From contig OZ320314.1 of assembly GCA_976226885.1 (NCBI GenBank), positions 44,020,001-44,084,000 on the forward strand: a DNA stretch of 64,000 nucleotides, given 5' to 3'. The position numbers and the translations under genes are program-made. The notes below the pieces were generated by a model, which worked only from the letters and a program-made list of their open reading frames with translations, was not told the origin of the DNA and made no database searches. This DNA comes from Iphione sp. A-MEVVRFRX5. Lineage: Eukaryota. Positions 1 through 64,000 of the stretch are shown piece after piece; position 1 is the first letter of the stretch, and each line of letters opens with the position of its first letter.

Positions 1-466
1 GAAGAGGAGTGGGAGGCTGATGACCAGGAGGATGAGGAGGAGACCCAGGAAGAGACCCAGTCCCAGGAAAAGCCTGAGACAACTGATTCTGAAATCCAGG
101 AGATGATGCTCAAAATGAAGAGACACTTTGAGCTGAAGGGAGACCTGAACTGTCTGGAACTGCTGGCACCACTCCAGCAAGCACATTCCACTAGGACAAT
201 AGCTAGGAAAATTGTGCAGCCTACCCTTCATTCATTTTTTAAGAAATGATTTAATATTGTATTTATTGTTGGTTTTGTATTGTGATATTCCATTATGTTA
301 CCTGATTTCACTATATTTCCTATAATAAAGACATATATCTGTATTTCATAGTCTGTGTTCATTCACCATCTCAGGTACTACTCACTGCTTCTACAATCGG
401 GACACTTCCCAAATGCGGACGATTCACTAAAGAACGAAGGGTGTCCGGAATCGGGACGTCCCACTG
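1..466 (+). mobile_element. 3' end of a Tigger/pogo DNA transposon (transposase C-terminus, stop at 247-249, right TIR), truncated by window edge
   Basis: Reads identical by eye to 29038-29503; ends ...GGGACGTCCCACTG followed by TA (467-468); flank differs from the other copy. Confidence 0.93.
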
Positions 467-469
467 TAG

Positions 470-1880
470 TCCCCCTGCTGACCTCCTCAGAGTGGAGCAG
501 GCATCAGTTAAATGGTCAAATTGAGCCAAGGCCAGCAAATCATGAGGGACTGTTTGACAAAGGTCAATGACCTGGGGTGGCCTTTCCTTCTGAAATCATA
601 TCAGCAGAGGGACAAGACTCTCCAGAAGGTCCAAGCAGTGCTCTATTTACGCTCCACTGCTCTTGTCAAGGGTACTCCTTTGCTGATGAAGATGGCTCAA
701 AAGGACCTTTCCCTGCAACTGGTGCTGAATAATTTCTTTGATGTGCTGAGCCGTTACAGAGGCACCAACTACAAGTTAATTAAGGCTTGTTGAAACAATG
801 TCAGTCTTGCGTTGAAAGATAATTACAAGAGGCTGTGATCACCCACCATTGCAGAGGGAGTCATCATTCTGGATTTTCATCCTTCACCTTTTCAGTCACG
901 GATCTTTCCAAGAGGGAATCCATACAAGTCCTTATACATTATTCTGGATTTATCAGAATTTGATAAATTCATGCCCTTTATCCACTTTAAAATATATGTT
1001 CCAGTCAGTATCTCAAACCCTGTACAAAGATTGCTGGATGGCCTCCACGGATCTCTAGAGTTCTTACCATGCTGTAGCTGTGCATCTGGATCATCAGAAA
1101 TACCTAATGTTCTCCTGAAATGCATGGTATTACCAATATGCAGCTATGCCTTTCAGTCTTAAGTTGGCACCAAGACTTCAGCAAGCTGCTAAAGCCACCC
1201 TTAGCCACACTGCATGACAATTTCACTGATGAGGTGTGCTGATTCAGTTTGAGTGCTTACCAACCTTTTCTCTGGCGTGTGTTTGGGATAAATTGGAAGA
1301 AGTTTCCTTCTATTCAAACCCACCATCTGACTTGTCTGGGCTATTGCTTGAATTCATCTTCAATTATGATTACACCTCTTCAATTCAAAATCAACAGGGT
1401 TATCCCTTGTATCAAAGAAGTGCCAGGAGGGGGCTCATCCTCTATCAGGCATGTCACATCCTTAATAGGAACCTTGGTTGACCTAACAAAAGCAGGCCAG
1501 TATGGATTAGTGCACTACAAGGCATTGGGAAAGGGTAAGATTTATGCCTTGATAAAACAGCAGAACTTGGAGGTGCCAGTGACCTTATCCCTACATAGCA
1601 AAGATGACTTAATATGGTGGCTCATAAACATCCATTCCATATGCAGACCTATCAGAGTTCAAGCATGCAGTGAATTCTCAGATTACAGATGCATCCAAGC
1701 TTAGTTTGGACCCTGTCCTGTATTGCTCTGCACTCAAGAATGTTCTCTCCACTGAAAGTTTCGTAGTGGCCAACATTCCCATGTACATCACTCACGTTAG
1801 GGAGGCTGGGCTGGTGTTGGCATTATTATTATTGGCAGGGACTTCAAAGAGTGTTCCCTGTTTGTCTCCAGACAGTTAAT
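470..1880 (+). mobile_element. Decayed DIRS1-type (tyrosine-recombinase retroelement) RT/RNase H relic
   Basis: Broken frames give ILDLSEFDKFMPFIHFK (from 941), DCWMASTDL*SSYHAVAVHLDHQKYLMF, YQYAAMPFSLKLAPR..SKLLKPPL, LIGTL..YGLVHYKAL..DLIWWLINI and ITDAS (about 1685), the motif order of DIRS RT-RNase H; many stops and frameshifts. Confidence 0.75.
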
Positions 1881-1949
1881 CATTTGCATTTTGTAAGGTT
1901 TTTTTTATTTGTTTTTTTAGAAGTCTTCCCTAGAGCCTTTTCAGTCTGT

Positions 1950-2330
1950 TGTCTTCCCAGGTTACTCTATTGATTCACTTAATATGATAGTCACTTTTAC
2001 TGTTTATATCGTGGCTAAAGTGGTCTCTCATATATTGAGTCCATCCTCAACCAAGAGGTCAACATCATTACACGGCAAGCCATAGATCAAGGCTTGAAGT
2101 CAGTACATGTATTTTATAATGTGAAGTCGTCCTTCTTAACCAGTGTGACCATGTCTGATGATCATTTCAGGTCGGTAGACTTCGGAGGCATGTGGAGGAG
2201 GTGGCAAGCAGGGAACCCTACATGGGTGAGCAAATGCCAATAAAGTGGTTACGGTTTGAGCAGTCTGTGTCCAAGCTAGTGGATGAAGGGACCTGCTTCG
2301 CCTCACTTGATCAGGTACGGACACTGTGGA
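1950..2330 (-). mobile_element. Possible inverted DIRS fragment (end of pol/MT region)
   Basis: Minus-strand HPLAWTQTAQTVTTLLAFAHPCRVPCLP and MACRV resemble the DIRS 'VP.W.TQ.W..LL...P..LP ... ACR' tract; weak, highly degenerate. Confidence 0.3.
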
Positions 2331-2686
2331 GTTAGATCTCCTGTACCCAGTGTGAAGTTACATAGCAGTATCATTGATTCATTAATTTCAGATTAGGCAT
2401 CGCCAAGCCGTATATAATTAACATACACACATATATCTATATATATAGTAACCCGTAATAGAAAATCCCTCATAGTCATTCTTTCTGTGACTCACCGAAC
2501 TCAAATACATAATAAGCCACCAACTTATATTGTGAATCCCGCCGTTGCTCAAAAATTGGTTTAAAAAATATTGCCATATTATGAGGGATGAATTTAATGT
2601 TCCTGTTTTTCTTTGCGACTAGCTATCTGTCAAACATTTAGACATTTTGAAATTCCTTAACTAGTATATTGTGTAAATAACCACAG

Positions 2687-5658
2687 GTCCGGGAGGTGGC
2701 CAGAGAGGTGGGTATTAACCAGCCGGGCGAGATCTCCACCTTGTTGGAGTTCTACCATGACCTGGGAGTGATTATCTACTATGGAGTAGGCAACACTCTT
2801 GACAGCACCCTGCGAAATACAGTCATTCTTAAGCCACAGTGGCTGGTCGACATGTTCAAACGTATCATCACAGTACGGGACCCGGATCAACAAGTAAGAT
2901 AATAGCTTTTCACCACAACATTGAATCAGTCGAACTTTCCATGGCTTGAGTGTCTGGTGTACTTTTGTGTATATGTGTATCACTCTTCGCTCGTAGGTTT
3001 GTTTGTTGTTGTTGTTTTTAAATTGGGTCATTGCTTGGCCACTAGAGGGCCAATGTAAGATACAGTGGATGAACCACTCATTCATGCGTTTGCTGCCAGC
3101 TGTCGCTGCTAATAATTCGTGATTTCCTCTCTTTCCCAGTGGGGCACCTATCGAGATTTATGGCAGCGTTTGGATACTGTAGGCCTCTTAGAAGAGAAGC
3201 TTATTGACTTTGTGTGGCGGGATGTCATAGAACGGAAGGCTGCCCTGCTTGGCCTGATGGAGAAGTTCGACTTAATCTGTGAACGTCTCACCACGAACAC
3301 AGTACGTGCTGCTGCAAAGTAGTCATAAAAACTCTCTGCTTTCTTCTCATGTTGGTCTCTTCCCCTCTCATCTTCCTATTCTTTATGTTTTTTCCCATAA
3401 GGGATCATGAAACATTACTATAATGTCTCTCCTTGAGCATATAGAGCCTACACAGTGTTGTTTCTCTCTATTCAGACTACACGACGAGCCATAGATCAGG
3501 GCCGTACCTTCTATGTACCATCGCGCCTTCGCAAGTGCCCAGATACACAGCGTCTCTATACACCTAGTGACACGGACGTCATCTTCTATCTAGACTTCAA
3601 CGGTTTCCTGCCAGGTATTATGCTGAGACATTCGATCTTTACGTTGATGAAGGAAATAAATCTACCTCTACCCGAGAATCTCAGGAGTNNNNNNNNNNNN
3701 NNNNNNNNNNNNNNNNNNNNNNNNNNNNNNNNNNNNNNNNNNNNNNNNNNNNNNNNNNNNNNNNNNNNNNNNNNNNNNNNNNNNNNNNNNNNNNNNNNNN
3801 NNNNNNNNNNNNNNNNNNNNNNNNNNNNNNNNNNNNNNNNNNNNNNNNNNNNNNNNNNNNNNNNNNTATGTTGGAGCATCTTTGGTACACGAATTTTGAA
3901 GTATACATTGCACAGCAACTTTGCTAATGCCAACTTTTGCTAATGGCATGTAAATAATTTTTCCTGAAATAATGCATCATTTGCTTGCCCCCCCGACCTT
4001 ACATTATTTCTTGCCTTCTTATTTGTAAGTGCAGGGTATTGTCTTATCTGTCTGTGGGGCCAGTTTTGCATTACTCTGTCTGTCTGGCACCTCCATTTAC
4101 TCACTCTCACTCATTCAGTCCCTCACGTACTCACTGCCTTTCTCACATATTAAAGGAGGAAAGGGTTCTCTCTGCTTTGTTGCATGTAACTTTAACTTTT
4201 TACCATGGGTTACACAAGCCCAAGTTACCCACCCACTACGCAGCTAACCCACACACAACGTAGCTTACTCATCCACTACGCCCCCCCCCCTCCAAGCCAG
4301 GATGATGGCACTGACTGTAGGTTTCTTGTTTGTTTCAATCCTGTCTGTGCATACACGTAGATGGCCTGTTCCATCGTATACTGACTCGCTGTATCAGCTG
4401 GACTGAAGAGAGTGGTGGGCATGAACCTCAGCTCTTCTACCGCAAGGCCAAGTTTTTCCTGGACAGCGAGCATGACTTTGTCCTGGAGATGGCACCAGTC
4501 CAACTGGCCCGGATGAAGGTTAGTAACTCATATAACATGTACATGTATGCAGTTGATACTCCTTTGTTGACAAGGCCTTGGCAGGATGAGTAGTGGATTT
4601 TTATGATCCATGGTTTCTTTTTTCAAGAGATTATTTTTTCGCACGATGCGTTCAACCTTCTGTTTTATATGGTTAGAGATATTTTATGAGAATGAATCAT
4701 TCTGTAAAATCTTGGAGACATGAAAACTGTACTTGAATAGTGTGGTGTGAAACTCCTCTCTCTGTATGTTGTTCTTAAATATCAGTTGTAGATGTACGTC
4801 AATAGAGACAATTATTATGCGCTACTGTCGTAACAAAGACTATAAGTCAGAGTCAGAGCCTTCATCCAGCAACCTGACGAAGACTCTGGAGTTTCGAAAG
4901 ATTGCGATCAATCACTATTCAAGTACATAATAAAGCCAATTGAGTCTTTGAATACACGTTGAGGATTTATTTCCTTGAAGATTCAGGTGGTTGAAATATA
5001 TTATTTTTAACCTTTCTGTTAATTTAATGAACAGAGTGGCCGATATTTTGTTCTTATCGCCGGTCATTGGTATAACTTCGCATTGCACAGCATTTGTATA
5101 TTCTTTACGTGTTTTCTTAACTCTTTCACTGCAGATATCTGTGTTACGTATGGTAGACTTGGATGACAGTGATGAATCGTCTAGTGACGAAAACGAGGAA
5201 AAACCAATGCCCCCACCCAAGCCGGCAGCCTGTGCCAAAGTAAGACCTGTTACACTTTCATGTGCCAAATAGAAAAGTAAAAGCTAACTGGTTCTGATGT
5301 TTTTGTCAAACAGAGGTGATGTTATTTGTTCAAATAATGATAGAGCACACATTTTTTGCCTATAAGTATAGAAACAACACTGTCACCTGCAGTTGCCGGG
5401 GATATAAACATCTACTGAAATAACAGTACAGGAAGATATTACGGTATACATGTATTCTTCATTAAATTTAGAGAAGTCGTCGCAGACAAGCTTTGTGGTT
5501 CTGTGTGGTGCTTCGTGACATGCTGTGATTCTCAACAATGTTAAGAGATAACAGTGGGTCGCCACACCAACATACACTCAGCCTCACACAGTCACACACA
5601 CTGTCTCACCGTCTGTCTGTCTGTTTGTCTGTCTCACTCTCTCTCTCTACATATCACC

Positions 5659-5738
<80 letters not shown>

Positions 5739-8700
5739 CATCATACACACATGGGTACACACGCCGCTGTAGACGTATGGTCGAATTATGTGGTTCCATA
5801 CAAAGACGTGGGTCACTGTGCGATTTTAAAGCCAGCATTAATCCTCAGCTGACGTTGAAGAATTGTCTGTGTCTTACATGCTGTGTCCAATGCTCTTGGC
5901 GCGCTAGGTGAGGAACTTCCTGGAGAATGCGCTGTCGGATCTGCGGGAGCTTTGGATGAAACGCATCTCTTACCGAGCCTCTGTCGACTGCCGCTGCGAC
6001 CGACCGTGCCTGGCGCACGGCCGCGCCCGCTGCCACGAAGAGGAGTGCCTGCATTTCCTCAACCTGGACGAGTGCTTGTCAAACAAGGTCTGGAGCGCAC
6101 CTGATGGCCGATGGCGATGGGATAGAGGGAGGGGGTGTCGTGTGTGTTTTGGGGGACGGGGTGTCGAGAGCGAGAGGACGGAGGATGCTTAGCACGTCTG
6201 GCGGCTCCAGGGAGCAAAGGACAAATATTTGAGTCGATCAGAAATAAGAACCGATTGATTTATGCCGAGTAGTGGCAATAAATCCGCAGCATTCTACCAA
6301 TATTATCGACTTAAAGCGTGATGCTCGAGATCATTTCCTCGGGCTCGACGTAAGTGACCTGAAAGTTGTTTTTTTTCTCAACACAGATCGTCATGTGTGA
6401 CCATCGACGCATCAAAACGGCGCCGTACAGGAAATGGTTTCCAGCGCACGTGCCCACTGGTGAGTGAAGTTAGAGAAACTTTCGCTTACAGGTGTACGTC
6501 TCTTAACGAATCCCGTGGGAATAAAACCTCTTTATGAAAAAGGGTTGGCTTTTTTGGTAGACTTGGTGGCCTGAGGCCGCTTTCTACAAAGCCATTTTAT
6601 AAAGAATTAACTAAAACGAAAGGAAACAAATTCATGTAGCTTCTCAAGTGCAAATTTAATGGTTGATCAAGAAAAATCTATTTAAAACCATTAAAATTAT
6701 GCTAGATATATGTACGTTCGATTAAGAAGTTTCTCACAATGGAGTGACATCATGGAACACCTCTACTTCGTTAACAGAGACACCTGTGACGTCAGCTGTA
6801 TGCCATCTGCATTGTGGAAATCGTCTTATTGAGGCGACGGTTCGATAATAAATTTGGTCGTTTTTTTGTCTTATCTCATACCCCAGATAAAAACTAAGGG
6901 AATATGATCCGCCCTAAAGTATTTAATTTTGTCTATAGTACATTATCTGTTCTAACAAACTTCGTGCACGTTAGTGGGATGCTCACACCATAACTCCTTT
7001 CCCTTTAATAAAAAAAAAAAGGGGGGGACGGTTCTTTCCATCCAGTTAGTACCTCAGATCACAACTGTTCTTCCTGATTCAAACTATCAGTTTTCCCGTT
7101 GATGACCACCATAAATAACTATCCAGCTCGTGTAAAAATTATGTTGGGCAGTCCACTGGATATTTGAATGCAAACTCACTTGTATTGAATGATACATCAG
7201 CAGTTGTCTTCGTTTTTCGATTCCTTCCTAAAGTGACCTCCTGTTTTGTAGCACGGCAGGGCCCTGTGCTCCCCGAGTCGGTTGTGAATGACCCAGCACT
7301 GCTCACCTTCGGTAACATCGAGGCCGCCAAGGGTCATGAGCTGCCTGGCTGGGTGAAGAGCGCCGCAAAACTGCTAAACGGGGGCTCGGAGGGGCAGGAC
7401 TGGACGGCTCTGGCTGAAAAATTAGGTACTCTGCACGAATCATCTTGGTACTCTCTGTGAATCGCCATAGTAATCTGTTCATAAATCCCTATACTATTCG
7501 CTTCATAAATCCCTATTGTATTCTGTGTGAATGACCATGGTATTCTCACGAATCTCACTGATCAAAACATGTTTTTCTGTGAATAGTTTGGGTATGTGAC
7601 ATGATATAAGATGCTATGACTATTTGTAGTTGTGTAGGATGTCATGACACCTGTTAGTAGTTCACTCATTTAAGTTTATCTGATCTCAGAATAGGCCGTC
7701 GTATTATAACCATTGCTTATCTTATTGAGGCTATACGTTTCTCTTGGTTTAATGTAACGTTTGAGACAGACTTCGAAATGGGTTTCCTGATCGGAAAAAT
7801 TTTCTCTCTTGTAGGTTATAAGAAATCTGTAGACAAATTTTCAGAGGACCTGAACCCTGGCTTAGCCTTACTGACGGACTGGATCATCAGTTCAGGCAAT
7901 ACTGCTCTGTCAGTAGATATGATGGTGGCCTGTCTGGAGCAGATGGTGCGAGACGACATTGTCGAAATCATCCAGAAAGGCAGAGGTATACTCATGCTAA
8001 ATCATGTCCGTGTGATTTGGACTATTGTTTATAATGTAATAAATAGATACCATCATGTGGACCAAACCTACTCTTATCAGGAGTGATGTTGAGAAACATA
8101 GCTTCTCGATTCTTGAAAGCGCTTCATTTCTATATTGCGATGCATGTATTTCTAATCAAGTTCATACATAGATGGTTTAGTTTTTGCGAAACAGGTTTGA
8201 GGATGTTCCTCTCCACTATGGTCATAAATGTGACTTTTACAAATTCCACTGAGCTTCGTTGTACTTATACATGTACGTGTTTATCTTATGTGTTTAGTGA
8301 CTGATCTCTTTTATAGACCATTTCCAGTCCCTTGTCCATACAGTCTGTAGTCGCATGCAAAAACACGAATTGACAATAGGGCTTCGAGATGTACCCCTTC
8401 CCCACTGTCTGTAATCACTGCTCGCTAATCATCTGTTGACCTTCTTGTTCTAGAGTCTGAGGTGGCACCTCCACAGGTTTTCATGAGTTACCAGTGGGAT
8501 ACACAGGACGAGGTGAACGCTCTCCGTAACAAGTTAGAGAAACATGGCTTCACCTGCTGGATGGACATAGGACAGATGGGAGGCGGCGATCAGCTGTACG
8601 AGCGAGTCGATCAAGCCATCCGTAATGCTAAGGTGGGTCCTCTTATTAAAAGTATAGAGTCTAAATCACGCTGACGCAGAGGAAGTTTGCAAGAAGATAC

Positions 8701-10013
8701 CAGCCCTAAGGAGCTAAGGGCGCAGACCTCCTTCATTGACAGCAAGGTAGAGAGCATGCTGGTCGCAGTGGTAGAAGATGGGGGAAGAGGTACTTATTGC
8801 ACAAGTAAAGTTCCACACCCAGTTATTTACACCCCTTTCTCCGTCGCTGGATTTTAATATAAGTGATCGACTCCGTTGAACAGTGGGAGCTGAGCCTGGC
8901 CGACCCGCCTAAGACGAACTTTGATCTTTACAGATTGTGATATGCTGCATCACACCCAAGTATGTGACGTCTCATTACTGCCAGCGGGAGCTTAGCTTGG
9001 CTGACCTGCTGAGAAAACCCATCATTCCCGTCATGTACGAGAAGGTGCCCTGGCCGCCACCAGGGGGAATGGCGCTTATTGTCTCCCAGCTGGTCTATAT
9101 CAACATGAAGGGTAAGCTGATTCTACGGATTGACAATGAATTAATACCTCGGCGCTGAAATGCTACGAATAAGCTTCGATTTTGTAGCTTAATAGAGGAA
9201 AGGATAGGACAGGAGGGTTTGTCTTAATTGGAAGCAGCATAAGGAAGAATAACAATCTGTCCCCAATGGACCGATCGCCAGCGGCGAAAGAAATGGGTAG
9301 TGCGGACGTTTTTACTTGTCACGAAAATGTTGCAATTTTAAGCCTTTTGATTGGTCCATTCAATGATTTCATCAGGCAGAAACACAGGGTCACATGTAAT
9401 TGAATACAATTTGGTGACCGTTAACATTTTCATCTTGAAATAAGTGCTTGCTGGAATAATACGTCTGCCAATAGTATTGAATATATTTTTGAACAAATTT
9501 GTGTTATTCAGTTAAATATTTTGTCTGCATTTGTTCACCTGTACATCGTGCACATTTTCCCAGTTACGCTACATAGCTTTGTTTTGACCATCTCTAGGAG
9601 TAGGAGGACATGGAGGCTCAGGCATCCACGCTGACCTGGAGAGTAAGTACCAGGAAATTATGCAGCGTGCTGCCTGTTTCGCCACCCCGGATCCACATGC
9701 GTCTCTTGACTCCACTGTCGACAATGCCCATCCGCGCACATTCCGTGCCGACTCCATGTCGCTGGGCAGTCCAGATGCCTCGATGAGGGAGCCGCTCATC
9801 ATTGGTGCTTACAGCACGGGGCTGAGCGCCGGTGGGCGGCGGGCGCGCGGCCCGGCTGGCCCGGGCGGCAACGCGCCTGGCCCGATGGAGGGAGGCGGCG
9901 GTGGTGTTAACAATGATGAGGCGCAACAAAGCGGCAGCGAGGGAGGAGACGGCAGCCCGCGTCATGTGGAGCAGGTGCACGTCACGAAGTGTGCCGTATG
10001 CTGCATTCTGTAA
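2687..10013 (+). CDS. Roco-family protein, 3' part: COR domain, Cys/His-rich linker, Death domain, TIR (TIR_2-like) domain, C-terminal CaaX; 5' exons (presumed Roc GTPase) outside window
   Basis: Phase-consistent AG/GT exons: 2687-2893, 3140-3301, 3476-3614, 4361-4518, 5135-5239, 5908-6087, 6387-6459, 7252-7425, 7815-7985, 8454-8632, 8934-9111, 9598-10013. Motifs: LLEFYHDLGVIIYY..VILKPQWLVDMFKRII and LLGLMEKFDLIC, FYVPSRL (COR); DWTALAEKLGY..LLTDW..LEQMVRDDIVEII (Death); VFMSYQWD..FTCWMDIGQMGGGDQLY..YCQRELSLADLLRKPIIPV (TIR); ends KCAVCCIL*. Confidence 0.88.
3689..3866. other. Assembly gap (N run) in intron
   Basis: Run of n characters. Confidence 0.99.
5630..5735. repeat. (CT)n microsatellite, intronic
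   Basis: Long ctctct run. Confidence 0.97.
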
Positions 10014-13000
10014 CGTACTGACTGTGATATATTGGAGGAGCTGTCTCATTGTTAATCCACCACTGCCGCACTAGCAGTATGTCCGTCCCCACAGGCACAC
10101 CCGGTCTGTACCACACATGTAGATATACATACAAATGTACTTATTTTGTAGTAGGGTGACCGCACTATGGTGTTTGCTCACGTGTGCAATAGACATGCCC
10201 GAGGCTATGACGTGTCATAATTTCCAAAAAAGGCATACATCATAAAAAAAATACATCATAATAATATGATTACATGAATAGACTATTTTTGTGCACTTGA
10301 CATTTACAAAAAATGACCCGACCTAATCTCCTGTGGTATATTTGTTGATGGCTCAGGTCTATAGTCCTTATCTTTATACACTCAACTCTCCTAAATGCAG
10401 ACAACCTTCGTTTTTACCCAAATCGTCCGCATTTTAGACATGTCCGGTTTACAGATCTATTAGTAGACTGTAGAAAATGTATTTGTGAATGGACGATGAC
10501 AACAAAGGAGTAAACTTATGATTGAGTCCTGAAAGTGCTGAATTTGACAAATAAAATTCATAAAAGAGATTAATTTGACAAACAAATGTCAATAAAGTGC
10601 AGAATTTGACAAGTAGAAGTCCTAAATTTGAGAAAAAAGAGACCCAAATGTGCGCAACAACACGCTGTCTACAAGGAGTATTGATGTCAACCTTTGGAAA
10701 AGCCTTCCCACATACCAAAATCAGCGAGACAACACGTAGTCCATAGGTGGGCATTCAAGTAAACCTGTGGCAATGACGTCTGAGGCTTGAATTCCCCTAA
10801 TATCACTATGACGACATTGTGTCCACAGCAAGATGCTCCCCCAAATTTCCTGTCCTCACTAGAGACATCTCGCTATATAGATTATGTATTGAAGCGAAAT
10901 GGGTTCTTTTGTAAATTGTCCACGTTTCAGATGGGACCACATTATGGGCATGTGCATAGGGAGAGAGTCGACTGTATTTAGATACACATGTACGGGTTGT
11001 GCAGCATAATCTATGTGCATGTTTGTAAAGACATGCAGTGGTTGTTCTTTGATTCAACACATTCTGTAATGCCCATACACATTAGGCCTATTTGAGCGGA
11101 CGGCTTGCCGTCTCTGCAGGTGTTTGTGAAGGGGTGCCTGTGTGATGCACGTTCGATAGGGAAAGAGCCGGTTGCCTTTTTTAAGGTCAGTTTTTTGCGC
11201 ATTCCTACAGCTGAGTAGCCACATTTTAAATCAGTTTGCTTCATTAAACAAAAACAGAATTCACAGTGACCATTTATTTGCTTTTGAACATATGTGAACG
11301 GAGTCACCTGGTGATGATATATGAAGTGATAAAGCTGGTGTCGAGTCTAATAGAATTGTCAGATAATGGGTGAATTTCGAATGTGAGAATGCAGTGGAGC
11401 GGGGTTGGGTAGTGTGGAAATGGATGTGACGAAGACCGTGTTGTCAATGCGTATGTCCGTCTCTAGCGACGTTGATGGATCTGTGGATGTTAAACGTCAA
11501 TGCGTCTTCTGCCCCAAACTGGAGAGGAGTGAAAGAGTGACGGTGACAGACAGACATGGAGATCCACCCTCATCTACCTGTACGATTGGAATTTCAGTAT
11601 ATGGAGTGACGGACACACGGAAAAAGTCCCAACTCAAATAGGTTTGAATATTTGATGACTGGGACCGTTGGTTGGCCAAACAAAACTTATAAACTCATAA
11701 AACATTTGGTCACTTCGGATCCTCAGTTGTGATTCTTATTATTAAAGGTTTCTTGTCATATGTAATATTTTATGTGCGGTACACTATTGGATAATTTTCT
11801 TGATATTGTGTTGATTGTGCCAATGGTGATGCTGCTTCTTTACGCGATGAAAAACCCAGGTTGGCTTCTGCTTGGTTCACCGGCTTAGGTAGAGTTAAAT
11901 TTAAGTGTTCGATGTCATTTTTATTCATGTAATTATTACAATGTTCATGAATTATTCCTGTCATTAGATGAGACAGGGAAACTGTTCTCATCGGAACTTA
12001 TGGGTAAGCTAATGTATGGTCACGAATGCACATTGTGGGGTGCAGTGTAGGATCATACTGCACTCGGTAAGATTGAGTTAATACTGCTGTCTGTGTTTTT
12101 ACACCGTCGCACAGTATTCATAAATGGTTTGCTTTACACCAGATTATCAATTTGGGGTGGGGGTGGATTTAATTCAGATTAAATAAATCGTCCAAATACC
12201 CTGAAACACCACATCCTGGACAGACTATTTGGCATACCTGACCATATAGTGAACAGCTTGAGAACAACCGCGTTGTACTTTGTGTTATACATGTGCTTAG
12301 CAGTCCCATCGAATTTGTTGATATTTCCAATAAGCTAGGAAACTGTCATGTAATGCAGAAGAGGCCGACGTAGATATGAGATCAAAATTTGAATATTAGT
12401 CACCATAACCCAAAGCGTTATGAAGGAAAGGATAGGAAAAGCATGGGGGCAGTGTTTTCCAGAATAACTATTTAAGTCACTGTCCACAAGGTACGCTCAG
12501 GAAAAGGAACGGTTCAAAGACCTAGCTCTAATTGTCAAGTAGATTGAAACAAAAGGGGCGAAGAATTTGTTTTTGTTGTCAGTGTCTTCAAACATGTTCA
12601 GTAAATCTTTCTGATCGCCATTGGTTTAAAACAGGTATTGTGGACGTCACTTTTACTTAATTGTGACACTGTCCAAAAATTATTATTTCCTTTATTAGGA
12701 AATTGCTGTTTCAGGAATGTTAAAGTACCGGTTCTGGTGTTCATAAATAATGTATTATTCGAATGCCTTGGTCCACAGCCAGTCCTGTTTAAAGGTAACA
12801 TTTCTGCTGGTGTGACTTTCCTGTGTATACTTAGTTGTACCATCTTGGGGGGGGGGAGGGGGGCGCGAATGCTAGTGCGTGACCCACTGATCACCCATGA
12901 GGACATTTTGATCCACTGACTTTTGAACCAATATAAATGTACACATATGTATGGCTATGACGTGTACATTCCTTGTTTCCTGTGGACACATGCTCCTATC

Positions 13001-13989
13001 GATTTTAGTATAAAAAAAAGATTGATATTACTTGAGATAAAAGAGCAGTCCAGTCCACCTACTGCCTTTTAGTCATCAATGAAAGTCCTGCATATCTTGC
13101 ACCTTCATGGGTCTGTGGTAGTTGTGTTCAGATTGGGCAACATAAACTGACCACGTCCTCATGTTACTGTTGTTGACAAGCAGCAAGAAGGCATTTTGCA
13201 GCCAGTAACGAGAGTATGATAGCAGAAGTGAACTCGGATAAGAACTAATCAACTCATCAAACATCTACTCTACGGATCTAACATGTTTTAGCTTCATCTC
13301 ATAGCATGCGTATTATCATTTTTTGCCATTTTCCTTAATTGACATACAAATGACGGATATAAGACTAATATAATATGCCGAGTAGGAGGCCATCTGTTGG
13401 AGGAAACGCGGCTAGATGAACGTTAAATGATAATGCTTAAGGTAGTGGAAATCAGGAAAATGATGTAGAGCCATAGACTAAGTGACCAGAGCCTTTGATC
13501 CCACCTGGTACATACATGTATATCACTAAGTTTCTGGCATTTCACACATAGTGGCCGTCCACAGTGATGATGGCTAACGGTCAGGGTTTCATTTCTCTTT
13601 TGTACAATTTGTAGCTCTAAGTAGTCAGATGTATATGTATAACTGGTATTTATAGATGGAAATAGAATCAGACACTGAATGGTGGCGCAGGAATCAGGAA
13701 CCTTTTCGATGAACATAATGGAGCCATTGCGTTGTACTGGCGTTCCACTATATTGCTGTGATGCATTGTAATTCATGAGTTTGATCCATAGACGAAAGGT
13801 TTTGTCTTTCATTGTGGAGAAATAATGTGTACACCAAGCAACGATAGCTAGGTGGATGTTGAACTTGAGGAGCCACAATTGTGAGCCCTGCGAAGAAGGC
13901 CTGACACACTGGTAGTGGGAACTCATGGTCATTGGGTTACCGTTGATTGTGGTGGTGGTTTACGCGTTACAACTGCTGTTACTGTCTCT

Positions 13990-14470
13990 GTCAGAGACAG
14001 CGTGATCTTTACGTGTGGTACCTCACCCATAAGTTTGGTCACTCCTAGATTTAATCATATATATGTAGTGACTATTGTGGTGGGTTGTGTTGTTATTAAA
14101 CTGTCTCCCTTAGAGACGATGTGATCTTTTAATATATGTGGCGCCTCAGCGGTATGGCGGGCACTTACCTCCAAGGTCCCAAGAGATGTCACCCATAGAT
14201 TAGGTATACATGTATATCTAGTGATGTATCAGATGGGTGTTGTTATTGTTAGTGTTCCTTTCGGATACGGTGTGATCTCTGTATGTGATGCCCGGCCATT
14301 AGGCAGCACGTCCTGCCGAGGTGTCCAAGAGTTTGGTCACCCATAGTTTAGTGATGCATCTTATCACTGTTCAGATGGGTGGTATCGTTGTCACTTTCAG
14401 AAATGTGATCTGTCTTTGTGATGCCTCAGCCAAAAGGCAGCACCCTCCTCTAAGGTCTCAAAGAGTTTGG
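13990..14470. repeat. Degenerate tandem repeat, roughly 3-4 units of about 130-150 bp
   Basis: Recurrent blocks gtgatct..tgtg.tgcctcagc, ccaagagtttggtcacccatag, gatgggtg.tgttatt. Confidence 0.55.
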
Positions 14471-15619
14471 CTATTTTTATTCATTATATATCTATTGACT
14501 TGTAGCACACGATAGTGTTGGGGTTACCCTTCTCGATTTTGTGAGTCTGAACTACACCGATGAATATCTTTGACGCACTGTTCATTTGGCACAGGTTTGT
14601 CGTGGTATATTCAGTGTTCATGCACCTCTCTATGGAGGTTGAGATATAGAAACTCCCCTGAATCGATCGAGAGTCGCACAGCCTGGTATCATTTAAGAAA
14701 TGGCTCTAGTTTTATAACTGTTGAAAGATCTATATATATATATACTCCATTTTTATAAACCATAGGTATCATAAGTGTAACTGCCGAAAGGAAAAACAGC
14801 AATCTGGTATAGAGCTAATGTACTCAGTACAGCAGTAACAACTCTCCAGAATAGGTTAGTCTCGTGTCGGTTTCAAAAATGTTTTAGTGATTTTATTCTT
14901 TCTGTAAGGAAACAGTGGATACAGAACGTCAATCTCGCATATACATTTATTGTTATTGAGGGATTGTTGAGTGACAGCAAAGATTGCGATACCCCATGCT
15001 GGAGTGGTGGTCGCATCAGGTTATTGCAATGGACGTGCCACATATACAATGAAACAGATGGTTGCAGTCAGGATAATTACATAGACAGACTAACATCATA
15101 GACTGTTAGTCAACATAATCAGCGTTAGTAACAAATACAAAAGGGCAGGCGTGTACAGTCAGAACAAATCTAGATAATCACAGTTTTATGTACTTCCGTT
15201 CAAAAATCGAGTATATTTACATATAGAGGATTATTTCTGTACAGAAAAGATCATTAGTTACGTTGGAATTTGTTTGGAACGTGATTCATTTCGGATGCGA
15301 ATCGTGCAGAAAACGGGTGCGGACTGCATTTCAGTCTCACAGTTGCAGATGTAACTTTGGTGGCTAAGCCAAGATTCAGTTGTCGCTTGATCGAATGAAT
15401 TTCAAATAGTTGGTGCCATGTAAATTGTAAATTCTGAATCTCCCCAGCGATCTAATAATGAGCCGTTTATTAGAACCCTGTGTATGAACTGTCTTGATGT
15501 GTTCTCTTTCATTAACGTTGTAATGGGTAGTAGAAGTAACGGGGACAAGTGCGTCACATCAGTTTACTGAAGGGTGGAAAACGCACGCAACTACAGTATT
15601 TGTTTGTATTCCTCTACAG

Positions 15620-15840
15620 CAGGGATTCTTAACCTTTTTTGTGGCAACCGAAAGTTTGTGTTTCCAGTAGCTCAGTGACCCTACACTTGAATTGTATTGC
15701 AGCTGAGTTGGCAAGTGAAATATGATTGTGAATTTGCACTTATTTTGTACATTTAAATTTAAATTTTATATTTCTCTCAGAACTCAGTCCCAATGACATG
15801 ATGACACAATCTCCAAGAACCCATGGGTCGAGAACCCCTG
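15620..15840. mobile_element. hAT-type MITE (221 bp)
   Basis: TIRs CAGGGATTCTTAACC / reverse complement CAGGGGTTCTCGACC; 8-bp TSD CTCTACAG (15612-15619) vs CTGTACAG (15841-15848). Confidence 0.8.
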
Positions 15841-16622
15841 CTGTACAGCTTGGTTTCTGGTAGATGCTGATGTGAGTCGTGAAAGAAAACACGGCCTACA
15901 TTTGCTTTTTCCAAATAGGTTGTAAGCCCTCTTGGTTCTACTGTGGTTCAATATACTAGTCAAACTGTCGTAAGTATTTCAGTGTTTTGAATGAAACGTA
16001 CACATCTGCATTTGTGTGAAGTTTTTTTTTTTTTCAAACGAATTGGCATCATTTGATTAGGGGGAATAAATAGGAGTACCTTTGCATAGGTTTGTACTTT
16101 CCATATACAAAAATAAGGGGACCAACTCATAAATTAGCTATACCAGAGTGTTCAGAAAGATACATGTATTTGAAATGTAAATGATTCAGGAAAGTTTACT
16201 ATGGATGAAATATCATCAAAATTATATCGCTGTAAACAGATTAATGTCACACTGAAATTCGGAAAACAGGTCGTATGTCTATGGCGAATTGCATCCTGAG
16301 AAAGCCCAGTCATTCTGTGCATCTATGTCTCTCGCCTCCTGGCCCTCTTCATCTGTTATTGTCAGTGTATCATAACACCATTGTGTTTCTATCAGATATT
16401 TTAATGCACCGTATTTATTAGTGTTGTTGAAGTGAGCGTATTTGCTGCTTTTCCAGTTCGTCTGAGTCTGAAAATGAATGACACATGGAAGCAGCGACAG
16501 TGATTTATATTTAACATTGAAGCAGCCAGTAACATGTAAATGCTTAACATTTTTGAAAGTGAGAAATAAACACTGTGAATCAGGCTGTGATTCTTTTTTG
16601 CACTGAACATGATTAGTAAGTA

Positions 16623-17561
16623 CCGTCGGCCCGCCCCAACCGGACCCCGCGTGTCCGGAATATCACCATAACCGGACGGTATTCGAATAACCAAATGTTT
16701 TTCTCTAAAAATTATACTATTTAACCGGACCCTGCTTTTCCGTATTCGGACAAAATCTAGCTGCATTTTAGAGCATTTAACATAGAGAATTGACCCCAGC
16801 ATCCGGACAAGGGAGAACAAAGGAAGCCTCAATCGTTAGAGCATGTTTAGACACCCCAAAGCGACAATTACATAAGGGTTACAAGCAGGCCACACCCTCC
16901 TAAACGTCAAGACAACACAGCACAGAGTGACTATCAGAGGTTCAAAGTCAAATACAGACGTGCGAAATGATTATATAAGAGTGACGCGTGGGTGGTGACC
17001 TCCTAAAGGAAGAGACAACAGAGTGCAGAGAACAAAGAAATGGTAGTTTCTCTCTGAAATTTGCCATTTTTTGTCACTTTCTCCTTGAAATTTGCCGTTT
17101 TTTGACACTTTCTCCATGAAAGATACCTCAATCTCCATGAATTTTGCCGTTTTTTGTCACTTTCTCCCTGAAATTTGCCGTTTTTTGTCACTTTCTTCAT
17201 GGAATATGCCTCAATCTCCATGAATATCGATTATGCTTCCATACTTTACTATTATGACAGTTTTCCCCACCAGGAGGTGCATGGTGCTTGGGTCGCCTCA
17301 ATCTCCATGAATATCGATTATGCTCCCATACTTTACTATTATGACAGTTTTCCCCACCAGGAGGTGCATGGGAAGCCTTTAAAATCAATATAGATCCATA
17401 AACAATAATCTGTTTCAGTATTGATAATGCTCCCATACTTTACTATTATGACAGTTTTCCCCACCAGGAGACGCATGGTGCTGGGGTCGCCACTCCGGAC
17501 CCCCTCCCATCCGGACAATTTTTCGCATTCCGGTACCCCTCCGGTTAGGGGGGGCCGACGG
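16623..17561 (+). mobile_element. Non-autonomous Tigger/pogo derivative (939 bp) with internal tandem repeats
   Basis: TA TSD at 16621-22 and 17562-63; TIR CCGTCGGCCC(G/C)CCC(C/T)AACCGGA; both ends homologous to the ends of the 21995-24560 element; about 30-bp (17050-17200) and about 85-bp (17220-17480) internal tandem units. Confidence 0.8.
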
Positions 17562-17564
17562 TAT

Positions 17565-17830
17565 CTACAAGTTAAAACCAAGTTGCTCCTATATAAAATG
17601 TTGATACTCCCACTCATAGACTATCTAGACGTCATCTAGTCAGTTCTACCGCAGATAACTATAGAGCATATTTCGAGACTACAGAACAGAGGTCTGAAAC
17701 ATGCATTGGAATTACATGGTATGAAACCAACATTCACTGTGCATCAGTCTTGCTCAGTGATGACAGTCAGAGAATGAAAAAGCTTACACCTGCTATTACA
17801 AACATACGAAGCCTCACTACAGGTCCACCC
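17565..17830 (+). mobile_element. LINE (CR1/L2-group) RT C-terminal fragment
   Basis: VKTKLLLYKMLILPLIDYLDVI*S..ISRLQNRGLK, typical post-RT region of L2/CR1-group LINEs. Confidence 0.65.
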
Positions 17831-18383
17831 ATCTTTCATTTAGAAACACTTCAACATGAGAACAAATGCAATTGTGCTACGGGACAATGACATAGACAAA
17901 TCGCTTACATCACCTCATCTAAACAATATACATGTACATACATGTATCTCTGTACACATCAAAGAATCAAGACATAGAACGCATCTAATCAAACAGCAAT
18001 TGAATATGACACATTACATGTCCTGAACACCTTAAAAAAAAGGCATCACACAACAATGGAACACCAACACACTTAATCTCAAACATATATGAAAAGAATG
18101 CTTTGTTACTATAAATGAATGCGATGAAATTTAGGTAATTCATGCTTTAGAAATTGTCAAGCTCATAATTAAATAATCTACCGCTTCAAACTTAATATTT
18201 ACTTGCATAGTAATGTTAAGAAATCAATATTTTTACTTAATATACCTAATGAGAAGGTATATATTTACCTTTGTTGTTAACTTGCTGTTATTTTGCTGTC
18301 CTTTATACCAGTTTAAGTCCATTTTTCATAATTTGTTAGTGCATTGTTCAGTTTTCTGAGTTCAAGCCAAGGTTTGTTCTAAT

Positions 18384-18900
18384 TTAGTAGATCTGTTCTT
18401 GAAAAGAATCGGCTGTTTTCTTTTCATAAACTCTGCCATCCAATGTCCAGGAGAAATGCAGTTCTCCATTGTTCATCTTCTGTCTTGATCCAAATAAAGA
18501 CTCTCTAGCTTCCTCTATAAAGTCCTCATTGATGTAGACTCTCTTTGCTACTTGCCCAAACATTGTCCTCTTCTTGTAGATATTTGTTTTGGTGCTCTTC
18601 TTTGTAAACGATACATAAATTGTTCTGCTATGACTGTTTCCTTGTTCTCTCCTACCTACTCTGCACAACTCATCAATCATTGCTGGTTCAATGATAGGCC
18701 TTACATCCATCTGCTCGAACAGTTTCAAGATCTTATTCCAATTGCTGTCTCTACCTACTTCTTCAATTCCTATTATCCTCAATCCTCTAAATTTCTGCTT
18801 GCTTTCACAGTTATCCAGTCAAAGTGTGTTGTAGCCTTGGCTACTTGGGAGTGTCATCCTCTGTGGTAATGTCTCCATCGTTATTGGCAGGATTCCGCAC
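18384..18900 (-). mobile_element. LINE ORF1 fragment (CR1/L2-type RRM/L1-like ORF1)
   Basis: LRIIGIEE..RVGRR..RTIYVSF..VYINEDF..SWTLDGRVYEK; two 48-bp direct repeats at about 19100-19200 may be its 5' UTR. Confidence 0.7.
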
Positions 18901-21329
18901 CTTCCCTTCCCTTAATTCCACTTGAACTATTTGTCCTTTGGTAAAACAATTAAAGGATCCAGTTGAAGTACTAGTTGATGTACGTGCTTTATGCAAGCTG
19001 GCAGCTGAGTCTAGTGATAATGTTGGTTCTTCACTTATTTCATTATTTCATGACTTTAGGTGCTCCCACTTTATCACTGCAGATTCAAAATGGCCATCCA
19101 ATTTAGCTGTTATCCGGTCAAGATCCTTAGAGCAATCTAACTGACTAATTAAGCTGTTATCCGGTCGATATCCTCAGAACAATCTAACTGACTAATTAAC
19201 TTGCTATAAAATACCCTACACCTATTCTATATTACTTCTTGAAGATCTTGGAGTACTAAATATGCTCTGCTTGATGGTTAAATGTAAAAGTAATCCATAG
19301 GCGACACAGAGGGATGTGGAGTCAGTCTGTTCCCATGCGCCACTTAGCGGTGTATGAAACTCCCCTCCAACCAGCACCACCTTGTAGCAGTCTGATCAAG
19401 GGAGGTGCAATCAAGCATGAAATTGTCACTTAGGTGGGGGACAATAGAGCTTGTAGGACCACACTCTTCCTATACTATCTTTAACCAGGTACTACTGTGA
19501 ACACTCATTGTAGCGGACATAGTAGTTACTTTGCTCAAAGCGTCCGGGGTGTCTCCTGTAGCTGATCTACCTCTTCTCCTTCTCTCTGACCAAAGTTTAG
19601 ACAGTGGGCGAGGGGGTCAAACCTGGAAATGATATCCCCTTCTCCCTCTCTTTTTTTGTAGTGAATATCACTGTCACTACTGGAACGTGGGAGGACATCT
19701 GAGAGGCAATGCAAAAACACCTCTGTTAACACCTTAAACAATGAATATCTCTTCAATACCTTGTTGCACCAACACCTGTGGATGCCCTTCAAAGAAGTGT
19801 CTTGCCACTCTAAACCCTTCCGAAATAGGCATTTGGGACTGAAGAATGAGCGTCCACAGGCAAGTGTCTACTGTGTGTAAGTGTCCAGAGTGGCTCGGCA
19901 TTGTTAAATACGGTACAGTGAAGTCTTAATTTCCGACCATATCGATTTTCGACCTTTCTGCCTATTACGACCACCTGAAGTGGAACTCAAAGTAATTATT
20001 TCTATGGTTAACAATAATCAATTTACGACCAAACTTGGTATTACGAATATTTTCGGCCGGTATATGGTGTTTTCGTTTGGGACTGGACTCGATGCGTCCA
20101 TAAAAGGAGTTATCGACAGTGGCCAGGTGGCCATAGACAGAAGCTTCCCTCTAGATATTCAGCTACTTTTTTTAGCTGTTCTTCTATACTACCATCTATC
20201 ATTGAGAATTGAGAGACTAGAATACCTCGGGTTGGCCTTTACTCATATTTTGAACAGGCTTCTGTGGTCTTTTTATGCATGGGGACAGAATCCTATATGC
20301 CCATGGCCTTTGTTACAAGTTGTGGACCGTTCTGAAGAATATGAAGAATTTTGACCAATTTGCAGGTTTTTTGCTGAATTTCCATGGATATAATATTTTT
20401 TATTGAATTTACTAAAACATGTGCTGTGAGAACATGTATCTAAAAAAATTGAGCCTTGGAAACTCTTTGATGCCAAAAGCTTTTTAGGTAGGGTGAGGTT
20501 TTACTAGGTAGGGGTGCGTTACCAGAAACACACCTATTTGTTTTTAGCCTAATGTATCACTGCCACTCTTTCCACTAGACAGAATGGTGCTATTGTACTA
20601 ATGCCTGTGACACCATACAGTTAGTGATGTTAATGAGTTCATAACGGTGGCACCACAGAATCATCTACTTCAGAGTACATGTAATACCAAATATGGGCGA
20701 ATAAGGTCAATAGGTGCATCCATGGCACCGAGGATCATCTATTTCCAAATGAGGGCCAATAATGTCACTAGCCCTTTCCTGATCGACAATGCAAAATCGA
20801 TCACTGGTGATCAATTTTTTAGAAAAGGATCTGTCCTATTTATTAATATCTATATTCAGCTTTGTCTTTCTGCAGTAATGAAAGGAGAAAATGGTGAAAA
20901 AACATAGTGTAACAAATTTTGATATAAGCATATACATGTAGTTACCATGAAAAAACAGTCATGTGACCTGTAAGAATCTCCAAAATTAGCATATTTACAG
21001 ATGTATATAGATGGATAAATACAAATATGTCATTAAAACTTTGAATAACTGATGATTTAATGTTATATTCACAAATTATTCTCATAAAACGCAAGAATGT
21101 GTATCCCTTTAGCTTATCAGAAGTTTTTGATGAATCATTAGTTGGAATTATACTTGATATAAAGCATATATAATGACCTATAATCATTACATAAAAAATG
21201 CCTTTTGTTCAATTCTGCCATAAAAATGATGAGGAAATTGAAAGTTTCTTTTGTTATGAGTTATATGGTCTACTGCTAAGTGCAGAAAAAAGTGGATCCT
21301 GCATAATCAACTATAAGAAGCATACTTAT

Positions 21330-21940
21330 CTTCCAATATCAGTTGCAAACATAGAGCTGAACAGGCACACTAACCTAAAAATTCTAGGGTACACTCTAGA
21401 TGAAAGGTTGACATGGGCGAAGAGTATACAAGACACCTCAAGGAAGATTTGGCATAGTATTTATCCACTATTAAGGTTAAAAAGGTACTTTCCCATTGAA
21501 GTGCGTAGTAAACTGTTCAAAGGTTATGTTTACCCACACATTGATTATCTAGCCTAGTTTGTATGTGGGGCCAATAGAAAATTTATACAGAAACTGCAGA
21601 AAACGTATAAACATTGTATAAAATATTTATTTACTTGCAAAAAGAAGGATCAAAGCAATGATTGGTAATGATGAACTTGGATTCTCTACAAAATCGTATA
21701 TGTGAATCCACATTTTGACTTATACATTATCTCCACCTAAAAAACAAATAACATTACAAGAACAAAACTGTAACACGTACAGGTATAGGTCATCAAGTAA
21801 AATTGTTCAGGACTAAGCACAAACTTATCAGAAAATCATTGTTTGAAGTAGGATCATCATGGTGGAATAAGCTTCCATTGTCATTGAGATTGCAAAAAGA
21901 TGTAAGGTCTTTCCTAAATGGTGTAGCAAAGCTGCGATAA
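21330..21940 (+). mobile_element. LINE (CR1/L2-group) RT 3' fragment
   Basis: LKILGYTLDERLTW..LLRLKRYFPIEVRSKLFKGYVYPHIDY..W-like..QKLQK. Confidence 0.75.
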
Positions 21941-21994
21941 ATATCTGCATTTGAAACTGTAATATAGAAACCTACATGTATATGAAACGATGTA

Positions 21995-24560
21995 CAGGTG
22001 CCCCCCCCCCACCAGACTCGCTGTATCAGGAATATCGTCATAACCAGACCAATTTTAAATAACCAAGCATTTTTCTGTATAAAAGGCAGTATTTAACCAG
22101 AATCCCATATCCGTTTCCGGAGGCCATCTTAATGCATTTTATGCATTTTAAAGGCAATTAATATAAAAAATTAGTTCAATTAACCAGACTAATGTTGTCT
22201 TAAGCTGATAAGGTGTCCACACGACACCATACAAAGGGGATACTGGTCTGTTTGAAGAATGGGGCGTCAGTCGCTCGGCCAACACAGGACATCCGTTGAT
22301 GCACAGAGTGACTCTGACAACAAAGGGTTTATTGTCTGGGACCTCTTAAGCCTGATCACACATATGTGAGAGGAGGCGTTAAGAGAACAAAGAATTTCCT
22401 GCAGCAGGCCCTGAGGTCCCCCTGGGGTATTGTCTACATCTAGTCGATACATGTCGGCTGGGTCGTCCTCCTGGATGGGGAAATCGGCTTAAAAGGAGGA
22501 GGGCTGGATGGTCTGTATTCATTCCTCCAGGAACCTTGAACATGGCACAATCACCCACCAAGCATCTTCTAATCTGCATTATCAATGCCCAGAAGAAGGA
22601 GCTCTGTCTGTACAAGACTGAACACCCAGGGATGTCTCAAGCCGACATAATAATCAAATTCTCATCAAAATGGGGAATTGCAGTCCCACGCTCCACCATC
22701 TCAGATATTTTGAAGAAATTGTCACAGTGGATCAGCATGTCGACAGACGAGGGAAGTCTTTGTTGCCAACGTTGTCCTCTCCAGTCCAAGTTTGAGCAAG
22801 CCCTTCTCATCTGGTTTGCCCATATGTGTTCCAGAAGCGCCATACTGAGAGACGACATTATGATCAAAAAGGCTCAGCAGCTTGGTGAGCAGATGGGCAT
22901 CATGGCCTTCCAATACAGCAAGGGTTGGCTTGGGTGCTTCAAGACCAGGAACAACATCTGATGCCATGAGCAGCATGGTGAGTCGGTGTCAGCCAATATG
23001 ACCGTTGTCGAGCAAGGGCACTCCTCTCTCCAGGAGGAACTCCTGGGTTTTGATCCTGATGACATCTAAAATATCGATGAGACAGGATTTTTCTATTGAT
23101 TAAAGCTGACATCCACCTTGTTGACTGGTCCTGTGAAGGATGAAAAGAGGAATTAAGAATGAATTACAGTCGTCTTGCCATGTAATTCGACAGGCTTGGA
23201 CAAGTTGAGGCCCTTGGTTATAGGCAAATCCGCTAAGCCAAGGTGTTTCTCCAAGGGGTTCGACCCCAGGATGTACATACACTATCGGCACAATAAAAAA
23301 GCGTGGATGACGTTTAAGGTCTGGCTGGACTATCTCCAGCTGCTGAACGACCGGGCGAAGGGTCAGAGGCATAGGTATCTGCTCCTGGTTGATAATGCTG
23401 GACCCCACAAGACAACTGAAAAATTCTCCCATCTCACCATCAAGTTCCTCCCCCCCAAAACTACAGCCCATATCCAGCCCTTGGATGCTGGAATTATCTC
23501 ATCTTTCAAGGCCCAGTACAGAAAGAGGCTTGTGGAGCACTTCTTGGTATGTGTGGAAAGGGATGAACCCATGGTGACTGACATCAGGAAAGCTATCCTG
23601 ATGCTCCATGAAGCCTGGGCATCAGTCACATCCACCACCATCAAGAAGTGCTGGGACCATGTCAAGATTCTCCCCGGCTCCACCACTACTACCAGCACCA
23701 CCTCAAATGAAGATCCATCAGATGATGAGGAAGATCTCTCATTGTCAGAATTACAAGCTCTCCTACAGTCCATGCCCAGTGAAGATGGGCACATGCTGAT
23801 GACTGCCCAGGAATACTCCAAGGTTAATGAAGAAGCTGAGACAAATGGGGAGTTGACAGATGATGCCCTCCTCAGTCTTGTCAATCAGCCACAGGTGACT
23901 GAGTCACAATCAGAGGTCACTGAGGATGAGACTGAGGATGTCCCCCCACCACCACTCACTTTTAAAGAAGTAGCTAAGTCAGTGGACACACTAGTGAGAT
24001 TGTGTGAAGAGCGCCAGAATATAGCTGGTGTTCAATTCCTCAGGGGACTCCTTTAGGATGCACAGAAAACACAGAAGAGTGCAAGACAGACACTCATCAA
24101 GGACTTTTTTAAGGTGTAAATGAACTGAAATGATTTCCCAATGAGTGGCATGAAATTTACTTATGAATTTATTTTTTTTCACAATTTCTTACTTTTTGTT
24201 ATTTACTGTGTATGTACATAAAAACAGCCACTGAAGACAATAAATTAACTTATTCCTAACTGAATTTGAATGTCTCTTCATTTTTCTGAATGTCATGAAA
24301 ATGAATGTAATTCACACATTTCACCCATATTTTACTATTATGACAGTTTTCCCCACCAGGAGATGCATGGGAAGCCTTTAAAATCAATATAGATTGATAA
24401 CCAATAATCTGATTCAGTATTGATTATGCTCCCATACATTACTATTATGACAGTTTTCCCCACCAGGAGATGCATGGTGCGCTTTTCCCCACTCCAGAAT
24501 CTTCATCATCGGCACAAATTTTCGCATTCCGGGACCCCTCCAGAAGGCAAGTCCCATCTG
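21995..24560 (+). mobile_element. Older Tigger/pogo transposon with inactivated transposase
   Basis: TA at 21993-94 and 24561-62, degenerate CAG(G/A)TG ends; one reading frame 22536-24120 with HTH (VPRSTISDILK, EQALLIWF), NIDETG, LLVDNAGPH, QPLDAG, interrupted by about six stops. Confidence 0.88.
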
Positions 24561-24859
24561 TATAAAACTAACACTTACTCACAGATATACTAGTGATGTG
24601 GTATCTACTGATTACCAGAAGAAGTTGTCACCTATGTCATGCTACATGGTTAGTTGTAGTTTAAAAAATTGGATTTTGGTATGAAACAAACATCTGCAGG
24701 GCCAAAGGTTGAATAGACATTTTTAAAGCCATATAAGAATCTGACCGTACTTCATATTCGTATTGAACAATAATAATGTCTGTATCAAAGAGCTCCAAAA
24801 AGGAGATGACATTTTCAACAATAAACTTCATATTATTATTTAACTAGTATCCTCTAATC

Positions 24860-25413
24860 TGTAGCACAAAAACAACACCACAAGTCAGGTTCGATGTCAG
24901 CCTTTTATTCTTCAGCTTCATAGCACAGGTACAATAGTCATCAGCAGCAACCCGGACGAGTCCAACTAACTCCTCAGACCGCCAACCTTATATACCGGAC
25001 GAGCCGGATACGGTCATCCGTCAAATGTCAAACACAGAGAGTTTTACTCTCTGACGTCAATAGCACCTCGTATCCAGGGTAGCAGCAAAGCATTACCTTA
25101 CATGCTATCTTGTTGTTGTGCCTGGACACCGTGTGAACAATCGTTACTTTAACGACAAGGCTCTGGTTACTGATAAGCGAAGAATTGCGAAGTAGGCGAA
25201 AGACAGACTACATCCTGTGTAGTACAAGCAAAAATTTTCTCAGTAGATATTAACACACTTCGCACAAGGCTTTACTTGTTATTCGTCTATCTTTACACTG
25301 TACAGACATTGTATTTTATTTCACAATATACATTCCGCAGAATACAATGTAACTCCCTTTTAACTTTATTCACTTAATAAGGATCACACAGACGTTCTAT
25401 AAACTGTGTTACA
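24860..25413 (-). repeat. 3' LTR (554 bp)
   Basis: Direct repeat of 38078-38653; TG..CA ends; minus-strand AATAAA (about 24903) and TATATAA (about 24990). Confidence 0.95.
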
Positions 25414-25427
25414 TCCCTCCCCTCCTT
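25414..25427 (-). promoter_or_regulatory. Polypurine tract
   Basis: Minus strand AAGGAGGGGAGGGA abutting the 3' LTR. Confidence 0.9.
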
Positions 25428-26575
25428 AGGAAACAATGCACAGCATTGTTGAGCCGCTTGTCTGGGCTACCCAAGCAAAATCCATAAGTACATCCCAATA
25501 CGAGGGTTCTTATCATACTGAAAAGATATTCAGTATGACAAGTTCAACAGGAATATACCAATACCTTGACATCACCACTAGTACTACCAACCACCATCTT
25601 CAAGGCACCGTCGGATATAGAAAAACCCGTTCCTGGCACATTGAAATATATAACTGTGGTTAACGACTCTGAGGACAAGACAATCCTCCATCCGATCAGG
25701 GGGAATCAGACCAGAGTGATCAGGCAAACGCGGAAATTTGCCTTTCCTTCACGAAGGGTTTAACACCTTTGTGGATAAGTGCCTGTATTCTCATCCCGCT
25801 CCCCGTTACAAGCAGTATTTTACAGCATTCCCTTAGGATCAGCTTTCTTATGAACTTATTCGGCCATCAACAGCTCTCCAGTGGACTCTAGAACTGAGGG
25901 ACTCAGGTGGTCCTATTACTATGGCTTTATGGCTACACGTGCCAGGGCTGCCAGTTCACTTAACCTCAAGGGACGACCGTTAAACCAGGGAGACGGATCT
26001 CTCTGGATGGCCGAGACTCCACCCTCTAGGTCAACGAGCACACACCAGACTTCCGGGTTCCTTAAGAAGAAAATTTGTCTTTTTTTTTTCATAATTTCTT
26101 TTGTTGAACAAGGGAAAGAAAAAGAAGAAGAAAAAGAAGGATCCATGACAAATTTCATGAGGTGCCTTCCCAAGCAAAAGAGAGATTTGCTCGTGGAGGG
26201 TCACCCCACGGCCCGAGGGCTACCATGAGGACACTTCCTTGAACGAATATTTACAACCGAAGATTCCTCATGGACACCACTCGCGCCAGAGTCTGAAGCA
26301 GTCATGGTGGGTCGTGAACCGCAGCTAGACACTCACTCTTTCCAGCTGATTACAAATACTATTTACATTTTATTGAGGTACCCGTAGTTGAACTTGATGG
26401 ATTACACACATTTACATAAACAACATATAACAGTATGCATACATTATTTGTACCGTTCCAATTCCTGCAGGTTGTACATCAATTACACAGCACATATATA
26501 TATGCGTTTCCTATCACAGTGTGAGCAAGAGTTCCTATCTCTTCTGCCAAGACTGTGATCGATAATATTCCTCCC

Positions 26576-27215
26576 TTACCGGAACACAGAAAAAGGGCAC
26601 TCAGCAGGAGCGTACAGCTCAGTAGGGACTTTTGAGTTAGTAGGGCGATATATCTCAAATTCTTTGGGACCTTGCTTAAACTTCATCGCACACTCAGGCA
26701 CATTGCGCGCGGGTTCGGGGGCACTGGGCGGAGGCAGGGCCCGAAGGGAGAGAGTCTCCCCGGCACTAGCCACTGACGGGTCAGGGGAATGAGTTCCGTT
26801 TCCCAGATTGATGGTAACTGGGGAGGACCCTTGGGATCCCACGTCTTCGTTGGATCTACAGCTATTTGTGGATCAACTGGGCATAAACCTCCTCCAGCGC
26901 CCCTTGCTACACAAGCAACAGTAGCAATATCCGCACACTGTGAGGGCCGAACTCAGCCCTCCAATAACCCACATTATGGTTGACAAAGGAGAAGTACCTG
27001 GCATCAACGGGTTACGAGCAACTTTATCATGGAGTGTATTGATTCGTTGGACTATTCCCTCAATATCAGTCTCAGAGAAATCCGGTAATGGTTGTAATGG
27101 TCCAGTCCGATTTGGAGTAGGAGTTAGCTCCGCTGACCAGACCAACAATTCAGTCACTAACAATTTAGCCGGAAGTTCAATAGGGTCTCGTTCTACTTCG
27201 TATTCATTACACTGA
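26576..27215 (-). pseudogene. env: env, C-terminal segment (membrane-proximal region, TM, Cys-rich and Pro-rich cytoplasmic tail)
   Basis: Continues the 29504-30333 frame across the Tigger TSD (..TYYY-QCNEYEVERDPIELP..); TM STIMWVIGGLSSALTVCGYCYCCLC then KGRWRR; TGA at 26873-75 followed by about 99 more in-frame codons to 26576. Confidence 0.8.
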
Positions 27216-27217
27216 TA

Positions 27218-29503
27218 CAGGGGAACGTCCCCTCGCGGACACTTCTGGAATGCGGACGCCTCTACAATGCGGACGGTTCAGCGCAGAACGAAACGATTTT
27301 CTATACTTAAGCATTATGAGCTGACGTCTCCATTCCGGACATCCGATTTCAGAGAACGTCTGCCTGCGGACGGCGACAGTCGTACCCCCCGAGCCGACTC
27401 AAAGTTGAATTCTTCAGATCACCACGCGAATTTTACACCTCACGGACCCCCTTGGGCCCCGTGCCTTTGATTTAGCGTCAGCTAACGGCAAAATTCGACA
27501 CCTAGGGCGACTCAATGGGGTTGTGCGAATTGCAATCGTCACCTCCAGGGCTTGGACGGTCTCAAGACAACACACCAAAGGATGAGTTTCTGTCTGATCT
27601 GCTCACACGTTGCTAATTGCAATTGTCACCTCCTGGGCTTGGCGGGCTCCAGGACCATACATAAGGGGGTCGATTTCGGAGAGGAGGCATCATTCTGTGG
27701 ACGATTCGCAAGACGACAACATGCCTACCCCCAGCAAGACCCTCACCAAGCGCAGAGATCTGACTCTCCGAGAAAAGGTGGATGTCATAAAGAACAGCTC
27801 GAACAAGAGTCTTCGTCAACTCGCAGAGCAGTTTGGGGTTGGCAAGACCCAGGTCGGCTCAATCTTGAAACGCAAGGCGGATATCATGCTTGACTATGAG
27901 AAATGTGCTGATCCCACTGCTAAACGCCGATGCCTTTCCACAACTTCAACCAGCCTGGACGAAAAAGTGTTCTCCTGGTTCTCCAGGATGCGTTCACTCA
28001 ATTGCCCAGTGTCGGGGCCTATGCTATGCACCAGGGCATTAAAAGTATCCAAAGAGTTATCAATGGACGATTTCAAGGCCTCAACCGGTTGGCTACATAA
28101 GTTCAAGAAACGACACTGCATCGGCGGGTTCAAGGTCGTTGGTGAAAAGGCAAGCGTTGACGAGACGACAGTTGAAAACTGGCTGGAGCGTCTGCCTACT
28201 ATCCTCCAGGGTTACGAGGCCAGAGACATATTCAACGTGGATGAATCTGGCCTTTTTTACCGTGCTCTCCCAGACAGGACCCTGAGCGTGAGAGGTTCAG
28301 ATGTCTCTGCTACGAAAAAGTCCAAGGAGCGTATCACTGCAATGTTCTGTGTGAATATGCTAGGAGAATTCCAGAAGACCCTGGTTATTGGTAAAGCTGC
28401 CAGACCCAGATGCTGGAGGAATGTAAAGGACCTTTCAAGCCTGCCTGTTGTTTGGAGGAACAACAAGAAAGCCTGGATGACCTCTGGTCTATTTGAGGAA
28501 TGGCTCCATTCCTTCAATAGGAAAATGAAGAGCCAGGGTAGGAAGGTCTGCCTTCTCATGGACAATGCCCCATCACACCCAGGAGGCATTGAATTGAGCA
28601 ATGTGAAGGTTGCTTTCCTTCCCCCCAATGCCACCTCTGTACTGCAGCCCCTGGACCAGGGGATCATCCAGGCAGTCAAGCTTCAATACAGAAAGTCCCT
28701 GCTCCAGTATGTGATCTCCCGCCTGGATGAAGAAAATGACCCCAAAGCAGTCATTGGCTCTGTTGACATGCAGATGGTGGTTTCCTGGCTGCATGCAGCA
28801 GTGAAGGCTGTGAAGCCCTCCACAGTGGAGGCCTGCTTCATCAGGTCAGGGATCAAGGCAGTACCTGATGGTGATGAAGAGACTCAGGTTGCTCTCCTCA
28901 GAAGTCCACCAGAACTGGATGATGAGCCCCTCCTCTCATTGCTGACCAAGATCCAGGAGGGTATCCCTGAGGAGACCAGGATGAGTCCTGAGGAGTACAG
29001 GACTGTGGACCAAGATCTACCAACACACAGCCTGGATGAAGAGGAGTGGGAGGCTGATGACCAGGAGGATGAGGAGGAGACCCAGGAAGAGACCCAGTCC
29101 CAGGAAAAGCCTGAGACAACTGATTCTGAAATCCAGGAGATGATGCTCAAAATGAAGAGACACTTTGAGCTGAAGGGAGACCTGAACTGTCTGGAACTGC
29201 TGGCACCACTCCAGCAAGCACATTCCACTAGGACAATAGCTAGGAAAATTGTGCAGCCTACCCTTCATTCATTTTTTAAGAAATGATTTAATATTGTATT
29301 TATTGTTGGTTTTGTATTGTGATATTCCATTATGTTACCTGATTTCACTATATTTCCTATAATAAAGACATATATCTGTATTTCATAGTCTGTGTTCATT
29401 CACCATCTCAGGTACTACTCACTGCTTCTACAATCGGGACACTTCCCAAATGCGGACGATTCACTAAAGAACGAAGGGTGTCCGGAATCGGGACGTCCCA
29501 CTG
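27218..29503 (+). mobile_element. Intact Tigger/pogo (Tc1/mariner superfamily) DNA transposon, 2286 bp, inserted in env
   Basis: TA TSD 27216-17 and 29504-05; imperfect TIRs CAGGGGAACGTCCC / CAGTGGGACGTCCC; repeated (GC/CC)GGAC subterminal motifs. Confidence 0.95.
27721..29286 (+). CDS. Tigger/pogo transposase (CENP-B-like HTH plus DDE_1), 521 aa from the ATG at 27721
   Basis: Uninterrupted ORF; LTLREKVDVI, SLRQLAEQFGVGKTQV, FKASTGWLHKFKKRH, FNVDESGLF, LLMDNAPSH, QPLDQG; acidic tail. Confidence 0.93.
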   Translation: MPTPSKTLTKRRDLTLREKVDVIKNSSNKSLRQLAEQFGVGKTQVGSILKRKADIMLDYEKCADPTAKRRCLSTTSTSLDEKVFSWFSRMRSLNCPVSGPMLCTRALKVSKELSMDDFKASTGWLHKFKKRHCIGGFKVVGEKASVDETTVENWLERLPTILQGYEARDIFNVDESGLFYRALPDRTLSVRGSDVSATKKSKERITAMFCVNMLGEFQKTLVIGKAARPRCWRNVKDLSSLPVVWRNNKKAWMTSGLFEEWLHSFNRKMKSQGRKVCLLMDNAPSHPGGIELSNVKVAFLPPNATSVLQPLDQGIIQAVKLQYRKSLLQYVISRLDEENDPKAVIGSVDMQMVVSWLHAAVKAVKPSTVEACFIRSGIKAVPDGDEETQVALLRSPPELDDEPLLSLLTKIQEGIPEETRMSPEEYRTVDQDLPTHSLDEEEWEADDQEDEEETQEETQSQEKPETTDSEIQEMMLKMKRHFELKGDLNCLELLAPLQQAHSTRTIARKIVQPTLHSFFKK

Positions 29504-30333
29504 TAATAATATGTGGGCAAGGACATCTCATCCCCGACAGCTCCACATCCGTTGGGTAGTTTCACTAAGGCGAAGGGAGCTGGAACGTTATGACGGTACA
29601 TGCTGCCGTTAACACACTGTATTCTCATGGCCAACGTGACCGGAGTGGTCACCACCCAATTACCTTGATCTAAGTACTTGGCTTGGGGCATAGTTAGCCC
29701 ACTCATGATGGTACGCGTACAAAGGGAGGACACCCGTTTGACCTCTTGCTGGTAAATAGCGAGAACGCAATATGAATGCAAATTGAGTTCGTACACAGGA
29801 GATGACACTAAACAGGAGTCTTCCTGTAGTCGACAGTGAACAAGTTCTTCTGGCGTGACAATGGCATAACGACGTCGGTCGCTGGTTATGCCAAAATATT
29901 TGAACTCCAAGTCAAATTGAATAGCACGTCCATCGGCCATCGGGACGGGAATGTTCACTGCTTCATAGATAGTGTACGAAGCTACCGGGTCTGTTAACGG
30001 TATAGTTATGGAGGTTATGATACGTCCCTCGAAAATAACCGTGGTGGCAGATAGTGCACTATAGTAGCTCCACACGTCAGTCACCTGATAGGGCAACCGT
30101 AGCTGAGATGGCAATTGGTGCTCTATAGTCATGAGGATACCCCTAAGTTCATTAGCTGGGATGACCTCGGGAGTCAATCATCCGCCTAGAAGATGATTGA
30201 TACGGGCCTCCAATTTGGACACCGAAGTTTCCCACGCGTCCAACCGGTACTCGTATCGTGAGTAAAACCGCTCGGCATTGAGGATGCCATGTATATGGCG
30301 TATTTCCCGAGTAGTGATATTGCTCATGACATG
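29504..30333 (-). pseudogene. env: env, central ectodomain segment
   Basis: HVMSNIT..LLGG*LTPEVIPANEL..LPSQLRLP..YY..ITIPL..YTIYEAVNIPVP..C..C..SPVY..C; one TGA at 30178-80; frame joins both neighbours once insertions are removed. Confidence 0.85.
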
Positions 30334-30335
30334 TA

Positions 30336-33300
30336 CACAGCTAAAAATCCTTTTCTTTTTATAAGAAAAAAAATAGAAATATGAGAAAAAAAGTAAGAAA
30401 AAAAGTTTTAAGTGACACAAGATATTTTTTACAATTGACATAAGAAAATTATTTAAAGAATCTTCTCAAAATAAGATATCTTTTCTTGAAACGAATCTTA
30501 AAACAAGTAAGTAAGGTAAGATTTCATTTCTTGATTTGAGAACTGTTACAAGATTTTTATTCTAACAAAATACCCATATAAGACTTTTTTTCTAAATACT
30601 CTTGGCTGAAACCTAGATATTTTTTCTTACTAACTAGAAAATTGCTCTCAACTCACTTTCTTAAAACAAGAAATTTGTCCATCAGGCAAGAACATTTTCA
30701 CTGAAAATTCTAGAATTCTCATTTCAAGAAAAACCTTATAGATATATTTTCTGGAACCTAGAATTCTTCACTAAGATAACATGAGATCATCTTTCTGGTC
30801 TAACTCTCAAACCATAGAAAATATATCTTAATAAGTTACATGCATCCACAAGACAAGAAATACGAAACTTTCTCTTTTCATATGTTAAATCCGAATATTC
30901 TTGGTGACAACATGAGATGTCCTTTCCTTCTTGAATATATAATTAAAAACATTCATGAAATTATGTAACAACACAGTGAAAAATAAGTTTAACAGTTACC
31001 ATAATACCAAGTCAAATAAACCACAACAAATCTTTCACTCTAAGTGATATCCTGGAGTTTCCCTCCATATTTGAAGAACAACATCTAAAAGCACAGATAT
31101 ATTCTGGGATATGATCACACAATACACATGATTTTAGCTCAGAGACTACAGATCCATGAGTATGTACTTTCAAGATAAGATCAGAATTGTTCCTTATTGA
31201 AGGGAATATGTCCCTAAGAAAAATATAATTTGATCCTTATAGCTCAAATCCAAATATTCTTTGTTACAATAGAAGTTCCTTCTTTTATTGATATACATAA
31301 TGGGTAAGTAGCTGTATTTGAAATATTCATGTAGAAGGGATCAGTCCAAAGCAAAGCCAAGGGAGTTATACCTTCTTAGTGAATATTTTGCATACAGACA
31401 CTTATGAACTCATGTATCTTATGCAAGTCCCCTACAACCAACAATGGGTGATTTAAGGGTGTAATTAATCCCAACCACAGGTTCCTGATCACAGAGCAAA
31501 CACACTACTGTCATTAACTGCCAGTCCATCTCTAAATATTCAACATAGATATGCCGTGTATCAAACTGGACCTGGAGATTTTGACTTAAATTAAGGAGAG
31601 CAGCAATATTATGCATTTCAGACATAATCAAGATCTGACCCCCTCCCCCCCAAAATAAAACCAACAATATGAATCCTAGACCATGGGTTTGGCTTTGTTC
31701 AATCTCAGTATAGAATTCCAGTTCAGTATAGCACAGAGGTTCCCCCAAAGCACACAACTATCTTTAAACTGGGCCCACATATCTCTCTGATTAAGCAGTA
31801 TACAGTAATGATAAAAAGCTCGAAGAAAAACCAAGAACACTAAGAAAAAATTTCTTATTCAAACAGTACCAGCCTACCTCATTGCAGCCTTCCACTGTAA
31901 AAATGGGCGCCAAAACGTCCGTTTTTAAAATGCATATATCTCAATAATCATTCAAGATACAAGCAAAACACTTACATTTCCGAAATCCCTGGACTCTCAG
32001 CTTTCATATGAAAGTTCTTGCACTCAAATCGGACCATTATAGCCTGACTTCTGGCTTGAAGGATTGAAACATGTGAGAACACAGCAGTGACAAGACAGCC
32101 ATGAAACAGGAAGTGAATTTAGTTCCTTCCTTACCAGAGAGTTCCACGTCACCAGGAAATCTTAATATAAGAAAAGGTTTCTTATATCTAGGAAATGATT
32201 TTTTTTGGCTTATCCAACCATTTCTGAAGTATGACCTTCATATTTTGAAGGAGGAAAATGACATTATCTGGTGTCAAACCTTGGGAGCAGTCTCCCTGTG
32301 CCATTTTCCCTTCCTGTCTTTCCTCAGTTCAGTATGAGGGTCAATGTATTCTTATTATGTGGAATCTTTTATATACATACAGGTATATCACTGTTAATTA
32401 AGCCTCTCAGAATGAAGTCAAAATGTAAAAAAAACTTACATTAGAAAAAACAGAGCATGATTATTTGGAGAATACTTTCATTTTCAAATATCATATATTT
32501 AATCAATGAAACAAAGTTAACTCTACAGCTAATAATATTTATTCACATTTTATGTGATTAGTTTTGTCCATTGAAAACTCTATCAAAATGTACACCATAT
32601 CATACATTATAACCTGTGTCAAGGGGTCAGTTTCTTGTTTTAGTTGCTTTAAACATGGGACCATATCCACTGCCCTCTCCTCTTACTTAATGATACGTCC
32701 CAACAAACAGTGGAATCAAGTGATAACAACATTCTGGTAATCACCTATGACTTTGTTGGATGTACAAATCTATACAGTGTATTTCACCCATGTGCACCCT
32801 GAGAGTAGCATAGCCAAAACACTAACAGATCTAATTGCATATAATTGGATCTAGATATACCTCACAATATCTCCAGTGGAGAAAATTGCTCCACTGTTAC
32901 TGATGTCTGAAAATAAAAATTAAAAAAATAATGAAATGATGGAAAAATAAAACAGTGATACTTTGATTTTGGAACTGTGAAGGGAGAGGTCAACATATGA
33001 TTGATCTCCACTCTACCATTGCCAAATTTCAAGGGTAATAGGGCCTACATGTAAATGATATGGCAACAGAATATCATTATGACATAATCAATAGTCTTAC
33101 ACATCTCCTGGACATCCTGTGTGTCATATGGAAGGTTTCTACTCATATGCTTCATCCAAATTAAAGTTGCATCAGTATGTTGTCACATTGTCATATTCTC
33201 TCAAGTGGTTATTTCATGAGAATGCTAATATTCAGTTAATTTTTACTTATATCAGGAAAATTCTAAGTATATTTATAAGATTATCTTATTATAGGAAACA

Positions 33301-33537
33301 TAAAGAAAATAGATCTTTTTCCATAAGAAAAAGTATTCTTGGAATCTTGAATTAAGAACTGAAATAATCATAATCTAGATGTTTTTCTTATTTTAAGTAA
33401 AATCTACTTGAAATATCTTGATCAATGTACTACCAACTAAAATTTAAGATAGGTAAACCAAGATATTATCTTGTTTTGTCATAACAAATCTTAAAATAAG
33501 AAATTTTCTTAAACCAAGAAAGTGATTTTTGGCTGTG
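30336..33537. mobile_element. 3.2-kb non-autonomous TIR element, probably EnSpm/CACTA (CMC) type, inserted in env
   Basis: TA duplication 30334-35 and 33538-39; TIR CACAGC(T/C)AAAAATC; several hundred bp of AT-rich subterminal (T/C)AAGA / TCTT(A/G) motifs at both ends; no transposase ORF. Superfamily inferred from CAC termini and 2-bp TSD. Confidence 0.75.
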
Positions 33538-33546
33538 TACGGTCTC

Positions 33547-35229
33547 TCACAAGTCAATTTCTACCTCCTTTAAGGTTTTTAACATGTCATTGATATGTTG
33601 ACGGTTCCGGCGGGCGTCCACATTCATCTGATTCATCACCATCATCATATCCTTCATAATTGTCAGGGTCTCCAACTGTTGCGATTCCAGTTGGTACACA
33701 TGTTGCTTAATAATGTGTATTTCATTTCCCACTACACCAAACCCAGCGGCCGTCCCTGCCACCATCACCACGCCACCTAAGGCTGCGAGGGCTACGGCAG
33801 GACTGCGCCGTGGCCTGGTACGATTATACTGTCCAAAGATATCTCCGGAATTGGAGTGGCCTACCTGCGGATCCTCCCGACCTGACCAAAGCTGACTTAA
33901 AGCATCGGCGGGAATATTGTCCCTACCAGGGATGTATTGAATTTCACAGTCGTACTCAGAAAGCTGCATGGCCCAACGCTGGACCTTAGCATTTTTCTGC
34001 TCTGACTTGAACAAGAATTTCAAGGGTTTATGGTCCGTATGTACAATGTATTTATGTCCGTACAGAAAAGCGTGGAACTTCCAGATTGCAGAGACAATAG
34101 CAAACCCTTCCTTTTCAATAATGGGCCACCTCTGTTGAGTTTCACTTAGGTGGTGCGACATATACTGGATCTGTCTTTCTCCGTCGTCAAACTCCTGAAC
34201 GAGCACGGCTCGGATGCACGCGTCACTCGCATCGGTATACAAGATGAACTCTCGGTCAAACACCGGAAAGGCCAAAAGTGTAGGATTGATAAGCTTCTCC
34301 TTTAATGTGTCGAAGGCTATCTGACCCTTAGGAGTCCACTTAAACTCTGCACGCTTTCGGGTCATGGCAATCAATGGTTCGGCAATCTGGGCGAATGCTG
34401 GCACATACCTTCTGTAGAAGCTAGCCATTCCTATAAAGGATTGGACACCCTTTACGTCGACTGGGGGTTCCAAGTCAGAGATGCTAGCCACTTTTCCATC
34501 ATCAGGCTGTACCCCATTAGACGTGATGATATGCCCCAAATATTGCAAGCGAGGACAGAAGAAGTCACACTTGCTTTGTTTCAACTTCAGCCCTGCACTT
34601 CTTAATCGGTCGAACACCATTTGTAGATGGCAAAGGTGAGTAGCATGGTCCGGCGACCATACCAAAATATCGTCGATATAAGCTGTGGTGAACATGCCGT
34701 TAATTCCGTCCAGAACCTTAGCCATAAGTTCGCAAAAGACACTGGGTGCATTACACAACCCAAACGACATGACATTAAATTCGAATAACCCTGCGTGACA
34801 AGCAAATGCGGTCTTAGGTCTGGAGGCTTCATCCATCGGAACTTGATGATAACCACTACGAAGATCCAAGGTAGAAAAACAGGTACTGCCCCCCAACTTA
34901 GCCAAGATATCATCAATTCGAGGCAGTGGCCAATTAAACTTGACAGTAACATCATTGACGCAGCGATAATCGACACAGAATCGCATCGTGCCATCCTTCT
35001 TCTCCACCAGCACAATTGGTGAAGCCCACGGGCTGCGACTAGTGGGGATAATGCCAGCGTCCATCATACCCTGTATTTTCTCCTCTACCACGATTTGTCG
35101 GGACAGTGGTGTATGATAAGGCTTCTGAGCAATGGGTTCGTGATCTCCCGTATTGATCTCCATGGTAACGAGATGGGTGCAACCCAACTCCATATCCGAG
35201 GCTGCAAACAAGTCCTCGTTATTCGCCAA
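33547..35229 (-). CDS. pol: pol RT plus RNase H fused in frame to the env cleavage site, fusion peptide and heptad repeat (integrase missing)
   Basis: SPWASPIVLVEKKDGTMRFCVDYR, LDLRSGYHQV, FGLCNAP, AYIDDILV, YLGH, YTDASD, EKEGFAI, TDHKPL, ADALSQ, then after about 25 aa RPRR/SPAVALAALGGVVMVAGTAAGFG. Confidence 0.92.
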   Translation of the reverse strand: MANNEDLFAASDMELGCTHLVTMEINTGDHEPIAQKPYHTPLSRQIVVEEKIQGMMDAGIIPTSRSPWASPIVLVEKKDGTMRFCVDYRCVNDVTVKFNWPLPRIDDILAKLGGSTCFSTLDLRSGYHQVPMDEASRPKTAFACHAGLFEFNVMSFGLCNAPSVFCELMAKVLDGINGMFTTAYIDDILVWSPDHATHLCHLQMVFDRLRSAGLKLKQSKCDFFCPRLQYLGHIITSNGVQPDDGKVASISDLEPPVDVKGVQSFIGMASFYRRYVPAFAQIAEPLIAMTRKRAEFKWTPKGQIAFDTLKEKLINPTLLAFPVFDREFILYTDASDACIRAVLVQEFDDGERQIQYMSHHLSETQQRWPIIEKEGFAIVSAIWKFHAFLYGHKYIVHTDHKPLKFLFKSEQKNAKVQRWAMQLSEYDCEIQYIPGRDNIPADALSQLWSGREDPQVGHSNSGDIFGQYNRTRPRRSPAVALAALGGVVMVAGTAAGFGVVGNEIHIIKQHVYQLESQQLETLTIMKDMMMVMNQMNVDARRNRQHINDMLKTLKEVEIDL

Positions 35230-35415
35230 CAGCTCCTCTAACGTAGAGACTGCTACATTTAATTGGCGAGGAGTTGGCGTTGAGTTCGTACCGATCAGTC
35301 CTAACTCGAGACAAGTTTCGTCTCAGACGGGTTCAACTTCCGCGATCACGTTTCCCACTTTCAGCATCAGGGTGCACGTAGTGGTGTTGACAATTAATAC
35401 TGGAATTTTGTCAGA

Positions 35416-35988
35416 TCACACAGTCGTAAGAGAGTTGGCGACTATGACTCCAGGCCCCTCAATTAGATAACTCTGTTTGGAACCCTTCACTATCATAGTC
35501 TGAGCATCCCCTACCGGAGTATCCTTCCGTCTCCGTTTACCACATGCTATAACTGCCGTATTTGGGGGCAGGACGGTGTCGGATGGCACCCGCACGATTG
35601 CCTCAACCTGTTGTTCGGCAATCATGGGAACCAACAAGGACCCGCAGCATACCATCCCCTCCTCTGGTAGCAACTGCATTGGGTGCTGGCTTAACCAGTC
35701 CCAACCTAGGATAAACGTGTGTCGAGGATGACTCATGACTCGGAACTCCGCAGAGAAACTAATTCCCTGGACTGAGAATTCGATATTAGTCACACCCGAT
35801 TGCTGCAATTCTCCACCATCCACTCCTCGTATAGTGGTGGGTGGCGTGTCCACCACTGTAGCCAACCTCTGCTTTTCCAGACTCTTATAGATATCCTCCC
35901 TCACAACAGACATGTCTGCCCCTGTGTCTAGCAGAGCGCGGAAGCCGTAAGGGCCTACTTTAATTTTAATAGTCGGCCTATCAGTCAT
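35416..35988 (-). CDS. pro: Aspartic protease and downstream linker; same frame as RT but separated by two TGA codons
   Basis: ALLDTGADMSVV and FILGWDWL; reading through TGA at 35416-18 and a second TGA near 35325 runs into LEELLANNEDLFA. Confidence 0.88.
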   Translation of the reverse strand: MTDRPTIKIKVGPYGFRALLDTGADMSVVREDIYKSLEKQRLATVVDTPPTTIRGVDGGELQQSGVTNIEFSVQGISFSAEFRVMSHPRHTFILGWDWLSQHPMQLLPEEGMVCCGSLLVPMIAEQQVEAIVRVPSDTVLPPNTAVIACGKRRRKDTPVGDAQTMIVKGSKQSYLIEGPGVIVANSLTTV

Positions 35989-36010
35989 CTTGTATCAGGC
36001 GTCGGTCTTC

Positions 36011-36964
36011 CTAATTCGTCAAATTTTTATTTGGGCACTGGGACTGGTAGTGTCCAAACTTTTTGCATCCGTAACATTGAACCTTCTTAACCACCCTTGA
36101 CAACGGTTGTGGGGGAACACCCTCCTTCTGTCCCCTTAACTTGGCCTTCACGGTATAGCAATTCTTTGCCACGTGACCCTGCTTGCCACAACAGTGACAA
36201 TTGCCCTGAAACCATTTTTTCCCGGTATCGATGGTATCTACTTCTATGGGGGTATGTTCATCTCTCCCTCTTAATGATATATGGCGGAGGACTTCCATCT
36301 CACCTCCTGCACAGGCGACAGCGGCCACAAAATGTTCAGGTCCCTCCCGTATTATTTTCCTAGCCACCTTGGGGTTCTTCACCCTGTCTGTGAAGAATTC
36401 AACTAACTGTTGTTGCACCGCTGCTTGGCGCATTTCTTCATCTGAAAAGGCATCTCTAGCTAGATCAAGTAACTTTTCAGAGTACACATATATGGTCTCG
36501 TCGGATTTTTGTTTACATTTCTGTAATAACCCCTTTGCATGAACAGGGTCTATTACCTCCCCAAATCTGCAGGATAGTTGCTCTTTAAACCTTTCCCACT
36601 CAACCTGGGTCAAAACTGGTTGAAGCACTTGAGGATCACCTCCCTGAAGTCTATTATCTTGCTCTTCAACGTAACGGATGATATAATCAGCCACCGGCCC
36701 TTCTGCTGTTAGCTCGGCTAGCCGTTGCTTAAATCGCACGGCTGCCTCAGGCCGCACCACGTACCCAATGGTAGCGTGTTCGATTGCCTTCATCCATGGC
36801 TTGAATCCCTTTGGTTTTCCATCAAAACTGGGAACTGATTGTTTAGCTCCCTGTATACTCAAATTTTCTGTCACCTTAGCTAAGTGCTGATCTATTTCTT
36901 GAAAGCATCGCTGGAGATTCGGACCTCCTCCCTCTACTCCCTGGGGCACCTCGGGCACCTCCAT
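36011..36964 (-). CDS. gag: Gag (capsid-like region plus two CCHC zinc knuckles), 317 aa
   Basis: VPSFDGK..WMKAIE; CHCCGKQGHVAKNC and CYGCKKFGHYQSQC. Confidence 0.9.
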   Translation of the reverse strand: MEVPEVPQGVEGGGPNLQRCFQEIDQHLAKVTENLSIQGAKQSVPSFDGKPKGFKPWMKAIEHATIGYVVRPEAAVRFKQRLAELTAEGPVADYIIRYVEEQDNRLQGGDPQVLQPVLTQVEWERFKEQLSCRFGEVIDPVHAKGLLQKCKQKSDETIYVYSEKLLDLARDAFSDEEMRQAAVQQQLVEFFTDRVKNPKVARKIIREGPEHFVAAVACAGGEMEVLRHISLRGRDEHTPIEVDTIDTGKKWFQGNCHCCGKQGHVAKNCYTVKAKLRGQKEGVPPQPLSRVVKKVQCYGCKKFGHYQSQCPNKNLTN

Positions 36965-36985
36965 AGGCCCGACTTAACCCAACTT

Positions 36986-37162
36986 CTAGGGGAGGGCGTG
37001 GGGTTCCCCATTTCCCACTAGCACAAGTACTGGGGCCCCACAACCCAGAGTTACTTTGCATGCCAAATATCCTATCGCTCCCATTAGCATGGCCACAATT
37101 AGGAGCATTACAACAATATACCCCACTGAATGGGAATCAAATTCAAAAGTGGTCAGATCCAT
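36986..37162 (-). CDS. 58-aa hydrophobic ORF in frame with gag (possible former membrane-anchored Gag leader)
   Basis: MDLTTFEFDSHSVGYIVVMLLIVAMLMGAIGYLACKVTLG...; ATG is 198 nt (66 codons) upstream of the gag ATG with TAG and TAA between. Confidence 0.45.
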   Translation of the reverse strand: MDLTTFEFDSHSVGYIVVMLLIVAMLMGAIGYLACKVTLGCGAPVLVLVGNGEPHALP

Positions 37163-37333
37163 CACAATTTTAGACCCTCAAACCCTACCCACTAGGTTCA
37201 TTGGTCTTGGCAGAACATCCCAGAGACTCTCGCTCACCTTTCAATTTCATGGCTGCACAGTCCGTTGTTCTGGGTTTTCTGTTATCAGTTCTGTCTCTTA
37301 GCCGGTTACGGGTGACTCAAGCGGCAACAAGGC

Positions 37334-37999
37334 TCACGGCGACGATGACTGGCTCCTCCCTCTCCAGACTCCAATGCACCACACCAGGTATGCCTCGCGA
37401 CGGGTGATCGCTCCCCTCTGGACCACTTGTAGGAGCTGCTGCGTCTGCTCGTCGTTGTCTGCTGCCCTTCTTGCCTCGCGACGTCTCACGATGGTGTGCC
37501 GTAGGTCCTCGGGACCCAGCTCATTCAGTAGACTCGTCGTCCTACCCGGTTGGGCAGGGGGTAGCTGGTTGCAGTCCACTTCCTTGACCGGCGCCTCTAA
37601 CCGGCCCCACTGAGGGTCGGGGGACACTCGCCTACTGCCCTCTGGTGCAACTGGTTTCGTCTGTGACAACATCCATCTTCTCGGCTTCACTGGTTCCGTC
37701 AGCGACAGCCCGGTCAGCGGCAGGTTCAAAGGCTGTTCTCCCACCATAAGTTGCACACCTCTTGGGAGTTCGCGTTCGGTGATCTGTTGTGGTAGTTGAT
37801 GTTCCCGGCGCACTGTTAGCGAGTACGCGGGGCGTCCCAGCACTCCGGTGATGTACCTCGGTCGATTCCGTCGTCCCCAAAAACGCGAGAACAGCGGGCT
37901 TCGTCCTTGGACAAAGTATGATGAGTACACCACGTGTCGGTTAGCTGCTTCTGCTACCTCACTGATGAATGGTTGTCTCGGCGGCGAAGATGCCCACAT
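37334..37999 (-). CDS. Accessory ORF of unknown function between PBS and gag (221 aa from ATG; open from 38035)
   Basis: Stop-free Arg/Pro-rich frame in an otherwise decaying element; no motif recognised. Confidence 0.5.
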   Translation of the reverse strand: MWASSPPRQPFISEVAEAANRHVVYSSYFVQGRSPLFSRFWGRRNRPRYITGVLGRPAYSLTVRREHQLPQQITERELPRGVQLMVGEQPLNLPLTGLSLTEPVKPRRWMLSQTKPVAPEGSRRVSPDPQWGRLEAPVKEVDCNQLPPAQPGRTTSLLNELGPEDLRHTIVRRREARRAADNDEQTQQLLQVVQRGAITRREAYLVWCIGVWRGRSQSSSP

Positions 38000-38048
38000 A
38001 GGTGTTTCGGCATTACTTGTTGGTACATCTGGCAAAGCTCAGCGACTG

Positions 38049-38066
38049 ATCCTGGTCACGGCACCA
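38049..38066 (-). promoter_or_regulatory. Primer-binding site, tRNA-His type
   Basis: TGGTGCCGTGACCAGGAT matches 16/18 the complement of the eukaryotic tRNA-His 3' end as recalled (TGGTGCCGTGACTCGGAT); 11 nt from the LTR. Confidence 0.75.
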
Positions 38067-38077
38067 AAAGAGATGGG

Positions 38078-38653
38078 TGTAGCACAAAAGCAACACCACG
38101 AGTCAGGTTCGATGTCAGCCTTTTATTCTTCAGCTTCTCAGCACAGGTACAATAGTCATCAGCAGCAACCCGGGCGAGTCCGACTAACTTCTCGGACCGC
38201 CAACCTTATATACCGGACGAGCCGGATACAGTCATCCGTCAAATGTCAAACACATCTTGTTCGGACAAAGCGTCATTAAAGTTTTACTCTCTGACGTCAA
38301 TAGCACCTCGTATCCAGGGTAGCAGCAAAGCATTACCTTACACGCTATCTTGTTGTTGCGCCTGGACACCGTGTGAACAATCGTTACTTTAACGACAAGG
38401 CTCTGGTTACTGATAAGCGAAGAATTGCGAAGTAGGCGAAAGACAGACTACATCCTGTGTAGTACAAGTGAAAATTTTCTCAGTAGATATTAACACACTT
38501 CGCACAAGGCTTTACTTGTTATTCGTCTATCTTTACACTGTACAGACATTGTATTTTATTTCACAATATACATTCCGCAGAATACAATGTAACTCCCTTT
38601 TTACTTTATTCACTTAATAAGGATCACACAGACATTCTATAAACTGCGTTACA
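38078..38653 (-). repeat. 5' LTR (576 bp)
   Basis: Direct repeat of 24860-25413 with about 17 substitutions and one block giving a net 22-bp length difference. Confidence 0.95.
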
Positions 38654-40699
38654 AACCATTTATGATTATTTCTATTTTTCATATATCCCATGATGCATCA
38701 GATGTGCATCAGTGATGCTTATGCATATGTTGATACACTATTTTGCTCAGAACATGTTTACTAACAGGTTAAGATAAAATGTGTTCCAGATCACATACAG
38801 AAACAAATTAGATAACAAAACACTGGAAATCACTTCCTGAACACTTTCTTAAGAAACATTTTTTCTATGAGCAATATTTTGTAGTGTTTGCCACCAAGTA
38901 ATGTAAACTAATGTAAATCAAATGTAAAGTTCCTACGTCATACCCTACTTTAAATCCCATCTTGTTGCAATGGTAACCAAATATATCAAATAAACATATT
39001 TTCAAAATAACATGATAGGGCTAGGCACATGTCCATGGCACCATGAAGGGCCCCTGGAAATTCGCAGTTACTTTATGTTGGGGCTGCTGCACTGTGATTG
39101 GTCTCCATAGAGTTACACTCTAATCTACTACTGATTTTCTCTTGGTTAAAAACATTCTATGTAGTTCTGGCTGGATATCAAGAATACAATTGTTTCCATG
39201 CTGGAATCAGGCCGTGCCTGGTCTAGTTACATGACAGTTATTCGACTAAAATGTATCTAAAATATAGGTCATGTGACCAATAAACATACTTGACACAGGG
39301 ACTGCTTCTGGTACTTAGTTTATTGAATCCACTCACAAATTACCCTATCGTTCTTTGAAGGGTCCACAATTTGCTCCGGGAATTAAAATGGCATTCAGTT
39401 TTCCATTAAAATGTCATGGATATATATATGTGTCAATCCTGAAAGACATACATCGTAGCATTTCTGCCTGTCCTAAAACCATCTCCCTTATGTCAGAGAT
39501 ATATTACTGCCCCCCTTTTTATCCTATCTACTAGTAAATGATTATGAATATCCCCATATTCAAGATTCAAGCATAAAATAAAGTATAAAATTCTATTGTA
39601 ATGGAGTTGTCATTAATCCGGACTGACCTGAAGGGGGTTTTCTCTCTTAAAGGAAGACAGCGTGTCTGTATTTCATAAGTGTCTTCACCAATCCCCATGC
39701 ATTTCCCTACGGTCTCCACCTGTTTCCTATACTTTCCACACATTTGTTCAAGTGTTGGGTAATGGGGGAACTATACTTTGCACACATTTGTTCAAGTGTT
39801 GGGTAATGGGGGAACTCGTTCGAATGATAGGGGAATATTTGGTTCATGGGGGAAATTGTCTACATAACAAGGAAATGTGGCTAGATGATGGGGAGAATGT
39901 GTTCAGTTAACAGTGAAAGCTAGTTGGATATTGACGACGGATGTATTAAAAAATCAGTGGGGTGTTTGGATAGGAGGGGGATGCATTCAAATTAATGGGG
40001 AAAGCAGTTTGGTTAACAAGTGGTTAACAAGTAAAATGTTCAGCTAAGTAGAAAGGGGTTCACTTGACAAGGCATGGGTCTGAGGGAACGCGTTACTTGA
40101 AAGAGGGGAGGCATTTGGACAATGGCGGAATGTAACTAGATAATGTGGACTTGTTTCCAAAGGTGGGGGGATTCAGTAAATAGGGGAGGTGTTAGGCTGA
40201 CAAGGAAAGGTTCAGTGGATCATGGAGGGGTTGGTCGGTGAGGTCTCGGCTTGGTTAAGAGGGAGGGGTTTGGTTACCCAGGGAAAATTTGGTTTGTGAA
40301 GATAGGGCACCCAAGTATGAAGACCTTCCTTTTGTCTCTGCTGGGTGTGAAAACTCCGTTCATGCCTCTCTTACCGCCCGGTGATGCCCAACATTAGCAC
40401 TTGTAAGATATCCAGCTTTGTAGTCTCGCTCCGTGCCTGTCTCTCCAACTTTGAACTCTCTCGGGCTCTGTTTGCCAAGTTAAACACCCTCCATTTATAT
40501 TTATATATATTTATGACTGACAGGCAAAGTCCAATGATACAACTCAAGAATTGCACCGTTTGAAATTTCTCCGTACCCATTTTAGTCTTTTAGTGTATCT
40601 ATTTGTGTATATATCTGGCAAGTAAAAAGATGTGCACGAGTCTGTTGGGAATAAGGGGGGGATTACTTCTCCATTATATTTGACAGTGTCGCTTTCGTC

Positions 40700-41300
40700 T
40701 GACAACGTTTTCATTCAAGCAGGGAAACTATAATCATTGGGTGTGAATTTTTGTGTTATGGAGACAGTGATAACAACAAAACTTGTTCCACTCCTGGGCA
40801 CATATAGTCAGTATGTAGTTTTTCACTGTAGAGAGGGGGACATTGATGTGTTCTATCACATCACTGCTTTGTTAGTGATTGACCCATTACCAAAGCCGGA
40901 TGCAAAAATATGTTCTGCCATTTGGGCAGGGTGTGGCCTGTTGCCTTAATGACAGCCAGTCAGCACATAGGGCAGGATAAAGCTCCCTCAGCAAAGTATT
41001 CTGCATGTGACCAATGTGTCAAAGGCAATCATTTCACGTTCGATCTCCGCCCAGTCAAGAAAAACTTTACTAGGTAGTAGAAAATGGTTTGGGATATGTA
41101 TAGGTAACATATGAAGGACCATTCTATCAAAGCTTGATGTTTCTGTACAGAACTTGCAAATCTGGAATAGTTGAAACATAGGGCTGTTAAGGTAGGATTC
41201 ATGCCAGACTGTCACTGGAATGCTGAGGGTACTTGTAGTCATCTTTGCACCCAAAGTCTTGTGTGAGGCAATGGGCTCTACTCAGGTACAGTCCAGCTAG
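40700..41300 (-). mobile_element. Possible heavily decayed RNase H-bearing LINE fragment
   Basis: Broken frames ..HPGFGNG..KAV..PLSTVKNYI..QEWNKF resemble the 'GH.GI.GNE.AD..AK..P.S..K..I..W..W' tract; weak. Confidence 0.3.
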
Positions 41301-44300
41301 AATATAGAAATCGATTGATCTTCACGTTACAGTGGCCTGGATCAGGGCATTCAAGGCTGTTCAGATGTCAAAGATTGAGTACTATTTTTAAGTGGGCTTG
41401 GCTGAACTCGGACATTGAGTTGGGCATCTATCTATGACAATATTGATTTATCTTACATGAAAAAGCTAATTTATATATTTATATAAATATATAGATGTTG
41501 ACCAGGTGGTTAAATTATAGGTAAATTATGGTTAAAATCGTATAAGTTTTCTAGTTAAAAGCCGACATCGACCTGATACTATTGGAATCACTATATAATA
41601 GCTCGATACTATTTATTAACACCTGTTGGATGTTACTTGACTGTATTTTGAAATTGTATTAGAATTATTATGGTTACATATACACCAATCTGTATACATA
41701 TTACTAGAATAAAGAACGTTTAATAATAATATAGTTGAAGACTGTGGTGACCGTACTCATATCCTAGATTACTTTCATGAAAGAGGTACTAGTCCTCATG
41801 ACTCAGGATAAAAGCACAGCGGGCTCTTCAGCTGACCAACTCTCTGACACAGTTAACTGAAGATGGTTCCCTATCAGAGGATCCTGAAAAACTACAAAAT
41901 CAATCTGGAGGTAGATGAATTCAGAGGCAGAAAGGGAGCAGGATTCTCATCCCCATGTCTCACACATAACTAATGTGATGGATCTTCGTGTTTTGAGAAT
42001 GTCTCGACACATTAGTTCAGAAGGGATGATGCATAGAACGCAACGGACAAGCAGTCTAAGATGATTTCAAATGGGTATAGTCATGTCATTTACCATCGCC
42101 AGGGAACCATATAAATCCAGTTTGCCTCTTCTGATTCCAATCACAAAATGACTGGTGGCGTTAAATATAAACAGAGCGGATTATACTTGTATATAAGCCG
42201 CCTTCTCCCCAGGGGCCAAACTTTGCAACGGTGCAAATCATTTTCGAACAATAGGGTATGTTAGGGAGTAGATTATCACCTGACAGTTTTATCAGGTATG
42301 AAAGAAATACGGTTCATAAAAGGCAGACAGTTCGGATAACTTACTACACATTAAAATGTTATAAATCACAATTCCTCAATTAAACACTTTCCCGAACATG
42401 TAGTATTTGTCGTTTTCCTTAAATTTACGTCAGTTCAGTCCGAATTCCACCTAAAATATACATTTACCTGTTACTGCTATTGTAAGGACGTCATCTTTAT
42501 TTAAAATATGTATGCACTACGGACACACAGAGCAGCATAGTTTCCATGCGCCAGTAACAAATAACTTTCCTCTTAGAGGTGATATACATCCCTTGTAACG
42601 TCTTTTTCGCAATGAATTACTGTTAAATGACACTGAATTATATTATTTCTGTGGCCTTAAAGCTGGACAGGGTTGGTGTCGGCGGGAATTTCCTATGCCA
42701 TTGTGTCATCAGACACATACAAACAAGCATCAATAATTCCGCTAGAGACAGAAGAAGAAAAACAGGAAATCCCCAGATCAGCGGTCACTGTGACGTCACT
42801 GCAGGGGAGGGTCGCCCAGAAGCCGGAGATCTGCTGTTTGTCCACATCACCCTGGGTTCCTTTCGAAATGCGCTGTTCGTAAATAAATAACTGCCTGATG
42901 ACGGCCCGTCAGAGGGCCGAAAGCTCGCACAAAAGTTGCACACGGTTATTTTGATTAAAGCCACCTTGTTGTTGGAATCTGGTGTCAGTCATATTTTCTA
43001 TTAGTCTGCTATGTAAATAGTTACCAATGGGTCCATTATCGTTGCTATCCAATTTCATGTATACAATTCAGACTTGTCAAATGAAAAAAAAGCGACACTT
43101 TTTTGCACAACAAGCAATAATTTATTTAGTTATCTGGTTATTGCCCGAGTGGTAGTGACAGACAGAGAGACGATCTGGTCTCTCTGGTAGGGTGCAGCAC
43201 CATCAAGGACATCATCTAGATGTGTATTGTCCTACTAACGCTAGGCGTACGGGGTTGGGTGGGTTGGAGGCGGCGGGGCTGGGGGGCTGGGGGGCAATTA
43301 AAAGATTACTGATCCGTCTTCAAGAACGTAGACTGTACACTATGGTTGACAATGTGAATTGATGGGTAACTGACAGGGAACATCCTCTACACCAGTCCGT
43401 AACAACATGTACAGTGATCTAGTCTTTAATGACGGAGCCCTACTTCATTCTAGTGTAGAATGACATCACAATACAACACTGTATTGTATACCAAGAAACG
43501 TGTTATATTGCCTAGAGGAGTAAAACTTAAGGTACCGTCTGGCAAACATCCTCCTCCACTACCGTGAGACACATGGACTGTTAATATATACATATACCTG
43601 TACTTGTCACATACATTCGCCGAGTCCTCGTCAGATCTACTGTAAATGTCGGATTTTACCCAGACATGGCCAGACCTACATCGTTTTAGTCCGAGAACAC
43701 TGGGATGAGAAACAGGACGAAGTCGTTGAGTAAGAAAGTTGAGTAAGCAGAGCCCACACTTGTATGTAGTTAAAGTCTATCTGTCCTTGTACACATGGAT
43801 ACGTTATTTTGAATCCGATGTCGACGGAAATATTTGGTGTGGTTAGAACTTAACGTCTGGCTCAAGGCGCACGACCCTAACATTGTTTCAAAGCATTTAA
43901 TAAAAGTATAATTCCTTATACAGTGTTAGTCTAATTTCTCATCACAGACGCGGTGTTGTGTGATAATAAATGTTACTCATGTACTTGTATAGACATATAC
44001 AACATAATACACACTGAGCATAAAAAGGACCTATAATAAAAAGGAAATGAGCGTCACTTTAGACGATGGAAAGCTTCAACTGTAAACAAAACGTCGGCTG
44101 TGAAATGGGCAGCGTATTCGGGACGCGGTAGAAATGGTTACAACCATTACTGCTTATCCTTAAGATAAAGTAAGAACGTACCACACTGCCAAACCGAAAT
44201 GAAAGACTCCATGGAAATGACATTCTTACGGTGATAATTATTATCAATACTGATATTTGCTAATATGTGAGACACTCTTAAACGCCAAAGGAAATAAGCA

Positions 44301-44508
44301 GCAAAGGTGAATAAAAAAAGAAGTGGGAGAGTGATCATGAGATTTTGTTTCGAATACAGTTGTTCTTGGCCGCTGTTGTGCGGGCGGTACTAGTTAAGAG
44401 AGAGAGGGGGGGGGGGGAGTTTTTTTTGGGGGGGTGAGGTGGGGGAGAAGGGAGGTTGTACCGGCCGCACCACCTTCTCGCCGTCGCTTTCGTCGCTGCT
44501 GCCGTCGT

Positions 44509-47500
44509 TTAGGGCTGGCTGGTCCGCACGACGAAGATATCCTCATCAGGGTTGTCGGGTATGGTGATGACGCGGCACGTGTTGGTGAAGCCGGCGCCTG
44601 ACCGCCAGCCCGTCACCACCACCACCGACGAGCCGCCCTCCACCATGCCACGCGACTTGGCCGACTGGATGGCGAACTCAATACGCTTGTCCATGTCGTC
44701 CACCCACTCAGGCGCACGGTCCTCTGGAAAAGGGAGGAGACGGACCGCGTTAGTGGGTAGAATGTGATTAGTCATGATAGCCAACACCCAAAACTAGACT
44801 AGATACATGGGTTGACCTCTCCCGTTTAGTAGCGTCAAGGTCGTCAGGAAACACTTCACGGAAACATTTTTTATAAACCTAAGTTAACACCTGCATAATC
44901 TACTTGTGATAGATAATGATGAGCACCTTATAGCTGTCCACGTCATTTAATGCCCCCATCTACGAAATGTAGCCATGTTTCCATGTACATTACAACGTAC
45001 GTGATCCTGTATTTTAGTCACAGACCAGGGATGTACAAGACAGAAACGCACCAGAGCAAGAAGAGGAAGCAGTAATTCACACAGGAACAGGTCACAAAAC
45101 TAAGAACAGTAGCTGAGCAGAGCGTCAACACACTCACCAATATATTTAAATAATTGTACATTTAATGAAAAACAATATGGTGGAGGTGTACATATATGTA
45201 TGTATTGGGCAACGACAGGTCACTTATTTATGTTAATAAAAATGAATTACTTAATCACACCACCGAGGAAACGAATACTGTAGAATTCATTTGTGTTTAT
45301 GGATGGCGGGTTTGTACCGTAAATTCGTTTGGTATCGGGGCGAATTTTTCAGGAACGTTGGAACTGTAAACATGGGAGTGAACTAAAAATTGGCGAGGCA
45401 CGAGGACGATGGAACGAAGCACCTCTTTGAATGTTTCAGACAGAAAAATTGTGCAGAGCCGACTTCTGGAATGTCCTGCTTACATCGACTCTATCGACAC
45501 CTGGCGGCCAGTGACAAAGGGCGCCACCTGGCAACAAAATTCCAACTTCAGCACAGCTTGCTTATCTGCTTGCCAATTTAACAATTTTAACTTCACAAAT
45601 TAAAATGCAATGTACAGTGCATAATTCAAACTTATTTTGGGTTTCGGAATGAGTTTTTTTTACTATTTATTTAATGAGCGGGATTCTATGGTTCCTGACT
45701 AAATAATGCAAAGGAAACCGTAGAAACCCCGCAGGTAAGGCATGTCAGCCCACCTTTACAGACTGTGAATTGTAAGTAAACAGGCAGCCTTTGACAGCTG
45801 TGGTACACAATACTTAGGTTTAAATCACCCATAACATTATCTTTTTAAACGGTGAATCTACTTTGAGCCAAAGCTGAGTTGATACCATTAACAAATGTGT
45901 ATGCAAAATTTATATGCATTCTTCCCTCCGACAGTACATTGTACCTGAGATTAAATAACCCTGACACTATTGATATACAGATTTTGTTGGACATTTTGTG
46001 GAGATAAAGATATTCAAATATGTATCGGCGGCAAAGTTTCAACTTTGAAAGTGCTAGCTATACACATGATAAAAAAAATTACCGAATAGAAAGCAAAAAA
46101 AATATCTTTCTGCTAAAAAATAATCTAAATGGTTAACATGAATCGTCAAATAATTTCAAAGAACGTCATGAGAACACATTGGGAATATCTGTAGTCAAAA
46201 CACGTTGAATGAGTACCACTGGTTCACAGTTACGTATATTGGTGGCGGGAATGCGAAAAGAACCTGTAGTATTTTGGTGGTACATTTTGTAACTGGTGAA
46301 AACATACGGGAGTAGTCATCATTCACCTCAGTGTGAGAGCTTTTCATCGGAGGAACAAATTCCTACGTCTCGACCTACAGATGTTAAATGCACGACAGTT
46401 TTTAGTGCACGGCAAACCTAACATTACAATACCCACTATGGGTATCCTACAGCATTAATGTACGAGCGCATCTAGTTCGGGAACGGGCGCCTTTGTCAAG
46501 AGAGCAGTTACATGGACATCTCGTGCTAGGTTTGTATACTAGATACACGGTGGCTTTGGGGCCCATTTCGTTGGTAGGTCTCGATAAATTTGTGAAAAGT
46601 CAGCGGTCAGCGCTTCATAACGCGAGAATGATACGAGCTACTGGTGCAACACATCCAACTATTTATCAATCATTAGTTCCCTGATTTAACTAACGCACGC
46701 ACACACCAACACACCCAAACACACGAGGCACTGGACCCTATCTGAGGGCAACGAGCTACCTAGTGGGCCGGGCGATAACCATGGCAACAGGCCACACGCA
46801 GGGCGGCGTGGTCTTAACATGCGAGGCCGTCCCCCCCGCCTTCCTTTCCCCACCCCCAAAAAGAAAACATGGCAAAAAGCATAAGTTGTGAAAATTGAAC
46901 TGATTACAAATCAAATTAACTAGAATTGTGCATCGCATATATAGAAAAAAAACGGACTCAATAAATGAAAAAAAATGCAGTATAGATTCTTGGCATTAAA
47001 CTGATCAAATACCAGCGCTCACCATGATTTTAAGAAAGAAAAACAGAGAAACTAATAATAAAGCTAACATATCAATCAGAATCTGTCAATGCAATTAAGC
47101 CAAGCTGACGTTGGAAATAGGCTCATAGTTCTCATTTATAATAATAACTTTTTTCTAGCATCCAACACACAGAGTATCGACCATTGTTGAAAAATAAAAT
47201 GTTTGAAAATAAAGTCTACTGTCGTGTTAAGCTGACTTTTAAAATATGCTTTCCCTTTTTTTCACCCGTCACTTAATTGTACGACACGGCGCTGACTGGC
47301 AGGCGCTGGCCCCAGTCCAGCTCTCCTGATTACACTGGCCAGTGTCTACCCAGCAAATTGGCCAGCTGAGGAGAGGAGGGGTCCAGCCTCTCTACTGGCC
47401 AGTGGTCACAGATGGGCGGGTCGGGAGACCACCATCGTTTTGTCCCATGATTTCATTTTTATGTGTAGGATGCAGTTGTGGTGGACGAACACAGGAGAAG

Positions 47501-50500
47501 GCGGCTGGAGATAGGGGGGCAGGGGATGAGGAAGCAAGTGGGGAGGAGGGAGGGGGCAGTGACTGGGCCGCACAGGTTGATGACGCTGATAGTGAACTAT
47601 GCGCCACTGCCTACCTGTTCAGGTGGTTTGTTCCTGTGGGTGGGTGTGCATATATATATATATTTAGGAAGTAGTGAGCAGCTGGGTGGCTTAGCTGTGG
47701 GCGTGGACAGTCTCTATCAGTGGTAGACCAGCTCCCCTCCTCGTCGTAAGGATGGAGCGATCGCTACTGGGGACCCTTCTCCTTACTTGTCTGTGGCTGG
47801 ATGCTACTGCTGCTGCTTATCAAGGGATAGTTCACGGTGAGTGTCAAATGTAAACACACATTTATACTTATCAGGGAATGGTTCATGGCAAATCTGACAC
47901 TCTCCAAATAAATAGTTTATTTTTACATATCTTCGAGACTGTATCATTGACATCTATGGATGCCAACTAAATATGACTTCAGGGCCAATGCTGATTGTAT
48001 GGAAAATATTATTTTAAAAATACAGCGAAACGAATCGAAATGGTACATTTCTTTAATGCACTGAACGTGATATAAACTAATATGTACATCGTCAACCCTT
48101 GATGTTTGAAGCACTCTCTAAAAACCTGAAATATCACAGTATTTTAAATTCTAAAAGACAACGGTAGTTCACTCACATTGTTCCAGACTAAACATCAACG
48201 CTACACATCTTATTCAAATGGCCGTGCTTACCATCTTAATTCTGCCTTCAAAGACACCTAGTTTCAGACATGACAAACGTAACATTTTGGGCCACCACAA
48301 TTTCATGTGTTTTTTTTTATACTTCTGCATATAACTCACTTCTGAAATATTAGAAGTGTATGAATGAAAATGGTCACTTGCACGGAATGTTCTAAACATT
48401 CTGATAATGCATAGGTTCCACACAGGGAAGGGCACTGTATTACAGTAATGCCATAAAACAGGAAAATGTGAATTGTGCAGCAAATATAATTTAAGTAATA
48501 ATCACAAACAGATTTGTACAGAAAGGGAGAATGAAAAGTTGCCCAGACCAGTCTGTGTTCCCCTGCTAATCTACACAGCTCATAGCTCTGCTAATGTGTG
48601 ATGAAATTCATCAAACATAATGACTAAAGAGAAATGAAATGATTTAGAGATGAAAACAAGAAGACTGGGGCAGTCCATATGAGAAAAAGAGGGCCAAGAC
48701 ATCTATGTGATAATAATAGTAAAAAAAACAGAACAGTCTTGGGTAGAAAAAGAGGACTGAGGTAGTCTCTATGCAAGAACAAGAGGACTGGGCAATGTAT
48801 GTGCAGTCTGTGAGAGAAAAAGGAGGACTGAGGTAGTCTATGTGAGAACAAAAGGACCAGGGCAGTCTATGCAAGAACAAGAGGACTGGGCAATGTATGT
48901 GCAGTCTGTGAGAGAAAAAGTAGGACTGAGGTAGTCTATGTGAGAACAAAAGGACCAGGACAGTCTGCGAGAACAGGGGACTAGGCAGTCTATTTGCAGT
49001 CTGTGAGAACTAAAGGACAGGAGCAGTCTTTGAGAGAATACAAGGACTGGGGTAGTCTATGTGAGAACAAAAAGAATGAGGTAGTGTATGTGAGAACAAG
49101 GACTGAGGCAGTCTTTTTTTTTTATTTCATTAATTTATACAAAAAGACTTCAGTGAGAACCCTGGTTTTTGGCCTGCTGATGGTGACAATATTGGATACA
49201 TTTATAAACATATGTCATCTTATTGTGTTGGTTACATTGAATGAAATTTAATGTGTGACACATAGAGAACAAATATAGAAAGGTGCTGTATACATTGTTG
49301 GATACATTGTTATTGGTCTATTATCATATGATAATGTTAATGAATGTGGGAACAAGAGGGCTGGTGCAGTCTATTGCCCAGTTTCTAGGACGTTTTACTT
49401 ACTGGAGTTCAGATCGGAGTTAAGTCTGGAGTTAACTCCGGTTTGGTGGATATTGCCTCTTGAAAATTTTAAGCAGATTTTTTTTTTTTTAACATCAAAA
49501 GTTCTTTAGAACTACACAATAGTTATACAGAAATGGTACAGTGTATATGGGAAGTGGTTATAAAAGTTTCTTTTTTATTTTTATTCTAAACGAGCACACT
49601 GGTGACTGTTTACTTTTTGTCAGACTGGTACCCATGCCCTCAGTTCATAGTATTGTGAGGGATGAGCTGAATGACAGGTTACCAGTCTAAATGATATTTT
49701 AAGACGTCTTTATCCTGTACACATATATATAGGGATGGCATAAATGTCACTTTGCTCTAATGACATGATTCCAGATGTAATGGGTAGGAATAACAACACT
49801 TTTACTACTTATCTAGGTTGTAACTGGGTTCACACTCTGAAAATGACAAAAAACAGGGTTAACCCCACAAATTTGGGGAGTTAAGTTGATCTGGATTAAC
49901 TCCGAAAAGGTACATCCTGGAACCAGGTTTAACATCCTAGAAACTGGGCATATGTGAGAACAAGACGACCAGGGCAGTCTTTGTGAAGTCTATGTGCGAA
50001 CAAGAGGACCAGGGCACTCTATGTGCAGTGTAGGTAAAATCCTGAGGACCAGGATAGGGGCACTCTTTGAGAAAACAAGGATGAAGGTACTCTCTGTGAG
50101 AACAAAGTCGCTTTGGCAGTCTGTATTCTACTGTGTGAACACAACTGAAAGAAATTACTGTACCATGACAATGCTTGATTAGACCTTCACAGGTAGCAAT
50201 AGGACTGAATTTCTTTATTTTCCTTTTCCTTTCCATAAGCTTGAATTGTCTGAAATCTTACAATAGGTGACCAATGAGAAACTGAGAGTATATAAATTAA
50301 TTAGACCCACAAATTCATAATGCTGGCTGGAGGGCTGGACAGCAGCATTCTTAGTTTCTCTCAACTGATTGGGGGAACATGGAGGACAGTAGCTCTGCTT
50401 TGTACCGTGAAACGGATCTAACTGCGCCAAAACTTAGGCTGTAGTGAGCTTCGACAGAGGGAAGGGTACAGTGAAAACTTTATCGCGTTGGATGAATATA

Positions 50501-53500
50501 CAGACAGTTCTGGAAACAGCGTGTTGGTTTTGATTTCAGTAGTCTATTCCTAGTGTTAGATATATTACACATGTTAGTAAAATCACAAGATAAGAATAGA
50601 CGGTAGGCTGATTAAAAAGTAAGGAGATCACATAACACCGTTCCTCCACACAACCCCTTACAGGAAATGTGGAAAAAAATATTAATGTGCAAAGTAGCCC
50701 TATCGTAGCTAAATTCACATACCTTCCTCTTTCAATGGCTCATCTGGAGAAAATTATGAAAAAATACATGAAAAGTTTTCTTCAATTTATATTTGGCCGC
50801 TTGTCGATGTTTGTCTGCCGAACCGGTTATATGACGCTCAAGTAAAATTGATTAGAAACCAAAGTTTTAGATGGCATTGTTGCTTAAATTATCAGTATCG
50901 ATATATGAGCTTGCGTTGAGTTGTAAATGCCCCCAACCTTAGAGCGTTGCGTGTGTATCTGCAAAACTTCTTGGAACGTTGGACAGCATCAAGTGGGAAT
51001 TTCGAAGAAAAACAAAGGGAAAAACTAGTCGTTTTGATGTTTTACTCTAAGCGATCAAAGATGTGATATCTGTTTTGTGGTTTAATCTAAAGGAAGACAG
51101 TTTACAACGGAAAACTATGACAATGAGAGAGAAGGATGGACGACTTCTAGCTCTGCTTGCTAGATCGTCAATATTTCAGGGTGACACTGGTCCGCTCTGT
51201 GGCTCGCTCTTTTTCCTCCCCGTTTGACAGCGCTGACCTAGAGCTGTAGAGTGATCACGTTCATCTTATTACCATCTCTCGCCTCATCGGAAGTGTCATG
51301 TGACTTCCCTCGTTTTGTTTCATGAGCAATAAATCAAGTCGATATGGACCAGATACGAGAATTAGCTAAAGCAAGCCCTCTGTACAGGGAAGCCGTCACT
51401 GTGATCGAGGAGGGAAATGATACTCCATCTGTGCTTGCGATACGTCTACATCAGCCCATGGCTGGTCTTCAGTGGAGCTGCTTAAATTCTTCTTGCGTGT
51501 TATAGAATGTAGGCGGTACCAAACCTGCCCTACATCACTGTATGGTTACCGGACTGACCCGCACGCCAGGTTGAAAGCTGTGGGGGACAGATTTAGATGA
51601 ATATTTCACATTGCGGATTTAAAAAGAAACTAAACTGTACATGGGATTTTTAAAAAACGGAGGAAAGTGCTGTTTGGCTAGATAGCCGTTAATCCCTGCG
51701 ACCCTAGGATGGGTAGCTAGGGTCGGCGGGAGGGCGGGTGGGTGGATGGGTGGTGGGATTGTTACGGCTCGCAACTGTAAAGTGTCGGGTAGATTCAATG
51801 ATGGTTTCTACACGACACCACAGCTGCTGCAATCCTCCACCATCACCATGGGTGTCTCGTGTCGTCACCGAATGCAACAAGGGCCGACAACGTGCACATT
51901 CCTCCAGGAGATACTCTTCACCACCACAACGACGCGACCCTCCTCCACTCTAATACCGAGAAGACAGGTATTTCAAGTGGGCCACCCGAGGAGGCTTCAT
52001 TCCTTTCTTTACCAACCACAACAATATGTTAACCTAAAGGGAAAAAGTCACCAATTTTTCGTCTACCCCTCCACCCCAACCACGCACACACACGCACGCA
52101 CACGCACACATACACGCAAAATACAAAGAGTACTATTGTGATGAGTAACTGCTCCCAGTCGTCGGGAGGAGGGGACGGGGAGGGGGGGGGGGTTGTAACA
52201 AATAGCCAGCAGACCTGGCATGAGACCTCCTGGTTTAAGGAGCTATTGTGTTCGGCGTGTGCCAGCGACATCACGCAAGTTGCTCATTTGGCAGACGACT
52301 TTTGTTTAGCGTCCCCATGGCCGATGTCAAGTGAGGAGCCACCACCTTCATTCTCGGTCCAAACGCTCTAACGGCCATTACGCAGTAAGGAGAGGTCACG
52401 TGGCTGTATCAACGCTGGGCTGATAATACAATGCATGCACTAAGGTGTCACTATTATAAAACATCGAGTAAAAAAGCTTTACAAAAATCCCACGGCAAAT
52501 AGATTAATCATGGGTGTTCATTCTTTTGACATAGAAAACAATAGCCTTGCTATGTAGCATAAATGGGACTCACTGGCTGAGATAAACCAGATAAAAAGAT
52601 TTAAAAAGTTATAATGTTAAAAAATGGCATATACATAATATGTGTCTATGAGTTCGATGCGACCCTTGACAAAGTCACTACTCAGGGTTTGCATGGCTCT
52701 CTCGCTCACACATTGGATCTTACGGCAAATAATAATAGCGGGTACGGGGCTAGTTTGTGTTAAGCCTTTCCTATCAATATGATACAAATATAAAGCAATC
52801 AGTCCTAAAGCGGTTTCCCCCCCTCCAGTTTGAAAACAAACTTTTTACTAGGATTTCAGTGCAATAAGGTTGGTACAGGTTGGTAGTGGCGGTATGCATT
52901 ACAGATGTATGATCAAAGTATGGGACGGATGGGGAAGAGAGGATGGAAAAAAATGTAAAGAGGTTGAGAAGAGGAGAGGAGGGAAAGAAAGGGAATGAAA
53001 AGACCTAGACAGGGCAGGGGAAGAGACAGATGCAACTGAATTCAGAGACACTGGATTTAACAGCAGACTGGTTTGAATAACTTTGAAACCTTTGCTTTGT
53101 TTTTAGTCACGCAGCTGGACCGTCTGGTCCACTGATCCCCCCAAAAGCAATAAAGACGGTCCACTGATTTTCCCCTGCAATAAACATCCTTTTTTCTTCC
53201 ACAAACCCCTCTTTCTGCTCCTAGTTCCAATGGGATACGATGTTAACTGTAAAAAACAGCGCAATACTGATATTCCATAGTTCTTAGAACTCTATGTCAG
53301 TACCCTGTGTAGAAAAGCTTACGCACAGAATTCTCGTACCAAGTTTATCGGCACCATTGATGATTTATATAAAATATTTACTACTGAAGAAGTGCCCACA
53401 GTGCGAAAATCCTTCTCTAAAATATCAAGGAGTAAAATCCAAATTTAAGGAAAACTGAGAACAAAATAAATTTTGTAGAATGGGATAAATGTATTTCTAA

Positions 53501-56500
53501 GGTTTCCTGCTCAGGCCAGGCACAGTAAACTGGACAAATCTTTGGGCCGTACTCCGTCAACTACATACGAGCTACGTTCGACTTACACGCCTACAGACCT
53601 GTATACAAACTCTCATCCTTCACTTTAGTTTGTTGTTGTTTTGTGTATGTGGGGGTGGTGGTGTTCATAGTCTCAAACAATTATTAAAAAATTGTATATT
53701 CTATGTTCCTCCGTGTTAACAGCTTGGTTCTCCTTCCATACAGGCCCTAACCCATGCCTGGACGACAGCAACGAGATGTACTACCCGGACCCCAAGAACT
53801 CTAGCCGTTACATCCAATGTACAGGACACCGTCGAGCTTACACGCGCCACTGTAACTATGGCCAGGTGTGGTCACAGGCATTGCGCACCTGCATGCCTGG
53901 CAGCCACACCACCGACTACAACTACGACTACAAGCTGCAGGCAGGTAAGCAGCGCCTGCAGCCGGCGAGTGGAACCAGTCAGTATGGAGACAGACGTCGA
54001 GTGTCAACGTCGACAAAGCAACACTATCAACTTCCCATGCGCTACCAGGGTCATGGGTATAATTACTACCCCTTCAACTACATGTACTTTCCTTTAGCCT
54101 TCACCAGGGGACTGCTCTACGGTAAGAATTACCAGGCAGGACGAGGTCAACAGATGATAGTGAAAGGAGCTTCGTCCAAAAGCCATCAGGCTTCACAAAG
54201 GACCAACCAACCATCTTCTTATGGTAGTACTTCGTACTGGCGACCTCCCATGTCCCTACACTCCATGAGTTCAGGACAGATTCATCGAGCCAGTTCTTCC
54301 TCCTCCTCAATGGCGGCTGCCTCCTCCTGGGCGGCCTCTCCTCGCTCAAAAGGTAAAACAGCTTTCAGCCATGCGTACTACGTCCAGCCAACGCCGAAGC
54401 CGACCCGCGACAGCCGCTGTGCCGACCCGACGGTGCGGTACCTGCCTCACCCTACCGGGCGGTCGAAGTACTACGAATGCCACGCGGGGGAGCTGCTAGT
54501 ACGTAGCTGTGCAGGTTCTACCGTATGGGTGCAACCGATGAGGACATGCGTCGACCTCACCAACCGCCTCAGTCTGACCGTGCCCATGGCCAACCCCTGC
54601 GCCGGCTCGGATGCCACCTACAAGCCGTATCCGGCCAACCCCAGCAAGTACATCGAGTGTCGTGACGTGCAGAGCGTGCTGGTGTGGACCTGTAAGCCTA
54701 CGAATATCTGGGTGCAGCATGAGGAGCGTTGCATGGCCACCAATGCCCTCCAGTCGGCCGTGCCGCCCAGGGCCAACATCCACCGCCGTCAGTACGATCA
54801 CGTTCATCATACACAGGCCGCCAAAACGGCCAGGACGACCTACGCTGGAGGTGCAGGAGGAGTGAGAGGAGGGGGCTACACCATCTGCGACAACACCACC
54901 TACTACTTCGCCAACCCCAACAATAGGCATAGCTTCATTCAGTGTGACTACTTCGGCAACACCTTCACGCTGCCCTGCGCTTCCGGTACAGCCTGGGATG
55001 ACGCCATCAAGGCTTGCGTCAAGGAGATGGGCGTCCAGCCGCACCATGTCGACGCCATGCAGGTGACCACCTCCATCACCGGCGGCAACGGCGCCGAATC
55101 TACCAACTACTACGACTTTGACTTCAGCGAGGCGCGGCCGCTGCAGGCGAGCAGTTACTACGACGACCATCAGGCTACTAACTACGGCTTGGGCCAAACT
55201 GTGTTGGGCGGCGACGCTAAGAGCTACCAGTACCATCAATACCCGAACTACGTGAACAACAGAGCGTACACCGGCAGAGGCGACGCGCAGGCGGGCATGT
55301 GCCGGTCCGGGGACCTGTGGATCCCGTCAATGAGGGCGTGCGTATCACTGTCGGAGGCCATCAAGGAGTATCAGGGGTGCCTACCTGGCGACTACTACTT
55401 CAAGCATTACTACATCTGCGCCTCCATCAGGTACTCGTCCGTGGAGGAGAAATCGGGGGGCAGCGGGCAGGGCGTTTACACCTATACCAACTACGACTCA
55501 TACCTAACCGATGACGCCCGCCAGAGCGTGGGTGGCGGCGGTGACAGCGCCGGAAGTAACCGCTGCGCCAGCAGGTACAAGGGCTATGGCGGACCCAACC
55601 CGTGCGGCACCAACGACACGTACTACTACGACTTCGACGAGGACCCCAACTGCTTCATCCAGTGTAACCAGCTGGGCACCATGTTCATCATGTCCTGCCC
55701 TTCGTCGTGCGTGTGGAATCAGCAGGCTGGCTGCTGTGTTAACCGTTATGATGCCAACTACGACCGGCACGACCTCGAGTCTGGCCAGTACCACGGTGGA
55801 GACACAATGCGGGCCAGCGGGAGGAGCGCCTACAGCGGCGGAGGGTCGGCGACCGTCTACGACAGGGCGGGCGGTAGTCAGTACGGTACGTCCATCGCTC
55901 ACGTGTGTGCCAACGACAGCGAGACCAGGTACAAGGAGCATCCTGAAAACGCCCACAAGTTCATCATGTGTTTCAACAGCTTGGCGTACCCCATGTGGTG
56001 CCCACACACCAACCTATGGCGCCAGGACATCCAGACTTGCTTTTGGCCGACGTCCGCCCATCACCACCACCACCTCCACTAAGTAGAAATACTAATGGTA
56101 GTAGTAACACACAGGGCCACATTCCTTGTCCTCCTCCTACTCTTCCTTCCCTTGATGGCTTCAGACAGCTTAGAAAATACAACTTTTCACGTAATACACC
56201 CGACTTGGAGATGCCTGGATCTTTTAAATCGGAACATTATTCTACGAGTATATGTACAATGTATATCGTGTTTTGTTTCACATATGGCATTGATGTTTGT
56301 TCCTCTCTACTGTGGCGAGGTTCTATGAAATCGGGTAACAAATGTTGGATATAAATATGGCCTCAATCTCTTTTGGCAAACATTTTCCTGGGTTATTCTT
56401 CTGGAAATGTTACGCGAGAACGGTAATACAATCATGATATGGCAAAGAGGCATCTTTCGACATGCTTATAGAACCGAAGCAACTTTTTACGCAATTACCT

Positions 56501-59500
56501 ACAGTTACCTTGTGTTGCTTTTTTTTTTTTTAATTCCAAAGCAAGCATTCCAACAAAACGTGGTCACTACAGCCTAAGAATGTCTACAGTGAGCAAGATA
56601 ACTATTCTTACATGGTTAGGAGTGACAAACGTGTACTGGCAATGTCCCGGCGACCCTTCTTAAACTCCAGACCCATAACTTGAATAAATTACTGAGTTGT
56701 AGTTCACTGAATAAGGAGAAGTCGTTAATAGGATTTCCTTGAATCTGATTGGAGGAGACAGGTCACATGACTTAGAACTCTCTAAGATGGCGGTTTCTTT
56801 TCGAAAAGTAAGCAAGGAACCTGCCGTCAGCATCCTATACTTCCAAGGCTCAAATTACCACTTTTCATGGTCGGATTTTAATGATTTACATATCAAATCA
56901 AAGTTTATGACATCTATTGCATTTATAATAACAATATCAGAACTGCGATTAACAATTTTATTTCGTGCTGGGTGAAAAGTTTAGTCATGACGCTTAAGGG
57001 CTGGGACTGGATCCCAGCCTGAGAAAAGTGACTAAGCCTTTTGACCCAGCACTTAATGCCATCGTTAATCGCGTAGGCGCAGTCAAAATTCCTTCCAACA
57101 TGACTCGTTGGCCTCATTTAAGCATCAGGCAAACAACTGTTTTAATATTTCTCCATTTTTCGTAACTATCATCTTTAAACAGGCATAAAGCGGGAGTCCA
57201 CACGAGCACATTCTGTGTATATTTCCGTGCTCTGGGTCTCCTAGTCTCGGTAGGAAGGGAGCCACAAGAACTGGCATCCCGTCACCTGACAGAGGCAGGG
57301 GACTTTAAGATCAAGTTGGTTACATACTGTGACCTGTTCAAAAAGGGAGATGGGGCTTGAAGGTTCGTATCAGACGGGTGGAATGGGTAGCCGGCTAGTG
57401 AGGGTTCACTGTATCTGTGTGCATTATGAAGGCGGAAAACTCAGAAACATACCTCGGTAGTGGATTGGGTAGATGCCACGATGCAGATGAAGCTGGCGGG
57501 CAACCTGTGGGAAGCGAGTGACAGCTATGATGGGACAACGGGGCCGGTAGGCAGCCAGTAACTGTGCAGACCTGCAATGGTAGAGACAGATAACAGAAAA
57601 TAATCCTCACTGTGGTTGTATTTTGACTGGCCTAGTGGTTAAACTATGGGAAGAGAGTGATAGCTAAGGTGTGACCGTGGGCGAGTACGCAGGCAGCAAC
57701 CATGCAAATCTGCAATGGAGCAGGCCTCTGCGGTACATGTACATGTATTCTAAAGAGTTGGAGTTCGGGAAACAAGCGACAGTGACAATGGGGCATCAGG
57801 GCTGCTAGCCAAGCAGCTACTGTGCAGAATGGTGAAATACCCCGACTGATGGACCAGGTGGTTAAACTGGGACAAGTATTTAACGGCTATGCCAATAAAA
57901 ATCAGCACACGCTCTAACGGGTGGTGTATTCTGCTACAGCCTGCATCACAACTCGCAAAACATTTTAGTATAGATTGAGAAGAGATATTTATCAAAAAAG
58001 TCAACAGTATCACTCTAAAGAGCTTATAGCGAGAAATCATCTTGGTCAAATTCCCACAAATTGGAACCGGTTCCGTAATAGTTTTATGATCGCTAATACT
58101 TTTGTGAAGGGAATAAATGCAATGTAAGGAGCCTGTATGCATCTGTATTACAAATAAATACACCCAGGAGTCCAAGGAAGAACAAGGTGACGTTAAAATA
58201 TATCCGAAGTCGAAAAACTCTGAATTTTTTCCTCACCTCCTGGATGTACTGACATACTTCTCTTAATAAATCCTCTGAGCCCGAAGTTCTTTAATTATGA
58301 AGTAGGTAAACCCTCTGATAAGTACTGTGACGTGCAGTGAACAGATTAAATCAAATTGACAACTCATTCTACCCCTAATAACAAAATTTCTAATAACTAT
58401 GAAATGTGTCTTCTTTACAGCACTGAGTTACGGCAGCTTTGAATCAATCTGGACTTTTTGAATCAAACATAAAACAAATATATATTTATTTTACTTGCGC
58501 ATAGTTAAGAATCCATTGTATTATTAAGCAATGAGTAATTCGTTATGGCCATTGTGATTTCGTTTCCCACATCAGTAGAAATACCGGTTTGATCCTATGA
58601 AAATAACACATTTATTTTGGGGAATGGCCACTACACCTGTAAATTTCCGTCCTAAAAAATACCTTCGTGGTTATTTGCTTCAGTAGTACATAGTATGTAT
58701 TTCTTAGATGACAAGTATTATCATCATGTATGTTAAACAGTTGAATAAGTCAGCTTCGTAACTGCCATACAATCACAAACTGGGGGATCACAAGGACAGT
58801 GATGTTACTGGCTCGTCAGAGGGCGCCACGTAATAATGCGGGCATGAGCGCAACTGACAGTTCCCGGTGTTTATTAAAACTCACGAGAGACCGCTACAGC
58901 TTTGAGGGAACCTAGTGCAGCCACATCTGGGGCTTCTCACCTAGGTTAAGTGCCTACATGCTACAGTNNNNNNNNNNNNNNNNNNNNNNNNNNNNNNNNN
59001 NNNNNNNNNNNNNNNNNNNNNNNNNNNNNNNNNNNNNNNNNNNNNNNNNNNNNNNNNNNNNNNNNNNNNNNNNNNNNNNNNNNNNNNNNNNNNNNNNNNN
59101 NNNNNNNNNNNNNNNNNNNNNNNNNNNNNNNNNNNNNNNNNNNNNNNNNNNNNNNNNNNNNNNNNNNNNNNNNNNNNNNNNNNNNNNNNNNNNNNNNNNN
59201 NNNNNNNNNNNNNNNNNNNNNNNNNNNNNNNNNNNNNNNNNNNNNCGGCGGCACTGGAAGACTGATGGAAGAGGACCAGCGCGATATGACTGCCTACCTT
59301 TTCTATACTAACAAGCGCATTTGGCGCAATCTACACATGAAATCTCGCAATATTCCAACCATTACACTGGGTAGCACAACTTTCAGGCAACGTTTGATAA
59401 AAGCAGTGTAATCAACAACAAGCTCCTATCCAATCCCCATTTAACAGCATTAAGATGTTGAAAACTTGGCAGCCCGGTGAGCCTTATCCTGTTGATATCG

Positions 59501-62500
59501 ACACACATTGCAAGGATACTACTGGAAACGTTATACCAGTATCAATTAAACGAGTTTTGGCTCTAGATCATCTGAATACGCCCGCTCTCGGGCTACACGG
59601 CCGACTATTATCATGACACATCAACAAACCACTCCTTTTAGAAAGAAATGACACTATGATAGTTCGAACAGAACCCAGACTGTACTCCTCCACACCAGCT
59701 GCTCCGATAGATGACAAATGTTTTGTAAGGCTGGCTTTCACCATGCGCGACCTGACGTGAAATATAACACACGTTCACCATTAATCGAGAGAAAAAGAGG
59801 TCAAATGGTCACTTACAAATAGAACGTTGAGTGTGTATTTTTGTTTGCTCTGCATTTTCGACCAACTACAATGTCACAGTACCTTTTCCTTCACACTTTG
59901 GAGTTACATGTACACTCCTCCATGGTGGCATCTACTCTGGTAGACTTAGCCACGTAGTGCGAACATTGTCACAGAACCACCAATGAGCATGAGAACCGTT
60001 TCGTGTCATTGTTTCTTCCTTTTCTTTTTGTCTCTTTTTAAATCACAGCATCGCAAGCTATATGTGATCGAAAAAAACGCATGGCTCATGACGCATGTAC
60101 ACATATCTATCTTGGGGGGAGGAACTTGCACGCAGCAGCACTCGAGGCAACTCTGTTAATTTATAGCCAGATCCTTTTTAGAAAGAATAATAACACTATT
60201 TTGCTGGTATGCTACACTAGAACTTTCTCTATTAGACCACATCAAATTGTTTTAATGGAGTTCTTCTCAGATCATAGTTCTCACGCAAAAGAAATGTCCA
60301 AACTTTTCCAGGACAAATATATGCTTTCCCATGATTATCCTTTACTGGTTTGAGAAGAAAACAGTAAGCAAATATACAATAATTGGTACCTAAACAGGGA
60401 GATTGTACAGCCAGAGGCACGGAATACAGTTGAAACGAGTGGGCCTTTCAGTCAGTAGAGTGTGAGTGTGTGTATGTGTGTGTGGAATATAATAAAATGC
60501 AATTATTTCAGGTTGCAGCAAAGGGTTGGGGTCCACATTATTCATGAACCTATTTTTTTTTTGTTTTTACCTATTTCATGTAACATATAAGCACACGCAG
60601 GTCATTAAGTCAAGAAAGGACCTTGGAATCACTTACTTTCCAGTTGAGGTTATAACAATGATGCATCCGGCCAAGCAGTTGATGGAGGCCTCGACAGCTG
60701 CAATGGCTGTGGTTTGAGTCATATCAGTTGGGCGGTAGGTGAGCTGACGCAGCTCTTCGAACAGCTGCTTGTGGTAGATGGCTGCCTCGGCCTCAATGGC
60801 AATCTGCCAAAGGGAAAAAGGGGAACAATACATGACACATGACACATAGTCCATAACTTTTTTTTCTTTCTGATTTCCTATTTACCCACAATATCACTCC
60901 TAGCTAGATTTCTGGTACGGACACAGCTTAAGGGAAACCTGACAGAACCGTGAGGTTAGAAAATCAACAACAGTTGAATACTTTGAAAGCTGCAACACTA
61001 AGATGGTGTCAACAATACTGTGACACTACACTTTGGCCTGGTGTCAACTATACTGTGGTTGTATACTATTAGTTTTTCTCACCTTGTTCATGGTCTCCAC
61101 TGACTGCAGTGGGTATTGGCCCTTGGCCGTCTCTCCCGACAACATGATACAGTCGGCACCATCCAGTACTGCATTGGCTACATCTGAGCTCTCAGCACGG
61201 GTTGGCCGAGGTTTCTTCACCATGGACTCAAGCATCTTGCATATGAAAAAAACATTACGATCAAACTTATTGGGAAATTATGGATCCTTCTTGGATTGGA
61301 AAAATCGGAGACAAACATTAATGCTATATAACAATGCATCTTTTTGATATGGGACATGGTGCAATGGATAAAATATGCCCTAAAGATTTGTGACTGGCAT
61401 TTCAAATCTGAAGATTTAGGTAGTCTCAGCTTCACTAACCTGAGTGGCACAGATCACAGGCTTGCCTGCTTTGTTACACCTGCCAATCATCATCTTCTGT
61501 GCGAGGAACACTTTCTCTGTTGGGATTTCAATGCCCAAGTCACCACGTGCTACCATGATACCGTCCGCCTCTTTGAGAATTTCATCAAACCTGCAAAACA
61601 ACAACACTGGACCTTGAACTTCACTAGATAGATACCAGCGAACCTTATGAAGACAAATTTGAAAAAATCAAATGTTTCTGCAAATAACTTGACTTTTGGT
61701 AAATCTTTGGTCAGATGCACAGTTGCCTTTACATTCGATATCGCAGGATTCCCAAAAAATAAAAAAAAAGAACCCAGTGATTATTCATACCTCTTGACAC
61801 CCTCGTCATTCTCAATTTTAGCAATGATCAGTATCTTCTTGCCCTTCTCGCCCAGGATCTCTCGGATGGCACGGATTCCCTCTCCACTCCGAATGAAGGA
61901 GGCAAACACAATATCCACCTCTTGTTCAACACCGAAGAGCAAATCCTGCGTGTCCTTCTCAGAGACAGCGGGGAGGTCGACAGGTGTGCCCGGCAGATTG
62001 CAGCCCTTCTTGCTGCCCAGGTTGCCACCATTTTCAATCTCACATTTCAAGAAATCGGCACCTATGCACATGAAGCCAAAGCTTTATTTAGTTAAACAAG
62101 ACTGTCATAAAAATCTTATGGTAGGGTTAGATATATGAAGTGAAGTTAAGTGCTTATGGGTGATGTTACTGTTTGATAAACAAGTTGCCCCAGAAGACAT
62201 ACGATTCCCCAAACAAATTATATAGTTCGATGAAAATTACACAGCAACTTTCATAAGTCAGACAAGCTTGACCCACTGATTATGAAGCATGGTGGCAATG
62301 TTTCAAGCCTTTGTGCCTTCAGTGTAGGGGTACATGGATCGGCGAGGTCAAGATAGATAGTGAGACAGTTGGAAGATCAGAATCCTTAGGGCAGGGAGGG
62401 GGAGGGGCCACAAGTAAGGGTCTCACGATTAGTAAACACCTTCCCTGCTGACAGAAACCTCCTTACTGTTATTTACACCATTACGTCCTTTATAAATAGA

Positions 62501-63308
62501 TATGCAACCGTATAATTTATCTTCAAAATTTAAGGACTAAACACGCGGCTCTTAAGAATTAAATTGTCCCGTTCCAAATAAACCTATCCCTATCCTCTCT
62601 TAAATTACTGACAAGCACCTGGTTAATCTACAGTTCTTACGTTTGCTCAATACTCTTCGCTGTAAGGAAAAATCATACTGTGGTAATGTACAAACACCCC
62701 CTAGAGAGCATAAGTTGCTTGATCTAAAAGCATGAAAAACAAGACAAATCCAAGTAAGGGTGTACGATATTGTAGTAGAGAAATTTTGTGAAATGATGTG
62801 CATATATATACAGACTTCAGATGTCAATTGTTACTCTCATTGGAGCCCTCTAGTGGGCATGTACTGAATTAAAATCTTAGAACTAGTGAATAATCTGAAG
62901 TACTGGATTATCATATATTGCCAAATTTAAAATATCATACATGTATATCATTTTTTGAATTATCGATGAAGCTGAAGTTATGGGTGCTGAAGTGGTTTGA
63001 CTATTTCTTTCTTAGCTGTACATCTGTACAACACAAGTCATTAACTTATAAAAGATACATGAAAGAAACATGGAGTAGACAACAATAGGGCAGAAAAATC
63101 AATGTCTGGGACTTCACATACCAATCTCCTTGACGATGACCGAGATGAGTCCGTCATCAATGTAGATCTTCTTGCCAACGTCTAGCACCTTGGTAATATT
63201 CTTATAATCAACCCAGAGCAGGTCTTCCGTGCACTCTTCGACATGTGCATCATTCGTTGAAATAGTGATCATCTTACCGGCTTCCAGCTCTATCTCAGCA
63301 TTCACACC
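44509..63308 (-). CDS. PK: Pyruvate kinase, 3' seven coding exons (5' exons beyond window)
   Basis: Phase-consistent exons 63122-63308, 61791-62061, 61440-61590, 61083-61235, 60637-60803, 57453-57571, 44509-44723. [77 protein letters not shown]. Confidence 0.97.
47752..56082 (+). CDS. Secreted multi-domain chitin-binding (peritrophin-A/CBM14-like) protein nested antisense in the last PK intron
   Basis: Exon 47752-47836 (signal peptide [22 protein letters not shown], donor GTGAGT), probable His-rich exon 51824-51967, large exon 53744-56082; all junctions phase 1. Six C..P.P.N...YIQC..C..W..C domains plus a partial one; Tyr/Gly/Ser-rich spacers; ends HHHHHLH. Confidence 0.85.
48650..50140. repeat. 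Minisatellite, about 26-28-bp unit (GAGAACAAGAGGACTGGGCAGTCTATGT), interrupted by insertions
   Basis: Many degenerate units at about 48650-49110, 49345-49374 and 49951-50140. Confidence 0.88.
49375..49950. mobile_element. PIF/Harbinger-like MITE (576 bp) inserted in the minisatellite
   Basis: TIR TGCCCAGTTTCTAGGA(C/T)GTT; 3-bp TSD TAT (49372-74, 49951-53); removal restores the unit GCAGTCTATGTGAGAACAAG. Confidence 0.82.
50723..50743 (-). CDS. Candidate 21-nt alternative microexon of pyruvate kinase (DEPLKEE)
   Basis: TTTTCTCCAG-ATGAGCCATTGAAAGAGGAAG-GTATGT; symmetric phase 1, stop-free in the PK frame. Confidence 0.55.
58968..59245. other. Assembly gap (N run) in PK intron
   Basis: Run of n characters. 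Confidence 0.99.
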
Positions 63309-64000
63309 CTGCAGAGGCCACAAGAAGAGAACATCATGTATTTTCCATGCACACTTTTCTTCGCACTAAATAACCTAAGTGTTCACATTTGGTATGTAGC
63401 GAGGTCAAGCCGACCATATACTTTCCTCATATTTCACTATGTTAAATTCATAAGGGCTCCTAATTATTTTATATACATTGTACAGGTATATATCTTTTAG
63501 GAAACCGCACATTCTAGTTGTTGGAATGCACATTATAAAGGAGGTGCTCCACCAGAGTGGTAGTGAGTGGGCTGAGCATGATCACCTCACAAGCCCCCTT
63601 CTGCGATGTGCCCTCAGCGCTCCCCTAACACCCAGTTTTTTTGATTTTTTTTAAAATTTCAAATAAAACTAGCTTGGGTGGGCTTCAGCGTGCTGGTATT
63701 CGGCCCACTCAAGCAAACAGTACAATTTCATAATCATGCTTTATAATAAATTAGGTAGAATCCTGTGTCATTCATATTGTATATACCAATCATTTTAAAC
63801 TACCAATGCCAATAATCCACCTATGATACCCAACACATTACTTGTCGCATTCACAACGTACCATATACAATACACTATATCTTATACATGTATAAGTTTG
63901 GTTTCTGCAATTGTTGTGTAATAGCTCCTGGTACCACTTCAGCCATCAAAAAGTCCTATCACACAAATTCGTGACGCACATATTCCCTGGTAGAAGTGGA

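What the first reader, a model, noticed from the sequence alone, without database searches (positions are those of the whole stretch)
2687..10013. Roco protein with COR-Death-TIR and a prenylation signal: candidate membrane-anchored innate-immunity NADase switch
Seen: the spliced product runs COR, a Cys/His cluster (CRCDRPCLAHGRARCHEEECLH..C..CDH), a Death domain, a TIR that keeps a Glu in YCQRELSLA, a Gly-rich disordered tail and KCAVCCIL*. Known: COR follows a Roc GTPase and mediates dimerisation; SARM1, plant and bacterial TIRs need a helix-C Glu and self-association for NAD+ cleavage; CaaL motifs are geranylgeranylated and nearby Cys are often palmitoylated. Inference: a GTP-regulated, lipid-anchored Death/TIR signalling or NADase protein. 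I do not recall a characterised protein with this architecture.
Basis: partly seen in the sequence, partly recalled or inferred. Interest (0 to 1): 0.75.

Follow-up and report, generated by a model that had tools for sequence, protein, structure and literature searches.

The report
Prenylated ROCO GTPase with Death-TIR output
The finding is the 3' two-thirds of an intact, single-copy animal gene for a 1307-residue G-protein (NHR-Roc-COR-Death-TIR, with a lipid-anchor signal at the end). It belongs to an uncharacterised family conserved across invertebrate phyla, which could link a GTPase switch to SARM1-type TIR signalling at membranes.

Summary
Window 2171-10013 (+) holds 13 of the 21 GT-AG exons of an uninterrupted 1307-aa ORF. 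The other 8 exons lie up to 26.8 kb upstream and encode a Neuralized-type NHR domain and the Roc GTPase. The assembly gap (3689-3866) lies inside intron 12, and orthologue residues abut across it. About 100 orthologues share the architecture NHR-Roc-COR-Death-TIR_2. They come from molluscs, annelids, nemerteans, rotifers, a priapulid, chelicerates, myriapods, echinoderms, hemichordates and amphioxus. All are labelled "uncharacterised". No vertebrate, insect or nematode protein was hit.

In an 82-sequence alignment:
- 72 of 73 intact C-termini end in CaaX (66 with Leu), and 65 read CxxCaaX.
- The TIR Glu is invariant and aligns with SARM1 E642.
- Seven Cys and two His are conserved in at least 77 of 82 rows, and the predicted structure places them inside the COR-B fold.

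The TIR resembles enzymatic TIRs (Cat1, AbTir, SARM1) more than TLR or MyD88 TIRs. The Death domain is p75NTR/NRADD-like.

A GTP-regulated, lipid-anchored Death/TIR protein is well supported. NADase activity is plausible but untested, and an immune role is speculative. The architecture was already drawn in an Aplysia in-silico survey, so this is a new member of a catalogued but unstudied family.

The parts
2171..2314 (+). Exon 9 (aa 547-594): end of Roc / start of COR-A (…MPIKWLRFEQ…).
   Evidence: tblastn colinear with P0017 residues 563-612 at 58% identity; AG/GT borders
2687..2893 (+). Exon 10 (aa 595-663): COR-A
   Evidence: Pfam COR-A PF16095, E 1.1e-12
3140..3301 (+). Exon 11 (aa 664-717): COR-A, C-terminal part
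   Evidence: Pfam COR-A weak hit, E 0.072; 51% identity to P0017 residues 684-732
3476..3614 (+). Exon 12 (aa 718-764): start of COR-B; ends in phase 1
3689..3866 (.). Assembly gap (N), lying wholly inside intron 12 (3615-4360). No coding residues are missing across it.
   Evidence: P0017 residues 743-788 and 783-840 abut across it; the joined frame reads NGFLPDGLFHRIL
4361..4518 (+). Exon 13 (aa 764-816): COR-B
   Evidence: predicted fold matches LRRK1, LRRK2 and CtRoco COR
5135..5239 (+). Exon 14 (aa 817-851): acidic/Ser-rich loop inside COR-B (ISVLRMVDLDDSDESSS…PAACAK)
   Evidence: matches the same variable segment ending P.ACA[KQR] in orthologues
5908..6087 (+). Exon 15 (aa 852-911): COR-B C-terminal part with most of the Cys/His cluster (C879, C881, C885, H888, C893, C898, H900, C907; codons 5989-6075)
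   Evidence: single copy in the genome; 60 homologues found with this exon alone; these residues conserved in 77-82 of 82 rows
6387..6459 (+). Exon 16 (aa 912-936): end of the cluster (C915 at 6396-6398, H917 at 6402-6404; IVMCDHRRIKT)
7252..7425 (+). Exon 17 (aa 936-994): linker and first half of the Death domain
   Evidence: family profile hits NRADD and p75NTR Death domains, E 5.6e-12
7815..7985 (+). Exon 18 (aa 994-1051): second half of the Death domain
   Evidence: Pfam Death PF00531, E 1.7e-4; six helices in the AF2 model of the orthologue
8454..8632 (+). Exon 19 (aa 1051-1110): TIR strand A through the BB loop (VFMSYQW…WMDIGQMGGGD)
   Evidence: Pfam TIR_2, E 2.2e-11; PDB best hits PdTIR, AbTir, SARM1
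8934..9111 (+). Exon 20 (aa 1111-1170): TIR second half. The invariant Glu E1129 is codon 8988-8990, in SHYCQRELSLADLL.
   Evidence: Pfam TIR_2, E 7.9e-9; Glu present in 79 of 79 rows that have a residue; aligns with SARM1 K641-E642
9598..10013 (+). Exon 21 (aa 1170-1307 plus stop): conserved GVGGHGGSG loop and last TIR helix, then a ~100-aa Gly/Ala/Ser/Pro-rich linker, then KCAVCCIL*. The CaaX Cys is codon 9999-10001 and the upstream Cys is 9990-9992.

Best explanation
The span is the C-terminal two-thirds of this animal's apparently single-copy orthologue of a conserved, uncharacterised ROCO family. The domain order is: NHR (Neuralized homology repeat), Roc GTPase, COR-A, COR-B carrying a conserved Cys7His2 cluster, a p75NTR/NRADD-like Death domain, a SARM1/bacterial-type TIR with the catalytic-position Glu, a disordered linker, and a C-terminal CxxCaaL.

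Shown here: the gene structure, the domain identities, the conservation of the motifs and the phylogenetic spread.

Inferred mechanism:
1. GGTase-I geranylgeranylates the CaaL Cys. The Cys three residues upstream is probably palmitoylated. Together they hold the protein on a membrane.
2. The NHR domain, very close to Neuralized NHR1, binds a short motif in a partner, probably a membrane-protein tail.
3. The Roc-COR module acts as a nucleotide-dependent dimerisation switch, as in other ROCO proteins. The Cys/His cluster probably binds zinc and stiffens the COR-B part.
4. The switch sets the proximity or oligomeric state of the Death and TIR domains.
5. The output is TIR self-association. I judge this somewhat more likely to drive NAD+ cleavage (SARM1/bacterial type) than pure adaptor scaffolding. 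The Death domain recruits further partners.

Whether the pathway serves immunity, stress or cell death, or development is open.
For: Gene model: 21 GT-AG exons, 1307 aa, no internal stops. It is colinear with orthologues from end to end.

Domains:
- NHR: Pfam E 9.9e-40; Drosophila Neuralized NHR1 structures at E 8e-37.
- Roc: motifs G211/K217/T218 and D400/G403 are conserved. Roc-COR matches MbRoco2, CtRoco and LRRK2.
- COR-B plus Cys/His region: the AF2 model (pLDDT 87, pTM 0.83) superposes on LRRK1, LRRK2 and CtRoco COR over about 200 of 217 residues.
- Cys/His residues: each present in 77-82 of 82 rows.
- Death domain: nearest to NRADD and p75NTR, E 5.6e-12.
- TIR: the family profile hits Cat1 at 5e-9, bacterial TIR NADases, and SARM1 at 1.6e-7, against TLR1 at 1e-3, with no MyD88 TIR at E 0.01 or better. 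The Glu aligns with SARM1 E642.
- Foldseek: top hits are SARM1, SPARTA TIR-APAZ, TIR-1 and AbTir.

Lipid-anchor signal: CaaX in 72 of 73 intact C-termini, with X = L in 66 and CxxCaaX in 65.

Family: about 100 orthologues in more than 10 phyla share the same Pfam set. Full-length uninterrupted ORFs sit on 4-6 kb Logan contigs, for example P0103 on a 5.8-kb contig, which are most simply transcripts.
Against: - No RNA or DNA sequencing run could be listed for this locus. Expression and the exon model therefore rest on orthologue colinearity.
- Lipidation, zinc binding, GTP binding, dimerisation and NAD+ cleavage are all untested.
- The G4 motif reads THRN, not TH.D (N in 42 rows, D in 25 of 82). 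Guanine specificity may therefore differ from classic Roc domains.
- The aromatic residue four positions before the Glu (SARM1 W638) is not conserved here (L, H, S or Y).
- SARM1 R569/R570 correspond to Q and W in this family.
- A conserved Glu at this position also occurs in non-enzymatic TLR TIRs (my knowledge).
- The homodimer prediction for COR-B gave no verdict.
Confidence: 0.7

Rival explanations
1. The protein is the same, but the TIR is a non-enzymatic adaptor. It would act as a MyD88-like bridge, in which TIR-TIR contacts with TLR/IL-1R-type receptors and Death-Death contacts with IRAK/Pelle-type kinases relay a signal. Roc-COR and the lipid anchor would only position it.
For: - Death-then-TIR order as in MyD88.
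- The Aplysia in-silico survey files a ROCO-domain protein (LOC101861518) among its MyD88-like proteins, and its Fig. 6 legend lists NHR, ROC, COR, Death and TIR.
- The aromatic residue equivalent to SARM1 W638 and the Arg pair R569/R570 are not kept.
- MyD88 and TLR TIR structures also appear among Foldseek hits with similar TM-scores.
- TLR TIRs keep the same Glu without known NADase activity (my knowledge).
Against: - The family TIR profile scores enzymatic TIRs 3-5 orders of magnitude better than TLR TIRs, and does not reach MyD88 TIR at E 0.01 or better.
- The BB loop (WMDIGQMGGGD) lacks the Pro typical of TLR/MyD88 BB loops (the motif knowledge is mine).
- The Death domain is nearest to NRADD and p75NTR (5.6e-12), with MyD88 at only 2.5e-6.
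- The Glu is present in 79 of 79 rows.
Confidence: 0.3
2. The protein works as inferred at the membrane, but in a conserved developmental, neuronal or cell-death pathway rather than in pathogen sensing. One example would be signalling downstream of Notch-ligand-like tails bound by the NHR domain.
For: - The Cys/His exon is single copy in a 1.18-Gb genome, and database orthologues are mostly one gene per species.
- Identity is 44-58% to full-length orthologues from other phyla, and the terminal motif is conserved. This is unlike fast-evolving, expanded immune receptors.
- The NHR is almost as close to Neuralized NHR1 as a paralogue would be (E 8e-37).
- Its nearest Death and TIR relatives (p75NTR/NRADD, SARM1) act in neuronal death signalling (my knowledge).
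Against: - There are no expression or functional data of any kind.
- TIR, Death and SPRY-like domains are also hallmarks of immune signalling (PMC8195603).
- Invertebrate-wide TIR families absent from vertebrates have been proposed as immune adaptors (PMC6321704).
Confidence: 0.4
3. The span is an annotation artefact: a pseudogene, a chimera of two genes (NHR/Roc upstream and COR-Death-TIR downstream), or a wrong last exon.
For: - A 19.3-kb and a 12.8-kb intron full of repeats separate the upstream exons.
- An assembly gap lies inside the span.
- No RNA evidence exists for this species.
Against: - All 21 exons are in frame, with GT-AG borders and no stop.
- Order and content match 1240-1320-aa orthologues from end to end.
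- The gap is intronic.
- The C-terminal octapeptide matches orthologues from other phyla almost letter for letter.
Confidence: 0.03

Closest known systems
NHR-ROC-COR-Death-TIR proteins noted in silico in Aplysia californica (PMC9334734, Fig. 6; ROCO-domain 'MyD88-like' LOC101861518), and the ~100 database orthologues labelled 'uncharacterized protein', 'neuralized PATS1' or, wrongly, 'non-specific serine/threonine protein kinase'
   Same: Same Pfam set and order (Neuralized, Roc, COR-A, Death, TIR_2), similar length (about 1240-1320 aa) and the same C-terminal CxxCaaL.
   Different: Nothing structural: the window gene is an orthologue. I did not see the Aplysia sequence itself; other gastropod orthologues were compared. 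The held papers I read or searched do not mention the lipid-anchor signal, the Cys/His cluster or the catalytic-position Glu.
Cnidarian kinase-(SH3)-Roc-COR-Death-TIR proteins (NG3 of PMC5094078; Nematostella LOC5519167, Calliactis A0A1D8RAC4)
   Same: Roc-COR-Death-TIR_2 core. Identity is 28-31% over about 85% of the COR-to-end query region.
   Different: They have an N-terminal protein kinase (and SH3) instead of NHR, and no CaaX at the C-terminus.
DAPK1 (vertebrate ROCO)
   Same: Roc-COR followed by a Death domain. This is established domain knowledge, not tested here.
   Different: DAPK1 has a kinase, a calmodulin-binding segment and ankyrin repeats, and no NHR, TIR or CaaX. No kinase domain was found in this family.
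SARM1 / C. elegans TIR-1
   Same: TIR_2-type TIR. The Glu aligns with E642, and SARM1 and TIR-1 are among the top structural hits.
   Different: SARM1 is regulated by ARM and SAM domains and forms an octamer. Here the regulators are NHR, Roc-COR and Death plus a lipid anchor. The equivalents of W638 and R569/R570 differ.
MyD88
   Same: A Death domain directly followed by a TIR.
   Different: MyD88 Death scores 2.5e-6 against 5.6e-12 for NRADD. MyD88 TIR is not hit at E 0.01 or better. This protein also carries about 930 residues of sensor/switch domains upstream and a CaaX.
LRRK1, LRRK2 and Chlorobium tepidum Roco COR-B
   Same: The predicted fold superposes over about 200 residues, with query-normalised TM-scores of 0.47-0.59.
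   Different: This family carries a conserved Cys7His2 cluster in the C-terminal part of COR-B. I know of no such cluster in LRRK or CtRoco; that rests on my knowledge and was not tested.
Drosophila Neuralized
   Same: The NHR domain is very similar to NHR1 (E 8e-37; PDB 2yue, 4kg0).
   Different: One NHR only, and no RING E3 domain.

Membership tests
ROCO proteins | Roc (Ras-of-complex) GTPase domain with P-loop and DxxG motifs | tested here: met
   GQDRVGKTS and WDFAGQ lie in upstream exons. The motifs are conserved in 73-81 of 82 rows. Pfam Roc gives E 2.2e-5 on one exon and 1e-10 to 1e-16 in most full-length orthologues.
ROCO proteins | COR domain directly after Roc | tested here: met
   Pfam COR-A, E 1.1e-12. 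The COR-B fold matches LRRK1, LRRK2 and CtRoco.
ROCO proteins | G4 guanine-specificity motif (N/T)(K/H)xD | tested here: inconclusive
   This protein reads THRN. The last position is N in 42, D in 25 and S in 5 of 82 rows.
TIR NAD+ hydrolases (SARM1 / bacterial / plant type) | TIR fold | tested here: met
   Pfam TIR_2 on both exons. AF2 model of the orthologue has pLDDT 86.5. Foldseek hits to SARM1 and AbTir have target-normalised TM-scores of 0.69-0.78.
TIR NAD+ hydrolases (SARM1 / bacterial / plant type) | Glutamate at the catalytic position (SARM1 E642) | tested here: met
   Profile-to-sequence alignment puts the family 'RE' on SARM1 'KE' (K641-E642), on the Glu of Cat1 'WCWDEL' and on the Glu of AbTir 'NYEL'. 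The Glu is present in 79 of 79 rows. Window codon 8988-8990.
TIR NAD+ hydrolases (SARM1 / bacterial / plant type) | NAD+ cleavage that depends on TIR self-association | not testable with these tools
   Needs an enzyme assay.
CaaX prenylation substrates (GGTase-I class) | Cys at position -4 from the C-terminus, with Leu as the last residue | tested here: met
   …KCAVCCIL followed by the stop. 72 of 73 intact orthologue C-termini are CaaX, and X = L in 66.
CaaX prenylation substrates (GGTase-I class) | Actual lipid modification and membrane localisation | not testable with these tools
   Needs metabolic labelling and mutants.
MyD88 family | Death domain followed by TIR | tested here: met
MyD88 family | Death and TIR domains closest to MyD88's | tested here: not met
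   Death domain: NRADD/p75NTR at 5.6e-12 against MyD88 at 2.5e-6. TIR: MyD88 is absent at E 0.01 or better, while SARM1 scores 1.6e-7.
Neuralized E3 ligases | NHR domain | tested here: met
   Pfam PF07177, E 9.9e-40; Neuralized NHR1 structures at E 8e-37.
Neuralized E3 ligases | C-terminal RING finger | tested here: not met
   No RING family in Pfam scans of 8 full-length orthologues, nor in the window exons scanned.
DAPK1-type ROCO | Kinase and ankyrin repeats N-terminal to Roc-COR-Death | tested here: not met
   No kinase or ankyrin hit. The N-terminus is an NHR domain.

The most novel reading that the evidence does not exclude
The family is a GTPase-gated, geranylgeranyl-anchored TIR NAD+ hydrolase. 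It would be an invertebrate counterpart to SARM1 in which a ROCO G-domain and a zinc-stabilised COR-B dimer, rather than ARM/SAM domains, control TIR assembly. An NHR domain would read a membrane-protein motif as the trigger. It would be the first ROCO protein with an enzymatic TIR output and the first lipid-anchored animal TIR enzyme.
Probability: 0.3. Interest if true: 0.8.

Novelty: new member of a known kind. Interest (0 to 1): 0.55.

Why it matters
ROCO G-proteins (LRRK2, DAPK1) and TIR NADases (SARM1) are each central to neurodegeneration and cell-death research, yet no studied protein joins the two. This family does so in one polypeptide. It is conserved from amphioxus and echinoderms to molluscs, annelids, rotifers and chelicerates, and no vertebrate, insect or nematode protein appeared among the hits.

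Three conserved features give direct, cheap experimental handles: the CxxCaaL end, the Glu at the catalytic position, and a Cys7His2 cluster in COR-B. If the TIR is active, the family would show a new way to gate NAD+ destruction, by a GTPase switch on a membrane. It would also offer a simpler model for how Roc-COR controls an output domain.

If the TIR is only an adaptor, the family is still an unexplored and widespread branch of invertebrate Death/TIR signalling.

Tried and rejected
- Sequencing runs for the locus. A search for RNA runs on 8400-10400 and a search for any run on the last exon both listed none. Read laying could therefore not be used, and expression in this species is untested.
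- COR-B homodimer prediction (complex prediction, 2 copies of the A2 first sequence). The result was 'no answer', score 0.00. It is not evidence either way.
- Whole spliced product in Pfam, structure or homology tools. I used single exons and the closest orthologues (P0103, P0017) as proxies. The 3D models are therefore of an orthologue (P0103, 58% identical overall), not of this protein.
- PDB search with the second TIR exon alone: no hit. The family profile was needed.
- The idea that window 1-246 is the end of an upstream gene that would exclude a Roc domain. Rejected: bases 1-468 are a dispersed repeat with about 40 copies listed.
- The idea of a separate zinc-finger domain between COR and Death. 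Rejected: the cluster is modelled inside the COR-B fold. I could not inspect model coordinates, so the geometry of the putative metal sites is unverified.
- Gerdol et al. 2017 (Dev Comp Immunol), which classifies invertebrate 'ecTIR-DC' families and may already number this one. It is not held in the library.
- Literature searches for TIR plus geranylgeranylation plus NADase, and for TIR-DC plus ROCO: no papers.


Full report
**What is there.**
On the + strand, stop-free segments between 2162 and 10013 carry COR-A, Death and TIR_2 signatures. The window lies at G000:C2:44020001-44084000 of a 1.18-Gb animal genome. Window bases 1-468 and 855-1710 are dispersed repeats. So the ORF end at 246 is not an upstream gene that would exclude 5' exons.

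I fetched 60 kb upstream. It holds an NHR exon, a P-loop exon (…LVGQDRVGKTSL…) and further Roc exons (…NIWDFAGQ…, …IVGTHRNS…).

Exon pieces cannot reach full-length relatives in the word search, because of its length filter. I therefore spent the one exhaustive search on the 60-aa Cys/His exon, which is single copy in this genome. It found 60 homologues, a dozen of them over 1000 aa.

**Gene model and the gap.**
tblastn of the orthologue P0017 (1305 aa) against the 72-kb locus gives 21 colinear pieces covering residues 2-1305. Choosing GT-AG borders that keep the frame yields 21 exons, 3924 nt and 1307 aa with no internal stop.

Thirteen exons lie in the window: 2171-2314, 2687-2893, 3140-3301, 3476-3614, 4361-4518, 5135-5239, 5908-6087, 6387-6459, 7252-7425, 7815-7985, 8454-8632, 8934-9111 and 9598-10013.

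The assembly gap 3689-3866 is inside intron 12 (3615-4360). The flanking exons join as …DFNGFLP-D-GLFHRIL…, exactly as in the orthologues, and orthologue residues 743-788 and 783-840 abut. No coding sequence is hidden in the gap.

**The family.**
Pfam on eight full-length homologues gives the same set each time: Neuralized (NHR), Roc, COR-A, Death and TIR_2. They come from starfish, octopus, a nemertean, a centipede, a freshwater mussel, a tick and a snail. All are labelled 'uncharacterized', or carry the automatic misnomer 'non-specific serine/threonine protein kinase'.

A word search with P0017 residues 560-1305 lists 124 hits. About 100 of these are orthologues with this architecture. They come from gastropods, bivalves, cephalopods, a chiton, annelids (Owenia, Paralvinella), nemerteans, bdelloid rotifers, Priapulus, ticks, spiders, mites, Limulus, myriapods, an ostracod, echinoderms, hemichordates and amphioxus. 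No vertebrate, tunicate, insect or nematode protein is among the hits.

More distant relatives are cnidarian kinase-(SH3)-Roc-COR-Death-TIR proteins. These are NG3 of the actiniarian study, which reported it as novel (PMC5094078). There are also separate Death-TIR proteins in amphioxus, molluscs and rotifers.

The window protein is closest to an unnamed transcript-like contig (P0103, 58%), then Owenia (57%) and Lineus (53%). This suggests an annelid-like lophotrochozoan.

P0103 is an uninterrupted 3.8-kb ORF on a 5.8-kb Logan contig. For a gene that has 21 exons in the window genome, that is most simply an mRNA. In relatives, therefore, the full architecture, including the last exon, is probably transcribed.

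**Conserved motifs (82-row alignment).**
- *C-terminus.* Of 73 sequences with an intact tail, 72 end in CaaX (X = L in 66, I in 5, F in 1). Sixty-five read CxxCaaX, and six pteriomorph bivalves read CxCaaX. Ours is KCAVCCIL. Amphioxus has KCGACVIL, starfish KCVVCSIL, a tick RCSVCSLL and rotifers SCTVCSIL. This conservation across phyla, next to an otherwise unalignable linker, is strong evidence for a functional geranylgeranylation signal with a second, probably acylated, Cys.
- *TIR.* The Glu of CQRELSLA is present in all 79 rows that have a residue. The BB-loop segment WMDIGQMGGGD, the WPPPG motif and the loop GVGGHGGSG after the last strand are also nearly invariant.
- *Cys/His cluster.* C879, C881 and H900 are present in all 82 rows. 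C885, H888, C893, C898, C907 and C915 are present in 77-81. H917 is His in 52 rows and otherwise Tyr or Phe.
- *Roc.* G1 and G3 are intact. G4 reads THR[N/D], with N in 42 rows (including ours) and D in 25.

**Domain affinities.**
- The NHR exon hits Drosophila Neuralized NHR1 structures at E 8e-37.
- Roc-COR hits MbRoco2, CtRoco and LRRK2.
- An AF2 model of COR-B plus the Cys/His region of P0103 is confident (pLDDT 87, pTM 0.83). It superposes on the COR of LRRK1, LRRK2 and CtRoco over about 200 of 217 residues. The cluster therefore decorates COR-B rather than forming a separate zinc finger.
- The Death-TIR model (pLDDT 86.5) shows a six-helix bundle followed by a TIR whose last helix follows the Gly-rich loop.
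- The Death domain is nearest to NRADD and p75NTR (5.6e-12), with MyD88 at 2.5e-6.
- The TIR profile hits Cat1 (5e-9), bacterial TIR NADases (1.7e-8 to 2e-7) and SARM1 (1.6e-7). Hydra TRR-2 scores 4e-6, TLR2/15 6e-5 and TLR1 1e-3. MyD88 TIR does not appear at E 0.01 or better.
- In those alignments the family Glu sits on SARM1 E642 and on the Glu of Cat1 'WCWDEL' and AbTir 'NYEL'.
- Foldseek ranks SARM1, SPARTA TIR-APAZ, TIR-1 and AbTir first, though MyD88 and TLR TIRs follow with similar TM-scores.

**How it most likely works.**
Shown: the architecture and the conservation.

Inferred from established knowledge of the parts:
- CaaL proteins are geranylgeranylated by GGTase-I, and a nearby Cys is commonly palmitoylated.
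- ROCO proteins use Roc-COR as a nucleotide-dependent dimerisation switch that controls an output domain.
- NHR1 of Neuralized binds short NxxN-type motifs in membrane-protein tails.
- TIR NADases need self-association and the Glu.

Put together, the protein is a membrane-tethered switch. Its NHR reads a partner, and its Roc-COR state sets Death/TIR assembly. I rate the enzymatic (NADase) output at roughly 40% and a pure adaptor role at roughly 30%, with the rest undecided. Against the enzyme reading: the W638 and R569/R570 equivalents differ, and TLR TIRs keep the Glu too.

The 'innate immunity' label is the weakest part. The gene looks single-copy and slow-evolving, unlike expanded invertebrate immune receptors. 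Its nearest domain relatives (Neuralized, p75NTR, SARM1) are developmental or neuronal.

**Comparison with what is known.**
- No member has been characterised.
- The architecture has been drawn once, in the Aplysia in-silico immunome. Its Fig. 6 legend lists NHR, ROC, COR, Death and TIR, and the text files a ROCO-domain protein among the 'MyD88-like' proteins (PMC9334734).
- Invertebrate-wide TIR families absent from vertebrates have been grouped as 'ecTIR-DC' (PMC6321704). The source classification, Gerdol 2017, could not be read.
- I found no paper linking TIR domains with geranylgeranylation.

The window gene is therefore a new member of a catalogued but unstudied family. The conserved CaaX, the COR-B Cys/His cluster, the catalytic-position Glu and the p75NTR-like Death domain appear to be new observations about that family.

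**Limits.**
- No sequencing run could be listed for this locus.
- The spliced protein itself could not be submitted to the tools, so the structures are of an orthologue.
- The dimer prediction gave no verdict.
- I could not inspect model coordinates for metal-site geometry.

Noticed in passing
window 1-468: Dispersed repeat, with about 40 copies at 73-100% identity listed across at least 10 chromosomes, including an identical copy at window ~29038-29505. Its ORF ends …IVQPTLHSFFKK*, which resembles a C-terminal PIP-box (QxxLxxFF). It is probably the end of a transposon-encoded protein.
   Followed up: partly
window 855-1710: A second dispersed repeat, with copies at 71-78% identity elsewhere in the genome, lying in the intron upstream of exon 9.
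   Followed up: no
upstream exon at G000:C2:44016112-44016297 (L006:6112-6297): The Roc G4 motif reads GTHRN, not GTH.D. Asn replaces the guanine-specifying Asp in 42 of 82 family members and Asp is kept in 25. In Ras-like GTPases, Asp-to-Asn at this site shifts specificity towards xanthine nucleotides (my knowledge), so nucleotide preference may be unusual.
   Followed up: partly
window 9598-9650 (aa 1170-1187): The nearly invariant loop GVGGHGGSG-x-HADLE lies between the last TIR strand and the last TIR helix. Its letters fit a GxGxxG pattern and include a conserved His. SARM1 has a functionally important His (H685) in the corresponding loop (my knowledge). The alignment did not reach this region.
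   Followed up: no
one search hits P0144-P0174 (amphioxus, Nucella, Patella, Lymnaea, rotifers): A separate family shares the Death-TIR_2 module (33-41% identity over about 30% of the query), combined with other domains (Pfam PF24161, PF01582). This suggests the Death-TIR pair is a mobile cassette in invertebrates.
   Followed up: no
introns upstream of the window (C2:43960001-44020000) and window 5640-5760: The 12.8-kb and 19.3-kb introns are packed with gag/RT-like ORFs and (CAGA)n, (CT)n and (CA)n microsatellites.
   Followed up: no
window 58968-59245: A second assembly gap (278 N), outside the gene.
   Followed up: no
database annotation of orthologues: Many UniRef entries of this family are named 'non-specific serine/threonine protein kinase', although no kinase domain is detectable. 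This is likely rule-based mis-annotation carried over from LRRK/DAPK-type ROCO proteins.
   Followed up: partly
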